From the NCBI GenBank assembly GCA_029240105.1, contig JARBTR010000004.1, forward strand, positions 78,620 through 142,619: DNA of 64,000 nt, in the 5' to 3' direction. The notes beneath the pieces were generated by a model. The model was not told the DNA's origin. It did not search any database and was given only the letters and a program-made list of their open reading frames with translations. The stretch is from Bacillales bacterium (lineage in GTDB: Bacteria; Bacillota; Bacilli; JARBTR01). The position numbers were made by a program, and so were the translations under genes. This document shows, piece after piece, positions 1 through 64,000 of this stretch (positions are counted from its first letter, which is position 1; each line of letters opens with the position of its first letter).

Positions 1-1128
1 ACGAACACGGAAAAGTCCATGTAACGCACCACTAAATTCATGTCGGTGAACCAATCCTAACTCTCCCATACGAATTGGGAAGTCACGATACGAGTGTAAG
101 TCATTTTTGTAAACTAGAATAGAGCCTGGGCAGTTCATTGGTTTTATCGCATATTCGTACTCATCTATTTCAGATGTATACATGTTTTCTCGGTAATTGA
201 ACCAGTGACCTGAAACTTCCCAAAGTTCTTTGTTTAACATGATTGGTGTTTTAACTTCTACATAACCTGCTTTTTTATGCTCGCGACGCCATAAGGCTTC
301 CAGTTCATTCCGAATGACCATACCTTTCGGCAAGAAGAACGGGAATCCCGGACCATAATCACTCATGAAAAATAGATCTAATTCTTTTCCCAATTTACGG
401 TGGTCACGCTTCTCAGCTTCTTCTAAAATATGCAAGTGCTGCGCTAGGTCTTCTTTTGTGAAGAAGGCAGTTCCATAAATACGTTGTAGCATTTTGTTTT
501 TGCTATCCCCACGCCAATAAGCACCCGCAACATTCAATAATTTGAATTCTTTTAACTTTCCAGTTGAAGGAACGTGTACACCACGGCAAAGGTCAACAAA
601 ATCTCCTTGCTCATACAAAGTTACTTGTTCATTTTCAGGAATAGCCCCAATTAACTCAACCTTATATTGGTCTCCAGCATCTTGGAAACGTTTTAGCGCT
701 TCATTACGAGTTACTTCGATACGTACAATCGGAATATTAGCGTCTATTACGCGTTTCATTTCTTTTTCAATTAACGGCAAATCTTCTGATGAAATAACAT
801 GCTCTAAATCCATGTCATAGTAGAAACCATTTTCGATTGATGGACCTACACCAAATTTTGCATCGGGATATAAACGCTTTACTGCATGTGCTAATAAGTG
901 CGCAGAACTATGTCGTAAAATTTCTAACGCATCATCGTGTTCGGGAGTAACGATTTCGAAACTCGCATCTTCCCCAATTGGTCTTGATAAATCATACAAT
1001 ACGCCGTTTACTTTACCGGCAATTGCTTTCTTGCGAAGCCCTGGACTAATCGATCCAGCAATTTCATCAGTTGTGATGCCGCGTTGGAATTCTTTGACTG
1101 CGCCATCAGGAAATTGAATTTTAATCAT
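1..1128 (-). CDS. thrS: threonyl-tRNA synthetase, N-terminal 376 codons (ORF runs off the left window edge, so it is absent from the ORF track)
   Basis: Minus-strand translation from ATG 1128-1126 reads [42 protein letters not shown]... (TGS domain) and stays open to position 1. SD aggaag lies 7 nt upstream. A Thr T-box leader is further upstream. Confidence 0.9.
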
Positions 1129-1264
1129 GATTTTCTTCCTTTCGAGTTTTTTAGTTCGAGGGATCGATTAAATTTTAAAAATTCGCAGTGGTTCGTTCCT
1201 GAGCTACGCTCAGACGAACTGTGCGTGCCTTCTGCTTACTAAGTTTTTCAAACTTAGAGCAGAA

Positions 1265-1490
1265 CGCAAAAAAGTCCCTCTTAGTTAAAAGAGGGACGAA
1301 TTAGTAAATTAATCCGCGGTTCCACCCACGTTTCATGCACGGCTGCATGACGCTCAAAACAGGATAACGGTCGTAGCCGTCAGTTATTTCATCTGCATAT
1401 GCAAAATCCCTAACTGAAGTTCAAAGGTGGTAAATGTTCTGTTTGTTGAGAAGCTTTCACCGTTGCTTCTCTCTCTAAAAACAATTCCAG
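1265..1490 (-). promoter_or_regulatory. T-box leader (Thr specifier) of thrS
   Basis: On the minus strand: AGAGAG and GGTGAAAGC stem I elements (about 1476-1453), candidate specifier ACC followed by A (1431-1428), T-box sequence GGGTGGAACCGCGG (1327-1314), then a terminator hairpin. Confidence 0.8.
1268..1297 (-). terminator. T-box attenuator terminator
   Basis: gtccctctt (1274-1282) pairs with aagagggac (1289-1297): 9-bp stem, 6-nt loop, followed on the minus strand by U6 (1273-1268). Confidence 0.8.
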
Positions 1491-1652
1491 GAACATTCTT
1501 GTCCTTATCGATACTTTTTATCATTATAAACGATATTTTATCCATTGGTTCCTAAAAAATCAAGTTCGGTATGAAACTTTTTTTAAAAATGGACAAACTA
1601 CATTCCAGACAGACTAGATTCTCATTTTGATCTAAACTAAGGAGATAAAATA

Positions 1653-2351
1653 ATGGCTCATTATAAAGATGTTTTTCTTGAATTATTCATAGGTTATTTT
1701 GCTCTTTTAATTCTTACTAAAATTTTAGGAAAAACGACTATATCTCAATCCTCTACATTTGACTTTATTGCCGTCTTGGTTTTAGGAGATCTTGTTGGTG
1801 CTGCCATGTATGCAAAGGATGCAAAAGTTTTCCATGTTCTTTTTGCAATTGCCATTTGGGGGGCACTAATTTTTTTTACTGCTTTAATCACACAAAAATT
1901 TCGAAAAACACGTTCAATTTTTGAAGGAACTCCACAACTTATTATCAATAAAGGAAAAATCGTCTTTGATGTACTCAAAAAAAATCAAATGGATCTAGAC
2001 CAACTATCAATGGGGCTCCGTTTGAAGGACGCTTTCTCCTTTTATGAAGTAGAATATGCTTTTCTAGAACCGAATGGCGATTTAAGTGTCATTAAAAAAA
2101 TGCCTTATAATACAGTTACTACTAAAGATATAAATCTAGCTCCAAAATCACATAGCCTTTCTTATCATGTTATTTTAGATGGTGAAATCATTGAACAGAG
2201 TCTCCAAGCTGCCCAAAAAGATAAATTTTGGTTACTCAATGAATTGAAGCATTACAATTATCAAAACGAAAAAGAAGTTTTTGTTGCGGAATGGAACGAA
2301 GAGACTGGACTTTTTATACAAGGATTTAAAGACGTAGGCAAGTCCTTATAG
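1653..2351 (+). CDS. DUF421 (YetF-like) membrane protein
   Basis: N-terminal TM segments with ILGKTTISQSSTFDFIAVLVLGDLVG, typical of DUF421/YetF proteins. SD aaggag lies upstream of the ATG. Confidence 0.7.
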   Translation: MAHYKDVFLELFIGYFALLILTKILGKTTISQSSTFDFIAVLVLGDLVGAAMYAKDAKVFHVLFAIAIWGALIFFTALITQKFRKTRSIFEGTPQLIINKGKIVFDVLKKNQMDLDQLSMGLRLKDAFSFYEVEYAFLEPNGDLSVIKKMPYNTVTTKDINLAPKSHSLSYHVILDGEIIEQSLQAAQKDKFWLLNELKHYNYQNEKEVFVAEWNEETGLFIQGFKDVGKSL

Positions 2352-2388
2352 TGATGACTTGCCTATTTTTTTATAAGATACAATTTCG

Positions 2389-3024
2389 CTATTTTACGAT
2401 TTTTTTATAGATGATATACGAGTATATAATCGGAATGGCAGAGCAAATAACTGCAGAACCAATAACAATCCACGGAACCCATATCATTGGGAGAAAAATT
2501 GACAGTAGGATTAAAAACCCAGAGATCATAAAACATCTCGCACCAATTCGATGCGTTTTTTTCCATACCGTCTCATTTGACAAAGTCCAAGGTGTCTTTA
2601 TCCCAACAAAATAGTTCGTTTTTACTTGTTGCATGTAATTTCCAATCACAATAAACAAGGCCCCTACTAATACACAAATAAGTTTTGCCATTTCAAGCTT
2701 GTGACCTAATCCAATATATATGGTTCCAAGATCAATTGCCAAGAAAATAAGTAGCATGCCATTAATAATAACAGAGTAACCTTTATCAAAAAATTTATAA
2801 TTTGCTTTTTTAGGATCGAGATTAGGTAAAAAAACCATTAGTACATACATACCAATAAGTAGTCCATGAAGCATAAAGAACGTCCCTAATTTAGATGTAT
2901 AATCATCTATCTCACCACTTGGCCCCCAATGTGTTGGCAATTCAGCAGGAAGTTCTTTATAAAAAATCGCCCATAAAATCAAGGATACCACTACTGCTAC
3001 TATAGGAAAAAGATGTTTTCTCAT
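2389..3024 (-). CDS. SdpI/YhfL-family membrane protein (DUF1648 + SdpI domains)
   Basis: PTHWGPSGEIDDY (DUF1648-like) and NYFVGIKTPWTLSNETVWKKTHR (SdpI-like) motifs, polytopic. Last gene of the ArsR-containing operon. Confidence 0.6.
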   Translation of the reverse strand: MRKHLFPIVAVVVSLILWAIFYKELPAELPTHWGPSGEIDDYTSKLGTFFMLHGLLIGMYVLMVFLPNLDPKKANYKFFDKGYSVIINGMLLIFLAIDLGTIYIGLGHKLEMAKLICVLVGALFIVIGNYMQQVKTNYFVGIKTPWTLSNETVWKKTHRIGARCFMISGFLILLSIFLPMIWVPWIVIGSAVICSAIPIIYSYIIYKKIVK

Positions 3025-3061
3025 TTTAAAAATTCTCCTCTTTTAGATGCTAAACAATATA

Positions 3062-3319
3062 TTAATTCTTTGAAATATTATATGCCCATCCTATTAAATC
3101 TTGTAAGACAGTTGTGTTTATCGAATAATATATAAACTGTCCTTGTTTAATGTCATGAACCAAACCTGCACCTTTTAAAATTTTTAAATGCTGCGAAATA
3201 CTCGGTTTGGTCATATCAAAATGTTCATGAATTTCACCAGCAGTCATATCCTTTTCTTTTAAAAGCTCTAAGATCTTCCGACGGGAAGGATCTGACAAAG
3301 CTTTAAATGTTTCATTCAT
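3062..3319 (-). CDS. ArsR/SmtB-family transcriptional regulator (SdpR-like)
   Basis: MNETFKALSDPSRRKILELLKEKDMTAGEI...SQHLKILKGAGLV winged-HTH signature. I prefer ATG 3319 (gaaagg about 10 nt upstream) over the TTG at 3349 used in the ORF track. Confidence 0.8.
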   Translation of the reverse strand: MNETFKALSDPSRRKILELLKEKDMTAGEIHEHFDMTKPSISQHLKILKGAGLVHDIKQGQFIYYSINTTVLQDLIGWAYNISKN

Positions 3320-3372
3320 TACATTCAACCTTTCGTAACTGATTCTCAAAAAAACTATTATTAAACTTAATG

Positions 3373-4149
3373 CTAATCTGAACGATTATTGATTCGATCC
3401 TTCTTTAAAAACAACCCAATACAAAGTAGTATCAGAACAAAAATGACGTTCGAATATATGGTCACCCATTGTTTTGATCCCATATTACCGTTTAAAACTC
3501 CTGTAGCATAGTCCGTTAGTTTCATTGGCAGATACTGATTCACTTTTTCAAACATGGTTAAAAACGCAAAACCAAAATAGAAAACAAATGAGCCAACCAT
3601 GCTCATTGTTGTACTTTTACTAAAATGAGAAATCACATTGATTAATACGATGAATACAAGCATGAAAAGATACAAACACATTAGTGAAAAAAAGCTGTGT
3701 TTTGGCATTTTATCAAATAAAACGATCGTATAAAAAACAAAGATAATCATTGAAACTAGGTAACTTAATGTAAAAACAATTACTTGTGAGCAAATATGAG
3801 ATAACAAAAATTCTTTTAATTTAACACCATTCATTTTTAATGTTGAATACGTACCTTTTACTTTCTCTCTTACGAGAATCGGTGAAAACATTGCAATTGT
3901 CACTAACAACACGATTTGCGTAATGTTTTTACTCAGTTGCGCAAATGCATCTATGTTAGTTGGTTTTGGGATTAAATTCGTAATCGCAGCATATTCTTCA
4001 CCCATCGATTTCAACAATTTCGGAGTGACTGCAGCTATTAATGGACTTTCCATCGCAAATAATGCCAACATGACTATCATAATGAGGAGCTTCTTTGACC
4101 GAATTAAGGCTGTTAAATCTTTTCTAAGTAAGATGAAAAAATTACTCAT
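3373..4149 (-). CDS. ABC-2 type transporter permease (YxlG-like)
   Basis: Six predicted TM segments. Overlaps the upstream ATPase gene by 8 nt (translational coupling). Confidence 0.6.
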   Translation of the reverse strand: MSNFFILLRKDLTALIRSKKLLIMIVMLALFAMESPLIAAVTPKLLKSMGEEYAAITNLIPKPTNIDAFAQLSKNITQIVLLVTIAMFSPILVREKVKGTYSTLKMNGVKLKEFLLSHICSQVIVFTLSYLVSMIIFVFYTIVLFDKMPKHSFFSLMCLYLFMLVFIVLINVISHFSKSTTMSMVGSFVFYFGFAFLTMFEKVNQYLPMKLTDYATGVLNGNMGSKQWVTIYSNVIFVLILLCIGLFLKKDRINNRSD

Positions 4150-5023
4150 TTTTCACACCTACCTCTTTTAAAAATATATCCTCAAGATTTATCTTTTTAA
4201 GATGTACGGATTCTACCATTAACCCTTTTTTATGCAAGATTTCAAAAACTTTATTTTGTGACTGGGTCAAATTCTTTGTCGTGATAGAGATGGTTTTTTC
4301 CTTAATTTCTAATGTTTCTTTCCACTCATCACTAAAAATCCGAAGTGTTTCAACATCATTGAACTCAATCACTAAAACACGATCATCCAATTGAATATCA
4401 CTTATCGACTTGTTCAGCAGAATGGACCCTTTATCAAGAAGAATGACATGATCACAAATTCGTTCGATATCACTCAAAATGTGTGAAGAAAAAATAATAC
4501 TCATTTTACCTTTTAGTTGACCTATTAAATCAAAAACCTCTTTTCTACCTATTGGGTCCAGTGCTGAGACTGGTTCGTCAAGGATTAGAACATCTGGTTT
4601 CATGATGATAGAAGAAGCAATTCCTAATCGTTGTCGTAAGCCCCTTGATAAACTCTTGATTCGCTTATTCAATTCTGCTTCAAGTCCAACCAATTTCACT
4701 GTCTCTTCAATTTTTGATTTTATATCACCCTTAAATTGATTTAATTCAAGGATAAATTTCAGGTACTCCTTCACTTGATAGAAGTCGTAAAATTCAGGCA
4801 CATCCTGCAGATAAATAATTCTCGTTTTGTTATCGTAGTGAATACGACCAGTGGTCTTTGGAATCAAATCCATGATGATCTTCATCGTTGTCGTTTTACC
4901 AGCTCCATTTGGGCCAAGAAGACCTACTACACTGCCAGCTTTTATTTCAAAAGAAACATTGTTCAATACACACACTGATTTATACATTTTTGTTAGGTTT
5001 TCAACTGATAAAATACTACTCAT
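4142..5023 (-). CDS. ABC transporter ATP-binding protein (YxlF-like)
   Basis: Walker A GPNGAGKTT, signature LSRGLRQR, Walker B ILDEP. Start taken at MSSILSVENL (ATG 5023), overlapping the end of the small upstream ORF. Confidence 0.9.
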   Translation of the reverse strand: MSSILSVENLTKMYKSVCVLNNVSFEIKAGSVVGLLGPNGAGKTTTMKIIMDLIPKTTGRIHYDNKTRIIYLQDVPEFYDFYQVKEYLKFILELNQFKGDIKSKIEETVKLVGLEAELNKRIKSLSRGLRQRLGIASSIIMKPDVLILDEPVSALDPIGRKEVFDLIGQLKGKMSIIFSSHILSDIERICDHVILLDKGSILLNKSISDIQLDDRVLVIEFNDVETLRIFSDEWKETLEIKEKTISITTKNLTQSQNKVFEILHKKGLMVESVHLKKINLEDIFLKEVGVKNE

Positions 5024-5210
5024 GGCGATCCTCAAATATCAAATAAGCGACTGAACCTAGTAAGTTAATTGCAATAATTAAAATAAACCATACGGGTTTG
5101 TTCAATGTCTTAACGAAGTCTTTTTTGTAAAGCTTGAAGCAACAGTAAAACTTAAGTGCAAACTCAATAATTAATATTGGAATGAGGAGCATAATCATTT
5201 TTTCATCCAT
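5016..5210 (-). CDS. small PLDc_N-domain membrane protein (YxlE-like)
   Basis: 64 aa with two TM helices, ending ...LLGSVAYLIFEDR, as in PLD N-terminal domain mini-proteins. First gene of the operon. Confidence 0.55.
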   Translation of the reverse strand: MDEKMIMLLIPILIIEFALKFYCCFKLYKKDFVKTLNKPVWFILIIAINLLGSVAYLIFEDRHE

Positions 5211-5234
5211 AAAAAGCGCCTTCTTTCTATTAGA

Positions 5235-5256
5235 TATTTAGTTATTTAACTAAATA
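5235..5256. promoter_or_regulatory. perfect 10-2-10 palindrome, candidate operator of the ArsR-family regulator
   Basis: TATTTAGTTA tt TAACTAAATA lies 25-46 nt upstream of the first start codon of the operon (5210). Confidence 0.3.
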
Positions 5257-5380
5257 CATTATATGCAATTCTTATATATAATTTCAACTTTTTTCCTTCA
5301 TTTCTCAAAAAATTTTTAGCAAATGGGTGAACCAAGATACTTAAATCAATTTCATTCGAGTACTATTTTATGAACATTAG

Positions 5381-5425
5381 AAATAAAAGCACTCAAATGG
5401 TATCTAGGATAACCATTTGAGTGCT
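5381..5425 (-). terminator. intrinsic terminator after the rhodanese/CoA-disulfide reductase operon
   Basis: agcactcaaatggt (5388-5401) pairs with accatttgagtgct (5412-5425): 14 bp, followed on the minus strand by a T-rich run. Confidence 0.7.
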
Positions 5426-5443
5426 ATGTGACATTTTACTTTA

Positions 5444-5758
5444 TTAAATTTTTAAATCAAAGTACACCGTCTCTCCTCGCCAAGCTGACATACCACCCAT
5501 AATGTTTACAACATCATAACCTGCTTTCGATAGATAGGCGGAAGCTTGGGCTGAACGCATGCCTGATTGGCAAATTACATAATATTTTTGCGACATATCA
5601 AGTTGTTCTATTTGTAAAGGAATGGTAGCAAGAGGCATTAATATGGCATCTTCAATATGCCCATACGCATGTTCGAAAGACTCTCGAACATCAATCACGT
5701 TGACTTTTTCTTTTCTAAAAAGGATATCAAATTCAGGCATTGCAATAGATTGATACAT
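5444..5758 (-). CDS. single-domain rhodanese sulfurtransferase
   Basis: Active-site loop CQSGMRS. I prefer the internal start MYQSIAMPEF (ATG 5758), which has GGAGG 9 nt upstream, over the longer ORF-track start. Confidence 0.8.
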   Translation of the reverse strand: MYQSIAMPEFDILFRKEKVNVIDVRESFEHAYGHIEDAILMPLATIPLQIEQLDMSQKYYVICQSGMRSAQASAYLSKAGYDVVNIMGGMSAWRGETVYFDLKI

Positions 5759-7406
5759 TTTTAATAACCTCCGTCGGCCTAACAGTTGAATATAACGCAA
5801 AGGATCCATCAAGATTGCTCACTATATAGCCAGCTTGTTTTAAAATTCTTTCAGCAATATAGCTTCGCTGTCCACTTTGACAACTCACAATTATGTCTTT
5901 GTTCTCTGGCAGTTCATTCAAACGGATGCGTAAATCATCTAAAGGAATGTTTGTTGCACCTTTCATGGCGCCGCGGTTGAATTCATTTGCCGTTCTAACA
6001 TCAAGTAGAAAAGCTCCCTCTGCTTGTTTCTCTATTAATTCATACCATTGAATGGTATCAGTCAATCCTTCTATAATATTTAATGCAGCATAACCAGCCA
6101 TATTAACAATATCCTTTGCAGAACCGAAAGGTGGTGCATAAGTGAACTCAAGTTCAGGCAAATCTTCTACTTTCAATCCAGCCTTTATGACCGTCGACAA
6201 AATATCAATACGCTTATCAATTCCGTCTTCACCAAAAGCTTGAGCTCCGTAAATATCGCCTGTTTTTGAATTAAATAGTAATTTCAATACAATTGGCTTT
6301 GAATTAGGGAAGTAGCCCGCATGATTTTTACCTTGAACATGTACACATTTATAGTCGAGATTTGCCATCTTCAACTGTCGCTCATTCAGTCCAGTTGAAG
6401 CAGCCGCCTTCCCAAAAACTCGCACTATGGATGTGCCAAGACTTCCTAAATTTTTACGTGAAAGACCTGAAATAACATCCGCTACTTGACGACCCTGGCG
6501 ATTAGCAGGCGACGCAAGCGAAATGAGAACTTCTTCCTTTGTAATGATATGCTTAACTAAGATTGCATCACCCACCGCAAAAATATCCTTGATAGTAGTC
6601 TCGTAATTTTCATCTACTAAAATACCACCTCTAGCACCTATTTCTACGCCTGCTTCAATTGCTAGAGCATTTTCCGGTTGAACCCCAACAGAAAGAATGA
6701 CTAAATCTGCTTCAAGAGCACTACCATCTCCTAAAATAGCGGTTCGCCCATCATCCTTGAATTCAACGACTGATGAACTTGTTAATACGTTCACGCCGTT
6801 TGCTTTTAGTTCTTCTGCCACAAAGGCAGCCATTTCTTCATCAAAAGGTGATAGAACATGTTTGGACCGCTCAACAATTGACACCTGGAGACCTCGATGT
6901 GCTAGACTCTCCGCCATTTCCAATCCTATGAAGCCAGCACCAATAACCATAGCTGTTTCGGGTTTACTTTCATCAATAAAGGCTAAAATTTTATCCATAT
7001 CATTTATATTTCGCAATGTAAAAACATTTTTTGCTTCACTAAGACCATTTATTGGAGGAATGAACGGCTTTGCACCAGGTGAGAGAATCAACTTATCATA
7101 ATCAAGTGTATATATTTCGTCACCACTGCGAACAATTACTAGTTTTTCCTCCGTGTCTATTTTGATTGCTTCGCTGTTTGGTCTTACGTCCAGTTGAAAC
7201 CGCGCTCTTAATTGTTCAGGCGTTTGAACAAGTAGACTTTGTCTTTTTTCAATCTCCTCGGAAACATGGTATGGCAAGCCACAATTGGCAAACGAGACAT
7301 ATGGACCTTTTTCGAGAACAATTATTTCTGCATGTTCATCTAATCTTCTCAAACGTGTTGCTGCAGACATACCACCAGCAACACCTCCAATAATAACTAC
7401 CTTCAT
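5733..7406 (-). CDS. CoA-disulfide (persulfide) reductase with C-terminal rhodanese domain
   Basis: GGVAGG FAD fold, redox Cys in SFANCGLPY, second Rossmann GAGFIGLE, C-terminal rhodanese with CQSGQRS. Confidence 0.85.
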   Translation of the reverse strand: MKVVIIGGVAGGMSAATRLRRLDEHAEIIVLEKGPYVSFANCGLPYHVSEEIEKRQSLLVQTPEQLRARFQLDVRPNSEAIKIDTEEKLVIVRSGDEIYTLDYDKLILSPGAKPFIPPINGLSEAKNVFTLRNINDMDKILAFIDESKPETAMVIGAGFIGLEMAESLAHRGLQVSIVERSKHVLSPFDEEMAAFVAEELKANGVNVLTSSSVVEFKDDGRTAILGDGSALEADLVILSVGVQPENALAIEAGVEIGARGGILVDENYETTIKDIFAVGDAILVKHIITKEEVLISLASPANRQGRQVADVISGLSRKNLGSLGTSIVRVFGKAAASTGLNERQLKMANLDYKCVHVQGKNHAGYFPNSKPIVLKLLFNSKTGDIYGAQAFGEDGIDKRIDILSTVIKAGLKVEDLPELEFTYAPPFGSAKDIVNMAGYAALNIIEGLTDTIQWYELIEKQAEGAFLLDVRTANEFNRGAMKGATNIPLDDLRIRLNELPENKDIIVSCQSGQRSYIAERILKQAGYIVSNLDGSFALYSTVRPTEVIKNVSIYCNA

Positions 7407-7720
7407 TATTTATTTCCCCCTTTGAGTGGACCTCTCCAATTCATCATGCCACCTTTAACATTGATAGCGTTATATCCTTTTGATATAAGGATGTCACTCG
7501 CTCTTTTACTCCTCATCCCCGATAGACAGATAATATACATTTTTTCTTCTTTTTTTCCGGTATAATTTAAAACAGTTCCTAAAGGTACATTTTTTGCACC
7601 AGGAATATGGCCCCCAACGAATTCGAAGGGTTCTCTTACATCTAAAATAGTTGGTTTCTCTGATAATATCTGCTGAAGCTCAGTTGTTGACATAGATGGT
7701 TTTTTGTTAAAGAAAAACAT
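7406..7720 (-). CDS. single-domain rhodanese sulfurtransferase
   Basis: 104 aa with CLSGMRS active-site loop. Its stop codon shares one nucleotide (7406) with the start codon of the reductase gene. Confidence 0.8.
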   Translation of the reverse strand: MFFFNKKPSMSTTELQQILSEKPTILDVREPFEFVGGHIPGAKNVPLGTVLNYTGKKEEKMYIICLSGMRSKRASDILISKGYNAINVKGGMMNWRGPLKGGNK

Positions 7721-8055
7721 AGAAATCCTCTTTTCTGTTTAATATTTTGAAATGAACGAACGGTTCATGAAATGACCTGGATTTCATTTTATAGAAAATA
7801 TGATCATTTTTAAGTAACAAAGTCACGAAAAAATAAGCTTCAAACCTACATAAAGTTATTGCAAAAATTTGATTTTTTGCTTCTGAGATAAATCAGTTTT
7901 AAAAAGCGTCTTATTATAAAAGTAAAAACACGACAAAGAATCACTATTTCTTAGTCGTGTTTTTATTGTTAAATCTAATTATTTTTCAGTTTATGTATAT
8001 ACAAATCTAAATCTCTTTATTTTTTTGAGGTGGTGATACTCAATATATTAAAGAT

Positions 8056-8538
8056 CTATTTATGTTCACTTTCAAATTTTAACAGCCATTCTTTTAAATG
8101 TATCTTCTCACCAGAGTATCCTGTATAGGAACCATTAGTCCCAAGTACGCGATGGCACGGTACAATAATGGTAAAGTTATTTGCACGGCAGGCTCCACCT
8201 GCGGCACGGCATCCCTTCGGACTTCCGGCATATTCTGCAATTTGCTTATATGTTAGAACCTCTCCGTAAGGGATCGTATTCAATACGTTCCATACAGCCT
8301 TTTGAAAATTCGTTCCCCTGTCATCAGATAAAGGTAGTTGAAACTCTTTTCGATTACCAGCAAAATACTCCTTCATTTGTCGTGTAGCTTCTAGTAAAAC
8401 AGTATCGTCCTGTTCCGGTATATCCTTATTTCTGTTCGGATCTTTCTTTTCATTGAGAAACAAAACTTCAATTAATTTCTCTCCGTCTGAAATAAATTCC
8501 ATAGGACCTAATGGCGATTGCATAATTTTTTTGTTCAT
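8056..8538 (-). CDS. ogt: methylated-DNA-protein-cysteine methyltransferase
   Basis: PCHRV active-site motif (IIVPCHRVLG) and YGEVLTYKQIA helix. Confidence 0.85.
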   Translation of the reverse strand: MNKKIMQSPLGPMEFISDGEKLIEVLFLNEKKDPNRNKDIPEQDDTVLLEATRQMKEYFAGNRKEFQLPLSDDRGTNFQKAVWNVLNTIPYGEVLTYKQIAEYAGSPKGCRAAGGACRANNFTIIVPCHRVLGTNGSYTGYSGEKIHLKEWLLKFESEHK

Positions 8539-8633
8539 CTTGTTGATCTCCCGAAAATGGTAATTGATGTTTCTATTTCATGCTAATCAAATAACACTCA
8601 CTGTGCAACCTATAATTTTTAAAATAAATAGGT

Positions 8634-9086
8634 TCAGGGTTTTCCCAAATGCAAATGCTTAAAATCCCATTTTTCCTTAAACTTATTGGTTGTTGAAACG
8701 CTAAATTGATAGATATCATCCTTACTTTTTACATGATATTCATAGGTGACATCTGGTTCGCTTTTAAAAATAACACCAATAGAGTATGGGCTTCTATGTT
8801 TATTTTTAGGATCACGATGATCAACTGTAGAAATAGTCCATTTTTCATTAGGATACCGTTCTTCTAAGTAGGGTTTAATGAATTCAATTTTCTTGTCAAT
8901 TTGAGAATCTATCCAAAAAGGACGTACCATAAAAAGTATACCGTACGCAACTAATGTAAAGAGTGCTAGTACCATACCGAATTTACGTCTTTTACCTTTT
9001 AATAAGAGTGAAATACAAAGAATAATTACAAACACAACCCCTACAATCGTAAACTCTATTACCTCAATTGGATGCACAAATACCAT
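8634..9086 (-). CDS. hypothetical membrane protein
   Basis: Two N-terminal TM helices followed by a charged soluble domain. No family recognised. Confidence 0.4.
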   Translation of the reverse strand: MVFVHPIEVIEFTIVGVVFVIILCISLLLKGKRRKFGMVLALFTLVAYGILFMVRPFWIDSQIDKKIEFIKPYLEERYPNEKWTISTVDHRDPKNKHRSPYSIGVIFKSEPDVTYEYHVKSKDDIYQFSVSTTNKFKEKWDFKHLHLGKP

Positions 9087-9244
9087 CTCCCTAATTATTA
9101 CAGTTAAATTAAAACGTAAACTTCTTTAGATAATGTTTAAGTTAATCAAATTGTTTTACAAAACACCTTTTTGTACCAAAATCTATTTTCACATTAAAGC
9201 ATACTAAAACTCCCCCATTTAAAAACAGGAGAGTCTTCTCGATT

Positions 9245-10951
9245 TTATTCTTTCACCAAAGCTAAAACTTCTTCTGCTGTACGACAGTTTAATGCTTTCG
9301 CAGCCAGCACTTCCATTTCAACCTTATTCATTTTCTTTATATTTGAACGTGATTTCAAAATTGAAGGGGCACTCATTGAGAATTCATCTAAACCCAAGCC
9401 TAGAAGAATTGGTTGAGCTAATTCTTCGCCAGCCATTTCACCACACATACCTGTCCATTTACCTTCAGCATGAGACGCGTCTATTACCATTTTAACTAAG
9501 CGTAATATTGCTGGGTTAAATGGCTGGTAAAGGTAAGAAACGGATTCATTCATACGGTCAGCAGCCATTGTGTATTGAATTAAATCGTTTGTTCCGATAC
9601 TGAAGAAATCAACTTCCTTTGCAAATTGATCGGCTAATATTGCAGTTGAAGGTATTTCAACCATAATACCGATTTCTATATTTTCAGCTACGGTTACACC
9701 TGAAGCAATTAAGTTTTCTTTTTCTTCCAAGTAAATGGCCTTACATGATCTGAACTCATCCAGTGTTGCAATCATAGGAAATAAGATTTTCAAGTTTCCA
9801 TAAGCACTCGCACGAAGTAATGCGCGGAGTTGTGGGCGGAACAAATCTTCCTTTAACAGACAAAGGCGGATAGCCCGAACTCCAAGAAACGGATTCATTT
9901 CCGTCTCCATTTCTAACCAAGGAAGCTTTTTATCGCCCCCTATATCCAATGTTCGAATAACAACTGGTTTACCTTTCATTCCTTCAAGAACTTTTTTATA
10001 AGCCTCAAATTGCTCATCTTCAGTCGGCAATTTTTCTGCTTCCATAAATAAGAATTCTGTTCGATACAAACCAATTCCTTCTGCTCCATTTGCAATAGCA
10101 AATTCAAGGTCAGAGGGAGAACCAATATTCGAAGCGAATTCTACTCGTTGACCATCAGCCGTGATTGTTGCTTCATTCACTAACTTCGCCCATTCGGCTT
10201 TTTTCATTTGGTACTCTTCAATTCTTTCTTGGAACTCAACAATCATTTCTTCCGATGGTTGCAAGTGAACCTTTCCACTAAATCCATCAAGAATTATTAA
10301 ATCTCCATGTTTGATTTTCTCAGTGGCTACCCCTGTTCCAACGACAGCGGGAATTTCAAGAGTACGAGCCATAATTGCAGAATGAGATGTTCGACCACCT
10401 ATATTTGTCGTGAAGCCCTTTACAAATTTTCGATTCAATTGCGCTGTATCTGAAGGTGTTAAATCCTCCGCAACAACAATTACTTCCTCATCAATTAAAC
10501 TGGGATCAGCCAAACGAACACCCAAAATATGAGATGTTAAACGCTTCGTAATATCCTTGATATCAGCCGCTCTTTCGCGAAGGTAAGGATCGTCCATAGT
10601 TTCAAACATACCCACATACATATTTGAAACTTGCTTTAACGCATAGGCAGCATTAGATTTCTCATCGCGGATACTGTTTTTTACTGCATCCGTCAACTCT
10701 GGATCGTTCAAGATTGTGATATGCGCATCAAAGATAAGCGCCTTTTCATCACCTTGTTCTTTTCTTACTTTTTCTCGTAAAAATTCCAGCTCAGTTTGAG
10801 TTGTCTTCATCGAGTTTACAAATAAAGTAATCTCCATTTCAACATCTTCAATACAATCCTCTGTAACTTCTAAAATAGGTTCAATCAAACGATATGCTTT
10901 TGCGATAGCAATACCATTTGATGCCGCAATCCCCTTAATGAAACTGTACAT
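9245..10951 (-). CDS. ptsI: PTS enzyme I (phosphoenolpyruvate-protein phosphotransferase)
   Basis: Full-length EI: [12 protein letters not shown] phospho-His region and the PEP-utilising C-terminal domain. Confidence 0.95.
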
Positions 10952-11214
10952 TAAATTAAACCTTCTTTAGTCATTGTAGTAACAATGCCTTCCATAGCCG
11001 CTTCTTCATCTGCACCATTAACTGTAATAGTCACATCTGCGCCTTTTCCAGCTCCTAAAGTCAATACAGCCATTATCGATTTTAAGTTGACCTCTTTACC
11101 TTTATAAGCTAATTTAATTTCTGATTGAAACTTACTTGCAGCCTGCACTAATAACGTTGCTGGTCTTGCATGAATGCCTGTTTCTGCGACTATATGAAAT
11201 TCTTTTTGTACCAT
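10951..11214 (-). CDS. ptsH: phosphocarrier protein HPr
   Basis: [20 protein letters not shown] (His15) and KSIM (Ser46) motifs. Confidence 0.95.
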
Positions 11215-11343
11215 GATTAAAATCTCCTTTTTTAAGCTCTTAAAAGTTAAATATCTCCATTTTTTGGTCCTGATTTCATAAAAGCATTAAGCGTTAACTT
11301 TAGAGTTTGTTTTATTAAGTAAAATGTATAAAAATACCTATTA

Positions 11344-11372
11344 ATTATCCGATTTTTGAAAATCAAAGTCAA
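11344..11372 (-). promoter_or_regulatory. candidate sigma-A promoter of ptsHI
   Basis: Minus strand reads TTGACT (11372-11367), 17-nt spacer, GATAAT (11349-11344). Confidence 0.4.
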
Positions 11373-11435
11373 TTTAAACAGGTTGAAAACTCCCATTTTC
11401 CTGTGTTTTTTCTACGCTTTTCGACACAAGTATAT

Positions 11436-11885
11436 CTATTTTTTTGTATTACTTAATTCTATTCTCTGAATCTTTCCATCAAGATTTATAGAAACTTCTA
11501 TTATTTCATCTTTATTTTCAAATGCACAATTCTGGCCAGATGATTTCAATGTAAATGATGTTGAAGTCAAACGTCCATCTATATCTCCGGAGTTTGATCC
11601 CCCCCCAGCACTGCTTTTATACGAAATATCAATGTGTCTAGATGAATTTAATTGGGATAAATCTCCTTTATAATTCACTTTCAACACTTTCTTAATATCA
11701 TTTTCATAACTTAATGTCCCATCTTTATCTTTAAATGTTTCAGTTCCAGTTACTTCAAACTGGGCAGTCCAATTTTCATTTTTTCCACTATAAACTTGGT
11801 TGATGATTGTTGTATCCTTCTTTGCATTCCAAAATGTAAGGATTACGATTATCGTAATAGTTAAAAAAGTAAAAAATTTTTTCAT
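11436..11885 (-). CDS. hypothetical secreted or membrane-anchored protein
   Basis: N-terminal signal/anchor MKKFFTFLTITIIVILTF. No family recognised. Confidence 0.4.
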   Translation of the reverse strand: MKKFFTFLTITIIVILTFWNAKKDTTIINQVYSGKNENWTAQFEVTGTETFKDKDGTLSYENDIKKVLKVNYKGDLSQLNSSRHIDISYKSSAGGGSNSGDIDGRLTSTSFTLKSSGQNCAFENKDEIIEVSINLDGKIQRIELSNTKK

Positions 11886-12305
11886 CTTATTTCCCCCAAG
11901 TTTACTACTTTATTTATCAAATTTAACATTATCCATTTTTATAAAAAGTCAACAAACAACAACAAGAGATTTAGGGTATAAATTAATTCCTTTATCATAT
12001 TAAATGCAAATCATGCTTCTAAATTGCATCTCATACCCTATATCTAAAAAAATGAATATTTCATTAATTAACTGTAATAATAGCAATTTTTTTACAATTC
12101 ATGTTAGGAAATGCATTTTTAATCTTTTTCACGGAAAAGTAAAAAGTACAAACCAAATTTACTGGTTTGTACTTTTTTAATACTATATCAAGTTCGTTTT
12201 TGCTTAAAGTAATGGATTCCCCTTCATATAAGTGGATGTTAGGTTTATATCGGCTGTTCGCCAATATTCTCCTAACTCCACTAAATGCTGGCAATCATTT
12301 ACTTG

Positions 12306-12333
12306 CTAAAAAACAGCCCCTAAGGGCTGTTTT
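12306..12333 (-). terminator. terminator after the oxidoreductase operon
   Basis: cagccc ctaa gggctg hairpin (12314-12329) flanked by A6 and T6. Sits immediately after the TAA stop. Confidence 0.65.
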
Positions 12334-14655
12334 TTAGAGTAATTTGTTAGAATGTTTTTCCTTTAACTTAATCCAACGACGTTCAATTTCTCGTTCGAAT
12401 TCATTTAACATGTTTTCGTTTTCAGGTTTGAGTAAGTGTTTCGATTTACCCATGAAACGCAACCATTCAGCCGCATCAACCTTTTTGTTTTTCGCTTCTG
12501 GATCGTAAGTTATCGTGGTGATACCTTGCTCGATTTCATAAAGCGGGAAGAAGTTGCAGTTTACAGCCGCTTCCAATAAAGTTTGACCGTATTTTTCTTC
12601 TGATTTCCAGTTTAATGGACAAGTGATTAACATTTTTCCGTAAACAGTTCCAACGTTTTGTGCATACCATTGTGCTTTTGCAGCTTTTTTCAAGACATCT
12701 TGAGGGAAAGCTTCTGAAGCAGTAAATACATAAGGAATATTACATGCTGCCATAATCTGAGCAGTATCCTTGTGATGGAACGTTTTCCCTTGTTGCGTTT
12801 TACCAATAGAAGTCGTTGATGTCAAATGACCAAGTGGTGTAGAATACGACATTTGTGATCCTGTATTCATATAACCTTCATTATCGTATTCAAGCATAAT
12901 AAGCTTGTGACCACGTAAAGCAGTACCAATAGCTGAACCCATACCAATGTCCATACCGCCATCACCCGTTACCATAATAAATGTTGCATCATCAGATACA
13001 TTTACTTCACCACGGCGTTTTAACTCCATAAATGCTTCTAAAGTTCCTGATAATGTAGCTGGACCATTTTGGAATAGGTTATGGATAAAGTTTTGCTTGT
13101 GAGAACTATAAGGATAAGCTGACGAAACAACATAACCACAGCCTGTGTGGAACAGAACAACGATATCCCCTTCTATTCCTTTGAAGAACAATTCAAGCGC
13201 CGGGAAGATCCCACAACCTGGACAAGCACCGTGACCCGATGCAATTCTTTTTGGTTTATTCATCAACTGACGAATTGGAGGCACTTTTACATTTAGTAAG
13301 CCTGTTTCTTCGTTTTGAGTTACATGAATTAATCCAGATTTATAAACATCACCGTGTTGAGCTTCAATCACTGGAGTATTTATTAAATTTTCAGTTGCCA
13401 AACCAGGATTTACACCATAGTAGTCAAATGGTTTTTCTGCAAAACCCTTTTCCATTGTTTCAAGAGCTAATTCAAAAAATGCATGCGCATCATCTGGGAA
13501 GAAGTCTTTACCACCGAAACCAAATACACGATTTACTACGATTGTTTCAGTGTTGCGAGCATCTTGTAACAATGCTTTAATTTCATTACCTAGCGGAGCA
13601 CCATGTGAACCATAAGAATCTGCTCTCTCACCAACAATTAGAACCTTAACTCCTTTTAGCGCTTCCAAAACTTCTGCACGTGGGAATGGACGAATATAGT
13701 TTGGACTAATAATACCCGCTTTTACACCTTTTGCACGTAGTTCATCCACTGCGATTTTTGCTGTTTCAGCAGCTGAGTTAAGCGCAAAGAATGCTACTTC
13801 TGCATCGTCCATATGGTAGAGTTCCAATGCATCATAGTGACGGCCGGAGATTTCTGCATATTCTGCTGCAACTTTTTTATACACTGCATCAGCAGCATAC
13901 ATTGCTTCCGATTGTTGGAATTTGTTATTAAAGAAATCATTTCCATCCATATGTGCACCAATTGAAATTGGTTTTGATAAATCACGAATTTGCGGAAAGT
14001 TAGTTGGCGCTTCCCCAACGAAGTCTTGCACAACTTTACGATCTTTGAAGTAATTTACTTTACGTTTTTGGTGTGATGTAAAGTAACCATCATACGCCAC
14101 AATAACTGGCAAACGGACTTCTGAGTCTTCAGCAATTCTTAGTGCCATGATGTTTTTATCATAAACCTCTTGAGGTGTTCTTGCAGTAAGGATAACCCAA
14201 CCAGTATTTAATGCATAGTAGAGATCAGAGTGATCGCCACGAATATCAAGTGGACCAGATACAGAACGTGTTACCAGGTTCAATACCATTGGAAAGCGCG
14301 TTCCCGATTGAACCGGCATTTGTTCAAGCATATATAGAAAACCATTTGCAGAAGTTGCATTTATGACACGAGCACCTGTTACAGCAGCACCGTAACAAAT
14401 ACCAGACGAACCATGTTCACCATCAGCTGCAATTAATTTAATATCATGCTCGCCGCGCGCTTTCATCATATCAAGATATTGCGCTACTTCTGTTGATGGA
14501 GATATTGGGAAATAGCCCATGATATGATAATTTATTTGTGCAGCAGCCATGGCTGCCATTTCATTTCCTGATTCAAACGTTAAAATCTGTTCAGCTACTT
14601 TGTTTCCTGTTTCAGGAGTAAGTACCTGCTCAGCTACTTTAGAATTATTTGTCAT
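12334..14655 (-). CDS. 2-oxoacid (pyruvate):ferredoxin oxidoreductase, fused alpha/beta (TPP-binding) subunit
   Basis: 773 aa. TPP motif VTGDGGMDIGMGSAIG...EYDNEGYMNTG. Start overlaps the stop of the gamma/delta gene. Confidence 0.8.
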   Translation of the reverse strand: MTNNSKVAEQVLTPETGNKVAEQILTFESGNEMAAMAAAQINYHIMGYFPISPSTEVAQYLDMMKARGEHDIKLIAADGEHGSSGICYGAAVTGARVINATSANGFLYMLEQMPVQSGTRFPMVLNLVTRSVSGPLDIRGDHSDLYYALNTGWVILTARTPQEVYDKNIMALRIAEDSEVRLPVIVAYDGYFTSHQKRKVNYFKDRKVVQDFVGEAPTNFPQIRDLSKPISIGAHMDGNDFFNNKFQQSEAMYAADAVYKKVAAEYAEISGRHYDALELYHMDDAEVAFFALNSAAETAKIAVDELRAKGVKAGIISPNYIRPFPRAEVLEALKGVKVLIVGERADSYGSHGAPLGNEIKALLQDARNTETIVVNRVFGFGGKDFFPDDAHAFFELALETMEKGFAEKPFDYYGVNPGLATENLINTPVIEAQHGDVYKSGLIHVTQNEETGLLNVKVPPIRQLMNKPKRIASGHGACPGCGIFPALELFFKGIEGDIVVLFHTGCGYVVSSAYPYSSHKQNFIHNLFQNGPATLSGTLEAFMELKRRGEVNVSDDATFIMVTGDGGMDIGMGSAIGTALRGHKLIMLEYDNEGYMNTGSQMSYSTPLGHLTSTTSIGKTQQGKTFHHKDTAQIMAACNIPYVFTASEAFPQDVLKKAAKAQWYAQNVGTVYGKMLITCPLNWKSEEKYGQTLLEAAVNCNFFPLYEIEQGITTITYDPEAKNKKVDAAEWLRFMGKSKHLLKPENENMLNEFEREIERRWIKLKEKHSNKLL

Positions 14656-15698
14656 TATTTCGCACCTCCATTTACATATGGAAAGTTATGTTTTACTGTG
14701 TGTTTATCTGCATAACCGAATATTTCACGCATTTCTTGAAGTGCATCAGTCGGACAAGCCGTTACGCATTTTAGGCAACCTTTACAGTATTGGTAATCGA
14801 TTCCTTTTAACATCATTTGTGGTCGACCCTTTTTATCAAGCTCTTCAACCCATACAAAGCAAAAGTCAGGACAAGCAGAATCACACGCAGCACAATGGAT
14901 ACACTTATCAGCTTTATATTCCGGTAAAAACCCTTGACGTGAGCTTGAAAGATCCTTCTTCAAACTATTCGCTTGAGCAGTAATAACCCCACCCATTATT
15001 TGTGTTTTATAACCAAGACCTGGCACTACTCGTTTAAATTCTTTTAACCCATCCCCAGTAGGATCTTCATATGTGATCATTTTCACTTCGTTATACCCTC
15101 GATCAAAAGTTCGCAGGTTAGGTTCTACAAAATGAGGATATTTCTTTTCAAACGTTTTTCGAATGACTTCTCTCATTGAATCTGGGTTTAAGAAGTCAAT
15201 TACACGGTACAAAGCACCTAACATCGCAGTGTTTAATTTTGTTTTTTCTTCTACTGAAATTCCTAAGGCATCAACTATTGCCAATGTTCCATGCGTTATA
15301 TTTAAATCTTTTTTTATATCTTCAAAATCACGTGTTGAATTTACTAGGATGATTCCACCAGGAAGCAAACCACTAGTTACATCCAATGTTTTATAAAGAG
15401 CTTCATGGAATACACCTATAACATTAGGTTGCTCGATAGGTGAATGATCACGAATGACTACATCATCATCACTCCATCGAATGAAGCTTTTTACTGGTGA
15501 ACCTTTCTTTTCAGAACCATAGGACGAGAAATTCGCCCCATTAAAGCCATGTCCCATAACACCTGACTCTGCTAACATTTTGCCCGCTAAGTTTGCTCCC
15601 AAACCACCGATTGATTCGAGACGAATTTCAAACAGGCCATTCGAATTTTTTATAGGTAATTTTGCCATTTCATTCACCCTTTTCAACGAGCCCTTCAC
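14655..15698 (-). CDS. 2-oxoacid:ferredoxin oxidoreductase gamma subunit fused to a 2x[4Fe-4S] delta domain
   Basis: N-terminal gamma domain (GGLGANLAGKML). C-terminal CIHCAACDSACP and CKGCLKCVTACP ferredoxin motifs. Confidence 0.8.
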   Translation of the reverse strand: MKGSLKRVNEMAKLPIKNSNGLFEIRLESIGGLGANLAGKMLAESGVMGHGFNGANFSSYGSEKKGSPVKSFIRWSDDDVVIRDHSPIEQPNVIGVFHEALYKTLDVTSGLLPGGIILVNSTRDFEDIKKDLNITHGTLAIVDALGISVEEKTKLNTAMLGALYRVIDFLNPDSMREVIRKTFEKKYPHFVEPNLRTFDRGYNEVKMITYEDPTGDGLKEFKRVVPGLGYKTQIMGGVITAQANSLKKDLSSSRQGFLPEYKADKCIHCAACDSACPDFCFVWVEELDKKGRPQMMLKGIDYQYCKGCLKCVTACPTDALQEMREIFGYADKHTVKHNFPYVNGGAK

Positions 15699-15992
15699 TT
15701 TTCGAAGTACTCTTAATTTATAAACATTCTAATCTTACAAAACCATCACATTTCTGACTGTGACAAAAATCAAACAGAAACTGATGATTATATAGTACAG
15801 TTTACATCTTTTATATGTGCTTTCTTAGAATTTCAGGAGTTTTTTTACTAGTACAGTTTGGGGTTTCTTATTATACAGAAGCTATGCTAAAAAACTACAG
15901 TTATGATTTTTATAATTAACAAATGATTAAAAATGATTAGAAGGTGGCTTTTATGTTAAATTAGTAAAGAGAAAAAATTGTGAGGAAATAGA

Positions 15993-17735
15993 ATGAAAAT
16001 TATTGGCACAACTCTTAATGCAAAATACATCCATACAAATTTAGCACTTCGATTTTTGAAATCTTATGCTGCACCAGAGTTTCAAGTTGAGATTGTTGAA
16101 TTCACAATAAAAGATCCAGTACTCCATGTCGTAACAGAACTAGCAAAATGTAAACCTGATATTATCGGTTTTTCCTGTTACATATGGAACATAGAAGAAA
16201 CTCGAAAAATAGCTACTTTATTAAAAAAAATACTTCCGAATACAATTATAGTTCTTGGTGGCCCTGAGGTGACTTTTAACGCAGCAGAACACCTAAAGAA
16301 AATTCCAGCAATCGATTGCATTGTTATTGGTGAAGGCGAAGCAACTTTTAAAGAACTTCTTTATAAAATTCAGGCAGGTTCAGCCTGGGATGATGTATAC
16401 GGCCTTGCATGGCGTAAGGGTAATGAATTCGTTATTAACACACCACGAGAAAAAATAGATTTGCAGTCTTTAAAATCAGCTTATCGATTCGATGAAGACT
16501 TACCTAATTTAAGTAAACGGATTACCTATTATGAAACCTCAAGAGGTTGTCCTTTTAATTGTCAATTCTGTCTATCATCAACGGAAATTGGTGTTCGATA
16601 TTTTAACCGGGAGCAAGCGAAAGCGGACTTAAAATTTTTAATTGAAAACGGTGCGAAAACAATTAAGTTCATGGACCGTACCTTTAATATCAGTCGAAGC
16701 TACGCTATGGATATCTTTGAATTTCTAATTGCTAATCATACCCCTGGCATGAGTATTCAATTCGAAATAACAGCAGATATTATGCGACCTGAAGTTATCG
16801 AGTATCTAAATGAGAATGCACCAGCTGGTTTATTCCGCTTTGAAATTGGTGTTCAATCAACTAATGACAATACAAATGCTTTAGTCAACCGAAAGCAGAA
16901 CTTCGATAAATTGAAACGAATTGTTACATTAATAAAAGAAGGCGGTAAAATTGACCAACATCTTGACCTAATTGCGGGTTTACCTGAAGAGGATTACGAT
17001 TCTTTCCGTAAAACATTTAACGATGTATTTGAACTTCGTCCAGAAGAATTGCAATTGGGATTTTTAAAAATGCTAAATGGCACTGGATTGACTAGAGACG
17101 CAGAGAAGTATGGCTATAAAGCTATGGATGAACCACCATACGAAATGGTCTCAAATGATGTATTGCCATTTGAAGATGTCATCCATATCAAACAGGTAGA
17201 AGATGTATTGGAAAAATATTGGAATGATCACAGAATGGATTTAAGTATCGAATATCTAGTAAGAAATGTATTCGAAACTCCTTTTGACTTTTTTCAATCA
17301 TTCGGAACCTATTGGGATGAACGTGGTTGGTCACGAATCGGACATCAATTAGAGGATTTGTTCAGGAGACTAGTTGAATTTATGGAAGCGACACATCCAA
17401 AAAAACTTCCCAACTTATTAAATATTTTAAAATTTGATTATCTATCACGCCAAACCTATAAACCACGTAGTGCTTGGTGGGGCCATGAATTATCAAAGGA
17501 AGAAAAAAATACGATCTACTACACAATTCTTGAAAATCCACAACTTGTAGGAGAAGAATATAGAGCTCTAAGACTCAATGAAAAAGATTTATTTAAACAT
17601 ACTTTGCTAGAAAGACTTTCAATAGATATAGATACCTATCAAGTAAATTATGAAATCATTCAAAAGGAACAAAATCTACTGATTTATTTTGATCCCGAAA
17701 CACGCAACACAAGGACTTTTCTATTTAGTTTGTAA
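15993..17735 (+). CDS. B12-binding-domain radical SAM protein with DUF4080-type C-terminus
   Basis: CPFNCQFC (CxxxCxxC) cluster motif after an N-terminal B12-binding-like domain. Confidence 0.8.
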   Translation: MKIIGTTLNAKYIHTNLALRFLKSYAAPEFQVEIVEFTIKDPVLHVVTELAKCKPDIIGFSCYIWNIEETRKIATLLKKILPNTIIVLGGPEVTFNAAEHLKKIPAIDCIVIGEGEATFKELLYKIQAGSAWDDVYGLAWRKGNEFVINTPREKIDLQSLKSAYRFDEDLPNLSKRITYYETSRGCPFNCQFCLSSTEIGVRYFNREQAKADLKFLIENGAKTIKFMDRTFNISRSYAMDIFEFLIANHTPGMSIQFEITADIMRPEVIEYLNENAPAGLFRFEIGVQSTNDNTNALVNRKQNFDKLKRIVTLIKEGGKIDQHLDLIAGLPEEDYDSFRKTFNDVFELRPEELQLGFLKMLNGTGLTRDAEKYGYKAMDEPPYEMVSNDVLPFEDVIHIKQVEDVLEKYWNDHRMDLSIEYLVRNVFETPFDFFQSFGTYWDERGWSRIGHQLEDLFRRLVEFMEATHPKKLPNLLNILKFDYLSRQTYKPRSAWWGHELSKEEKNTIYYTILENPQLVGEEYRALRLNEKDLFKHTLLERLSIDIDTYQVNYEIIQKEQNLLIYFDPETRNTRTFLFSL

Positions 17736-17942
17736 CTATTTTTTATAAACTAAAAATTAACTCAGCAAAAGAAAAAAACCAGTTCTCAACTAAAATGTTT
17801 CCCAATTGATGGACAAAGTAGAGTCCATTAATTGGGATATTTTAATAAAAACTGGGTCTTCAATTATAGAGTGTTCTTCAATAGCAACGAATTATGTACA
17901 ACTTCAGCTAATAAAATAGAAGTGTTTTATAAAATTTTAAAA

Positions 17943-18875
17943 TCATGTCAAAACACAGATAACTTCTTTAACGCTTTTCGCTGATTTTTCAAGTGCAACT
18001 TTTTCCTCAGGCAATAGGTCTAGTTCAATAATTCGCTCAATTCCATTTACCCCAATTACAGTAGGGACACCTAAATAAAGATCATCAAAACCATATTCGC
18101 CTTCTAAATAAGCAGATGCAGGGAACACACGACGTTGATCTTTTAGTATCGCCTCAACGATTTCCAGTAACGCTGCTGACGGAGCATAATATGCGCTTCC
18201 ATTCCCTAAAAGATTAACAATTTCGCCACCACCTTTTCGAGTACGCTCAACAATGGCATCAATGCGATTCTTTGGTATTAGTTTTTCAATGGGGATCCCA
18301 CCAGCAAATGAATAACGAACTAATGGAACCATATCATCACCATGACCACCAAGAACAAATCCAGTAATATCCTTCACCGACATATTTATTTCTTGTGCAA
18401 TGAAAGTACGAAAACGGGCAGAGTCAAGAATACCTGACTGACCAAAAACACGATTTTTTGGGAAACCTGAATTTTTATAAACAGCAAAAGTCATTGCGTC
18501 AACTGGATTTGTCAATACGACAATGATACACTTCGGCGAATAGTGTACAACTTGCTTTGTAACTTCCTCAACAATTTTTTGGTTTGTTTGTATCAAGTCA
18601 TCTCGACTCATTCCAGGCTTTCGTGCAATTCCCGCTGTAATAATAACGACATGTGAATTGGCAGTATCCGAGAAATCACTTGTTCCACATACTTTAGAAT
18701 CTGATTGAAGAACAGGCATCGATTCTAAAATATCCAATGCCTTTCCCAATGTAGGATTTTCAAGGTCAGGAATATCCAACAGAACAACATCACATAATTC
18801 CTTTTGAGCAAGTAAAAATGCTGTTGTAGCTCCTGTATATCCCGCTCCTATAATAGAAATTTTTTTACGTATCAT
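17943..18875 (-). CDS. mdh: malate dehydrogenase (LDH-like MDH family)
   Basis: [14 protein letters not shown] Rossmann motif. [13 protein letters not shown] carries Arg at the substrate-specificity position. Confidence 0.9.
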
Positions 18876-19042
18876 TTTTCACCCCTATTCTTACAACTAA
18901 TTTAATATTTTATTTTATTTTTAGGACTATTATTATACCTTTACAAAGAATACAAACTAATTGTTTTCAAAATAATTCATTAAAATTACATCAGGTTTTC
19001 ATGAGGCTGTCATAATGACAATCCAAGGACATGTATATACTT

Positions 19043-19063
19043 AAAAAAAACCAGTAAACTGGT
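19043..19063 (-). terminator. weak terminator-like hairpin + U8 at the left end of foldback element copy 1
   Basis: ccagtaaactgg (19051-19062) followed on the minus strand by T8 (19050-19043). The stem is only 4-5 bp. Confidence 0.35.
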
Positions 19064-19512
19064 CTTTTTAAAACATTTGAGCAGATTTCTTGGATGAATT
19101 CCCGCAGAGCTTTCCTGTGGGTGAGCACCTGAGCCTAAGGTGATGGGAGTCGAACCCATAGGGTTTAAACGTTGTGATTTCACTGCTCTCGTTGTTCTCG
19201 TCGGGCGCAATATACTCGATATTACTTCCACCTCGGCCAAGATAGCAATGAAATCACTTTGATTAAACTCAAAGACCTTTTCTTGTTTCTTTCGAAGCAA
19301 GTCAAGGCAGAAGTGACGAAGCGTATCGAACATACGCTAGGAACCTCTAACACAGAATTGCAAAGATAGAAACAGGAAAAGGCCTATGGGTTCGACTCCC
19401 ATTACCTTAAGGTCTCAGGCACCCACTTTCCCACGGGAGTCCTGCGGGTTTCATTGCCAAAAAATCCATATTGTTCATCCTTCTAAAGCTTCTGGTAACA
19501 ATAGTTGAGGCC
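19051..19512. repeat. GC-rich foldback element, copy 1 (candidate ~465-nt ncRNA or MITE-like repeat)
   Basis: Aligns without gaps to 32245-32706 (37 differences in 462 positions, hand count). Internal inverted-repeat arms at 19087-19163 and 19383-19466. About 45% GC by hand count. Confidence 0.85.
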
Positions 19513-19518
19513 AAAAAA

Positions 19519-19547
19519 ATTATCATCCCTTAGAATTCGCTGTCTAA
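19519..19547 (-). promoter_or_regulatory. candidate sigma-A promoter reading into foldback element copy 1
   Basis: Minus strand reads TTAGAC (19547-19542), 17 nt, GATAAT (19524-19519). The -10 box ends 6 nt before the repeat boundary. Copy 2 has TATAAA at the equivalent place (32720-32715) but a poor -35. Confidence 0.3.
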
Positions 19548-19568
19548 TAATTATTATTTAAATTGATG

Positions 19569-20030
19569 CTATTTGAAATAATCCACAATTTGCATGGTCA
19601 AATAGGCAATTCCAGCACCGATAAGCGGGCCTACCGCTAACCCTTTAAACAGCGCTACAGCAATTATTGTTCCAAGAACAAGCGCCACTGTCATATCTGG
19701 ATTCACGGCCAAGAATTTAACACCACTCTTCCCGAGTAACGCGACTGCAATACCCGACAACATCCCTATCCAGGCATAAGGTGATTTCATTGAAATACCC
19801 AGGTGCTTAAAATTGATTTGACCTGTTGCAATTGGCATCAGAGCTGCAATTGTAATTATGGTAATTCCCCAATTAATGCCTTTCGACTGAATAGTATCCA
19901 AAATCTTTTGATCCACACGAACCCCTTTTAGAAAAATTAGAATCCCACTTGCGATCCAGAGAGATGGATTCTTCCCAAAAATCCCTATTAACAGCAGTAA
20001 TCCTAAAAATAAATACGGACTATTCCACAT
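19569..20030 (-). CDS. UPF0756/DUF441 membrane protein (YtwI-like)
   Basis: MWNSPYLFLGLLLLIGIFGK... with four TM segments. The internal ATG 20030 is preferred over the extended ORF-track start. Confidence 0.7.
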   Translation of the reverse strand: MWNSPYLFLGLLLLIGIFGKNPSLWIASGILIFLKGVRVDQKILDTIQSKGINWGITIITIAALMPIATGQINFKHLGISMKSPYAWIGMLSGIAVALLGKSGVKFLAVNPDMTVALVLGTIIAVALFKGLAVGPLIGAGIAYLTMQIVDYFK

Positions 20031-20179
20031 ACAAAAACCCCACAAAAACTTTTTTTTCAGAAATAACAATTCACTTATTATTAAATCACATGAATGGACG
20101 TAAAATTCGCCAAAATAATGATACAAACTACATTTTTTGCATTATAATGTTTAGAAACTATAGATAAAGAAGTGATTCA

Positions 20180-21289
20180 ATGAATCCTATTCAAGTACAA
20201 CGTTTAAAACGATTTAGTTTTATTTCCATTATTACCATTTTAGCCTTTTTAGCTTTTTATTTTTCATTAGATTATACATATCCGTTTGTCTTGGGTTACC
20301 TTTTCGCATTTTTTTTGAACCCTATGGTGAAGTTTTTTTCAAGAAAATTTAGATTTCCAAATATGCTTTCTGTCATTGTAGCAATGATTATTTTCTTTGG
20401 ATTTATTTTTGGCGTGATATCTCTGGTCATTTTCTTCACGATACTTGGCGCTAATCATTTACTAGATGTTCTTCCAGGCCACTTTCAAACGTTTGCACAC
20501 AATTTAAAAGAATTTGTTGATGGTACACTTTATCCAGCTATCGAAAACTTGAATAAATCATTCAAAAATATAAATCCTACTCCAGACAAAGCATTGTCGA
20601 CTTATTTCTCCTTTAACAGCTCTGATATTAGTCGAAGTGTTATATCTAATTTACAAACCATTTTAAAAAATTTGCCTGGTCTATTTCTGTGGATTCCAGA
20701 TGCAGCCTTAGGTATTTTATTTACGATGCTTGCTACATTTTTCATCTCGAATCAATGGGATAAACTTTTCAATACATGGAAAAGTATTGTTCCTGGAAAT
20801 TATTTTGAACCCATACGTATTGTTTTTATCGATATGAAAAAAGCCGCAACAGGATTTATACGCGCACAATTAATCATTGTATCATTAACAACAATAGTTT
20901 CAATAATAGGTTGTTTCATTATTGGTGTGAAAAATCCTGTTACTATGGGACTTATTGTAGGTACATGCGATTTCCTACCCTATATCGGTACGGCAATATG
21001 TTTTATTCCTTGGATTCTATTCTCATTTATTACAGGTAAAACACTTCTTGGAATAGGTCTACTCGGATTATTTGGTGTAATTCTTGTTCAAAGACAATTG
21101 CTGGAACCTAAAATCATTGCATCGAACATGGGCATAGACCCACTAGCAACTTTGATTGTTATGTTTGTGGGATTAAAGTTAATGGGTGTACTAGGGGTTT
21201 TATTTGGAGCAATCATACTTGTAGTGTTTACAACCTTAAAGGAAGCTGGGATCTTGAAAGAAATACAGGCTTACATTAAAGGCGACTAA
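20180..21289 (+). CDS. ytvI: AI-2E/PerM-family sporulation integral membrane protein
   Basis: 369 aa, polytopic. Position next to the ytwI-like gene matches Bacillus. Confidence 0.7.
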   Translation: MNPIQVQRLKRFSFISIITILAFLAFYFSLDYTYPFVLGYLFAFFLNPMVKFFSRKFRFPNMLSVIVAMIIFFGFIFGVISLVIFFTILGANHLLDVLPGHFQTFAHNLKEFVDGTLYPAIENLNKSFKNINPTPDKALSTYFSFNSSDISRSVISNLQTILKNLPGLFLWIPDAALGILFTMLATFFISNQWDKLFNTWKSIVPGNYFEPIRIVFIDMKKAATGFIRAQLIIVSLTTIVSIIGCFIIGVKNPVTMGLIVGTCDFLPYIGTAICFIPWILFSFITGKTLLGIGLLGLFGVILVQRQLLEPKIIASNMGIDPLATLIVMFVGLKLMGVLGVLFGAIILVVFTTLKEAGILKEIQAYIKGD

Positions 21290-21476
21290 ATTATACAAGT
21301 TACAATTAAATATAAGACTCTTTTTTCAACAAAGATGTTATTCAGAAAGCCCTATCACTTTCCATAACAGCAAAATAAAAGACTGATCTCTATATTGTGG
21401 TACACATTCATACAAACTAGGAAAATTAATGTCTGTATTACTGCGTGACTATCCAAATCGAGTCAGTCTTTTATTT

Positions 21477-22181
21477 TTAGGATGTTACAAAACCTTTTGA
21501 AACTCTTACAAGCATATCATCAATAGGAATTTCCATTGGACAAACATTGTAACATGCCATTGTTTGATCACATGAGCTAAAGAAATGCTCAATTGCATTT
21601 TTCTCAACTTCCTTACGATGTGAACCTTCTTTATTTTGGTTGATAATTTTACTTGCAGTAACAATCCCCACTGCACCCATGAACCCATTCTCTGTATTAA
21701 AATTTGGACAAGCTTCCAAACAACAGCCGCACATGATACAACGCGATGATAAATAATGACTAGAATAGTCATCATCATTTAAAACCGCATCGCCTTCAAT
21801 CCACATTTTCATTTCGTTCATACCTGTAAAAATGGATCTGCGGTCAACCCTCAAATCTCTCACTTTGGGAAATTTTCGAAGAGGTTCTACAATAATTTCG
21901 TTACTTTCACTTATTAAATCTTCTAAGAAGGAGTCGCAGGCTAATCTCGGCTTATGATTGATTACCATAGCACATGCACCACATTTCTTCTCTATACAAC
22001 TGCATTCCCAAGAAATTTTTGCCGCTTTTTTTCCTGATACATCAGTTAAGTTTTCACGTGAATTCAAGATATTTAACAGGTTTGCAACAGAAATATTATT
22101 ATTTCCTTCGTAAGCAAATGTTTGAAAATAAGGCTTTGCAGTAGGATTTTCTTGTCGTCTAAGTTTCAATAATATCTTCAT
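21477..22181 (-). CDS. succinate dehydrogenase/fumarate reductase-type iron-sulfur subunit
   Basis: Three Cys clusters: CSCIEKKCGACAMV...C, CIMCGCCLEACP and CDQTMACYNVCP. Confidence 0.8.
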   Translation of the reverse strand: MKILLKLRRQENPTAKPYFQTFAYEGNNNISVANLLNILNSRENLTDVSGKKAAKISWECSCIEKKCGACAMVINHKPRLACDSFLEDLISESNEIIVEPLRKFPKVRDLRVDRRSIFTGMNEMKMWIEGDAVLNDDDYSSHYLSSRCIMCGCCLEACPNFNTENGFMGAVGIVTASKIINQNKEGSHRKEVEKNAIEHFFSSCDQTMACYNVCPMEIPIDDMLVRVSKGFVTS

Positions 22182-22195
22182 AAAATTTTTCCTTC

Positions 22196-23863
22196 CTACT
22201 CAACATCAACAAACTGAATGGATATATTGTTATCTTTTAATTTAGCAAGTGTCATTTTTGCAAAAGCTTCATCATTTTGCTCAGGATAATCCTCACGCAT
22301 ATGCGAACCACGACTTTCTTTTCGCCCTAACGCACAAAGAAGTATTGCTTTACTAAGAACCCAGCGTTCTTTCACCTGCAGATTTTTAAAATAACTACTT
22401 GTTTGATCATAATTATCCTTAATTCTTTCATCATAAAGTTCATCCATACGTCTGATGCCCTCAAGTAGAGTTGTGGCATTCCGTTCAATACCTAAGCACT
22501 CATTCATGATTTTTTGTAAAGCCATTTGAGTAGCCGGAATAGAATACTGCTTCGGCTTTCCAACTACCATTTTTAGGTTTCGATCCAATCGACTTAACGC
22601 TTTTTTATTAAAAACTTTAAGTTCGTCTCTCGAATAAATCGTATGGTTATCTTGCATTGCAGTTTCTGCAGCTTCTAATCCACCGTATAGAGCCCCTAAA
22701 ACCGAATTTCCTCCAAGACGATTGGCGCCATGATATTGGCAAGCACATTCCCCAGCTGCATAGAGACCCTTTTTTGAGGTTCTGTGTTCAGAATCAACTT
22801 TTATACCACCCATAAAATAATGAATTCCTGGATAAACAGGTATAACATCCTTCATTGGGTCAAGTTTTAAATATTTCAAACAATCAGATCTTGTTTCAGC
22901 TAATTTCGTTTTGAATACTTTTTCATCAAAAAAGGTCATATCTAAATAAACATGTTTCTCACCTTCTGGTAACATCTTTAGCGCGCGATAAATGGATTTT
23001 GAACATTGGTCACGAGAAACTAAAGCACCCACACCAGGAAACCATTCCTCCATGAAATACCAACGTTCTCCATTTCTAATAGAAAAAAGACGTCCTCCTT
23101 CACTACGAGCCGCTTCAGAAACTAACAATCTCTTTCCACTTACATAAACCGTAGTTGGGTGATACTGCACAAACTCAAGGTTGGCCATCTCCACTCCATT
23201 GAAGAAAAGGTTAGCTGTAACTGCACCAGTGTTATTTACCGATCCTGTTGTATTTCCCATAATTCCATTAAATCCACCTGTTGCGATAATGACAGATTCA
23301 CCATTGAGAACTAAAAATTTACCTTCTAAATTATCTCTAATCACACATCCAACAACTACACCATTTGCATCTTCTACTATTCGCATATAGGTATGATTGG
23401 AATAACGAACTATTTTTCCTTGCACTTCGTATTTACGGACAACCTGGTTCAAACCAGTAATAATTTGTTTGCCAGTTCCACTTGATGAAAATGCAGTTCG
23501 TGCTTTCTTTTGTCCTCCAAATCTGCGAAGGTCAAGATTTCCATCTGCCATTCGGGTGAAAAGCACACCCTCCTTAATAAGTCTATCAACTATTCCAGGA
23601 GCAGAATGAACCATTTTTGATATTGCTTTCTCACTTGCAATACCTAGTGCGGAACGAACTGTATCTGCAATATGGTCTTCAAATGTATCATTTTCACCTT
23701 TTGTATTGAGAACTGCATTCATACCTCCCGCTGCCATAACAGATTGAGCTCTCTCGGAAGGCATCGGTGAAACAAGTGCTACCTGATACCCTTTTTCAGC
23801 TGCTTGTATTGAAGCACAAAGTCCGGCAAAACCTGCTCCAATGACAATCATATTTTGATTCAT
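22196..23863 (-). CDS. succinate dehydrogenase/fumarate reductase-type FAD flavoprotein subunit
   Basis: IVIGAGFAGL FAD fold, QYHPTT and RLGGNSVLG motifs. No membrane-anchor gene is adjacent. Confidence 0.8.
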   Translation of the reverse strand: MNQNMIVIGAGFAGLCASIQAAEKGYQVALVSPMPSERAQSVMAAGGMNAVLNTKGENDTFEDHIADTVRSALGIASEKAISKMVHSAPGIVDRLIKEGVLFTRMADGNLDLRRFGGQKKARTAFSSSGTGKQIITGLNQVVRKYEVQGKIVRYSNHTYMRIVEDANGVVVGCVIRDNLEGKFLVLNGESVIIATGGFNGIMGNTTGSVNNTGAVTANLFFNGVEMANLEFVQYHPTTVYVSGKRLLVSEAARSEGGRLFSIRNGERWYFMEEWFPGVGALVSRDQCSKSIYRALKMLPEGEKHVYLDMTFFDEKVFKTKLAETRSDCLKYLKLDPMKDVIPVYPGIHYFMGGIKVDSEHRTSKKGLYAAGECACQYHGANRLGGNSVLGALYGGLEAAETAMQDNHTIYSRDELKVFNKKALSRLDRNLKMVVGKPKQYSIPATQMALQKIMNECLGIERNATTLLEGIRRMDELYDERIKDNYDQTSSYFKNLQVKERWVLSKAILLCALGRKESRGSHMREDYPEQNDEAFAKMTLAKLKDNNISIQFVDVE

Positions 23864-23989
23864 TCTTCACACCTCAAATCTAAAAATGTATAAATATCCA
23901 TCACTCATTTTAACAATTAAAAAAGTCTAATATGTTGATTTCACTTTTATTTAACAGAACGTTTGATACACTGACTCTTTTTTGACACA

Positions 23990-24061
23990 AACAAAAAACA
24001 TACTAAGATTAGCGGTGTAGAACTATGACGATAGTTCTACACCGCTAATCTTAGTATGTTT
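23990..24061 (-). terminator. 31-bp perfect palindromic hairpin, probable terminator of fxsA
   Basis: 23996-24026 pairs perfectly with 24031-24061 across the loop gacg. On the minus strand a U-run follows (tttttt g). Confidence 0.6.
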
Positions 24062-24074
24062 CTATTAAAAATTT

Positions 24075-24473
24075 TTATCGATTTATAACTACAAATCTAC
24101 CTTTTGCTATCAATTTATTTAACCAATAAATAACAACGGGCTTCATAATTTTTCGTGTAATAGGGATTAAAAAAATAAAGGCTAGAAAATCAGAAAATAT
24201 CCCAGGAATCAAGAGTAATAATGCGCCTATCATTATACAAATCCCATCTAAGATTTCCGGCCCGGGCATTAGTCCATTACGCATTTGTTCTGAAGCACTC
24301 TTAAGTGTATTGATACCTTCCCTTTTAGCTAGAACTATACCGAGAAATCCAGCTAGTAATAGAACTAAAACAGTATTCATAACCCCTATACTTTTACCCA
24401 AAAAAAGTAAAAACAGTAATTCTATGACCGGTAAAAAAAGCACGAGCATTTTCCATATTTTCATCAGTGACAC
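24075..24473 (-). CDS. fxsA: FxsA-family membrane protein (YtzA-like)
   Basis: 132 aa, TM-rich N-terminal region, FxsA-like LAKREG...LLLLIPG pattern. Sits downstream of pyk as in Bacillus. Confidence 0.7.
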   Translation of the reverse strand: MSLMKIWKMLVLFLPVIELLFLLFLGKSIGVMNTVLVLLLAGFLGIVLAKREGINTLKSASEQMRNGLMPGPEILDGICIMIGALLLLIPGIFSDFLAFIFLIPITRKIMKPVVIYWLNKLIAKGRFVVINR

Positions 24474-24619
24474 TCCAATTTGAGAAACCTTTAGATTGAA
24501 TCTATACTATAGGTTAGTTTTAAAATTTTATTTCTTTAATTATAAAGCAATTCGTTTTCCATTACATACACTTTTCTATTTTTATCATTCTACTCCTATT
24601 TTCAAACATGTTATAAATT

Positions 24620-24646
24620 AAAAAACAGCTCTATTGCTAGAGCTGC
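24620..24646 (-). terminator. terminator of pyk
   Basis: cagctcta ttgc tagagctg (24626-24645), followed on the minus strand by T-run 24625-24620. Confidence 0.7.
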
Positions 24647-24670
24647 ATAAATTTTAATAACCGATGAATA

Positions 24671-26431
24671 TTAAATTACTCGTCCTGAGTTCTTAAAGAT
24701 TTTACCATTAATTGCGGATAACATAATTTCATCACCATCATCAAACAATTCCAATGCATTAGAAACTCCAACTACAACAGGTATTTCTAAGTTAATCCCA
24801 ACGATTGCTGTATGACCGGTTAATCCACCCTCTTCAGTAATAATTCCTGCACATTTTTTTATAGCAGGCATCATTTCAGCATCTGTTGAATAGGCAACCA
24901 AAATATTTCCTTCTTCTACCTTTTCAATTGCTTCTTTAGCAGAGCTAGCAACTACAACTATACCTGTAGCTGTTTTGCGTCCAATTCCCTGACCTTTCAC
25001 AACTTCTTGACCAACATAATGAATCTTCATCAGGTTCGTTGTACCTGGTTCATTCACAGGAACTCCTGCTGTTATTACAGTTAAGTCGCCAGGTTGAACA
25101 ATACCCTTATCTAAACAGATTTGAACAGCTCTATCAAGCATTTCATCGGTACTATTTGATCTCTCTGCAATAAATGGAGTAACTCCCCATACAAGAGAAA
25201 GACGGCGGCAAATTTGATCACTAGAAGTAATTGCAATTAGATTCGTTTCAGGTCTATATCGGGAAATCATTCGAGCTGTAGTACCACTCTCAGTAGGAGC
25301 TATGATTGCTTTGACTCCTAAGTTAAGAGCTGTATAAGCAACAGATTGACCAATAGCATCCGTTACATTATGTTCATGATCCTTTGTACGAGCATTTAAA
25401 ATTGCTTTATAATTTAAGGCTGTTTCAGCTTTCTCAGCAATATTCTGCATCGTTTGAACAGATTCAACAGGATATAGCCCAGCTGCTGATTCGCCTGAGA
25501 GCATAATGGCATCTGTTCCATCAAAAATTGCATTAGCAACATCACTTGCTTCTGCTCTTGTTGGACGCGGATTTCGCTGCATTGAATCTAACATTTGTGT
25601 CGCTGTAATAACAGGTTTTGCAAGCTGATTACACTTTTTAATGAGTAATTTTTGTACTAACGGTACATCTTCTGGTGGAATTTCAACTCCTAAATCGCCT
25701 CTAGCAACCATTAAACCATCTGCTACTTGAAGGATTTTGTCTATATTATCGACACCTTCTTGATTTTCGATTTTTGGAATTATCTGTATGAAGTCACCAC
25801 CATTTTGGTCTAGCAATTCACGAATTTCAAGTACATCTGAAGCTTTACGAGCAAAGGATGCAGCAATAAAGTCAACTTCCTCTTTAATACCAAAAAGAAT
25901 ATCTTCTTTATCTTTTTCTGTAATTCCAGGCAAATTAACGGATACATTGGGAACATTAACACCCTTTTTGTTTTTTAACATTCCAGAGTTAATAATGGTT
26001 GTTTTAATTTCACCAACTTCTTTGTTGATATCCGTAATCTTTAGCTCAATTAGACCATCATCAATAAGTATTTTTGAACCAATTTTTACATCATCAATTA
26101 GTTCTGGATACGTAATCGAGAACCGCTCCTCGTTACCCAAAACCTCATGCATCATAATGGAAATAGTATTTCCCCTTTTGAGTTCAAAACCACCATTTTC
26201 CATATTATGCGTACGAATCTCAGGTCCTTTCGTATCTAAAAGAATGGCAACGGGCTTACCCATTTCTTGACTTGCTTGACGAATTAATTTAATTCTTGCT
26301 CCATGCTCTTCATGGTTTCCATGCGAAAAATTCAAACGAGCAACATTCATTCCAGCTTGAATCATTTTCTTTAAAGTATCAAGTTGTTCACTTGAAGGGC
26401 CAATTGTACAAACAATTTTTGTTTTTCTCAT
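24671..26431 (-). CDS. pyk: pyruvate kinase with C-terminal PEP-utiliser mobile domain
   Basis: [14 protein letters not shown]... and a 586-aa Bacillus-type architecture. Confidence 0.95.
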
Positions 26432-26496
26432 ATATAACCTCTATTTCAGGATGGTATTATACAGGTATAGCTACCCAACGAAGCTCGTTTTTTATT

Positions 26497-27420
<924 letters not shown>

Positions 27421-27690
27421 TTATATATCATTAATATCTCTAATTACACATTCATTTTAGTACTTTTCCCATAAAAAAAGCAATTAAATCACGACAAAAA
27501 AAAGACACATTTAGAAATAAAATATGTCTGATAAATACTTCTTATGAAATTTTCATTTTAAAAAATGCCTAAATATCAATATATTGCACATAAAAACCGG
27601 GACATTTTTTTAAAATCATAATAATTAAACGTCCCTATATTGCAGTTAATACGTGTTTGTCTGACCAAAAATTTCTATAAATTTATCTTT

Positions 27691-28920
27691 TTAAATTTTT
27701 TCAAAAGTCTTATTTTGCTTTTTTCTCAAATCTTTTTCGTCAATAATTATTTGAGCGACACCTGTATCAATTGCGGCTATTGCAACAGAATATGCAACCT
27801 CAGATGCGACACGAGGATCAAACGGTGCAGGAATTACATAATCAGAACGAAGTTCTTCTGCTGTTATTAAATTAGCAATTGCATGTACTGCTGCAATTTT
27901 CATTTCTTCGTTTATTTCTGATGCACGAACATCTAATGCTCCGCGGAAAATCCCAGGAAAGGCTAAAACATTGTTAACCTGATTTGCAAAATCAGAACGG
28001 CCCGTTCCCACTACAAGCGCTCCTGCTTGAATAGCTAAATCAGGCATAATTTCAGGAATAGGATTAGCCATTGCAAAAATAATTGGATTCTTAGACATCT
28101 TTTGAATATCTTCTACTTTCAGGGCTCCCGCAACAGAAACCCCAATAAATACATCGGCTCCCATTAAAACATCAGATAAGGAACCTTTTTCTAAGTTATG
28201 ATTCGTGGTTTTTGCTATTTTTTCTTTTATTGGGTTCATCCCTTCAGGGCGACCCTCATAAACAGCTCCCTTTGTATCAACCATAATAATATTTTTGGCA
28301 CCGAAACTTATTAATAAACGAATGATTGCAATACCCGCTGCACCAGCTCCACTAACTACAACCTTAATGTCTTCTACGTTTTTCTTTGCCAATTTTAGTG
28401 CATTTAATAATCCCGCCAAAGTAACGATTGCAGTCCCATGTTGATCATCATGGAAAACAGGAATATTCATTGAACTTTTTAATTTTTCTTCAATTTCAAA
28501 ACAATTTGGAGCAGATATATCTTCTAAATTTATTCCTCCAAATGTAGGTGCAAGTAATTGCACTGTTTCAATAATTTTTTCTGGATCGGTTGTATTAAGA
28601 CAAATCGGAAAAGCATCAACATTTGCGAACTTCTTAAATAAAACTGCTTTTCCTTCCATAACTGGTAAACCAGCTTCTGGACCAATATTCCCTAGCCCAA
28701 GAACAGCAGTTCCATCCGTTACAACTGCTATGGTATTACCTTTTATAGTGTAGTCATAAACCTTACTCTTATCTTTATGAATCTCTATGCAAGGTTCCGC
28801 TACACCTGGTGAATAAGCCAAACTTAAATCCTTGGCATTTTCAACAGGCACTTTTGATACAGTTTCTAATTTTCCTTTGTATTCAGAGTGCAACCTCAAT
28901 GCCTCTTCCCTTAGATTCAT
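27691..28920 (-). CDS. ytsJ: NAD(P)-dependent malic enzyme (short, YtsJ-type)
   Basis: About 410-aa malic enzyme: VVTDGTAVLGLGNIG and SGAGAAG Rossmann. Lies between dnaE and pfkA as in B. subtilis. Confidence 0.8.
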   Translation of the reverse strand: MNLREEALRLHSEYKGKLETVSKVPVENAKDLSLAYSPGVAEPCIEIHKDKSKVYDYTIKGNTIAVVTDGTAVLGLGNIGPEAGLPVMEGKAVLFKKFANVDAFPICLNTTDPEKIIETVQLLAPTFGGINLEDISAPNCFEIEEKLKSSMNIPVFHDDQHGTAIVTLAGLLNALKLAKKNVEDIKVVVSGAGAAGIAIIRLLISFGAKNIIMVDTKGAVYEGRPEGMNPIKEKIAKTTNHNLEKGSLSDVLMGADVFIGVSVAGALKVEDIQKMSKNPIIFAMANPIPEIMPDLAIQAGALVVGTGRSDFANQVNNVLAFPGIFRGALDVRASEINEEMKIAAVHAIANLITAEELRSDYVIPAPFDPRVASEVAYSVAIAAIDTGVAQIIIDEKDLRKKQNKTFEKI

Positions 28921-29047
28921 TTATTGTTACCCTCCAAGTTAAAATGTTTTTATAGTGTCTATTTGAACCAAATTCATAATTCAGAAGTGTCGTGCGACAT
29001 AGGTTCTATTCATTTGTTTAAAAATTAAAAACTATTGTTTCAATTTA

Positions 29048-32000
29048 TCATTTTATTGAATGCAATTCCATAGATTCTTCGACAGTAAGTATCCTATTCG
29101 CAATAAACTGTAAGCGAGAATTTTTTTCTTCTACTTTGCCTTCGAATACAAATACTCCTCCTTTATCAATTCGATTTTCAATAGGTTGGAAGGCTCTCGG
29201 GAAGGCAACCGCTTCTATTTCGCCTGTTTCATCTCCAATGGATAGAAACGCCATCTTGTCTCCATTTTTTGTGCGAGTTGTTTTCATCCGATGTACATAT
29301 GCTCCACAAAGAACTTTTTTACCAACAAGTAAACTGGAAATTGGTGTAACTCCAAGAGTTTTCCATTCATTTTGATAAGATGAAACAGGATGTGCACTTA
29401 GATATATACCCAAATATTGTTTCTCTTTTTGGAGAATTTCTTCCATACTTAATTGTTCTGCTTCAGCGTAAGTAGCATTTACCTGAATCATTCCACCTAG
29501 TTCATTTAGACTTGCAGTTTCATATGCAATATCAATACTAGCTAAAATGACTGACCGATCAATTCCAAACTCATCAAAGCAGCCAGAGAATATAAGTGCC
29601 TCAAGCACTTTTTGATTCATTATTTTTTGAGGAAACCGAGCTACAAAATCAAAAAAATCTTTGAAATGTCCATTTTTTCTCTCTTTTATTATTTCCCTAA
29701 CAACAGCTCCACTGATAAATTTAATAGAAGATAATCCAAAACGAAGAGCATGTTCACCTTCCACACGGAATCCTTCTTTACTTTTATTTATAGAAGGACT
29801 TAGAATTTCTATTTCTTGAGCTCGTAGTTCTTGTATAAAGCTAGATATTTTATCTTCATTTCCAGCAAGATTTGTTATTAATTCAGCTATGAAAAATCTA
29901 GGATAATTTGCTTTTAAATAAGCCATCTGATAAGCAATCGTTGCATAGGCTACTGAATGACTTCGATTAAAACCATAGTTAGCAAATTTAACAATTAAAT
30001 CATAGACCTTATCTGCATCTTTTTTCGAGTAACCCTTATTTAGAGAACCCTTTACAAAATGAGTCCTTTCTTGATCTAAAACATCTTTTTTCTTTTTACT
30101 TACGGCTTTACGAAGTAAATCCGCTTCACCAAGAGTGAAGCCTGCCATCATTGATGCAATACGCATAATTTGTTCTTGGTAAACAATAATTCCATACGTA
30201 TTATTCAGAATTGGTTCCAAGTCTGGGTGAGGATAATCAACTTGTTCCTCTCCATGTTTTCGCTTTATAAAGGATGGTATGTTATCCATTGGACCTGGTC
30301 GAAATAGTGCATTCACTGCAATGATATCCTCAATACAAGTTGGTTTTAACTTTCGTATCACGTTTCGCATTCCATCTGATTCTAATTGAAAGACGCCCAC
30401 TGTATCCCCGCGACTAATTAATTCAAATGTTTTAATGTCGTCTAATGGAATTCGATTCAATACTAATTTTTGCTTTGTTATACGACTAATGTTTTGTAAG
30501 ACATTATCGAGAATTGTTAAGTTCCTAAGCCCCAAAAAGTCCATCTTAAGCAAGCCGATTTGCTCCAGTTGATCCATAGGGAACTGTGTTAGCAGAACAT
30601 TTTCGTGACCCTCTTGTATCGGTACAAGCTCTGTGATGGGTGTTCTTGACATGACAACTCCTGCTGCATGAACAGAAGTATGACGTGGTAACCCCTCCCA
30701 CTTAAAGGCAGTTTTTATAACTTTTTTATAAGTAGGGTTGTTCTTATATAAATCTTGGAGTTGTTTAGATGCTGTGAATGCATCTTTTAAGGTTGTACCA
30801 AGAGCAGATGGAATCATTTTTGATAGCTGATCTAATTCCGTAGTTGCCAATCCAAAAACACGTCCTGAATCACGAACTGCTGCCTTTGGTCCAAAAGTTC
30901 CAAAGGTGATAATTTGTGCAACGTGTAATTGACCGTATTTATTGGCTACATACTGAATCATTTCTTCACGGCGATGATCAGGAAAATCTATATCGATATC
31001 CGGCATAGAAATTCGTTCTGGATTTAAAAAGCGTTCAAAGAGAAGCCCATATGCAATTGGATCTATATTTGTTATACCAAGCACATAGGAAACAATAGAA
31101 CCTGCAGCGGAGCCTCGACCTGGACCAGTTAAAATCCCTTGTTTGCGAGCATAAGCCATAAAGTCCCAGACAATCAAAAAATAATCAGCGTAATTCATTT
31201 TCGAGATGATCGATAGTTCATACTCCAATCGCTTAAAATGGTCAGGTGTGGGATTGATATACCTATATTGAAAACCTTTTTGGCAATTTTCTCTTAAAAA
31301 TTCAGTAGCTGTTTTCCCTTCAGGTACTGGAAATTTAGGCAATAGTGTTTGCCCAAATTCCAGTTCAACTTGACAGCGTTCAGCAATATGAACACTATTT
31401 CTAACGGCCTCAGCTTCATTAGAAAAATGACATCTTAACTCCTCATCAGTTAAAAAGTGCATTCCATTAAATTCAACAAAATCAGCATGATCCATTGTTA
31501 AATCACTACCAAGACATTTTAAAGCTTCTAAATAAGTTCGATCTTCCTGTTCTAAAAATTGCACACAGCACCCAGCTACAAGAGGTGCACCAAGTTGTTT
31601 TAGTTGGGATTCGAAAACCTTTGCTGCTTCATTTTTGTGTAGAGAAAGATAAAAACGATTTTCCGTAAAAACAGATTGATACCTTTGAACCAAAGAGACT
31701 GCATCGGAAAATCGATTTCCACGCAAAGCTGTTTCTATTTCCCCATCCTGGCCTGGTGATAAAGCGAACAAGCCACTAGAATAACCTTTGAGCCAACGAA
31801 ACGGCAATCCATCCTTAGCCTTGGTTTGAAGTGCAGAAGATATTTTTATTAAATTTTGATAACCTTGACGGTTCATCGCCAAAAGTACCAATGGATAACT
31901 TGATTGTTCATTATCGCTTAAAATATCTGCAGTTAACCCAATAATCGGTTTAATATTTTGCTTTTTGCATGTCTGATAAAAGTGGACAGCACCATAAAGA

Positions 32001-32128
32001 ACATTGTGATCAGTCAAGGCTACTGCTTTATACCCTTTTTTAACTGCATTCGAAACAAGCGCATCAATAGATATCGTGCTATCAAGCAAACTATATGCAC
32101 TTCTAACTTGTAAATGTACAAACGACAA
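29048..32128 (-). CDS. dnaE: DNA polymerase III alpha subunit (DnaE type)
   Basis: N-terminal PHP domain MSFVHLQVRSAYSLLDS, polymerase core and C-terminal OB fold. 1026 aa. Confidence 0.95.
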   Translation of the reverse strand: MSFVHLQVRSAYSLLDSTISIDALVSNAVKKGYKAVALTDHNVLYGAVHFYQTCKKQNIKPIIGLTADILSDNEQSSYPLVLLAMNRQGYQNLIKISSALQTKAKDGLPFRWLKGYSSGLFALSPGQDGEIETALRGNRFSDAVSLVQRYQSVFTENRFYLSLHKNEAAKVFESQLKQLGAPLVAGCCVQFLEQEDRTYLEALKCLGSDLTMDHADFVEFNGMHFLTDEELRCHFSNEAEAVRNSVHIAERCQVELEFGQTLLPKFPVPEGKTATEFLRENCQKGFQYRYINPTPDHFKRLEYELSIISKMNYADYFLIVWDFMAYARKQGILTGPGRGSAAGSIVSYVLGITNIDPIAYGLLFERFLNPERISMPDIDIDFPDHRREEMIQYVANKYGQLHVAQIITFGTFGPKAAVRDSGRVFGLATTELDQLSKMIPSALGTTLKDAFTASKQLQDLYKNNPTYKKVIKTAFKWEGLPRHTSVHAAGVVMSRTPITELVPIQEGHENVLLTQFPMDQLEQIGLLKMDFLGLRNLTILDNVLQNISRITKQKLVLNRIPLDDIKTFELISRGDTVGVFQLESDGMRNVIRKLKPTCIEDIIAVNALFRPGPMDNIPSFIKRKHGEEQVDYPHPDLEPILNNTYGIIVYQEQIMRIASMMAGFTLGEADLLRKAVSKKKKDVLDQERTHFVKGSLNKGYSKKDADKVYDLIVKFANYGFNRSHSVAYATIAYQMAYLKANYPRFFIAELITNLAGNEDKISSFIQELRAQEIEILSPSINKSKEGFRVEGEHALRFGLSSIKFISGAVVREIIKERKNGHFKDFFDFVARFPQKIMNQKVLEALIFSGCFDEFGIDRSVILASIDIAYETASLNELGGMIQVNATYAEAEQLSMEEILQKEKQYLGIYLSAHPVSSYQNEWKTLGVTPISSLLVGKKVLCGAYVHRMKTTRTKNGDKMAFLSIGDETGEIEAVAFPRAFQPIENRIDKGGVFVFEGKVEEKNSRLQFIANRILTVEESMELHSIK

Positions 32129-32236
32129 CTAATCCACCTCCCCAAATAATTTTGAATTCTAATTTTATAAAAAAACAGCATACTTCAGTTTAATTTTTAG
32201 CTTTTTTCATATGTCGGTGACAAAATTACTAATTTT

Positions 32237-32257
32237 AAAAATAGCCAGCAAGCTGGT
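32237..32257 (-). terminator. weak terminator-like hairpin at the left end of foldback element copy 2
   Basis: ccagcaagctgg (32245-32256). The minus strand then reads ctattttt. Confidence 0.3.
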
Positions 32258-32706
32258 CCTTTTAAAACATTTGCGCGGATGTTTTGGATGAATTCCCGCA
32301 GAGCTTTCCTGTGGGTGAACGCCTGAGCCTAAGGTGTTGGGAGTCGAACCCTTAGGGTTTAATCGTTGTGATTTCACTGCTCTCGTTGTTCTCGTCGGGC
32401 GCAATATGATCGATATGACTTCCTCCTCGGCCTAGATAGCAATGAAATCACTTAAATTAAACTCGAAGACCTATTCTTGTTACTTTCGAAGCAAGGCAAG
32501 GCAGAAGTGACGAGGCGTATCGAACATACGCTAGGAACTTCTAACGCAGAATTGCAAATAAAGAAACAAGAAAAGGCCTATGGGTTCGACTCCCTTCACC
32601 TTAAGGTCTCAGGCACCCACTTTCACACGGGAGTCCTGCGGGTTTCATTGCCAAAACATCCATATTGTTCATCCTTCTAAAGCGTCTGGCACAAATAGTT
32701 GAGGCC
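32245..32706. repeat. GC-rich foldback element, copy 2
   Basis: Gapless match to 19051-19512 at a constant offset of 13194 nt (about 92% identity), in the same orientation. Confidence 0.85.
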
Positions 32707-32776
32707 CAAAAAAATTTATACTTTCTTATCTTTTTAAAAAAACCATTTGACCTAATACTTGTATCAGATCAACATG

Positions 32777-33721
32777 TTATTTACACGCATCAACTAAATC
32801 CTTAAGAAGTAACTTCGCTTCATCCCAGGAGGACACATTTGCACCTGATGCCAATGGATGCCCACCTCCGTTGTATTTTTCTGCGATTGTGTTAATAATC
32901 GTTCCTTTTGAACGTAAATTCACACGGATAGGCTTATCTTCAGTGAAGAACGCCCAAGCTTTAATTCCTTTTACGTTTCCAAGAATTGAAACTAAACGTG
33001 ACGCGTCTGACGAGGATACATTAAATTTTTCTTTAATTTCATTAGTAATAAAAATATTACCAACATTATTCTCAAGCGTCTCAAAATTTTCTAAAATATA
33101 TCCTTGAAGCTTGATCATATTCATAGGTTCTTCGTACATTTCAGTATGTAATTGATTTCGATCAAAATCATATTTGACAAGCTCACTAACAATCCGGAAA
33201 GTGTCACATGATGTGGACGGATATAAGAAATGGCCTGTATCACCAGCAATTCCTCCATATAAAAGTCGAGCAGCCTCTGGTGAACAAATGAATCCCATGT
33301 TTTTGCCAGCTTCAAAAAGTTCAAAAATCATTTCGCTGGTTGCACTTGCTTCAACATTTACCCAACAAATATCTCCATAAGCGTCATGATTCGGATGATG
33401 ATCAATTTTAATTAATTTTTCTGCTTTTACATAACGATTATCATCGATCCTTTCCTGATTTGCAGTGTCCGTCACTATTGCTAGTGCCCCATTCCATTCT
33501 TCATCCTCAATTTCATCAAGTTCATGCAAATAATTTAAAGCCAATGCTGGTGTTCCCACCATATAAATTTTCTTCTCCGGAAAGGAAGCCTTTAATATTT
33601 CCCCTAACCCACATTGAGATCCATATGCATCTAAATCAGGTCGAACATGTCGATGGATAATGATTTTTTCATAGCTCTTAATCATTTCAATAATATCTTT
33701 TTTTAAGGTTTCTGTTTTCAA
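32777..33721 (-). CDS. nrnA: bifunctional oligoribonuclease / pAp phosphatase (DHH-DHHA1)
   Basis: HVRPDLDAYGS, DHHPNH and GGGHPLASGA motifs. Confidence 0.85.
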   Translation of the reverse strand: MKTETLKKDIIEMIKSYEKIIIHRHVRPDLDAYGSQCGLGEILKASFPEKKIYMVGTPALALNYLHELDEIEDEEWNGALAIVTDTANQERIDDNRYVKAEKLIKIDHHPNHDAYGDICWVNVEASATSEMIFELFEAGKNMGFICSPEAARLLYGGIAGDTGHFLYPSTSCDTFRIVSELVKYDFDRNQLHTEMYEEPMNMIKLQGYILENFETLENNVGNIFITNEIKEKFNVSSSDASRLVSILGNVKGIKAWAFFTEDKPIRVNLRSKGTIINTIAEKYNGGGHPLASGANVSSWDEAKLLLKDLVDACK

Positions 33722-33733
33722 GGTTTTATCTCC

Positions 33734-35056
33734 TTAATAATTCTTCTTTTCAAGTATTCGACAGGATAACATCGCTTTTCCGACCAATTCTCCCGCGCTT
33801 TTTATCTCAATGTCCATTTTGCCGCTATTTCTTTCAATTTCAAAAATCGCAGGAACAATCTCCATTTGTGCATTCATCATCATGGTTTTTAAAAAGTATA
33901 TAGTCATATTATCAAGCATTAAATCTGTAAAGTTTAATTTTCTAAATTCACGATTTGCTACTTCTGTCAAAACCGAGGTTATTACACCATAAGAGATACT
34001 TCCATTATAATTTGCAAACTGTGGTAAAAACATCATTTGGTAAACTGGTTGCAAATCTGCGGAATCTGTTTTTAATGAGATAGCTTGTGCAATAATATCT
34101 TCTATTGTACCCGTTTCCTGCATTTGTCTATGATTGAAATGAATAGCACTATTTACTGCTTTTTTTCTTAATACACTCACTAGACGATTTCGTTCATCAA
34201 CTACAGGTAAAATTTCAACATTTTCCTGTAGCATGAGATGAGCTGCAGCAGCAACACTAATATCACCTTGTATTGATTTTGCTTTTTTTGTCATAACATT
34301 TTCAATTTTGACATCAAATGATTGTCCTAAGATGTCACTTGAGGTAGCAATACCGACTAATTTCATTTGCTCATCTACAACTGGAAAACGTGTATGTTTT
34401 GTTTCAATGTTTCGTTCATGCCATTTTGAAATTTCATCTGTTTTAACTAAATAATTCTCTCTAGTTATTTTTTCGGCTACATCTTCAACGAGTAAAATAT
34501 CCTTCTTTATTAAAAGATCATATATCGCACGGTTTATCATTTTTGCAACAGAATATGTATCACCCTTTGAAACAATAATTGGTAAATTTAATTCATCTGC
34601 CAATTTCTTTGTTTTGGGATCTGCATGGAAACCACCAGTAATAAGTACTGCTGCTCCCATCTTAAGAGCAATATCATGAGCATCGCTTCTATTTCCAACT
34701 ATTAATAAATCACTTTTATGGATATAACCAACCATTGCTTCGATTTCCATTGCACCAATAACAAAATTGTTTAATCGCATATGCAAACCAGATTTACCAG
34801 CAACAACCTGACCGTTTACAATTTTTACAACTTCAGCAAATGTTAGATGTTCTATATTTTCTTTTCTTTTTCTCTCGATACGTATTGTTCCGACACGTTC
34901 AATTGTCATTGCAATGCCCTTATTTTCAGCATCCTTAATGGCGTTGTACGCTGTTCCTTCGCTTACATGTAGTTCTTTTGCAACAGACCGAACAGATATT
35001 TTTTCCCCTATCGGCAAACTCGATATGTATTGTAAAATTTGTTCATGTTTTGTCAT
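33734..35056 (-). CDS. ytoI: DRTGG + CBS-pair domain protein
   Basis: 440 aa: N-terminal HTH-like region, DRTGG domain and CBS pairs. Adjacent to nrnA as in Bacillus. Confidence 0.75.
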   Translation of the reverse strand: MTKHEQILQYISSLPIGEKISVRSVAKELHVSEGTAYNAIKDAENKGIAMTIERVGTIRIERKRKENIEHLTFAEVVKIVNGQVVAGKSGLHMRLNNFVIGAMEIEAMVGYIHKSDLLIVGNRSDAHDIALKMGAAVLITGGFHADPKTKKLADELNLPIIVSKGDTYSVAKMINRAIYDLLIKKDILLVEDVAEKITRENYLVKTDEISKWHERNIETKHTRFPVVDEQMKLVGIATSSDILGQSFDVKIENVMTKKAKSIQGDISVAAAAHLMLQENVEILPVVDERNRLVSVLRKKAVNSAIHFNHRQMQETGTIEDIIAQAISLKTDSADLQPVYQMMFLPQFANYNGSISYGVITSVLTEVANREFRKLNFTDLMLDNMTIYFLKTMMMNAQMEIVPAIFEIERNSGKMDIEIKSAGELVGKAMLSCRILEKKNY

Positions 35057-35202
35057 ATAGTAAGTCCCTTTTTGTCATTCTACTATTATTCTATCTCTCT
35101 TCTGTTCAATTTTCAAAAAAATCTGTATTAATACAGAAAAATGCTTTACGTATCAAACTTTTAGGTTATAATCTTCTGTAAAATGATTCCAACGATTGAG
35201 GG

Positions 35203-36300
35203 ATGAGTATGAGTAAAATTGAAAAAATATCTAAATGGTTACAGGAAAATAATATTGATGCAGCTTTTATAACCTCAACAGAAAATGTTTTATATTTAAC
35301 TGGCTTTCCTTGCAAACCACATGAACGTTTATTAGCAGTATTTATATTTCCTGATCAAGATCCATTTCTCATTGTTCCTCAGTTGGATGCTGAAGATGCA
35401 ATGCACTCAGGATGGAAATACGATGTTATAGGTATATCTGATACAGAAAATCCATGGGAAAAAATACGCGAAACGATTAAAAACCGTTATATTCGAATTG
35501 ATACGTTAGCTATTGAAAAAGATCATTTGGTTTATAACAGAATCGCTAATTTAGATAAAATTTTCTCAAAACCAATGTACATCTCAGCAGAGGAAAAAAT
35601 TTGGTCAATGAGAATGATTAAATCTAATGAAGAAACAAAAAAATTGAGAGAAGCTGCACGTGGTGCAGATTTCGCTATAGAAATTGGAGTAAAAGAAATA
35701 GCTGCAGGTAAAACTGAGATGCAAATTCTGGCAGCAATTGAATATCAGTTAAAAAAGGAAGGCATTTCTAAAATGTCTTTCGATACTATGGTTTTAACTG
35801 GAGCAAATGGAGCTTCTCCACATGGGGTCCCTGGGAATACAAAAGTTCAACATGGCGATTTAGTTATGTTTGATTTAGGTGTTGTGATTGATGGTTATTG
35901 TTCAGATATTACCAGAACAGTTGCTTTTGGAGAACCAAGCGAGCAGCAACGAGCGATTTATGAAACTGTTTTAAAAGCTCAAACTGCAGCATGCAACGCA
36001 GTCAAACCTGGTAAAACCTGTGCTGATATTGATTTAACCGCCCGAAATATCATTGCACAGGCTGGTTATGGTGAATTTTTCCCGCATCGGCTAGGTCATG
36101 GACTTGGAATGTCTGTACACGAATCTCCTTCAGTGACTTCTGTTAATCAGCTCGTCCTTCAGGAAGGAATGGTCTTTACAATTGAACCAGGAATTTACAT
36201 ACCAGGTATTGCAGGGGTCCGAATTGAAGACGACGTACTTGTGACTGCCGATTCTGTAGAAATTTTTACCCAATTTACGAAAGAATTGATTATAATTTAG
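35203..36300 (+). CDS. M24-family Xaa-Pro dipeptidase/aminopeptidase
   Basis: Creatinase-like N-domain. Metal ligands in FDLGVVIDGYCSDITRT, HRLGHGLG and EPGIY...RIED. Confidence 0.85.
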   Translation: MSMSKIEKISKWLQENNIDAAFITSTENVLYLTGFPCKPHERLLAVFIFPDQDPFLIVPQLDAEDAMHSGWKYDVIGISDTENPWEKIRETIKNRYIRIDTLAIEKDHLVYNRIANLDKIFSKPMYISAEEKIWSMRMIKSNEETKKLREAARGADFAIEIGVKEIAAGKTEMQILAAIEYQLKKEGISKMSFDTMVLTGANGASPHGVPGNTKVQHGDLVMFDLGVVIDGYCSDITRTVAFGEPSEQQRAIYETVLKAQTAACNAVKPGKTCADIDLTARNIIAQAGYGEFFPHRLGHGLGMSVHESPSVTSVNQLVLQEGMVFTIEPGIYIPGIAGVRIEDDVLVTADSVEIFTQFTKELIII

Positions 36301-36352
36301 AAATAAATGATTGCATTTATTTGTAAAGATATAAACAAAGGAGATCCAATAC

Positions 36353-36676
36353 ATGCAAAAATACTTTTCATTAAATAAACGACTTGGTATTGAATTACCC
36401 ATGCTTGAAAAATCGATTGAAGATTACGATCTAGACACACAACATGCAATTCTATTTCATTGGGAAAAGGTTCGTGGCGCAATACCTGATCGCATACAAG
36501 AACTTGAAGTAGAAATAAATACAAGACAGAAAAAAATGAATAAAGAAGAAGACTTACATACTTCAGCTACTATCAATTCAGAAATAGCTGAGTTGGCATC
36601 TATAATAAATGACCTTCTTATTTGGTACCGATTTCAAGCACACCACACTACAGAATTAACCAAAGCAGTTGATTAA
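36353..36676 (+). CDS. hypothetical protein
   Basis: 107 aa, helical and charged. No family recognised. Followed by a terminator. Confidence 0.4.
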   Translation: MQKYFSLNKRLGIELPMLEKSIEDYDLDTQHAILFHWEKVRGAIPDRIQELEVEINTRQKKMNKEEDLHTSATINSEIAELASIINDLLIWYRFQAHHTTELTKAVD

Positions 36677-36691
36677 TAGATATTCAAATAA

Positions 36692-36722
36692 AAATCTGCA
36701 ACTTTGATTGCAGATTTTTTAT
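36692..36722 (+). terminator. intrinsic terminator
   Basis: aaatctgca (36692-36700) pairs with tgcagattt (36709-36717), followed by a T-run. Confidence 0.7.
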
Positions 36723-36851
36723 TTGATTCTGATTCTATATCTCTCCAATTTTCCTTAATTCTTAAAATTTCTAATTCACTATTCGTTCGTCTAGACAAGC
36801 CTTCCAACTCTTTCATAGTTTATATAAGAACTGCTAGAAAGGAGGATTAGT

Positions 36852-37238
36852 ATGTCAATTTGTGAAAAACTTGCAAATATTATTGACGGTGAAGTGGTTA
36901 CATCATCTCCAGTCTGTGTTGTTCAACGCCTTAGAGATATCAGAGCCACAATTTTAGGCCGTCGTACACGTTCACCTTTAGCTTTGCCATTTGCCCTTTC
37001 ATTCGAAAATAATCAAAATGGACAAACTCTTAATTTAGGAGAATCTGTTGTACTACAAAAAGAAATAAACCCCTTTATGTCTGCATTACGTGAAAGGGGA
37101 ATCATTGTAACAGCCGTTCATAATCATTGGCTTTTCGATGATCCACGTCTAATGTATATGCATTGGGAAAATGTTGGGGATCCATTTGAGTTCGCAAGAA
37201 ATAGTATCGAGGCAGCTGAAGATGCTTGCCTTTTCTAA
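36852..37238 (+). CDS. DUF1259-like protein
   Basis: 128 aa. The VTAVHNHW motif and overall pattern resemble DUF1259 (from memory, not verified). Confidence 0.45.
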   Translation: MSICEKLANIIDGEVVTSSPVCVVQRLRDIRATILGRRTRSPLALPFALSFENNQNGQTLNLGESVVLQKEINPFMSALRERGIIVTAVHNHWLFDDPRLMYMHWENVGDPFEFARNSIEAAEDACLF

Positions 37239-37306
37239 ACCATTCTAATTATTACACTATAGTAGTATCCATGATCACAATTAAACATAAACGAATGGTA
37301 AAAAAT

Positions 37307-37336
37307 AAGCTGCAATCTATTAATAGATTGCAGCTT
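37307..37336. terminator. bidirectional terminator between the DUF1259-like gene and ackA
   Basis: aagctgcaatcta ttaa tagattgcagctt: 13-bp perfect stem flanked by an A-run and a T-run. Confidence 0.7.
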
Positions 37337-37419
37337 TTAAATTTAAATAAACATCCCTAAAGTTTTCATCGCAAAAACAAAAAGACACTCGAGATTGATC
37401 CTTCAACAATAATTGCTAA

Positions 37420-38604
37420 TTAAATGAATCGTTGTACATCTCTAGCAATCATAACCTCTTCATTTGTAGGGATTACTATTACTTTTACTTTTGAATCAGC
37501 CGTACTAATAATTCTTTCCTCACGGCAGCCTCTATTAGCATCTTTGTCAAATTGAACACCCATAAATTCGAATCCAGTCATGACTTCTTCACGAACCAAA
37601 CCACTATTTTCACCAACACCTGCAGTGAATACGATCACATCGACACCACCCATTACAGCAGCGTACATACCGATATGTTTTTTAATACGGTCAACAAAAA
37701 TATCATTTGTAACAATTGCTCTTTCATTTCCACTTGCAACTGCATTTTCAATATCTCGGCAATCACTGGAAACACCAGAAAGTCCTAATAAACCACTTTG
37801 TTTATTAAAGATATCAACTACTTCTTCAGCAGTTTTATCTAATTTCTTCATCAAGAATGGAACGATCGCTGGGTCAAGGTTTCCTGAACGTGTACCCATT
37901 GTCAATCCTTCAAGCGGCGTGAATCCCATTGATGTATCAACAGACTTTCCACCATCAACTGCAGTTAAACTTCCACCGTTACCGATGTGACAAGTGATGA
38001 TTTTTAGGTCTTTTAAGTCCTTTCCTACAAGTTCAGCAGCTCTAGCTGATACATAATTATGAGATGTACCGTGGAAACCATACTTTCTCACACCAAAATT
38101 TTTGTAGAACTCATAAGGAATACTGTATAAATACGCTTTTTCAGGCATTGTAGCATGGAAAGACGTATCAAACACTACAACTGCTGGAATTCCAGGAAGA
38201 GCCTTCTCAAAAGCACGAATGCCTATTAAGTTTGCTGGATTATGTAGAGGTGCAAATTCAGCAAGTTCTTCTATTTTAGTAATGACGTCAGCATTTACTA
38301 CCGCTGAATCTGGGAATGCTTCCCCGCCATGAACAACTCGATGTCCCACACCTTCGATTTCATCTAGCGATCCTACAATACCGTGATCCAACAATTTTTT
38401 AAGTAACATATCTACTGCTACTTCATGATTTGGAATATCTGTAACTGTTTTATGTTTTTCCCCTGCCGCTTCAATCATAAAAATTGAATCTGGTAGGCCG
38501 ACTCTCTCAACAAGACCCTTTGTAATAACTGTTTCAGCAGGCATCTCAAACAATTGAAACTTCAGCGATGAACTACCTGCATTGATTGCAATAATTTTTG
38601 ACAT
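37420..38604 (-). CDS. ackA: acetate kinase
   Basis: [19 protein letters not shown] start and full-length 394 aa. Confidence 0.95.
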
Positions 38605-38640
38605 ATTTTTAATTTCCTCTCAAAAAAGTTTATAATTATT

Positions 38641-39585
38641 TTATTTTCCTTCAAAAAAGGAATCGATTTTCAGCATCATATCTGCAATCGCTTCTTTATT
38701 TGAAACACTTGGCAATTGCGCAAGTAATGATTCCTTCGGCGCTACAACATTTGCACCTTTTTTCTGCAATACAACAATATTTTTTGATAAATCTTCATTT
38801 ACAAACATGCTTTTTGGTAATTTGATAAGGGCAAGTAAATATGCGCTTTCTTTTAAAATGCGCACCATATCTCCTGCATATACACCATTTACCAAACTTT
38901 CAGGAACTACTAAAAATAAGTATCCACCAACTGATGTTTGTGCGATTGCATTATCAACAATCGATATAAGTTTAGGTTTTCCTTCAGTCTTCTTTGTTGC
39001 ATCGGGTAAATCTGATAAGACCACATCAAATTTTTGTGAACCAACTTCCTCAGCAGCATCCACATTGTCAAATTCAATTTGAATTTCACCGTAAACAGCA
39101 TTTATTTCTGCAATATCTAACATCATTTCATCAATGTCAGTTCCCAACGCAAAGGCTGTACGATCTGCAAATTTTCTTAAAAATTCAAGCAGTAAATGAC
39201 CCGTTCCAACTGTAGGATCTAGGACATTTAAATCCGCTTTTCCTTTTAAAAGCTTCTCAGCTAGATAATTCACAAGAACGGTCACTACATCAGGAGTCAT
39301 TTGATGATTCGGTGTAACATGCTTCTTCATGACTTTTAATAAAGCAAATTTAAATCCTTCGAATTTCATATCTGCGTCAAACTGGCTCAAAGGAGTATCT
39401 TTAATGATTTTCTCCATTCGATAAACAGCACTTTCGGAAAGCATGGTGTCAAATACATCATTTGAAAACCAAAAGTTAGCCGCTTCAATAAGTGAATCAA
39501 TTTCATTTAACATCAAATCTTCAGAAATGATTTGACTTAATTCAGTTAAAACGTCAAATACTTGTTCAAACTCTTTTCTTTCCAA
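38641..39585 (-). CDS. ytxK: class I SAM-dependent (N6-adenine-type) methyltransferase, YtxK-like
   Basis: VLDPTVGTGHLL SAM-binding motif. Upstream of ackA as in B. subtilis. Start probably the TTG 7 nt after GAGGTG (39585) rather than the GTG inside the SD. Confidence 0.65.
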   Translation of the reverse strand: MERKEFEQVFDVLTELSQIISEDLMLNEIDSLIEAANFWFSNDVFDTMLSESAVYRMEKIIKDTPLSQFDADMKFEGFKFALLKVMKKHVTPNHQMTPDVVTVLVNYLAEKLLKGKADLNVLDPTVGTGHLLLEFLRKFADRTAFALGTDIDEMMLDIAEINAVYGEIQIEFDNVDAAEEVGSQKFDVVLSDLPDATKKTEGKPKLISIVDNAIAQTSVGGYLFLVVPESLVNGVYAGDMVRILKESAYLLALIKLPKSMFVNEDLSKNIVVLQKKGANVVAPKESLLAQLPSVSNKEAIADMMLKIDSFFEGK

Positions 39586-39805
39586 AAGATACACCTCATC
39601 TGTTTAAATAGAGATTCTTAAAAATACACCATAATAGAGTATCAAAAAGGAGTTAAAATGAATAGTCAGAAAAATATAACTTATGCATATATCATTTGTT
39701 AACAAAAAAATGCGAAACAATACGTTGGGTACCGGTTCGCGAAACATGCAAAAAATATCTTAACCTATACTTGGAAGTAATTTTACTAAATAGTAAAAAT
39801 CAAAG

Positions 39806-39832
39806 TAAAAAAATAGCCGATTTCTCGGCTAT
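39806..39832 (-). terminator. terminator of ytfJ
   Basis: atagccga tttc tcggctat (39813-39832) followed on the minus strand by T7. Confidence 0.75.
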
Positions 39833-39850
39833 CATCTCATAACTATAGGT

Positions 39851-40318
39851 CTAAATATTCTCTCCACCAAGTCCTAAACTTGGATCTGGTTCAAATGAAA
39901 CTGGTGATTCTGAGGCATTGTTATTTCCAGTCATTTTTTTAATCTTGTCGAATGCAGCAGGTGCTGCGTCGAAAACTTTCTCAATTAAGTGGGTTTTTTC
40001 ATCTAAATGAAGCATTTGAATGCCATTTGAATTGACAATAAGGAAAGCGATTGGTGTAATGGAAACCCCAGCACCACTACCACCACCAAATGGATGCTTA
40101 GTTGCACTGCCTTGATGTGTTCCATTATCTTTTCTGTCTGCTCGGCCGATAAATTCACTACCACCTGCAGCAAATCCGAACCCGACCTTGGAAACAGTTA
40201 GAATGACACTACCATCTGGAGTATGTACGGGATCACCTAAAATAGTGTTCACATCAATCATACCCTTTAAATTTTCCATTGCGGAATCCATAAGACCTTG
40301 AATTGGATGCTCTGACAT
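39851..40318 (-). CDS. ytfJ: GerW-family sporulation protein
   Basis: ILGDPVHTPDGSVILTVSKVGFGFAAGGSEF and GGGSGAGVSITPIAFLIV motifs. Confidence 0.85.
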   Translation of the reverse strand: MSEHPIQGLMDSAMENLKGMIDVNTILGDPVHTPDGSVILTVSKVGFGFAAGGSEFIGRADRKDNGTHQGSATKHPFGGGSGAGVSITPIAFLIVNSNGIQMLHLDEKTHLIEKVFDAAPAAFDKIKKMTGNNNASESPVSFEPDPSLGLGGENI

Positions 40319-40354
40319 AGAATTTCTCCTTCATTTCAGCTCTATTAAGAGCCC

Positions 40355-41035
40355 TTAGTTTACAGCCTCTTCATTTATAGTTGGAACAAATAGAAATTTT
40401 CTCTTTCCTTTCCAACGAAAAATAAATTTAAGGCCAGCCCACATAAGTTGCCCAACTCTAAACTCACTTATACAATTAAAATCCATCGAAAAAGTTTTTT
40501 GATGAAAAATAGGAATGATATCAATTTCTGGGTAGTCGACTACATTAAAAACTGTCTGGATAAAAGCAAGTTCCGCTCCAACAATAGACCATGCAACACC
40601 AACTTTTTGAGCAGCTTCAGCTGCATCTCCATCACCAATTTTTAATTTCAAAAGAAACTTATTTATTTTTATTTTCCTCGTAAATCCAAATAAAATACCG
40701 ATTAAGTTTTCTGTTCTCTCTATTACTCGAATAAAATCCTTCATTTTGTTATAAAATTCTATAAGGGTAAAGTTTGATTTTATTGATTTAGAAGCTGTTT
40801 CAGCATTTAATTGTTCTGCATTCTGATTTTTTATTCCTATTGCCATACCTTCTGGTTTTAATTTCAATTCACTCTTTTTTTGAAAGTGTACCAATCCATA
40901 AAGGGCTTTAATATTAATTTTAAAATGATTTGTATCAGCCTCTCGTGAATACTGTATCTGAAATTTTATTTTTGAAAAAATAAGAAGCAGACTCACTATA
41001 ACAACTACAAAAATAATGATATATATCCAATCCAT
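40355..41035 (-). CDS. ytfI: DUF2953 sporulation protein
   Basis: 226 aa with an N-terminal TM segment. Upstream of ytfJ as in Bacillus. Confidence 0.7.
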   Translation of the reverse strand: MDWIYIIIFVVVIVSLLLIFSKIKFQIQYSREADTNHFKINIKALYGLVHFQKKSELKLKPEGMAIGIKNQNAEQLNAETASKSIKSNFTLIEFYNKMKDFIRVIERTENLIGILFGFTRKIKINKFLLKLKIGDGDAAEAAQKVGVAWSIVGAELAFIQTVFNVVDYPEIDIIPIFHQKTFSMDFNCISEFRVGQLMWAGLKFIFRWKGKRKFLFVPTINEEAVN

Positions 41036-41264
41036 TCTCCACTACTCCTTCCCTTCATTATCGTCAAAAATTCAACTTATAAACTTCATCATTCATTGAA
41101 AACATCAAAAGGTGGTTTGTAGCAAAATTCTTCAACTTTTGACAATGTCTCTAAAAAACTTATTCATAGCCTTGTACAACTGTTGTTTTTTGTCTAAAAT
41201 AATTGAATAGTGAATTATTTACTTAGCTGATTGGTAAAAAATGATCAATGAGTAACTTAACAAA

Positions 41265-41918
41265 GTGGGAAAAAATATGAATAAAGTAGATATTAGCAAG
41301 TGGCAACGTCGTGGCATTATACTCTTTATAATCGCGAGCTTTATTGCCATCATTGCTTGGCGACTAACAGTAGATGAAAAGCCAGGGGGTAAATACTCTG
41401 TTACTGTTGTTACACCAAATCAAATTGACATTAGTTTGCGTGGCACTGCTGAGATTGTTTACAACTCTAGCATTGATAACGGGAATTATTACTTACAAAA
41501 GATTAAACTCGTAAGCGGGAAAGAATTGTACTTTTATGGTGAAACAACTCCATTAAACTTTGATAAAAAGAATATGGTTTTTGATGATGAGGATAAGCTT
41601 TGGGGTGTACACGTCGGAGAACGCGTTGATCAACTTGGTTTCTGGCAAAAACTATTTACGATTTTACCGAATCTGTTGCTCTGGTGCATCATCATTTTCC
41701 TATTCTCCATCAAAAGTTTTATCGATGATATCATCTCTATTCTCGAAGTAAAATCTGAAGACATGCATTTGCTTGATAAGAAAGCAATGACTTGGGGGCA
41801 ACGACTTGAAAATTGGCGTAACCATGTTGAGAACATGGACCGCTTCTCCGATGCTTGTAAATTGATTGCAATCTTTGTAGCAATTTTGTGGTTTTTACAT
41901 CAATACAAAGTTATTTAA
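41265..41918 (+). CDS. hypothetical membrane protein
   Basis: Three predicted TM segments. Start uncertain (GTG 41265 or ATG 41277). No family recognised. Confidence 0.4.
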   Translation: MGKNMNKVDISKWQRRGIILFIIASFIAIIAWRLTVDEKPGGKYSVTVVTPNQIDISLRGTAEIVYNSSIDNGNYYLQKIKLVSGKELYFYGETTPLNFDKKNMVFDDEDKLWGVHVGERVDQLGFWQKLFTILPNLLLWCIIIFLFSIKSFIDDIISILEVKSEDMHLLDKKAMTWGQRLENWRNHVENMDRFSDACKLIAIFVAILWFLHQYKVI

Positions 41919-41935
41919 AAGTATTCCTCCCTTTT

Positions 41936-41977
41936 AAAAACGCGATTTCAGCCTTAAAAACTGAAATCGCGTTTTTT
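41936..41977. terminator. bidirectional intrinsic terminator
   Basis: cgcgatttcag (41941-41951) pairs with ctgaaatcgcg (41961-41971), flanked by A5 and T6. Confidence 0.75.
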
Positions 41978-42387
41978 ATCTGACGACTAAACGACTGTAA
42001 TACTCCCTCTTCTAAAAGTGGGAGTAAACAGTCGCTAAGTCTCGCGGTCAACGGTTGCTAATCGCCTTCCCAGGCTCTTAGACCGTTTTCGGAAAACATA
42101 TATGTTTTCTACTCCATGTTCCAAATCAAAGATTTGGATGTTCGTGGATAGATTACGATCTCAGTAAGTTGTTGCTCTGTCGCTGTGCAACAACCGCATA
42201 CAGACATTGCTGATATAAATCTCAGACAACTCTTGTATACGTAACTGTTCCTGACTGCTTCGCACTCAGACATTTACGGATCTAAATTTCAGATGGACGC
42301 CTAACTATTACTGAGATAAATCTCAGATAGTTAGGGGAAAAACTCCACTAGGAGAAAGTATTCTCCGTCGGAAATCAAGAGTTCTGT
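41978..42387. other. 410-nt ORF-free, hairpin-dense segment (candidate structured 3' UTR of the ABC-F gene, or an ncRNA)
   Basis: No ORF of 60 aa or more in any frame. Hairpins at 41992-42034 (7+7 bp), 42092-42109, 42121-42137, 42168-42194 (8 bp) and 42300-42335 (9+6 bp). Exact 12-mer ataaatctcaga at 42215 and 42316. Confidence 0.3.
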
Positions 42388-44271
42388 TTATACTATTTTT
42401 TCTAATTCTTCGTAATACTCATTTCTTTTCTGCTCTAATGAATCCAGTTCAGTTTGCAAAGACTGCAACTTTTCCAAAGCAGTTTCACCCATCATCTGCA
42501 AATGAATTTCATCTATTTGAACCTCTGTACGTAGCAAATTATTTTCTAACTCAGCAATCATTTCTTGTGCAGATTTTTGTTTTGTTGTATGGTTATGAAT
42601 CTGTTTTAAAGGTGTTTTTTTTACTTCCAAACCATCTCCTCTAAGTGATTCTTCAAGCAACTTCTCCCTTGCCCAAGAATAGTTTCCTGGGAAGTAACGA
42701 AGCTTCCCTTCTACAATCCAGTTTGTCTTATCAAAAAGCTTGTTTAATAAATATCGATCATGTGATACGGCTATAATCGTTCCTTTGAATTCTTCAAGCG
42801 CTTCTTCCAACACTTCTCTAGAGTCAATATCTAAATGGTTTGTTGGTTCATCAAGTATTAATAAATTAATGTCCTGATACATGAGTTGTGCCAATCGCAA
42901 CCTCATTCTCTCGCCACCACTTAAACGGTCAACCTTTTGAAATACAGAAGGTCCAAAGAACAAGAACTTTGCTAAAATATGTCGTGCTTGTCCTTCCGTT
43001 ACAGAAATTTGATCACGGAAGGCGTCTAGAACAGTTATATTGTTGTTATCTACAAAGAGATGCTGAGAAAGATATCCAATTTTAACATTGCTACCTACCT
43101 TAACAGTTCCTTGATCAGCTTTTTCCATATCTAAAATCATTTTAAGTATGGTCGATTTTCCGGTTCCGTTATCCCCTACTATTGCAACATGATCCTGAAA
43201 GAGGACATGAAGATGAATATCTTTCAGTATACATTTATCACCAAACCCTTTGGAAACCATCTCAAGTAGTACTACATCTTTACCGCTCCGCTCTCCAGCT
43301 TCTAATTCCAATCCCATTTTCTTTGCTTCGATGGTTGGTTTCTTAATTTTTTCCATTCGTTCGAGCATTCTTTCCATGTTTTTTGCTCGACGGTGCAGTC
43401 CCTCATTTGGTGGATTGGCCTGATTTGCCCACTCTTTTAAACGTTTTATGGCTTCTTTCATTTTCTTGATTTTGCTCTGTTGTTCCTGATATGCATTAAA
43501 CTGATCAAGTAACTTCTTTTCCTTTTGGACAATAAATGATGAGTAATTACCATGATAAACATGTAGTTCTCCATCTTCTAAGTCAAAAACCTTTTTCACT
43601 GTTTGATCTAGGAAATAACGGTCGTGAGATATGATAAGAACTGCACCCTCATATTCATGAAGATAATTCTCTAGCCACTCAACCGCACTTATATCCAAAT
43701 GGTTAGTTGGTTCGTCTAGTAACAATAATTGTGGTTTTTTCAAAAGGATATAGCCTAAACAAATTTTGGTTTGCTCGCCTCCGCTTAGAGTTTGAAAAGA
43801 CGATTCCAAGAGATGTGTAATTTTGAGTCCATTTGCTACTTTCATCACTTTACTGTCTACTTCGTAGCCTTCAAGTAGCGCATACTCATCTTGAAGCTTT
43901 CCATATTGAGTCAATAGTCTCTCAAGTTCGTCCGGTTCGCAAATTCCCATCTTTAACTCTAATTGTTTCATTCGGCTTGCAATTTGTTGAACATTTTCAA
44001 AAGCTGAATAGAGGACATCGCGTCCCAGCATTTCTTTATCATATATCGGTATTTGGGATAAGTAGCCAACCGTTGTTCCTCTTTTCAAACTAATTGTTCC
44101 TGTAGTCGGTTTCTCTTGACCCACAATTAGTTTTGCAATTGTTGATTTCCCGCATCCATTTCGACCAACCAAACCAATTCGATCATTATCTTGAATTTCA
44201 AATGTTACATTCGAAAAAATTTCAGTACCAACAAAATTCATACCCACTTCTTGTGCATTTAGAATAATCAT
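42388..44271 (-). CDS. ABC-F family ATPase (translation factor / ribosome-associated type, Uup/YfmR-like)
   Basis: Two NBDs (GRNGCGKST...LSGGEQ and GDNGTGKST...LSGGER), a charged interdomain linker and a C-terminal coiled coil, with no TM domain. Start at MIILNAQEV (ATG 44271) with GAGGT 7 nt upstream. Confidence 0.85.
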   Translation of the reverse strand: MIILNAQEVGMNFVGTEIFSNVTFEIQDNDRIGLVGRNGCGKSTIAKLIVGQEKPTTGTISLKRGTTVGYLSQIPIYDKEMLGRDVLYSAFENVQQIASRMKQLELKMGICEPDELERLLTQYGKLQDEYALLEGYEVDSKVMKVANGLKITHLLESSFQTLSGGEQTKICLGYILLKKPQLLLLDEPTNHLDISAVEWLENYLHEYEGAVLIISHDRYFLDQTVKKVFDLEDGELHVYHGNYSSFIVQKEKKLLDQFNAYQEQQSKIKKMKEAIKRLKEWANQANPPNEGLHRRAKNMERMLERMEKIKKPTIEAKKMGLELEAGERSGKDVVLLEMVSKGFGDKCILKDIHLHVLFQDHVAIVGDNGTGKSTILKMILDMEKADQGTVKVGSNVKIGYLSQHLFVDNNNITVLDAFRDQISVTEGQARHILAKFLFFGPSVFQKVDRLSGGERMRLRLAQLMYQDINLLILDEPTNHLDIDSREVLEEALEEFKGTIIAVSHDRYLLNKLFDKTNWIVEGKLRYFPGNYSWAREKLLEESLRGDGLEVKKTPLKQIHNHTTKQKSAQEMIAELENNLLRTEVQIDEIHLQMMGETALEKLQSLQTELDSLEQKRNEYYEELEKIV

Positions 44272-44561
44272 GACAAATACCTCATCAAAAATATAACAAC
44301 TATTTTTTTCCCAATCAATTTCATAATTCATAAGTGTCGTGTGAATGGTTCTGGAGCTACAGAGAGTGTTTGCTCCACAAATTATGAAAAACACGCTTGC
44401 TTTCTGTTGAATTTGTAAAATCGATTACGTATCGATTTTACAAAGAGTCGCTGACCCTAAGGTCTCAGCTTTATCGCTTTCATGCAAAAGTCTTCGCTAG
44501 TTTTTCAATAACTTGAAATTTTTTAAAAACGCATGAAATTGATTCGCCAACTTAATCATAA

Positions 44562-44594
44562 CAAAAAAGCGTAAAGTTATAGTAACTCTACGCT
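44562..44594 (-). terminator. terminator of the DedA-family gene
   Basis: agcgtaaagtta / taactctacgct: 12-bp stem with one mismatch, followed on the minus strand by T5. Confidence 0.6.
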
Positions 44595-44615
44595 AAAATT
44601 ATCCATTTTTATCTT

Positions 44616-45218
44616 TTAAACCTTTTTTGGTTGTTTTGCTGATATTCGTTTCTCAACAATCTTTCCTGCTCCCCACAGCACAATCATCAGTAAAACTAAA
44701 ATAATTGTTTTCTCAGGGTGTTGACGGAATGCAACAACATCCTTGCCTATTGTTGCTACGGATAGTACCATTACAAATTTTCCAAATATGACTGCTGGTA
44801 CGTAAACAGAAGCACGCAAAAGCGAAACAGCTGCAAATAAAGTAACAAAGAATGAAGGTGTAAAGGGAAAACAAAGAATAATAAAAATAGGGCCAAAGCC
44901 TGCTTTGCCAATCCAATTCATGATTGGATGTTTTTTCCCAGGACGGTATAAAAATTTTGTTATTGTATTTTTTCCAAACCTTCTTGTCAGATAAAACAAA
45001 AGAAGGGATCCTATTGTTCCACCAAGCCATGAAACTAAAAACCCCGGCCAAAAACCATAGGCAGCCACGTTCACAGTAATAATCACAACAAACGGAAATA
45101 TCGGAAGAAAAGATTCCAAGAATGGGAATAACAACCCAAAAATAACCCCAAGCGATTCGTATTCATGTAACATTTTTAATAAATGTTGATAGGTAAACCA
45201 TTCTTTAAGAAAATCCAT
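44616..45218 (-). CDS. DedA/TVP38-family membrane protein
   Basis: 200 aa, polytopic. ESFLPIFPF...GGTIGSLLLFYLTRRFG pattern. Confidence 0.75.
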   Translation of the reverse strand: MDFLKEWFTYQHLLKMLHEYESLGVIFGLLFPFLESFLPIFPFVVIITVNVAAYGFWPGFLVSWLGGTIGSLLLFYLTRRFGKNTITKFLYRPGKKHPIMNWIGKAGFGPIFIILCFPFTPSFFVTLFAAVSLLRASVYVPAVIFGKFVMVLSVATIGKDVVAFRQHPEKTIILVLLMIVLWGAGKIVEKRISAKQPKKV

Positions 45219-45329
45219 TACTACTCCAAAAAAGTCATTTTTTTAAATACTATTTTGTATTATATCATTATAACTATTATTATATCTTATATATTTTAGT
45301 CATTATTTTTCATAAATATTTACAAATCC

Positions 45330-45908
45330 CTATATTGGTCTCACCTCAGACTGAGGAATTTGATACGGTGTATCTCCATCTGCAACCAAAAAAGATCGAT
45401 TTCTAAAAGCACTGCGATTTATTACCTCTTCGATATTTTGCACGAGCTTTGATTTTAAATAGGCTGTCCGTAGCAATTGATTTTTGATGATTGTATACGA
45501 ACAAGGAAAATCTATGGTTCTATTATTTCGAAATACAATCTTTGTAAAATGCAATTCTGTGGGATAGTGCCTTAAAATAAGTTCAAGAGATATCCAGTGA
45601 CAATCTTCCCTTGAAGCAGAAGATGTTGGAAAGAAATACAAAGATGTTGCAGAGTCCACAACGATTGGAATTTTATGTGACGCATTTAAAAGCTTTTGTG
45701 CACCAAGCACTCTTCCATGATAGGTTGAACCAAAATATGCACAACTATGCTTTATAATATCTATTGGTCTTCTTGGTACAATAAATGTTCCGTTAATCTC
45801 GTGAACTTGTGTATATATACGGACTCCATATCGAACAGGTACAAGTGCTAATGTTTCAGAATTAATTTCATAATTATCTAGTTTATTTGTTTCGGTTGAT
45901 GCATTCAT
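45330..45908 (-). CDS. comK: competence transcription factor ComK
   Basis: 192 aa. YEINSETLALVP..., YFGSTYHGRV, SLYFFPT and CHWISL blocks are typical of ComK. Confidence 0.85.
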   Translation of the reverse strand: MNASTETNKLDNYEINSETLALVPVRYGVRIYTQVHEINGTFIVPRRPIDIIKHSCAYFGSTYHGRVLGAQKLLNASHKIPIVVDSATSLYFFPTSSASREDCHWISLELILRHYPTELHFTKIVFRNNRTIDFPCSYTIIKNQLLRTAYLKSKLVQNIEEVINRSAFRNRSFLVADGDTPYQIPQSEVRPI

Positions 45909-46035
45909 TTAAAAAACTCCCTTTAATTTAGATTCTAGACAAATAGTTAACAAAGAATTCTTTTTAAGTAAATTTTTCTTAGCATGATATGGATTACTTT
46001 CTTCATATAATGCTAGAAAGTAATGGAGGGATTCT

Positions 46036-46272
46036 ATGGAAAAAGACAGACAGAATTACCAAGCGAGAAATGAAGCCAATGATCAATCCATTCAGAACTC
46101 AGTTACAATTGATGATATGTTGCTCGAGATGATCTCAACTGAAGCAAAGTTGAAAATGAATATAAATCAACTCAAAATAGACATTGAAGAATCATTGGTT
46201 TCATTTGACAAAGAAAAATTTATCAGGTCGACGTCTAAACTGAAAAAATTAGAAATTCTTTATGAAAGTTAA
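46036..46272 (+). CDS. small IDEAL-domain-like protein
   Basis: 78 aa. The C-terminal IDIEESLVSFDKEKFIRSTSKLKKL resembles the IDEAL motif. Sits next to comK. Confidence 0.4.
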   Translation: MEKDRQNYQARNEANDQSIQNSVTIDDMLLEMISTEAKLKMNINQLKIDIEESLVSFDKEKFIRSTSKLKKLEILYES

Positions 46273-46453
46273 CTTATAAATTTTTATATCAAATAGGAGC
46301 CTAAAACTAAATAAATCAAAAACGCATTTTCAACCGATTAAAAATGCGTTTTTTTTGTGTTTTAATAAAAATCGAAACAAATTTAACAATATAATTCAAT
46401 TATCTAATCATTTTATAAATGTCATCATTTCTTAATTTTGCTTTTGCACTACT

Positions 46454-47716
46454 TTATTTATCATCATGCTCTTCAATATAACCTTCCATTGTTTGGAGTC
46501 GCTCTAACATTGTTGGGTGCGTATATCGGAAAAATTTTACCAGTATGGGCGGGTTTACCTGTGTAAGCCCAAATGACGAAAGTTTTTGAAAGGAAGAAAG
46601 ACCTGATTTTGGATCATTCGTCATTTTTAATGCATATTGATCAGCTCGCGTCTCTTGCATTCGCGAAAATGTATTGTCGATTGGACTAAACAAAAAAGAT
46701 AAAATTGAAATGACAACCAGAATGAGTGGCAAGATTGAAATGTCCCGTAATGATCGAACTCCAAGAACATTTTTTCTGCCAACATATCCGCTTACAATAA
46801 AATCGGTGACCCAAAGACCAAGGAAACTAATCGCTAAATAAATACCCATACTCTGGTACACATCTTTTTTTACATAATGACCTATTTCATGTGCCATAAC
46901 AAAAAGGATTTCTTCATCTGTAAGCTTTTGTAAAGTTGTATCCCATAAGACAATACGCGAATTACTTCCAATCCCAGTTACATAAGCATTCAGGGCACTT
47001 GTTTTGGTTGACATATTTACTTCAAATACATGATTAGCTGGTATATTCGCTTTATGTGCAATATCTAATATTTTTTGTTCTAATACCTTGTCCTTAAGAG
47101 GATAGAAATCATTATACAGCGGGTCTATTACGACGGGTTGAATAAACATCATAAAAACCGTAAAGGGGACTGTAATTAGCCATGCATATAACCACCAAAG
47201 TCGACCATAACGGCGTATTAGCCACATTAGAACAATTGTGCTCGCGGTCATAAATAAAAGATCAATTCCAAAACTAATTGTCAAATCTTTTAACCATGAA
47301 AAAATTGATTGACTTGATATACCATACTGAACTGACAATCGGTAACTATAAAATTTAAATGGTAAAAAAACCAGTAAGGTTAAAAAAGAAAGTCCCATCA
47401 CATAGCTAAAAGTTTGAAATCCTTTTCTTTTATTGCTACTCCACGTTGAAAGGGATGTTGAAACTCCAAAAGCCAAAATTAAAAAATAAAACAGCCACTC
47501 CAAAGGAGTAATAACAAAGAATAAGAAATTTTTAATCTCAGAATACTTAGCACTATTGGCCAATTGCTTGTCCGACATGAATGTTGATGGATCTGCCACG
47601 GACCCACTTAATGCCTTTGGAATTTCAGTATTTCCCCAGTAAAAAATGTACCCATACATTAGTATGGTATAAAGAATAAATGCAAGCCCAAAAATCCAAG
47701 TCCACTTTTTTCGCAA
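46454..47716 (-). CDS. M48-family (Ste24/HtpX-like) membrane zinc metallopeptidase
   Basis: HEIGH zinc motif (VMAHEIGHYVKKD) and multiple TM segments. Confidence 0.8.
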   Translation of the reverse strand: MRKKWTWIFGLAFILYTILMYGYIFYWGNTEIPKALSGSVADPSTFMSDKQLANSAKYSEIKNFLFFVITPLEWLFYFLILAFGVSTSLSTWSSNKRKGFQTFSYVMGLSFLTLLVFLPFKFYSYRLSVQYGISSQSIFSWLKDLTISFGIDLLFMTASTIVLMWLIRRYGRLWWLYAWLITVPFTVFMMFIQPVVIDPLYNDFYPLKDKVLEQKILDIAHKANIPANHVFEVNMSTKTSALNAYVTGIGSNSRIVLWDTTLQKLTDEEILFVMAHEIGHYVKKDVYQSMGIYLAISFLGLWVTDFIVSGYVGRKNVLGVRSLRDISILPLILVVISILSFLFSPIDNTFSRMQETRADQYALKMTNDPKSGLSSFQKLSSFGLTQVNPPILVKFFRYTHPTMLERLQTMEGYIEEHDDK

Positions 47717-47992
47717 AAAATCACCGTTCTTTCTATCTGAGAAACTTCATCTATTTTAGTGTAAACAGTAGCTTGTCATAATAGAACTAACTTCATGTAA
47801 AAAGAGAAATTCTTAATCGTTTTTACTTATTTTCTTAAAACCAATTTTGTTTTAGCAATGAGAAACTAGGGAATATTATCTTATTAACATGCGAGATGTG
47901 ATGATAAAACTATAAACTTCCATTGCTTGACAGAACCTGTAAATTGGGTAAAAGTAAGAATTGGATTTAAATACCAAATTAAAGGAGCCTTT

Positions 47993-48451
47993 ATGGAGAC
48001 AATTGGATTAAAGAAGCAATTCGATTTAATAAGAAGTAGGGTAATCACATTTATTGAAAGCTGCCCTGAGGAAATTTTAAACGTTAAACCGATTGGACAT
48101 AACAATTCTATACTTTGGATTGTCGGCCATGTTTTAATATCTGCAGAGAGTTTTATAAATACTTTCGATCAAAATAAAAATATCTATCCCATTCATTATT
48201 ATGAATTATTCGGAAGAGGGTCAAGCTTAGATCAATGGACTGGAGTTATCCCCTCCATTGACGAATTAAAGAAGCATTTAATTTTGCAGCAAGAGCAAAT
48301 TTTAGCTCAACCAATTTATGTGGATGATACACCACTAAAAGCCCCATTTTTGACTTTTGAAACCGCTGGAGAACTTATCCATATGATCTGTTTCCATGAA
48401 ACACTACATCTTGGTCAGATGCAAGCCATGAAGCGAAGTTTAACAGCATAA
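47993..48451 (+). CDS. DinB-family protein
   Basis: Four-helix-bundle pattern with conserved His (WIVGHV...FHETLHLGQ). Start at METIGLKK after AAAGGAG. Confidence 0.7.
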   Translation: METIGLKKQFDLIRSRVITFIESCPEEILNVKPIGHNNSILWIVGHVLISAESFINTFDQNKNIYPIHYYELFGRGSSLDQWTGVIPSIDELKKHLILQQEQILAQPIYVDDTPLKAPFLTFETAGELIHMICFHETLHLGQMQAMKRSLTA

Positions 48452-48568
48452 AAAAATTGCTCGAAACATTCGAGCAATTTTTTATTATAGATCATATAAA
48501 ACCATCTATAGTATGAATTTTAAAAGAAAAAGCGAATGACTTTTCCATTCGCTTTCAGTAAGTATAAA

Positions 48569-49555
48569 TTAACTAAGCATATCCGCTAACTCACCATTTG
48601 AAATATTTCCAAAATAATGTTTAGCATCAATATCCTTAAGTGCTTCTACAATATCCTCGAATGTATAGCGAATTCCAACTAAAGCATCCTCTACCTCAGC
48701 TGCGTCGCCAATACCAAAGAAATCTCCAAAGATTTTACAACTTTCTATTCTTCCGTTTTCAACAGTAAGCCTTGCATCAATACTCCCAATTGGAAAACGA
48801 TGTTGTTTTTGTATATTAAAGGCTGGTGATTTACCGTAGTTCCAGTCCCAATTTTGATAACGTTCCTTTGAAATTTTATCAATCGCTTCCCAATCATCTT
48901 CCGTCCACTGATAAATTGGAATCTCTTCAGCTCCAAATATAAATTGAAGAAGTTTAGTCTTAAACTCTTCAATTGTCATTTCTTCAGATAAAAATTCAGA
49001 AATATTCGCAACACGGCTACGAATTGATTTAATCCCCTTAGATTCAATTTTCTCTTGTTTCACTTTAAGGGCAGCCACTAATTGTTCAATTTCCGAATTG
49101 AACATTAATGTTCCGTGATTAAACATTCTTCCTCTTGTGGAGAATTGTGCATTTCCAGAAATTTTACGGCCGTTTACTTCGATATCATTTCGGCCTGACA
49201 ATTCAGCTTCGACTCCCATTGATTGCAATGCATCAACTACTGGTTGCGTGAACATACGGAAGTTATGAAAACTATTACCATCATCTTTTGTGATGAAACT
49301 AAAATTTAGATTTCCCAAATCATGATAAACAGCGCCGCCACCAGAAAGTCTACGAACAACATCAATTTGATGTTCATTCACATAATCTTGATTAATTTCT
49401 TCAATCGTATTTTGATTTTTACCAATGATAATTGATGGTCTATTTATGTAAAATAACAGAAATGTTTTATCTGCTGGAAGATTTTTTAACGCATATTCTT
49501 CAATTGCGAGGTTTATTTTCGGATCAGTAATACCCTTGTTATCTAAAAAAATCAT
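48569..49555 (-). CDS. lplJ: lipoate-protein ligase
   Basis: RRLSGGGAVYHDLGN and GRKISGNAQ motifs. 328 aa. Confidence 0.85.
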   Translation of the reverse strand: MIFLDNKGITDPKINLAIEEYALKNLPADKTFLLFYINRPSIIIGKNQNTIEEINQDYVNEHQIDVVRRLSGGGAVYHDLGNLNFSFITKDDGNSFHNFRMFTQPVVDALQSMGVEAELSGRNDIEVNGRKISGNAQFSTRGRMFNHGTLMFNSEIEQLVAALKVKQEKIESKGIKSIRSRVANISEFLSEEMTIEEFKTKLLQFIFGAEEIPIYQWTEDDWEAIDKISKERYQNWDWNYGKSPAFNIQKQHRFPIGSIDARLTVENGRIESCKIFGDFFGIGDAAEVEDALVGIRYTFEDIVEALKDIDAKHYFGNISNGELADMLS

Positions 49556-50018
49556 TTATTTCCCCCATACAAATATTCATTCTTTTTTATAAAAATTTAA
49601 AAAACAACGATTTTAATTATACACGCAACAGACATTTTGAGAGTGGGTTTTTAGTGAAATTTCTCTAAAAATATTCTTACCCCTAAAATTTTTGTTTCAT
49701 TATAAATTGGAAATCATCAGTATCTATTTTCAAGTACTTCAATTGAACTTTAATGTAACCATAAATATATGTACAAAGTTACACTATTTAAATTTTAGTA
49801 TAACAGAATAACAAATAAAATTTTTTGAAATAAAAATGGAGTTAATTACCACAGGAATCCATACACATCTCCCTTTTATTTATACAAATATTCTTCAAAG
49901 AAAATTGTTGTAATGGTATGATAGAAAAAGTGTGTTTTTACAAATACAAATGGACTTAGGCACCAAATTCATCGGTAACTACTGTCTAAACTTTTAAGAA
50001 TATTTTGGGGGAAAATAG

Positions 50019-51002
50019 ATGGAACGAGAATTAGCCTTAGAGGTTGTACGTGTTACTGAAGCTGCTGCTATTGCAGCCTCTCAATGGATTGGTCGCGGAT
50101 TAAAAAACGAGGCAGATGATGCGGCTACAACCGCAATGAGAAAAATGTTTGATTCAATTTCTATGTCTGGAACAGTTGTAATTGGAGAAGGTGAATTAGA
50201 CGAAGCTCCTATGTTATATATTGGTGAAGAATTAGGCACCGGTCAAGGTCCAAAGGTTGACATTGCTGTTGATCCACTTGAAGGTACAAACATTGTAGCA
50301 AAAGGACATAACAATGCCATTGCTGTACTTGCAATCGGGGATGAAGGCACATTATTACATGCGCCTGATATGTACATGGAAAAGTTGGTAGTAGGCCCAA
50401 AAGCAGCTGGTAAAGTTTCACTAGATGATCCAATAGAAAAAATTATCGATATCGTTGCTGAAGCAAATAAAAAGCGTATCGCCGATGTAATTGTAAGTAT
50501 TCAGGAACGACCACGTCATGATGACATCGTTCGACGTGTTCGTGAAAAGGGTGCTCGTGTACACTTTTTTACAGATGGTGATGTAGGCTCTAGTATTGCA
50601 GCTTGTCTACCAAAGACTGGCATTGATATTTTTACCGGTATTGGTGGAGCACCAGAAGGTGTTATTTCTGCAGCAGCTATTAAATGCTTAGGTGGAGATA
50701 TGCAAGCTCGATTGGTTCCAATGAATCCTGAGGAAGAAGAAAGATGCATCGCAATGGGACTTGAAAACCCACGTCAACTATTGCATTTAAACGATCTTGT
50801 ACGCGGCGATGACGCCATTTTTGCTGCAACTGGGGTTACTAGCGGTGATATGCTAAATGGAGTTCTATTCTTAGGAGATGATCTAGTAGAAACGGATTCC
50901 ATTGTTATGCGTTGTAAAACAAAAACAGTTCGCAGAATCAAAGCGGAACACAGAATGGATTACAAACCTGACTTCTACAAAATGAATACAATTGATTCCT
51001 AA
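50019..51002 (+). CDS. glpX: class II fructose-1,6-bisphosphatase
   Basis: MERELALEVVRVTEAAAIAAS..., DPLEGT and GGAPEGV motifs. Confidence 0.9.
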   Translation: MERELALEVVRVTEAAAIAASQWIGRGLKNEADDAATTAMRKMFDSISMSGTVVIGEGELDEAPMLYIGEELGTGQGPKVDIAVDPLEGTNIVAKGHNNAIAVLAIGDEGTLLHAPDMYMEKLVVGPKAAGKVSLDDPIEKIIDIVAEANKKRIADVIVSIQERPRHDDIVRRVREKGARVHFFTDGDVGSSIAACLPKTGIDIFTGIGGAPEGVISAAAIKCLGGDMQARLVPMNPEEEERCIAMGLENPRQLLHLNDLVRGDDAIFAATGVTSGDMLNGVLFLGDDLVETDSIVMRCKTKTVRRIKAEHRMDYKPDFYKMNTIDS

Positions 51003-51180
51003 AAATTGATTTTTAACACTGATTTTGAATTGAGATACATTGTAATTTCGACTTATAATACTGAAATTTACACATTGAAAACAGTTTATATGGTTCGAAT
51101 GTAAAACAATTCTGAACATTATAGCAATCCTGTTATGCGACATCTTTATAAGCTTTTTTGCATGAATAATGAGGTGGAAT

Positions 51181-51450
51181 ATGAAAGAATTCGAACTACT
51201 TTATGACGATATCTCCGAAACAAAAACACGATTCATTAGTTTTGTAGGTGAATACGGTCGCTATGATCTTTGCCTTCTGTATAGTAATCGTTTTTATGGA
51301 AAGGTTATCGTGTTAAATATGCTGAGCAATAAGTTTGTAATAATAGGTGAAGATGATTTATTTGAAGAAAGTTTTCTAGAAACATCTTTTCAGATCGATA
51401 CTAATGAGGCAGTGGAATTAAGAATTTTTTTAAAGGAACTAATTAAATAA
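51181..51450 (+). CDS. hypothetical protein
   Basis: 89 aa from the ATG after GAGGTGG. No family recognised. Confidence 0.35.
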   Translation: MKEFELLYDDISETKTRFISFVGEYGRYDLCLLYSNRFYGKVIVLNMLSNKFVIIGEDDLFEESFLETSFQIDTNEAVELRIFLKELIK

Positions 51451-51643
51451 TATTAAAAAGCAGAGAAAATGGAATATTGATCCCTTTAGTTACAAATTTA
51501 ACTTTTTGGAAGCAATATACCATTTTACTCTGCTTTATTATTTCGTTTAATTATTTGATTTCATTTATTAAGGATCCAAATGTGCAATTAAGAAAGGTTG
51601 TCTGAATTTCGAGTCTACTTCAAGTTATTCTAAATTACAGTAC

Positions 51644-51919
51644 TTATTTACCCACACGTTTTAGAATAAAGTATGGACAGCCAAAATTACAGTATTCCAA
51701 AATATATTCGCGAATTGTACTCGCTTTATTCTCATAGGTAGAACGTGAATCCTTATCATCAAAAAAACCTTTTAGACGAAGTTTATCATATCCCCAATCG
51801 CCAACTATGTAATCATAACGATTTAACACATCATTCCAACGCTCTTGAATGGCTTCCTCGCGATAAGCATCTTTTCTTTCTTCTACAAGTTCAAATTTAA
51901 TTCCATCCAATTCAATCAT
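51644..51919 (-). CDS. yutD: DUF1027 protein (YutD-like)
   Basis: RYDYIVGDWGYDKLRLKGFF block typical of YutD. Confidence 0.7.
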   Translation of the reverse strand: MIELDGIKFELVEERKDAYREEAIQERWNDVLNRYDYIVGDWGYDKLRLKGFFDDKDSRSTYENKASTIREYILEYCNFGCPYFILKRVGK

Positions 51920-52155
51920 AAGTTCACCATTATTCCTTGTTTATGGGTGTCCATTTTTTAATTTCTTATATAGAGCCATTATATCACAAGAAAGAAAACA
52001 AAATTCACCTTACATTTCCATTTTTGAAATCAGACTTTTTTCACAAACTATAGTAAGTATCTTTCTGAAAAATCTTAAACAATTATTCAGATACGACAAA
52101 ATTCCTTATTTACTGTACTTCATATCTGAAAAATCTAAGAATTAGGTGTTGTAAA

Positions 52156-53205
52156 ATGAATTCAAATCGAAATTTACTTTTTAAAATGATAAAACCCTTA
52201 TACTACTTGCTGGTTAAAAACTATGCATGGAAAACACCCATCTATTATTTAGCATTCTTCTTTCTATTTATATTTTTGATTTGTCCACAGCCTTTTGTCT
52301 ATGGCGCCGAGAATGGTGCGGTGAAAAATCGGGAAAATAATTTTCATGAAATAGAGGCACAAACCGGAATACCGTGGGCATATGTTGCGGGTATTGATCA
52401 GTATGAACGTAATTTGCGATTTTCAAGGAAAGATTTGCCTCCAGTAAAGGATGCTGGGATTTCCATTAACTTTTCCGATATAGTATGGTGTGGTATCGGA
52501 AATCCGAATTTGCATGATGAAGATTTACGTACGATTCAATACTTTGGAGGAATCGGAAAAGACGGTGATGGTGATGGAAAAGCATCGAGAGATTCAGACA
52601 AGGATTTACTTCTTACGATGGTTGATTTATTAGATGACTTTGGATTTGATAAAGAACATTTCAAAATCGCGCTTTGGAATTACTATCACCGGGATGCTGC
52701 TGTCAGCATCATAATGAATAACGCTGAACTATTCAATAAATACGGAACGATTGATTTGCAAAAAAAGGTTTTCCCTATTCCTAGACATGCTAACTATTCT
52801 TACAAGGATACTTGGGGAATGTCCCGCGGATGGGGCGGCCGACGCACACATGAAGGCACCGATATTTTTGCTAACTACGGTGTCCCAGTGCGCTCAACTT
52901 GTTACGGCACTGTCGAACTTAAGGGATGGAATAAATTCGGTGGCTGGCGAGTTGGCATCCGAGATATCAATAATACGTATCATTACTATGCACACCTAAG
53001 TTCATTTGCAAAAGATTTGGCTGTAGGCCAACTCGTCGAACCTGGGCAGGTAATAGGCGGCGTCGGCTCTTCGGGCTACGGCCCGAAGGGAACTTCAGGG
53101 AAGTTCCCGCCCCATCTTCATTATGGCTTATATAAAGAAAACGGACGCTCCGAATGGGCTTTTAACCCTTACCCCTTCTTAACTAAGTGGGAAAAAAATA
53201 AATAG
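52156..53205 (+). CDS. M23-family (LytM/LytH-like) peptidoglycan endopeptidase
   Basis: HEGTDI and PHLHYGLY zinc-ligand motifs. N-terminal TM/signal segment. Confidence 0.8.
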   Translation: MNSNRNLLFKMIKPLYYLLVKNYAWKTPIYYLAFFFLFIFLICPQPFVYGAENGAVKNRENNFHEIEAQTGIPWAYVAGIDQYERNLRFSRKDLPPVKDAGISINFSDIVWCGIGNPNLHDEDLRTIQYFGGIGKDGDGDGKASRDSDKDLLLTMVDLLDDFGFDKEHFKIALWNYYHRDAAVSIIMNNAELFNKYGTIDLQKKVFPIPRHANYSYKDTWGMSRGWGGRRTHEGTDIFANYGVPVRSTCYGTVELKGWNKFGGWRVGIRDINNTYHYYAHLSSFAKDLAVGQLVEPGQVIGGVGSSGYGPKGTSGKFPPHLHYGLYKENGRSEWAFNPYPFLTKWEKNK

Positions 53206-53264
53206 CTAAATAAACAAAATTGCAGTTGTTCATGATACTGAACAACTGCAATTTTAATTACAAT

Positions 53265-53543
53265 TTATTTTATTAGTACATCTTGGTATTCTTTATGTCT
53301 TGCAAACCAATCAATGACATAAGAACAAGTTGCAATTGCTTTATTCCCCTGCTTTTTGATTTCATGGTATGCAATTTCAACGAGTTGAGAAGCAATTCCC
53401 TGACCTCTTAATGAAGAATCTACAAATGTATGATTGAGATTCACCACACCTTTGCGAACTTCAGGAAAAGTAATCTCAGCTATAACGTTACCATTATCAT
53501 TGGATGCAAAAATTCTATTTTGTTCGAAATGATATTTCAGCAT
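53265..53543 (-). CDS. small GNAT-like N-acetyltransferase (YjdJ-type)
   Basis: LRGQGIASQLV acetyl-CoA-binding motif. Start at MLKYHF (ATG 53543). Confidence 0.65.
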   Translation of the reverse strand: MLKYHFEQNRIFASNDNGNVIAEITFPEVRKGVVNLNHTFVDSSLRGQGIASQLVEIAYHEIKKQGNKAIATCSYVIDWFARHKEYQDVLIK

Positions 53544-53601
53544 TTTATCACCCACTTTTAATTTCTGTTACTACATTTCCCATTTTGATAAAAAAGTATG
53601 A

Positions 53602-54513
53602 TTAAGAATTAAGGTTTGCTTTGCTTATAAACTTACGTTCATACCACTTTGTCTTTGAAGCTGTAAAAACGGCCAACGATGCCCATATAAATGAGAATGC
53701 AAAGAATTGAATAAGTTCAAACTTCTCATGATATGCAAGAACTCCTAGCAGGAGCATGCCAGTTGGTGCTATGTACTGTAAAAACCCAACAGTTGAAAGT
53801 GGAATTCGAATTGCTCCTTTTCCAAAATAAAATAATGGTATAGCTGTAACAGCCCCGGATAAAAGCAGCATAGTTGTATCAAAAATATTCTTTCCAAAAC
53901 CTACATTTGTGCTGAAAAACAGTAAGTATATAAGAACAAATGGTGTAACTACAAAAGTTTCTAATGCCAATGAAACAGCAGTATCTATAACAATCATTTT
54001 TTTTACTAATCCATAAAAAGCAAAACTAAAAGCTAAAGCAAATGCAACATAAGGGAGTTTTCCAAAGTTAATTGTCATGATTAACACACCAATTAGTGCC
54101 AATAAAAAGGATATAATTTGTGGCTTTGATAATTTTTCCTTAAGGATTACAACTCCTAACAAAACAGATACCAATGGATTAATATAATATCCTAAACTTG
54201 TCTCTACTAAATGCCCATGATTCACAGCCCATATGTAGATTCCCCAATTCCCTGAAACCAAAAACGCTGCTGTAACTAATAAAAAAAATTGCTTAGGTTT
54301 TGCCCATAGTTCTTTTGTTTGCTTAAAAAACAAGCCCATATTCCCTGTAAAACGCAATAGCAGAAACATAAATACAAATGCCCAAACAACTCTATGCGCT
54401 AGAATTTGTTCTGAAGGAATATTCTTTATTGAATGCCAATAAATCGGTAAAATTCCCCAAATCAAATATGCAACTGTTACATATACAATCCCATTTTTCT
54501 CCTCTGATTTCAA
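53602..54513 (-). CDS. rarD: EamA/RarD-family transporter
   Basis: Ten TM segments and VAYLIWGILPIYW. Start probably the TTG at 54513, 7 nt after GGGGGTG. Confidence 0.7.
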   Translation of the reverse strand: MKSEEKNGIVYVTVAYLIWGILPIYWHSIKNIPSEQILAHRVVWAFVFMFLLLRFTGNMGLFFKQTKELWAKPKQFFLLVTAAFLVSGNWGIYIWAVNHGHLVETSLGYYINPLVSVLLGVVILKEKLSKPQIISFLLALIGVLIMTINFGKLPYVAFALAFSFAFYGLVKKMIVIDTAVSLALETFVVTPFVLIYLLFFSTNVGFGKNIFDTTMLLLSGAVTAIPLFYFGKGAIRIPLSTVGFLQYIAPTGMLLLGVLAYHEKFELIQFFAFSFIWASLAVFTASKTKWYERKFISKANLNS

Positions 54514-54780
54514 AAAGAACACCCCCACTTTTAATAAATAAACTGAAAATTTAAAAATCTTGTATAATCTTAGCACAAAATATAGATGATAAAATAAAAT
54601 ATTTTTTTATTTCACTATCAGAACAAAAATTTAAAGCTTAGAAAAAATTCCTTTCTAATTTACTTAAAAATTAGACTAAACTAAAGAAAGAGACTGGTCA
54701 ATTAAGACCAATCTCTTGTAGCCATAAATATTAAATTTTAAACTGCTTAGTTAGTTTATTCATGAACTGAATAACTGAAA

Positions 54781-54975
54781 TTAACGAGAAAAGCTGCTTT
54801 CTGCAATTTGGACTAAACGTTTAGTGATTTCACCACCAACTGATCCATTTTGACGAGAAGTAGTGTCTGCTCCTAATGTTACACCAAATTCAGTAGCGAT
54901 TTCGTACTTCATTTGATCAAGAGCTTTTTGTACTCCAGGAACTAATAATGTGTTGCTGTTACTTGAGTTTGCCAT
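54781..54975 (-). CDS. sspA: alpha/beta-type small acid-soluble spore protein
   Basis: [22 protein letters not shown]...[12 protein letters not shown] is the canonical SASP sequence. Adjacent to thiI as in B. subtilis. Confidence 0.9.
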
Positions 54976-54999
54976 GTGTTTCTCACCTCCTTATGACTT

Positions 55000-55029
55000 T
55001 AGATTGCGTCACTTTGAAGGTCTATATGC
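55000..55029 (-). promoter_or_regulatory. candidate sigma-G-type forespore promoter of the SASP gene
   Basis: Minus strand reads GCATA (55029-55025), 18 nt, CAATCTA (55006-55000). This fits the recalled consensus GCATR-N17/18-CAHWHTA. Confidence 0.4.
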
Positions 55030-55142
55030 AATACATTCGTAGGAAGTTTAAGGAAATCCGCTTTCCTTTTTCCTATACAAGTTTTAAATCTATTTATAAG
55101 TTTATAACAATCATTACTCATTAAATTTTTATTCTTGTAGTG

Positions 55143-56354
55143 TTAGAACAACTCGTCAATCACGGTTTTTTCTTTCTTTTTACGATCCGTGAAAATAACC
55201 TTTTCTATATTTTCAATAGCCTCATCGATTAATGGGTTGAAATCAACAAAGCTTTCGAAGTGGTTTACTTTTTCACGAATTGGTTTTGTTTTAGGATTTG
55301 CAGGTTTAAAAATTGTACAACAATCCTCAAATGGACGAATTGAAATTTCATACGTATCGATTTCACGTGCAAGATCCATAATTTCAGATTTATCATGGGA
55401 GATTAAAGGACGTAATATAGGCGTATTCGTTACTTCATTGATCGTAAACATACTTTCAATTGTTTGACTTGCTACTTGTCCAAGATTCTCTCCAGTAACT
55501 ATGGCCATAGCTTCTCGTTTGATACGTAAACGTTCAACTATTTTTATCATGACCCGACGCATAACTGTAATCGTGTAGTTCGCTGGGATTTTTTCATGAA
55601 TTGTTTTTTGAATTTCAGTAAAAGGTACCACATGAAGCACCATTTTGCCATTTATATGACTCAGTTTTTCAGCCAAATCAATAACTTTTTGTTTTGCTTT
55701 ATCTGATGTAAATGGAGGACTCTCGAAATGAACCGATTCAATTTCTACTCCGCGTTTCATCATCAAATATCCAGCAACAGGACTATCAATGCCACCTGAA
55801 AGCATTAACATAGCACGGCCACTTGTACCAACTGGCAATCCACCAACAGCCTTAAAGGTTTCTCCAGAAATAAATACCGCTTCCGGTTTTATTTCTACTT
55901 TTAAAACTAAATCAGGATTATGGACATCAACAGTTATTGGCTGTGCATTTATCAAAATATGTGCACCAATTTCACGTGAAGTTTCTTCCGAACCAATTGG
56001 GAAACTTTTATCAGCACGTTTCGTTTCAACTTTAAATTTTTGGGGTTTCGTTTCTAATTGATTGATGTATTCAAGAGAAATATCTTTTATTGATTGCAGA
56101 TCTTTTTTTGCTTTAAAAGCTGGAGTCACTGAATGAATTCCAAATACTTTACGAATCCGTTCGATAACTTTTGTATGGTTTTCACCATTTAACGTGAGCA
56201 TCATACGTTCATGACGTGCTTCAATTTTTACATTTGGAAAATCAGCTAAAGCACCTTTTACGTTTCTTCGAAGCTGTTCAATAAATGTATTTCTGTTTCT
56301 TTGTTTTAGTGTTATTTCACCATATCTAACGATAATGTGGTTGTATTCAATCAT
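55143..56354 (-). CDS. thiI: tRNA 4-thiouridine synthase / thiamine sulfur-transfer protein
   Basis: MIEYNHIIVRYGEITLK start (agagg SD), THUMP domain and PP-loop SGGIDSPVA. Confidence 0.9.
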   Translation of the reverse strand: MIEYNHIIVRYGEITLKQRNRNTFIEQLRRNVKGALADFPNVKIEARHERMMLTLNGENHTKVIERIRKVFGIHSVTPAFKAKKDLQSIKDISLEYINQLETKPQKFKVETKRADKSFPIGSEETSREIGAHILINAQPITVDVHNPDLVLKVEIKPEAVFISGETFKAVGGLPVGTSGRAMLMLSGGIDSPVAGYLMMKRGVEIESVHFESPPFTSDKAKQKVIDLAEKLSHINGKMVLHVVPFTEIQKTIHEKIPANYTITVMRRVMIKIVERLRIKREAMAIVTGENLGQVASQTIESMFTINEVTNTPILRPLISHDKSEIMDLAREIDTYEISIRPFEDCCTIFKPANPKTKPIREKVNHFESFVDFNPLIDEAIENIEKVIFTDRKKKEKTVIDELF

Positions 56355-56415
56355 ATATACCTCTTTTTGGGGCCAACATATTCTGCGGCTACTTATTATA
56401 AAATTTGGGGCAAAT

Positions 56416-56687
56416 AGCACCTATTATCGGGCTTCGCCTCCTTGACCCTCGAACTACTTTCTGAAAACACCTTGCGGGTTACTCGCTCTGCTCGTAGCCT
56501 ACCGCTACGGTTTTTCAGACAAGTATCTTCGGGTCATAGCAGTCGGCTCAGCACCTATTATCGGGCTCTCCAGACCAACCACTTTAAACTTCCCGAAACC
56601 TCTTGCAGGTTTGACTTCGTCAAGCCTACTGCTTGCGAGTTTTCGGTCCAGTTTTGTCGTGGTTGAACGGTCTGTCGAGCACCTATT
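56416..56687. repeat. two tandem diverged units (134 and 128 nt) of a GC-rich hairpin element in the nifZ-thiI spacer
   Basis: The 18-mer agcacctattatcgggct occurs at 56416 and 56550, and agcacctatt again at 56678. Both units share nested hairpins. Unit A is 52% GC by hand count. Confidence 0.8.
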
Positions 56688-57834
56688 TCTTTAATTCACT
56701 TAATTTTTCTATACTCTCTCGTATGACTTCTAATGCTGTTTCTATTTCTTCTTGGGTTGTTTCAAAACTAAGGCTTAATCGTACAGAACTACCTGCTACT
56801 TTATCGCCTTTCCCGAGCTCAGAAACGACTTTAGAAAGCGCTCTAGTTTTTGATGAACATGCACTCGTTGTTGAAACGTAAATCTGCTTCTCTTCCAAAG
56901 TACGAGCAAAAACTTCGTTATTCAACTCAGGTATTGAAAAATTCACGATATGAGGCGCACAACCTGCAAGTGGAGAATTCATTACTATTCCATTTATTTC
57001 TGAAAGCTCTCTATATAAGAAAGAGTGCATTTCCTTCATTTTACTTAGATATTTATTATACTTTTCCATAGAGACACGCATTGCTTTTGCTACAGAAACC
57101 GCTCCAGCAACATTCACTGTGCCACTTCGAATTCTCCGTTCTTGATTTCCACCGGCCAGTAAGGATGCCACTTGTATCGCATCACGGACGTACAATAATC
57201 CAGTCCCTTTTAATCCATAAAATTTGTGTGCGGATAGAGAATACAAATCAACTTTTGACTTCACCAAATCAAGAGGAACTTTTCCAAATCCTTGGATACC
57301 ATCCACATGAAAAAAGCATTTTGGATATTTATTGATTATTGCACCGATCTCTTCGATGGGCTGTATAGTGCCAATTTCGTTATTCACATGCATAACAGAT
57401 ACTAAAATTGTTTCCTCCGTCATTGCATTTTTTAAATCATCTACCGAAATTCTTCCATCAAGATCTACTGGTAAGTACGTTACTCGAAATCCGTTTTCTG
57501 CTAATTGCTCAAAGGGTTCACGCACAGAAGGATGTTCGATTTTACTTGTAATGATATGATTCCCTCGATTTGCATACTGTATCGCAATTCCTTTTATAGC
57601 TATGTTGTTACTTTCAGTACCACCTGATGTAAAAATGATTTCAGAAGTATTTACACCTAGAATACTTGCGGCTTGAGAACGGGCACGTTCAACAAGTTGG
57701 CCAGCCTCTCCACCAAATTGGTGCATTGAAGAGGGATTCGCCCAGAAATCGGTACTTATTTTGGTATAAGATTCTAATACAGATCGATCAGGTTTTGTCG
57801 TTGCACTATTATCTAAATAGATCACTTTATTCAC
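56683..57834 (-). CDS. nifZ: cysteine desulfurase (NifZ/IscS-type, partner of ThiI)
   Basis: Class V aminotransferase fold: SAHKFYGLKG PLP-lysine region and SSACSS active-site Cys loop. Confidence 0.9.
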   Translation of the reverse strand: MNKVIYLDNSATTKPDRSVLESYTKISTDFWANPSSMHQFGGEAGQLVERARSQAASILGVNTSEIIFTSGGTESNNIAIKGIAIQYANRGNHIITSKIEHPSVREPFEQLAENGFRVTYLPVDLDGRISVDDLKNAMTEETILVSVMHVNNEIGTIQPIEEIGAIINKYPKCFFHVDGIQGFGKVPLDLVKSKVDLYSLSAHKFYGLKGTGLLYVRDAIQVASLLAGGNQERRIRSGTVNVAGAVSVAKAMRVSMEKYNKYLSKMKEMHSFLYRELSEINGIVMNSPLAGCAPHIVNFSIPELNNEVFARTLEEKQIYVSTTSACSSKTRALSKVVSELGKGDKVAGSSVRLSLSFETTQEEIETALEVIRESIEKLSELKK

Positions 57835-57970
57835 CTCTAAATTTCATACATCATTTCATCCAAATATCAGGAAGAAACATTACGGTATTCCATAACAATA
57901 CAAAGACATTTTTATGCGAAAGTATTTTATCAAAAAAACAGCCCTTATGGGCTGATTTTTAAATACTCAT

Positions 57971-59677
57971 TTATTTTGAGTGAACTAGCATTTCATCTTC
58001 CGATTCCAACATCTGTAGTTCAAAATGCGGCTTTACCTTCTCTATTGCAGAAGACGCAATTTCTCTAGCCTCACTGTATTGGAAGTTGCGAAATTTTTGT
58101 TCAGCTTCATGTAGTGCTTCAGCTAATTGAGGGTATTGTTTTCGATATCGATTTCCATATTGAATTAACCTTTCAGCCAATTCCATATCTTCAATCAATT
58201 TATTTGTATAATTCCATAGCGCTTCTGTTTTTTTAGTAGCCTCTTCAAGAGCAAAATTAATATTTGGTATATCTAATTTACTTTCTTTCATTTTCTCTTC
58301 TACGATAATCACGGCATCTCTTGCTTCATTTCGTAATACATCAAAAATAGCTGGGATACCTGGTAAATTAGACGTTTTTATTTTTGTGTAGATTTCAAAG
58401 AAAGTTGATTTCATCTCACTGATTTTTTGTTGGGCTTTCATTTCATCCTTACGGAGGCTATTCAATTTAGATATAAAAACCTTAAATCCATCTGAGATAT
58501 TTTGTAATTCAATTTCTATTTCTTCAACTTGTGTTTTTAGCTCAGAATATGGATCCTGTTTCTTCTTTATTTGTTCTAAAACAAAATTCCACTTTTCACG
58601 CTGAGCTTTCATTCTATTTTGTAGTGTTTCACAAACTTCTATATCTTCTGCAGATATTTGGTAGTTTAACGAAACTTTTTCAGTTTCATCACGAAGATAC
58701 TTTACTTGACTTGCTACTTCACGTACGAAATCTTCAACTTCTTCTTGTTTATTTTGAATAAATTTTTGCGATTCATCCTCTAATGACAATGTATCACACA
58801 TTTCAGTCAAACGATTGTTCATTTCAACGGTTGACTCTAAAACTTCAAAAGCTTTCGCTTCATCAAGCAGTTCAAGATTTTTCTTTAATTCTTTTTCCAT
58901 CTTGTCAAATTCTTCTGAATAAGTAAGATGTTCTAATGGTAGCCCCATCTTTTTCATATCTAAAAATGCTTGCTTTGTCATTTCAATAAATTTCGGTAAT
59001 TTCTTACGACAATCGTTAGTTAATTCTGGAATCAATTGAGATTTTTCAACCAAGCGATTATATTTTACTTGAATCTTTTCTAGTTTTTCTTTTGCATTAT
59101 AATAATTTCCATTTGCTGCTTCATGTTCAACATCCAGAAAATCATCTGCTACACCAGCAATTTCTTTTTCAAGGTGAGCTAAACTTTTACCATAAACATG
59201 ATTATGAATAATTAGTTGACGCTTTAGTTCCTTGAATTGTTCTTTTAAGTCATTTAATAGTAGATCATTCTTAATTGCTGTTTCACCAAGGTCTCGAATT
59301 TCATCTATCATCTCGACTATGTTTTTTTCAAATTGATCTAATTTTTCAGCAATAATTTTACAAACTTCTACTGATTTCTTGAAACGATACTTTTCTGTAG
59401 CCTCTTCTGCTTCAAACAACAAGTTTTCGATTGAAGGAAATTCTTCTTTTCGAAACATTTCCCATTTTTCACGCCATGTTGTAATTTTTTGTTCAGTATC
59501 GCCAGAATTATTTAGATTTTTTAAGTTGTGAATTTCCACTAAAACAGGCATATTCATTAAATCAATTTTTTTACTCTCTAATTTATCAATGTCTTTATAA
59601 TGTCTTTTTCGAATCGCTGTTATATAAATAAAACCAATTAAGGCAATTAAAACAACTGCTCCAATTGCATACGGCAT
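57971..59677 (-). CDS. ezrA: septation ring formation regulator EzrA
   Basis: Single N-terminal TM (MPYAIGAVVLIALIGFIYI) followed by long coiled coils. Start at ATG 59677 after GGAGG. Confidence 0.85.
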   Translation of the reverse strand: MPYAIGAVVLIALIGFIYITAIRKRHYKDIDKLESKKIDLMNMPVLVEIHNLKNLNNSGDTEQKITTWREKWEMFRKEEFPSIENLLFEAEEATEKYRFKKSVEVCKIIAEKLDQFEKNIVEMIDEIRDLGETAIKNDLLLNDLKEQFKELKRQLIIHNHVYGKSLAHLEKEIAGVADDFLDVEHEAANGNYYNAKEKLEKIQVKYNRLVEKSQLIPELTNDCRKKLPKFIEMTKQAFLDMKKMGLPLEHLTYSEEFDKMEKELKKNLELLDEAKAFEVLESTVEMNNRLTEMCDTLSLEDESQKFIQNKQEEVEDFVREVASQVKYLRDETEKVSLNYQISAEDIEVCETLQNRMKAQREKWNFVLEQIKKKQDPYSELKTQVEEIEIELQNISDGFKVFISKLNSLRKDEMKAQQKISEMKSTFFEIYTKIKTSNLPGIPAIFDVLRNEARDAVIIVEEKMKESKLDIPNINFALEEATKKTEALWNYTNKLIEDMELAERLIQYGNRYRKQYPQLAEALHEAEQKFRNFQYSEAREIASSAIEKVKPHFELQMLESEDEMLVHSK

Positions 59678-59816
59678 ATTTTTTCCTCCAAAATAAAACA
59701 ATTTTCGCATAACTTTTTTTCGAGTTAATATTTATGTACAATAGTATTATTCTAACACGAGACCAAATCGTATGGGGAATATTTTTGAAAGATTTTTGTA
59801 AAGAGGGGGATTGGGA

Positions 59817-60296
59817 ATGTTTGAAAAAACGACATATTTCGGCACAAAAGAAGAAAATTACCAAACCGTTGCAAAACAACTTCATCACCTTATTGATGGA
59901 GAACCAAATATAATTGCTAACTTAAGCAATGCAGCAGCTCTTTTGAATGTTTTTTTAGATGATATCAATTGGGTTGGTTTTTATTTATTTGATGGAAAAG
60001 AATTAGTTTTAGGACCATTTCAGGGATTGCCAGCTTGTATTCGAATCCCTATTGGACGCGGCGTATGTGGTACAAGTGCGAAGCTTCTTGAAGTTGTTCG
60101 TGTTCAAGATGTCCATGAGTTCCCTGGTCATATTGCCTGTGATGCTGCATCTCAATCTGAGATAGTATTACCAATTTTAAAAAACGGAGAGCTATTTGGT
60201 GTTTTAGATATTGATGCTCCAATTAAAGCACGTTTTGATGAGATTGATGAAGCAGGCTTAAAACTTTTTGTTAGAACTTTAGAGGAAATGTTGTAA
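59817..60296 (+). CDS. ytsP: GAF-domain protein (free Met-(R)-sulfoxide reductase family)
   Basis: WVGFYLF...LVLGPFQG.PAC..IP.GRGVCG pattern. Between ezrA and rpsD as in B. subtilis. Confidence 0.75.
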   Translation: MFEKTTYFGTKEENYQTVAKQLHHLIDGEPNIIANLSNAAALLNVFLDDINWVGFYLFDGKELVLGPFQGLPACIRIPIGRGVCGTSAKLLEVVRVQDVHEFPGHIACDAASQSEIVLPILKNGELFGVLDIDAPIKARFDEIDEAGLKLFVRTLEEML

Positions 60297-60321
60297 AAAT
60301 GTAGTTAACATAATAAAAACT

Positions 60322-60350
60322 TGACTTAAGCACGTAGAAATTATAAGATA
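60322..60350 (+). promoter_or_regulatory. candidate sigma-A promoter of rpsD
   Basis: TTGACT (60322-60327), 17 nt, TAAGAT (60345-60350). Confidence 0.5.
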
Positions 60351-60356
60351 TTCTTT

Positions 60357-60538
60357 GTGCAAAATATCGCAGCTTTTGTGAGAATGCTGTAAACTAGTTC
60401 ATTCCTAGTGTGTTCAACACACTACGGTGCAAGAGTAACCCGCGCTGCGCAGGCCAAAATGCAAGAAATGAAATGGCTACTCATCGAATTCACAATCGTT
60501 TTTATTTTTCACAATAAAAACTAGGAGGACATACTAAA
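60357..60538 (+). promoter_or_regulatory. rpsD 5' leader (probable S4 autoregulatory target)
   Basis: About 180-nt GC-rich untranslated leader (gtgttcaacacac hairpin, gcgctgcgc segment) before AGGAGG-ATG. The Bacillus rpsD leader is known to be autoregulated by S4. Confidence 0.45.
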
Positions 60539-61141
60539 ATGTCACGTTACACAGGCCCATCATGGAAATTGTCTCGTCGCGTAGGTTTATCACTTAGCGG
60601 TACAGGCAAAGAATTAGCAAAGCGTCCATTCGTTCCAGGACAACACGGTCCAACTCAACGCAAAAAAATGTCTGAGTATGGATTACAATTAAACGAGAAG
60701 CAAAAGCTTCGTCACATGTTCGGTGTTTCTGAAAAGCAATTTAAAAACACGTTCGTGAAATCAGGCAAAATGTCTGGTAAACACGGTGAAAACTTCATGG
60801 CTCTTCTTGAGTCACGTTTAGACAACGTAGTTTACCGTTTAGGTCTTGCTCGTACTCGTCGTCAAGCTCGTCAAATCGTTAACCACGGTCACGTTATGGT
60901 TGACGGACGTCGCGTTGATATCCCTTCATACCAAGTATCTGCTGGTCAAACAATCACACTTCGTGAAAAATCAGCTAACCTTGCAATCGTGAAGGAAGCT
61001 CTTGAAGCGAACCTATTCGTTCCTGAATTCTTAACTTGGGATGCTAACAAAATGACTGGTACATTCAACCGTTTACCAGAGCGTTCTGAAATGGCTCAAG
61101 AAATCGAAGAATCTCTAATCGTAGAATTCTATTCTCGTTAA
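60539..61141 (+). CDS. rpsD: 30S ribosomal protein S4
   Basis: [26 protein letters not shown]... 200 aa. Confidence 0.97.
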
Positions 61142-61168
61142 TCCTATTAACGAGATTTATAAAAGAAA

Positions 61169-61195
61169 AGCTCATCCAATGGATGAGCTTTTTTG
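61169..61195 (+). terminator. terminator of rpsD
   Basis: agctcatcc aat ggatgagct followed by T5. Confidence 0.8.
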
Positions 61196-61249
61196 TTCGG
61201 TAAAATAGTCAAATCTTTGATAAATTTTATTGTTTAAACTATCCCTCAT

Positions 61250-61774
61250 CTAACTAATCAAATTATAAGCTGATTGAATAAAAGTTCTTAACAAATTTTT
61301 ATCTATCATAAGGATAAACGTGATAAATAAAAGAGCACAAATATAAATCAGTCTTTCTTCCCTTCCTGTAGTTCTGTAAACGGGGCATTTCCGCCGTTTA
61401 CGATCAAATGGTAGATATAAAGGGACACCTGACACAGAAAAGAAATCTTCAATAATATGCAAGAGATAACCAAGACTAACGCCTAATGTAAAGGAGTTAG
61501 GTATAAATAGCATGAAGAATATGAACAAAACGAACCACGTAATAAGTGAATGCGTGGCACCTCTGTGACCAAATCTTTTATGAATCACTTTTCCAAGACC
61601 AAATGAATGGCGACTAATAAATGATTTAGGATGATCAATATCAGGCAAAATGCTTCCCAAAGTTACTCCAGCTACAAAACAAATACTAAATGGATAAGCA
61701 ATGATAGAGGCAAATGCTGCACTCATACCTATTGAAGTTGCCACATGTGTTTTTTCAACCACTATAAACACCAC
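61250..61774 (-). CDS. DUF457 membrane-bound metal-dependent hydrolase (YdjM-like)
   Basis: LPDIDHPKS and GHRGATHSL motifs. Polytopic. Confidence 0.65.
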   Translation of the reverse strand: MVFIVVEKTHVATSIGMSAAFASIIAYPFSICFVAGVTLGSILPDIDHPKSFISRHSFGLGKVIHKRFGHRGATHSLITWFVLFIFFMLFIPNSFTLGVSLGYLLHIIEDFFSVSGVPLYLPFDRKRRKCPVYRTTGREERLIYICALLFITFILMIDKNLLRTFIQSAYNLIS

Positions 61775-61897
61775 TATTCTTAAAATATAACTCGTCTTAT
61801 TAGATAATGGATATGTGTGATGTTAATGGTTCATGACATCCCTTGCATTGTTACAAAAAAAGACATGCTTTCATACATGCCCTTTATCAAATACAAT

Positions 61898-62632
61898 TTA
61901 TTTTTTCTTACTAGTATCTGTACCCTGCATCCATGGTACATACGATGGAACTTGCCCTTGCACCATGCCCATTACAAGTGGGACATGTGTTGTAACAGTT
62001 GTTTCCTTTGAGGAAAATGGCGCGATGGTTTGCACTCGAACTGTGGCTTTTATTACAATTTTTACAAAAGCATTGTTAATTCCATAAGATTCTATTTCAG
62101 GTACTACGTCCGTCTCCACATCCCCTACAACATCAAATTCAATAGGCATCTCAGGTCCTAGACTTGTTAAGAAGACATTTCCAGTTGCTAGACCTAAGGG
62201 GACATAATAAACGATTCCTTCTTCACCCTTTTTAAGTTCGACATCAGATAACTTTTCAAGCTTTGAAAGCTTTCCTTGTTCTGCGTTCCGTAAATTTTCT
62301 TGGATTGCATCTGTTGTTCTTGCTAAAATCTCATTCATTTTTTTTGCATCAAACTGAATCATGGAAGTTGAATCCCCATTTGGGACCGTTTTAATTATTT
62401 CATTAATATCTGGATTTTTAGCAGCTTCAGATTTTATGGCATCATTGATTACTAAAGTTGCAATCTTCTTTGTTTGCGATTCTGAATACCGAAGCACCCT
62501 CGTCTTAATCTTACTATTCACTATCCATATCCCTATTACTGTTGAAAAAATGAACACCGCACATGTCAGTAGCAAAACATAACCGAATGGCAATGGCCCT
62601 CTTAATGGACTTATCGATCTTTTCATCCTCAA
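61898..62632 (-). CDS. yunB: sporulation protein YunB
   Basis: 244 aa: N-terminal TM, then the YunB-like block KIATLVINDAI...VPLGLATGN. Confidence 0.65.
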   Translation of the reverse strand: MRMKRSISPLRGPLPFGYVLLLTCAVFIFSTVIGIWIVNSKIKTRVLRYSESQTKKIATLVINDAIKSEAAKNPDINEIIKTVPNGDSTSMIQFDAKKMNEILARTTDAIQENLRNAEQGKLSKLEKLSDVELKKGEEGIVYYVPLGLATGNVFLTSLGPEMPIEFDVVGDVETDVVPEIESYGINNAFVKIVIKATVRVQTIAPFSSKETTVTTHVPLVMGMVQGQVPSYVPWMQGTDTSKKK

Positions 62633-62882
62633 AAATCAACTCCCGTTGGTAATAAATTTAACAATGAAAATGTTCATTTTATTTGTAATTAGCACTTCGA
62701 TTTAGAGCAATTTGGAAAATCGCGTAAATGTGACGTTTCCCTCAAGACAAGTCTATGTTATCTTTCCAAGAGTTTTAACCAATAAAAATTTCTTTCAGAA
62801 ACTAATTAAAAATTCGTGAAATTGAAAAGAGCATACCACTTCATGAATGGTACACTCTTAACGCTTACATTTTAAAATTAAT

Positions 62883-63419
62883 TTAATTTGATGTTGGGAT
62901 TAAATACTTGTGTATATGGCGAAGTTCACCTTCTGCAAAGACTTCAGTTGTATCTATTCGAACCCCACCGTTGTTCTCCATAACCTTTGCAGATGCGGGA
63001 TTACTTACAGCACAGGTTAACAACGCTTCTTTGATACCCAGTTTTGCTGCTTCCTTAAGAAGTAACTTTAACTGCAGAGAACCAAATCCACTATTCCACT
63101 TGGACGGACGTATCATATAACCAATATGACCACCGTAAGATTGTAAAGCAGGAGTTAAGTAGTGACGAACACTTCCTAAACCAATAAACTCGTTATTTTC
63201 AACCAACCAAAAGGTTGTATCTGGTACATAGTCAGGTTTGAGATTTATCCCTTCTCTTCGATCTTTATAGGTTTGGAAAATGGAATTTTTCCACTCATCA
63301 TATTGGGCGGGGTCATGTATACTAAATGTTTTTACATCACTATCTCTCATTTCTTGACACGCTTCAAGATAGCTATGCAGATATTCTTCAGATGGCAAAA
63401 TTAATTGAACTTTATCCAT
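62883..63419 (-). CDS. GNAT-family N-acetyltransferase
   Basis: 178 aa with a GNAT core (WNSGFGSLQLKLLLKEA). Confidence 0.7.
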   Translation of the reverse strand: MDKVQLILPSEEYLHSYLEACQEMRDSDVKTFSIHDPAQYDEWKNSIFQTYKDRREGINLKPDYVPDTTFWLVENNEFIGLGSVRHYLTPALQSYGGHIGYMIRPSKWNSGFGSLQLKLLLKEAAKLGIKEALLTCAVSNPASAKVMENNGGVRIDTTEVFAEGELRHIHKYLIPTSN

Positions 63420-63482
63420 AAAATGAACTCCTTATATTAAGTTGAAAGCACTTTACCCTATAAATCTATGTTTAATTTACTG

Positions 63483-63938
63483 TCACAATTCTTGTTTCAG
63501 TCGAATCATATCTCTACATTGAATTCCATTTTCATAGATTTCCTCTGGATAATTTTTAATAAAATAGTCTTTATCAATACACTCGATTTGAAAACCACAT
63601 TTTTGATAAAGAGCCAATTGACCGATACTCGAATTACCAGTTCCAATTTCAATTGTCTTAAATCCTAAAAACCGAGCAGTTTGTATCGCGTGAAGGACCA
63701 ACTGTTTTCCAATGCCCTTTCCTTGATAGTTTTCAGAGACAGCAACATTTACTATTTCAGTACTCTCAGAACTTATTGGTGACAAAACACAAACGCCTAC
63801 AATTTTATTCTCTACCTCAGCAACAAAACATTCACCTTTATTTAAATACCCTCGAATCATTTCTTCAGAAGGATCAGCCAATAAAAGTAAGGACATTGGA
63901 ACAATTTCGTCGTTCTGGTTTAATCTACGAATGACCAT
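63483..63938 (-). CDS. GNAT-family N-acetyltransferase
   Basis: YQGKGIGKQLVLHAI acetyl-CoA motif. 151 aa. Confidence 0.8.
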   Translation of the reverse strand: MVIRRLNQNDEIVPMSLLLLADPSEEMIRGYLNKGECFVAEVENKIVGVCVLSPISSESTEIVNVAVSENYQGKGIGKQLVLHAIQTARFLGFKTIEIGTGNSSIGQLALYQKCGFQIECIDKDYFIKNYPEEIYENGIQCRDMIRLKQEL

Positions 63939-64000
63939 AATATCACCACAATAAAATATATTCTTTTTTAAGCATTGTAATAAGGAAAGTCAATAATATC

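Follow-up and report, generated by a model that had tools for sequence, protein, structure and literature searches.

The GC-rich foldback sequence upstream of mdh in the stretch of DNA analysed here (64,000 nucleotides of a Bacillales contig, hereafter the window) is probably a non-coding, non-autonomous mobile DNA repeat with a MITE core and no dedicated RNA gene, a reading to which we give about three chances in four. A first-pass annotation of the sequence had offered two readings, namely a MITE-like foldback repeat and an ncRNA gene of about 465 nt. The first is favoured by insertions that close relatives lack, by ends shared with a family of elements in Clostridia and by the TA duplication of that family, while the second is weakened by the lack of an Rfam match, by the position of the -35 and by the base pairs that are broken between the two copies.

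A 479-bp unit is present in two copies

Two copies of the unit were found in the window (Table 1). Copy 1 lies between a DUF441/ytwI-like gene (stop at 19569) and mdh (start at 18875), copy 2 between an nrnA-like gene (stop at 32777) and dnaE (start at 32128), and both are co-oriented with the genes that flank them. Identity between the copies is 84-97% in the individual sub-segments and collapses to 35-40% in the flanks, which defines the unit as 19042-19520. Hence, the foldback element of about 470 bp that was described in the first-pass annotation is real, although its extent has to be corrected to 479 bp, and the sister copy invoked there does exist. The remaining structural details were borne out as well: A8 (19043-19050), the palindrome ccagtaaactgg (19051-19062) and T5 (19065-19069) are in place, the inner arms (19137-19162 and 19383-19408) form 25 Watson-Crick pairs plus one G-T, the central hairpins are present, and the segment is GC-rich within an AT-rich flank, with a GC content of 0.42-0.46 inside the unit versus 0.24-0.25 on the left.

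The unit folds very stably. Its MFE is -203.5 kcal/mol on the minus strand and -193 kcal/mol on the plus strand, against about -120 for shuffled sequences; the resulting folding z-score of -13 is the same on both strands.

The unit, with its 479 bp and its core of 270 bp, has no coding capacity. The only long ORF, of 107 amino acids (19010-19333), which is called as a gene in the public annotation of the contig, has no homologue among 5.8 billion proteins, the search having returned only the ORF itself. The statement in the first-pass annotation that no ORF is conserved in the sister copy has to be corrected, as a minus-strand frame of 20 codons, with a Shine-Dalgarno-like GAAGGA, an ATG at 19473 and a TAA stop at 19411-19409, is present in both copies. 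The stop of this frame makes use of the left-hand TA (in minus-strand orientation), and both substitutions that separate the two copies within the frame are non-synonymous.

Table 1. Features of the repeated unit and their coordinates in the window.
Feature	Position	Strand	Remarks
Whole repeated unit, copy 1	19042-19520	minus	479 bp; 91.4% identical to 32236-32714
Sister copy (copy 2)	32236-32714	minus	479 nt, 0 indels versus copy 1
Terminator-like hairpin and U8 tail	19043-19069	minus	plus strand A8-CCAGTAAACTGG-TC-T5; 3' end when the unit is read on the minus strand
Outer imperfect inverted repeat, left arm	19078-19135		pairs with 19410-19482; from MFE structures
Core element	19138-19407	minus	270 bp; TA at 19136-19137 and 19408-19409 (read from sequence)
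Left terminal inverted repeat of core, AGGTGATGGGAGTCGAACCCATAGG	19138-19162		reverse complement of a tRNA-like T-arm
Internal hairpin domain A	19163-19268		closing helix 19163-19187 with 19244-19268; from MFE structures
Internal hairpin domain B	19276-19382		closing helix CCTTTTCTTGTTTCT 19276-19290 with AGAAACAGGAAAAGG 19368-19382; from MFE and family model
Right terminal inverted repeat of core, CCTATGGGTTCGACTCCCATTACCT	19383-19407		T-arm form, ATGGG-TTCGACT-CCCAT
Outer imperfect inverted repeat, right arm	19410-19482		97% identity, copy 1 versus copy 2
Promoter-like site TAGACA-16-GATAAT	19546-19519	minus	only the -10 overlaps the repeat end

Both copies are insertions that close relatives lack

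The spacers that hold the two copies were compared with the corresponding spacers of relatives. The DUF441-mdh spacer measures 693 nt here, compared with 231 nt in L065, a locus whose Mdh is 91% identical and whose spacer has its own terminator, and about 219 nt in L066. The nrnA-dnaE spacer measures 648 nt here, 261 nt in both L068 and L069, and 141 nt in L070. Given that the unit is missing and that the spacers are far shorter at both loci in relatives, we conclude that the unit is an insertion and that both copies are specific to this lineage. The L068 spacer and the upstream region of L064 have no significant similarity to the element, its outer arms included, and the L065 spacer aligns with the window only across the mdh promoter region. 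The best named matches are those of Mdh to Geobacillus/Aeribacillus (77-78%) and of NrnA to a 'Bacillales bacterium' MAG (81%). Finally, in a Logan assembly of the same organism the sequence stops within the element, as expected at a multi-copy repeat.

The neighbourhood was searched for partner genes. The absence of a nearby transposase or RT, remarked upon in the first-pass annotation, holds within +/-4 kb; recombinase genes are likewise missing within +/-4 kb of either copy, and neither rsr/Ro nor rtcB is found near the element. A retron msr-msd RNA was considered and rejected because no reverse transcriptase is adjacent, the neighbours being DUF441, mdh, nrnA and dnaE. The window holds no further copies of the arms, a metagenome scan with window-type arms yielded no additional copy, and neither the unit nor two Clostridia members had a BLASTN match in the phage and plasmid collections.

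A TA-flanked core within a putative outer hairpin

The core, which at 270 bp exceeds the usual size of bacterial MITEs (<200 bp; PMC2229807), is bounded by ends that are complementary at 24 of 25 positions (19138-19162 versus 19383-19407) and that were independently recovered as an arm pair by a repeat search of the window. Its right end has a 5-bp stem and a 7-nt loop, as in the T-arm. The TA on both sides of the core suggests that a TA was duplicated here too. Between the ends, two hairpin domains are predicted: domain A is the counterpart of one of the two internal helices in the family model described below, and domain B has the inner hairpin GCGTAT-CGAAC-ATACGC. Against the reading as a MITE, a TA beside an AT-rich boundary can occur by chance.

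The repeated unit continues past the TA-flanked core by 96 nt on the left and 113 nt on the right, and the inverted repeat runs on imperfectly to about 19078 on one side and 19482 on the other. When the outermost 36-38 nt of each side were compared, they had no mutual inverted repeat. Since the 479-bp unit thus lacks inverted ends, simple MITE transposition fails to explain its copying. IS200/IS605-derived palindrome-associated elements have subterminal hairpins but neither inverted ends nor a target duplication, insert 3' of a fixed tetranucleotide and go with a Y1 transposase in the genome. In a comparison with them, the unit has a subterminal hairpin at one end and no inverted ends; the minus-strand flank before the unit reads ATAA and TAAA at the only two copies available.

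When the core and one TA are excised in silico, 207 nt are left, which are predicted to fold as a single long hairpin that has the TA at its apex. On the minus strand of this core-less sequence, the long hairpin is followed by the terminator-like hairpin and its U-run. The unit therefore looks like a nested MITE, and in the simplest reading of the predicted folds a MITE would have nested in the apical TA of an older hairpin repeat, the composite then having been copied. Alternatively, the MITE would target such hairpin tips. Because a solo outer sequence is absent from the window and a 22-mer of the outer arm is unmatched in the metagenome collection, the nesting is a step that we infer.

A family of T-arm-ended MITEs in Clostridia

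One genome per species (185,579 species) was scanned for GAGTCGAACCC and GGGTTCGACTC lying 215-245 nt apart, which yielded 61 loci versus about 2 expected by chance. Ten of the 61 pair up tRNA or tmRNA genes by chance. About 51 belong to one family of intergenic elements, each about 277 bp long, from MAGs of Clostridia (Oscillospiraceae, Acutalibacteraceae and others); their arm ends lie about 230 nt apart, and some MAGs have several copies. The invariance of the 11-mers in this set is imposed by the search pattern. Members that were found through the interior carry quite different arms (L033:5127-5383 and L053:361-643), and a single-module copy (L031:5865-5965) has an inverted repeat of its own. 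The Clostridia elements are often squeezed tightly between ORFs, and their TTA...TAA ends often provide or overlap stop codons. There is no recurrent neighbour protein around them, the neighbours being diverse housekeeping genes. Among 2.9 million viral contigs, the arm pattern occurs once. Integron attC sites were also considered and rejected: the family ends, 5'-TTAGGC ... GCCTAA-3', have a polarity opposite to that of 5'-RYYYAAC ... GTTRRRY-3', and elements of 277 bp are far above the usual attC range.

These elements are mobile DNA. In related MAGs, near-identical elements occupy different loci, L031 and L055 being one example. When the flanks of each element were joined and searched against other loci, one pair of filled and empty sites was obtained. 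The filled site in L054 reads ...CCCCGTT[TA]GGCTGACG...CGTCAGCC[TA]ACAAATA..., and the empty homologous site in L030 reads ...CCCCGCT[TA]ACAAATA.... This comparison gives an element of 277 bp that carries inverted repeats at its ends and duplicates TA. A TA is found at both ends in 37-41 of 48 members. The Clostridia family is a TA-duplicating MITE and apparently new to description, a literature search on the arm sequence and keywords having turned up nothing beyond work on tRNA and reviews of MITEs in general.

Duplication of a 2-bp TA is indicative of the IS630/Tc1-mariner superfamily, and the transposase that serves the family is presumably of this class. A search of the window and of the fetched loci revealed neither an autonomous element nor a transposase whose ends match, and in the fetched loci no arm pairs with an IS-like spacing were seen. 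We propose that a DDE cut-and-paste transposase of the IS630/Tc1-mariner type would move the core in trans, binding both ends, excising the core and inserting it at a TA, which would be duplicated. In this uncultured Bacillales-like genome the core would sit at the tip of the older hairpin-forming sequence of about 207 nt, with the terminator-like hairpin at one end, and the 479-bp composite occupies two or more intergenic sites.

To place the window core in the family, a covariance model was built from 48 Clostridia members. The model matches both copies over its full length, at 19133-19412 and 32327-32606, with an E-value of about 1e-28 for copy 1. The scores are 102.5 bits for copy 1 and 99 bits for copy 2 on the minus strand, and 97.7 and 88.4 bits, respectively, on the plus strand. 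True members score 170-280 bits in sense and 90-180 bits in antisense, so that the window, at about 100 bits, is at the antisense level. A sequence profile of the family interior has no match in the window. Over 31-33 nt the arms of the window core share 88-90% identity with those of L042, and the short motifs TGCCTTG, CTGYGTTA and GGAAG-hairpin-GCGnCGACGA can be aligned with the minus strand of the window. A closing helix followed by two domains is the plan common to the window core and the family. Given the missing interior match and the scores of about 100 bits, the kinship rests mainly on the arms, their spacing, the plan and a few motifs. We read the window core as a probable distant member of the T-arm-ended Clostridia family, with which it shares its ends.

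The arms could also be those of an inverton, in which they would recombine, the 220-bp interior would flip and the expression of mdh or dnaE would be switched. Inverted repeats of 25-30 bp that lie about 220-230 bp apart, in intergenic positions upstream of genes, would suit such a switch, and the arm palindrome ATGGG-7 nt-CCCAT has the symmetry of a recombinase core site. Tyrosine recombinases/integrases use the T-arms of tRNA genes as core sites. However, neither copy has a recombinase gene in its neighbourhood, four orthologous Clostridia locus pairs show a single orientation of the interior relative to the flanks, and the elements come and go whole, with TA duplication. Moreover, the interior consists of hairpins without a conserved promoter, and phase variation of mdh or dnaE is implausible in itself. 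We therefore regard an inverton as highly improbable.

The ends raise a further question, namely whether the element encodes a tRNA-like or tmRNA/Y-RNA-like RNA, whose T-arm-like ends would make it a substrate for enzymes that process or bind tRNA. The sequence GGGTTCGACTCCC with its flanking stem is a textbook T-arm, and it is followed by an 8-bp stem formed from the core ends. When ten Clostridia loci were searched against Rfam there was no match, and at E<=10 the L022 element gave local T-arm matches only, its homologous arm matching the T-arm of tmRNA (E = 0.0013) and the tRNA-like part of the Deinococcus Y RNA (E = 3.3). On the other hand, ARAGORN detected neither a tRNA nor a tmRNA in the window, none of the Rfam hits of the window element reaches a threshold, and the genes for rsr/Ro and rtcB are not in the vicinity. 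The T-arm would also have to compete with a perfect 27-bp duplex formed with the other arm, and the different arms of the members found through the interior mean that the T-arm sequence is not a constant of the family. Among the family loci, ARAGORN found only one tRNA near a member (L008, tRNA-Leu); the T-arm and acceptor sequences of this tRNA differ, showing that the ends were not copied from the neighbouring tRNA. Taken together, these results make a tRNA-like RNA extremely improbable.

Fold and covariation of the family

RNAalifold and pair counting give the family a fold with two internal helices besides a closing helix of about 28 bp; each of the internal helices encloses a hairpin domain. 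(Sub-domain runs of MAFFT and RNAalifold that included ragged extra members did not retain the outer helices and were left out.) In the 48 members, 92% of cells are paired, as against 37-46% with slid partners, and helix 1 is 96.6% paired. Changes on both sides are seen in 45 of the 63 pairs of the fold, and the covariation score is 0.56 versus 0.08-0.14 for slid controls. The alifold energies of the two strands are nearly equal (-174 versus -172). With near-duplicates removed, G-U exceeds A-C by 74:41 in the aligned orientation, and the downstream gene is co-oriented, in the same orientation, in 33 of 46 Clostridia cases (33:13).

Together, the covariation, the excess of G-U and the co-orientation bias exceed what transposase binding would need, which hints at a further constraint. 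Its source may be selection on hairpins in transcripts or in single-stranded DNA or, alternatively, it may be the template-switch correction of quasi-palindromes. Quasi-palindromes tend to be corrected by template switching.

Only two points are unusual, the resemblance of the ends to a tRNA T-arm and the three-helix fold that the Clostridia family conserves, and it is these that leave a small residual chance of a function at the RNA level. That the T-arm-ended family, the window core included, is a mobile element under selection as RNA is a speculation that we consider improbable. If it were true, the three-helix fold, the compensatory changes, the excess of G-U and the upstream co-oriented bias would all be explained by function. 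Once transcribed, the element would then serve operon transcripts as a signal for processing or insulation, be it as a site of RNase III or RNase P/tRNA-like cleavage or by stabilising transcript ends, and the family would be a bacterial counterpart of the tRNA-derived SINEs, rewiring mRNA boundaries on landing.

Transcription signals and the case for an RNA gene

The first-pass annotation noted that the unit, read on the minus strand, looks like a self-contained transcription unit with promoter-like and terminator-like ends. The hairpin with U8 is indeed present at the far end of this strand, and copy 2 retains the terminator-like hairpin with changes (CCAGCAAGCTGG). The promoter held up only in part: a promoter-like site with a score of 10/12 lies upstream of copy 1, but its -35 is in the unique flank, outside the repeat, and a search of copy 2 for such a site found none.

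The gene in question would be a self-contained minus-strand ncRNA gene of about 465 nt, with a sigma-A promoter and an intrinsic terminator, in two paralogous copies. Several of the results are in keeping with it, namely the very stable fold, the promoter-like site before copy 1 and the hairpin with U8 at the far end, the co-orientation of both copies with their flanking genes, the compensatory changes in the family together with its preference for G-U over A-C in the orientation that matches the window minus strand, and a family model score that is 5-10 bits better on the minus strand. Nevertheless, the region has no Rfam match at the gathering score, and the hits with E up to 10 are only at chance level. 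Rfam 15 applied to the whole window gave only a T-box, located elsewhere in the window. A 6S-like reading was rejected along with the other described RNA families, there being no Rfam match.

The substitutions between the copies likewise do not behave as expected of such a gene. The copies differ at 41 positions with 0 indels. On the fold of copy 1, 17-18 pairs are broken versus 6-7 kept; across the MFE folds of both copies and both strands, the substitutions that disrupt a pair number 8-18 and those that leave it intact 5-10. About one third of the substitutions fall in unpaired positions, which matches the unpaired fraction. On these predicted folds, the two copies are apparently drifting regardless of structure. 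In addition, close relatives do without the element at both loci, so that it is dispensable, and the Clostridia members, packed tightly between ORFs, have no conserved flanks in which a promoter or terminator could lie. Given that the substitutions are blind to the fold, that copy 2 lacks the -35, that the strands fold equally well (z = -13 each) and that relatives lack the element, we conclude that a dedicated ncRNA gene is unlikely.

As a mobile repeat, the unit may still be transcribed. Both copies lie downstream of a co-oriented gene without a terminator of its own, which makes a read-through RNA with a long stem plausible. In our proposal, read-through RNA from the upstream gene would carry this very long stem, a likely substrate of RNase III, and the transcript would end at the unit's own hairpin and U-run. 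Such a side effect would resemble what is described for the Correia elements (PMC2229807).

Significance and comparison with known systems

Explaining a structured-RNA-like island as mobile DNA averts a false ncRNA annotation and the false call of a 107-aa gene, and it reveals that a MITE family with unusually long T-arm-like ends is widespread in the Clostridia of gut and rumen. Metagenome assemblies break at such repeats, as the present one illustrates. The repeats also mark recent genome change among close relatives, and they can bring terminators, promoters or RNase sites beside housekeeping genes such as mdh and dnaE. The case also illustrates that covariation by itself is no proof of an RNA gene where the sequence is a palindromic mobile element.

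The resemblance to tmRNA and to the bacterial Y RNA YrlA is confined to the arm GGGTTCGACTCCC, which with its 5-bp stem is a canonical T-arm. The element differs from these RNAs in that there is no match to a full model, that partner genes are missing and that the motif occurs twice, as an inverted DNA repeat.

Bacterial MITEs in general have inverted ends, duplicate TA and form very stable stem-loops in transcripts (PMC2229807). Among the described repeats, the CIR elements of Caulobacter/Brucella have a predicted RNA made of two hairpin arms and a linker, with a structure that is conserved across species (PMC2229807). The present elements are likewise repeats with two hairpin arms in the predicted RNA, whereas terminal inverted repeats and a closing 5'-3' helix are missing from CIR, which contains a GANTC methylation motif that is absent here.

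RUP of pneumococcus is a 107-bp element with 9-bp inverted ends that inserts at TA, and an IS630-family transposase has been proposed to move it in trans, with IS630-Spn1, whose ends it copies, as the partner (PMC2229807). It resembles the present family as a Firmicute MITE that inserts at TA; unlike RUP, the present family has no IS630-like partner with matching ends in the window and the fetched loci.

The Correia/NEMIS elements of Neisseria, finally, are 107-155 bp long and form a single stem-loop, with terminal inverted repeats of about 24-26 bp, TA at their termini and a TA duplication; RNase III cuts the long stems in their transcripts, and the elements can supply promoter or terminator signals (PMC2229807). 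Our elements differ from them in having a core of 270-277 bp with a closing helix and two hairpin domains, in sharing no sequence similarity with them and in residing in Bacillota hosts. What the two have in common is that they are non-coding, intergenic and multi-copy, with terminal inverted repeats and a TA duplication.

Coding potential of the 479-bp repeat

The public JGI annotation places a 107-aa gene inside the repeat. No homologue of this frame was found among 5.8 billion proteins searched, and the frame is not preserved in copy 2; the gene is a spurious call. A second frame, of 20 codons, is open in both copies and reads MDFLAMKPAGLPWESGCLRP in copy 1. It is preceded, 8 nt upstream, by a Shine-Dalgarno-like GAAGGA, and its TAA stop is formed by the TA at the boundary of the 270-bp core. 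The two copies of this frame differ at two places. Because both differences alter the amino acid (F/V and W/C), the frame is probably not a gene.

Features of the window discussed in this section
Feature	Position	Strand	Source or detail
107-aa gene call	19010-19333	-	public JGI annotation; inside repeat
20-codon frame, open in copies 1 and 2	19409-19473 and 32603-32667	-	sequence
Perfect inverted repeat	23996-24061		31 bp, 4-nt loop (AAACATACTAAGATTAGCGGTGTAGAACTAT / reverse complement)
T-box leader	1289-1520	-	Rfam RF00230, 106.6 bits

Other structured segments

The perfect inverted repeat precedes the start of an sdhA/frdA-like gene (23863, minus strand) by about 130 nt and has no U-run after it. 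The T-box leader is consistent with a Bacillota origin for the window.

In a relative whose Mdh is 93% identical (locus L064), the element's position upstream of mdh is occupied by a different GC-rich, strongly folding segment (L064:20-135), at which the contig terminates. This segment has no match in Rfam and no similarity to the 479-bp element. The spacer upstream of mdh may be an insertion hot spot.

Apparent modular build of the Clostridia family

In the Clostridia family of ~277-bp intergenic MITEs, two elements stand in tandem at one locus (L053:361-643 and L053:636-912), and one of the pair has arms that are not T-arm-like. Another copy (L031:5865-5965) has only a single internal hairpin domain instead of two, and is equipped with an unrelated inverted repeat of its own. 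Hairpin modules, recombining or nesting, seem to be the building blocks of the family. Furthermore, in one subfamily (L009:2328-2609, L011:6414-6695 and L056:5611-5892) the reverse strands also score highly against the family's covariance model, at 170-179 bits versus 212-221, which suggests that the two internal domains are related to one another.

Follow-up and report, generated by a model that had tools for sequence, protein, structure and literature searches.

A 485-nt non-coding repeat found twice in 64 kb of a Bacillales genome carries a core from a dispersed family with a conserved three-way-junction fold

The spacer between nrnA and dnaE in a 64,000-nt stretch of DNA from a Bacillales bacterium (hereafter the window) contains a sequence that recurs between a DUF441 gene and mdh. 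One important question is whether the two copies represent a functional RNA helix or a selfish MITE, the alternatives considered in an earlier note on this DNA. The tests described below mostly favoured a mobile repeat, and on the side of the helix they revealed a fold that is conserved, by covariation, throughout a family of related elements.

The two copies and their gene context

Machine comparison of the two regions (constant-offset count, MAFFT alignment and a repeat finder, repeat D1) reproduced the match that had been counted by hand. Window positions 19051-19512 and 32245-32706 align at a constant offset of 13194 over 462 nt, with 37 substitutions (16 transitions and 21 transversions), no indels and 92.0% identity. 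The similarity had been reported to stop in the A-rich flanks; it is indeed random beyond the repeat, where the flanks are A/T-rich, but it reaches slightly further than had been noted. The full repeat unit measures 485 nt and is gapless with 44 substitutions, identity being random outside these limits. The units have a GC content of 43-45% (43% in copy 1), compared with 24-26% in the adjoining spacer DNA. The units and their neighbouring genes are as follows.

19041-19525, unstranded: repeat unit copy 1, 485 nt, in the DUF441 gene/mdh spacer (gapless match to 32235-32719)
32235-32719, unstranded: repeat unit copy 2, 485 nt, in the nrnA/dnaE spacer (same evidence)
19569-20126, minus strand: DUF441 (ytwI-like) gene, followed by copy 1 (Pfam hit)
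17943-18875, minus strand: mdh, beyond copy 1 (Pfam hit)
32777-33721, minus strand: nrnA, followed by copy 2 (Pfam hit)
29048-32128, minus strand: dnaE, beyond copy 2 (Pfam hit)

The gene context given in the earlier note was confirmed, with all four neighbours on the minus strand. The upstream genes, DUF441 and nrnA, lack a terminator of their own, and the 485-nt composite begins 43-57 nt past them and ends 106-165 nt ahead of mdh and dnaE. Both copies, 13 kb apart, lie behind these genes in the same orientation and at similar positions relative to them, which might equally reflect a host function; this was counted against a mobile origin.

The open reading frames predicted inside the units are not maintained, as had been stated: in copy 2 the minus-strand ORF that spans 107 aa in copy 1 is interrupted by a stop at codon 16, and the plus-strand ORF at 32477-32680 meets a stop in copy 1. 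No homologue of the 107-aa product was detected among 5.8 billion proteins except the protein itself, and this protein search found no other copies of the composite. With the frame interrupted in copy 2 and no match beyond the protein itself, a protein-coding reading was dropped. No conserved internal promoter was found in the window copies or in the alignment of the family described below, and a promoter scan remained at background level; a TTGACA motif in one hairpin was rejected as a promoter, since no -10 box stands at the right spacing. The 485-nt units are non-coding repeat DNA and not genes. They should be annotated as such, rather than as genes, riboswitches or regulators of mdh or dnaE, and their predicted ORFs should be removed.

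Anatomy of the unit and membership of a dispersed family

Each unit consists of an outer stem of ~58 bp enclosing a 274-nt core, which has the form TAAGGnnnn-GGGAGTCGAACCC at its 5' end and GGGTTCGACTCCC-nnnnCCTTA at its 3' end; GGGAGTCGAACCC is the reverse complement of the T-arm-like box GGGTTCGACTCCC. The parts were mapped as listed here.

19136-19409, unstranded: core of copy 1, TAAGGTGAT...ATTACCTTA, member of a ~279-nt TA-bounded family (model R2)
32330-32603, unstranded: core of copy 2 (model R2)
19145-19157, plus strand: 13-nt box GGGAGTCGAACCC, left arm of copy 1 (sequence; inverted repeat I5)
19388-19400, plus strand: 13-nt box GGGTTCGACTCCC, right arm of copy 1 (sequence)
32339-32351, plus strand: 13-nt box GGGAGTCGAACCC, copy 2 (inverted repeat I7)
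32582-32594, plus strand: 13-nt box GGGTTCGACTCCC, copy 2 (inverted repeat I7)
19162-19269 (copy 2, 32356-32463), unstranded: first internal hairpin of the three-way junction (MFE folds, consensus structure, column mapping)
19276-19381 (copy 2, 32470-32575), unstranded: second internal hairpin of the three-way junction (MFE folds, consensus structure, column mapping)
19078-19135 (copy 2, 32272-32329), unstranded: left arm of the outer stem (pairs with ~19410-19469 in the folds of both strands)
19410-19469 (copy 2, 32604-32663), unstranded: right arm of the outer stem (folds of both strands)
19041-19068 (copy 2, 32235-32262, with a weaker stem), minus strand: short terminator-like hairpin at the mdh-proximal end (terminator scan)
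19470-19502 (copy 2, 32664-32696), unstranded: small hairpin ATTGTT...AACAAT at the end facing the upstream gene (minus-strand fold)

The predicted fold is far more stable than that of dinucleotide shuffles (z = -11.4 for the plus strand and -10.6 for the minus strand), the minus (gene) strand reaching -203.5 kcal/mol and the other strand -193.2 kcal/mol. The terminator-like hairpin reads AAAAAGACCAG-TTTA-CTGGTTTTTTTT on the minus strand. In copy 1 its 5-bp stem, at 19050-19063, passes the terminator scan and the copy 2 version fails; the hairpin at 19041-19068 is a putative terminator. No terminal inverted repeats delimit the composite itself, and a search for sequences similar to the outer-stem arms found none in the rest of the window or among the fetched loci of the family; judging from these sequences, the outer stem appears to be specific to the source genome. 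Both features were counted against a mobile reading of the composite as a whole.

When the substitutions were placed on this fold, the arm changes proved to be as described: copy 2 carries three T-T mismatches beside the 13-bp box and one upgrade from G-T to G-C. A double change at the left end (ccagTaaActgg/ccagCaaGctgg), which had been taken to keep complementarity, did not hold up, since it sits in the loop of a 4-5 bp hairpin and shows no clear compensatory pair. The paired positions took 24 of the 44 substitutions, somewhat fewer than expected from the 70% of positions that are paired, and some weak constraint on the copies may therefore remain. Of the 23 pairs touched by substitutions between copy 1 and copy 2, 17 are broken and one is compensatory, which indicates that the local copies are drifting.

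The core is not confined to the window. A covariance model (R2) built without the window sequences detected the core of copy 1 with 125 bits (E about 1e-36) on the minus strand and 98.5 bits on the plus strand, and that of copy 2 with 121.6 and 86.7 bits, respectively; a sequence-only nhmmer profile detected the ends of the window cores but not their interior. Elsewhere the element measures ~279 nt, has TA at each boundary and the ends TAAGGnnnnGGGAGTCGAACCC, and occurs in many Clostridia genome bins. One genome scan yielded 21 copies in Clostridia bins, which correspond to 20 distinct sites, and many further copies lie in metagenome contigs. Within a bin, copies share 95-99% identity, against the random level (about 45-50%) in their flanks, and two loci from different bins (L013 and L026) carry 100% identical elements in unrelated flanks. 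Sizes range from 165 to 500 nt, with shortened, expanded and tandem forms; one locus (L058) contains two tandem elements with one TA in common. Decay products were also observed, namely 165-219-nt forms without part of a hairpin, solo end-hairpins of 32-50 nt and truncated ends. The copies lie in either orientation, in divergent, convergent and co-directional spacers, and among the co-directional neighbours 12 were oriented one way and 7 the other, which is not significant.

The window cores thus belong to a widespread family that is absent from Rfam. At the gathering cut-off of Rfam 15 the element had no match in the whole window or in 12 Clostridia loci, and membership in OLE, ROOL, GOLLD, raiA, HEARO, 6S, Y RNA and the other Rfam families was rejected on these grounds. 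Permissive Rfam scans, run on one copy from the window and one from Clostridia, gave chance-level hits only. The hits that did pass the gathering cut-off were a T-box leader at window positions 1289-1520, outside the element, and two ordinary tRNA genes among the 12 Clostridia loci. In the literature searched, which included one 26-genome ncRNA survey, the family was not described. No match was obtained by blastn of the window unit against plasmids and phages or of a Clostridia copy against plasmids; a pattern scan of IMG/VR gave three hits, and the one inspected was unrelated.

Membership of this family bears on a further explanation of the window copies, namely that a single ancestral spacer gave rise to both by local duplication or gene conversion and that the element is immobile in the source genome. 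The count of two 485-nt composites, made within the 64-kb window, was also counted against mobility and agrees with such an origin, as do their closeness and common orientation, the lack of terminal inverted repeats of the composite and its unique outer arms. Nevertheless, homology ends sharply on both sides in unrelated spacers, the core comes from a clearly dispersed family, and a Logan contig carrying an identical nrnA breaks at the element, as contigs do at repeats. We regard local duplication as very improbable.

Conserved fold and tRNA-like ends

Covariation within the family supported a three-way junction in which 64 of the 78 pairs have changed on both sides. In the alignment 90.9% of the cells pair, compared with 38-48% when the partners were slid, and 0 of 500 shuffles reached the observed values; inclusion of the window copies left this result unchanged. 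The junction is closed by a terminal helix of ~25 bp (96.7% of cells paired) and carries two hairpins of about 110 nt each. From the tip inwards the terminal helix comprises 7-9 covarying pairs, the near-invariant 13-bp box GGGAGTCGAACCC/GGGTTCGACTCCC and 3-5 more covarying pairs. The box is near-invariant in the family also at the end that had been left free by the search pattern.

The 13-mer GGGTTCGACTCCC is a bacterial tRNA T-arm sequence that matches the T-loop/T-stem consensus, and it was also found in genuine tRNA genes, which appeared as false positives of the genome scan. The geometry of the arm, with 7 + 5 nt ahead of the loop, fits a 7-bp acceptor-like stem plus a T-stem. All 5 bp of the T-stem form in 14 of the 30 right arms and in 8 of the 30 left arms, the others lacking the two outer pairs, and covariation backs arm-to-arm pairing rather than an acceptor/T-stem arrangement. 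ARAGORN detected no tRNA or tmRNA in the window. In Rfam the T-arm part of tmRNA scored 13.5-16.6 bits against a cut-off of 47 and a Y RNA 19.6 against 80. The candidate tRNA or tmRNA gene was discarded on the ARAGORN result and the tmRNA score.

Pairs in the family are overwhelmingly Watson-Crick, with G-U in 3.9% of cells. One strand had been singled out from a 137:49 bias of G-U over A-C and from an 'invariant G-U'. This reading was rejected because that G pairs with C in the window-free structure, because the bias runs in opposite directions in the two internal hairpins, and because in the window cores the window-free model favours the strand opposite to that used in earlier alignments.

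These data allow the structured-RNA explanation to be weighed. It supposes an RNA used by the host, either a gene or a cis-acting part, whose many copies reflect the spread of a gene family. As a 3'-UTR module it could end transcription behind DUF441 and nrnA or hold off 3' exonucleases there; as a tRNA-like RNA it could be a substrate of tRNA enzymes such as RNase P, TruB, TrmA or the CCA-adding enzyme. The very strong covariation in all helices speaks for such an RNA, together with the extreme folds (z about -11), the slightly better fold and higher R2 score of the minus (gene) strand, and the position behind terminator-less genes in one orientation with a terminator-like hairpin at the end. 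The tRNA-like variant draws on the T-arm 13-mer, on ends readable as a 7-bp acceptor-like stem plus T-arm and on the sub-threshold Rfam hits to tRNA-like parts. However, the T-stem counts and the ARAGORN result argue against a tRNA-like RNA, and the terminator-like stem, of 4-5 pairs and failing the scan in copy 2, argues against a terminator module. Pair-breaking changes accumulate in the local copies, the family is mixed in its orientation to genes and occupies all spacer types, no internal promoter is conserved, and the rarity of G-U and the reversal of its bias between hairpins do not suit a conserved RNA strand. In addition, the spacer of the nearest relatives lacks the element (see below). 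An RNA that the host uses is in our view unlikely.

Insertion sites and mode of spread

An orthologous dnaE upstream spacer free of the element, which had been raised as a mark of insertion, was found in the two nearest relatives (NrnA 87% and 81% identical). The nrnA-dnaE spacer measures 648 nt here, compared with 261 and 141 nt in these relatives; the relatives' spacers are too diverged to align with it, are free of the element and fold in an ordinary manner (z = -1.2). Several features of a MITE were thus observed: terminal inverted repeats of the core, dispersed small copies without coding capacity and presence or absence at the orthologous nrnA-dnaE site. Among the fetched loci no empty site spans the junction cleanly, and three of them (L086, L087 and L090) have only the left flank in common.

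The flanks of the family copies follow the pattern (C)T|TAAGG...CCTTA|A(G), without any longer direct repeat, and nearly all copies have TA at both ends. Of 43 family copies from other genomes, 10 have a terminal TAA that is also the exact stop of an ORF of 190-480 codons, and such ORFs enter from either side. Since TA is palindromic and forms part of the inverted repeat, we only infer that it is duplicated.

We consider it fairly probable that each locus holds a copy of a mobile repeat that is non-coding and non-autonomous and depends on a folded single strand for its spread. Such a repeat would insert at TA, often within (C)TTAA(G) and often at the TA of a TAA or TAG stop codon, and the presumed duplicated TA together with the first A of the element would rebuild the stop codon. 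On the folded single strand the mobilising enzyme would recognise the boxed helix and would cut and join at the flanking TA. Lineages in which spreading continues would retain the fold, and individual inserted copies would decay. In the source genome the 485-nt composite, that is, the core with its ~58-bp outer stem and the terminator-like hairpin, would have been placed twice. Transcripts of the upstream gene probably extend through the element, which would form a bulky structure at their 3' end and may affect them, and there is no sign that the host needs the element.

The insertion data might also be explained by an ordinary double-stranded cut-and-paste MITE, moved by a transposase of the IS630/Tc1/mariner type, which is known as the main IS family of bacteria to duplicate TA. 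The transposase would then bind the 13-bp box in the terminal inverted repeat, and the internal hairpins would matter only after transcription, or never. The TA at both ends, the CTTAAG-like flanks and the tandem pair with one common TA fit this explanation, as do the inverted ends with a conserved inner box and a TAAGG tip, the orientation-free insertion and the dominance of Watson-Crick pairs with few G-U, as expected for constraint at the DNA level. Yet perfect covariation between the two ends is seen at the four variable bases that separate TAAGG from the box and at the 3-5 bases inside the box, and both internal hairpins covary along their whole length. Neither would be expected if a transposase read each end on its own. 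Covariation of this strength in the internal hairpins is not expected for a plain cut-and-paste MITE and was also counted against the mobile reading. Furthermore, no IS630-like gene between these ends was found in about 0.5 Mb of fetched loci, nor was a parent IS, sought as ends 0.6-4 kb apart around a transposase, or any other partner gene with the same ends, and this too was counted against the mobile reading. The only such pair of ends (locus L008) was rejected as a parent IS, since it consists of a duplicated flank and a solo end with two small HTH genes and no transposase. Simple cut-and-paste transposition is thus a doubtful explanation.

For the mobile repeat spreading through a folded single strand, comparison with known systems found partial likenesses. 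Correia elements of Neisseria and RUP of Streptococcus pneumoniae are TA-duplicating MITEs of 100-160 bp that form simple hairpins and have a known parent IS. The element described here resembles them in its TA ends, terminal inverted repeats, intergenic or gene-end sites and probable co-transcription with neighbours, but differs in its three-way junction that covaries over the whole body and in having no known parent IS. The attC sites of integrons are folded single-stranded recombination sites, 57-141 nt long, in which structure is conserved over sequence; they often lie at the preceding stop codon, and they stand in cassette arrays beside the integrase. We know of no integrons reported from Firmicutes. 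Structure-over-sequence conservation, stop-codon location and, presumably, recombination as a folded single strand are common to both, whereas the elements here are scattered next to housekeeping genes. With the tRNA-like domains of tmRNA and YrlA the element shares the canonical T-arm 13-mer GGGTTCGACTCCC and weak Rfam hits, but it has no CCA end, its T-stem is incomplete in about half of the copies, and its box is carried by both strands and is self-pairing.

REPINs are roughly 100 nt long, have no three-way junction, occur mainly in Proteobacteria and need a single-copy RAYT gene. These RAYT-moved elements consist of two inverted copies of a short motif around a spacer, with a single-strand hairpin under selection (Bertels and Rainey 2011, PMC3116915), and carry GTAG or CGTC tags next to the palindrome (PMC3733652). 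Both they and the present element are non-autonomous, place an inverted short conserved motif around a spacer and fold as a single strand. Assignment to REPIN/RAYT was rejected, as the ends read TAAGG...CCTTA and the box GGGAGTCGAACCC, without GTAG or CGTC. In Bacillales, the bcr1/group-A bcr repeats are small non-coding dispersed repeats whose location varies among related strains (Delihas 2011, PMC3184786). The same account describes bcr1 as about 155 bp long, with 5-bp direct repeats and confined to the B. cereus group, and, citing Okstad 2004, Klevan 2007 and Kristoffersen 2011, as transcribed and with a predicted branched fold that is kept by compensatory changes and whose stability is lost in many copies (PMC3184786). 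The element studied here is likewise a small non-coding dispersed repeat of Bacillales with a branched fold and compensatory changes; going by that published description of bcr, it is set apart by its 274-279-nt core, TA ends, T-arm-like 13-bp box and occurrence mainly in Clostridia.

We put forward only as a speculation, and an unlikely one, that the family represents an undescribed class of mobile element in Clostridia and Bacillales, with a ~280-nt three-way-junction body and a T-arm sequence on both strands of its closing helix, that spreads via folded single-stranded DNA or RNA and leaves genes intact by targeting the TA of their stop codons. The folded intermediate would be recognised by an enzyme so far without a link to transposition; candidates would be host enzymes that recognise tRNA, recombinases of the HUH or tyrosine type, and reverse transcriptases. 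Identification of the mover of the family could uncover a new gene-sparing form of spread for small DNA or show tRNA mimicry in a new role.

The family is common in gut and rumen Clostridia, and its covariation is of Rfam grade although it is absent from Rfam 15. Many contigs end inside the element, which indicates that the family breaks metagenome assemblies, and a model of it would therefore be of use in both assembly and annotation.

The repeat pair upstream of mdh and dnaE

The two look-alike stretches upstream of mdh (copy 1) and dnaE (copy 2) are copies of one non-coding repeat that is probably mobile and selfish, and they are not regulators of either gene. An earlier hand count had given a gapless match of 462 nt with 37 substitutions. 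Machine comparison (MAFFT and a repeat finder) reproduced it exactly: 19051-19512 aligns with 32245-32706 at an offset that stays at 13194 nt throughout, and the two differ by 37 substitutions without any indel (92.0% identity). The repeat pair was confirmed as a whole. The full repeat unit covers 485 nt with 44 substitutions between the copies, and beyond these limits the identity of the copies is at the random level. The units have a G+C content of 43–45% and the surrounding spacer DNA one of 24–26%. All four neighbouring genes lie on the minus strand, in the order DUF441 (ytwI-like), copy 1, mdh and nrnA, copy 2, dnaE; the distance from the upstream stop codon to the unit is 43–57 nt, and from the unit to the downstream start 106–165 nt. 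As the earlier note stated, copy 2 has a stop at codon 16 of the 107-aa minus-strand ORF of copy 1, and the plus-strand ORF of copy 2 meets a stop in copy 1. The sole match of the 107-aa product among 5.8 billion proteins was itself.

Features of the repeat units
19041-19525: repeat unit copy 1, 485 nt, between DUF441 (ytwI-like) and mdh
32235-32719: repeat unit copy 2, 485 nt, between nrnA and dnaE
19136-19409: core of copy 1, 274 nt
32330-32603: core of copy 2, 274 nt
19078-19135, paired with about 19410-19469: outer stem of copy 1, ~58 bp
mdh/dnaE-proximal end, minus strand reading: end hairpin AAAAAGACCAG-TTTA-CTGGTTTTTTTT, detected by the scan in copy 1 only

Each 485-nt unit is built of three layers, namely small end hairpins, an outer stem and the core, and folds with energies of -193 and -205 kcal/mol on the two strands (z = -11.4 and -10.6 against shuffled sequence). 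From its sequence, the mdh/dnaE-proximal end hairpin looks like a weak two-way terminator. The core starts with TAAGGTGAT-GGGAGTCGAACCC and ends with GGGTTCGACTCCC-ATTACCTTA, and these paired ends close a three-way junction that holds two hairpins of ~105 nt. The sequence GGGTTCGACTCCC is that of a canonical tRNA T-arm. About half of the arms have a full T-stem. ARAGORN found no tRNA anywhere in the window and no Rfam family was found at either unit, even at E = 10. The element did not pass as a tRNA-like RNA in formal tests, with no call by ARAGORN, Rfam tmRNA and Y RNA scores far under the cut-offs and the T-stem incomplete in the remaining arms.

A family of TA-bounded elements

For each GTDB species, one genome was scanned for the two 13-mers at a spacing of 215–245 nt, which returned 28 loci. 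Six were divergent tRNA gene pairs and one was an unrelated palindrome in a Zoogloeaceae bin. The other 21 (20 distinct sites, one locus being present in two bins as L014 and L016) were units of ~279 nt, 9-nt terminal stems counted, in Clostridia, Clostridiales and Oscillospiraceae bins, and all had the form TAAGGnnnn-box...box-nnnnCCTTA, the box being the 13-nt motif at each core end. Several bins contained more than one copy, the unit interior was found in both orientations, and many further copies came from a metagenome scan using one end alone. No Rfam family was matched by these elements and literature searches found no published description of them; as far as can be told, the widespread structured family of the core is undescribed to date.

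In order to avoid circularity, a covariance model (R2) was built from 28 non-window copies (alignment A6). Over the 64 kb it matched the two window cores and nothing else. The core of copy 1 scored 125 bits on the minus strand and 98.5 on the plus strand, that of copy 2 121.6 and 86.7 bits; alignments A2 and A4 had taken the cores on the plus strand. Because this model, built without the window copies, finds both cores, their membership of the family is solid. A sequence-only profile detects just their ends; the core interior is related to the family by structure and not by recognisable sequence.

The family has the behaviour of mobile DNA. Within a bin, copies are 94.6–99.3% identical and their flanks are at random identity (42.6–52.6%), and two elements from different bins (L013 and L026) are 100% identical with unrelated flanks. 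Two elements in L058 (183-456 and 455-732) belong to different subtypes and abut, with one TA common to both; the box of one is a variant, GAGGCATCTCCGAAC... Many contigs end within the element. One contig with a 100% identical NrnA (L029, Logan SRR35179801) ends 73 nt past the gene, at the element edge, the kind of assembly break that a repeat is expected to cause. Short derivatives of 165–219 nt lacking most of one hairpin, truncated ends and 'solo' end-hairpins of 32–50 nt are also present, together with long derivatives of 338 nt and 500 nt that carry additional small hairpins.

The flank consensus is (C)T/TAAGG...CCTTA/A(G), with no longer direct repeat. It fits insertion at TA, often within CTTAAG, with a duplication of the TA that we infer only, because TA is a palindrome. 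In 10 of 43 elements the terminal TAA is at the same time the stop codon of an ORF of 190–480 codons, which reads in from one side in four and from the other in six; the insertion site of such elements would have been the TA of a stop codon (TAA or TAG), the first A of the element rebuilding the stop. Between co-directional genes the two orientations number 12 and 7, with six elements between divergent and two between convergent genes, and the elements are independent of the direction of host transcription. The search for a partner gene gave nothing: pairs of ends 0.6–4 kb apart in the ~0.5 Mb of fetched loci enclose no transposase. The interest of the family would rise sharply if the mobilising mechanism uses the folded strand or the tRNA-like box.

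A full 279-nt element (L086 90-368) and two end-only hairpins of 49–50 nt (L087 430-479 and L090 101-149) have a common left flank; their right flanks differ, so that they form no clean filled/empty pair. In L008, the left element end is duplicated 1.4 kb upstream together with ~120 nt of left flank (about 3400-3522 and 4790-4911), with two small helix-turn-helix ORFs between the two copies; the duplicated flank may be a second repeat family.

With regard to the composite 485-nt unit, its outer stem and end hairpins had no match elsewhere in the window or in the ~0.5 Mb of fetched loci, and its own termini carry no inverted repeats. One possible origin is an older hairpin into whose loop the core inserted, the whole being copied afterwards; the other is that the composite represents a long form of the family peculiar to this genome. 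These two origins were weighed on the two copies of the 64-kb window only. Expanded members of the family (L034 891-1390, 500 nt, and L048 940-1277, 338 nt, from metagenome JGI994J12354), with extra small hairpins inside the arms, show that its scaffold tolerates additions.

The spacers of related species, to which the earlier note had pointed, were compared in the nearest available relatives of the source (uncultured Bacillales; 612-kb contig of JGI metagenome 3300042923), with NrnA 87% and 81% identical. Both keep the gene order ytoI-nrnA-dnaE-malic enzyme-pfkA, and the nrnA-dnaE spacer measures 261 and 141 nt in them vs 648 nt in the window. The element is absent from these spacers, which gave no match to the family covariance model R1, have an ordinary fold (z = -1.2) and are too diverged for exact insertion boundaries to be read. 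On this sequence comparison, the window copies appear to be insertions.

Conservation of the fold

Covariation was tested on a MAFFT alignment of the 28 non-window copies, fitted to no structure. Standard pairs occupied 90.9% of cells, compared with 38–48% when the partners were slid by 1–3 columns, and both-sided changes were found in 64 of 78 pairs. The covariation score was 0.549 (slid controls, 0.09–0.13), none of 500 shuffles reached the observed fold values, and adding the window copies gave the same picture. The family fold is conserved by selection. Covariation extends over the four variable bases between TAAGG and the box, the 3–5 pairs next to the box on its inner side and the two internal hairpins. 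The box itself hardly varies; a minority of copies depart from it at the end left free by the search pattern, with uncompensated changes. G-U pairs occur in only 3.9% of cells and A-C oppositions in 2.0%, and the bias between the two points to one strand in one hairpin (53:12) and to the opposite strand in the second (8:20). One apparently invariant G-U noted at first proved to be a G-C pair in the window-free structure. Because pairing is mostly Watson-Crick and there is no orientation bias, the evidence leans towards a fold at the DNA level or of either strand.

Between the window copies, 24 of the 44 substitutions fall at paired positions, which make up 70% of all positions. They touch 23 pairs, and the T-T mismatches that had been read beside the box in copy 2 are indeed there. 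Selection on the fold acts on spreading lineages and not visibly on the resident window copies, which are drifting, because 17 of the 23 touched pairs are broken and only one is compensated.

Known systems and other structured sequences

By its type, the element most resembles three sorts of structured non-autonomous repeat: bcr1, REPINs and TA-duplicating IS630-type MITEs. bcr1 of the B. cereus group is mobile and transcribed, with a branched fold kept by compensatory changes and lost in many copies (PMC3184786). REPINs are described as two inverted motifs forming a hairpin kept by selection and moved by RAYT (PMC3116915). The element differs from all three in size and by its three-way junction, which covaries throughout. 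It is further set apart by the T-arm box on both strands, the stop-codon sites and the range over Clostridia and Bacillales, bcr repeats being compared by their published description.

The Zoogloeaceae palindrome (L018 1129-1392, JAIRZG010000036.1) is a near-perfect palindrome of 264 nt with the 13-mer pair GGGAGTCGAACCC...GGGTTCGACTCCC, without TAAGG ends or tRNA and with an interior different from the family; it may represent a distant relative, or a convergent one, from the Betaproteobacteria. L064 and L088 contain a G+C-rich, apparently structured stretch ~80–330 nt upstream of the pattern match, before a single T-arm-like end; this stretch belongs neither to a tRNA nor to the family. Within the window, the only Rfam family found was a T-box leader on the minus strand (1289-1520), which scored 106.6 bits (gathering cut-off, 93) and covered the full model. 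At 23996-24061, flanked by two minus-strand ORFs, lies an inverted repeat, AAACATACTAAGATTAGCGGTGTAGAACTAT / ATAGTTCTACACCGCTAATCTTAGTATGTTT, whose arms match perfectly over 31 bp across a gap of 4 nt; its length and A/T-richness are unusual for a terminator.
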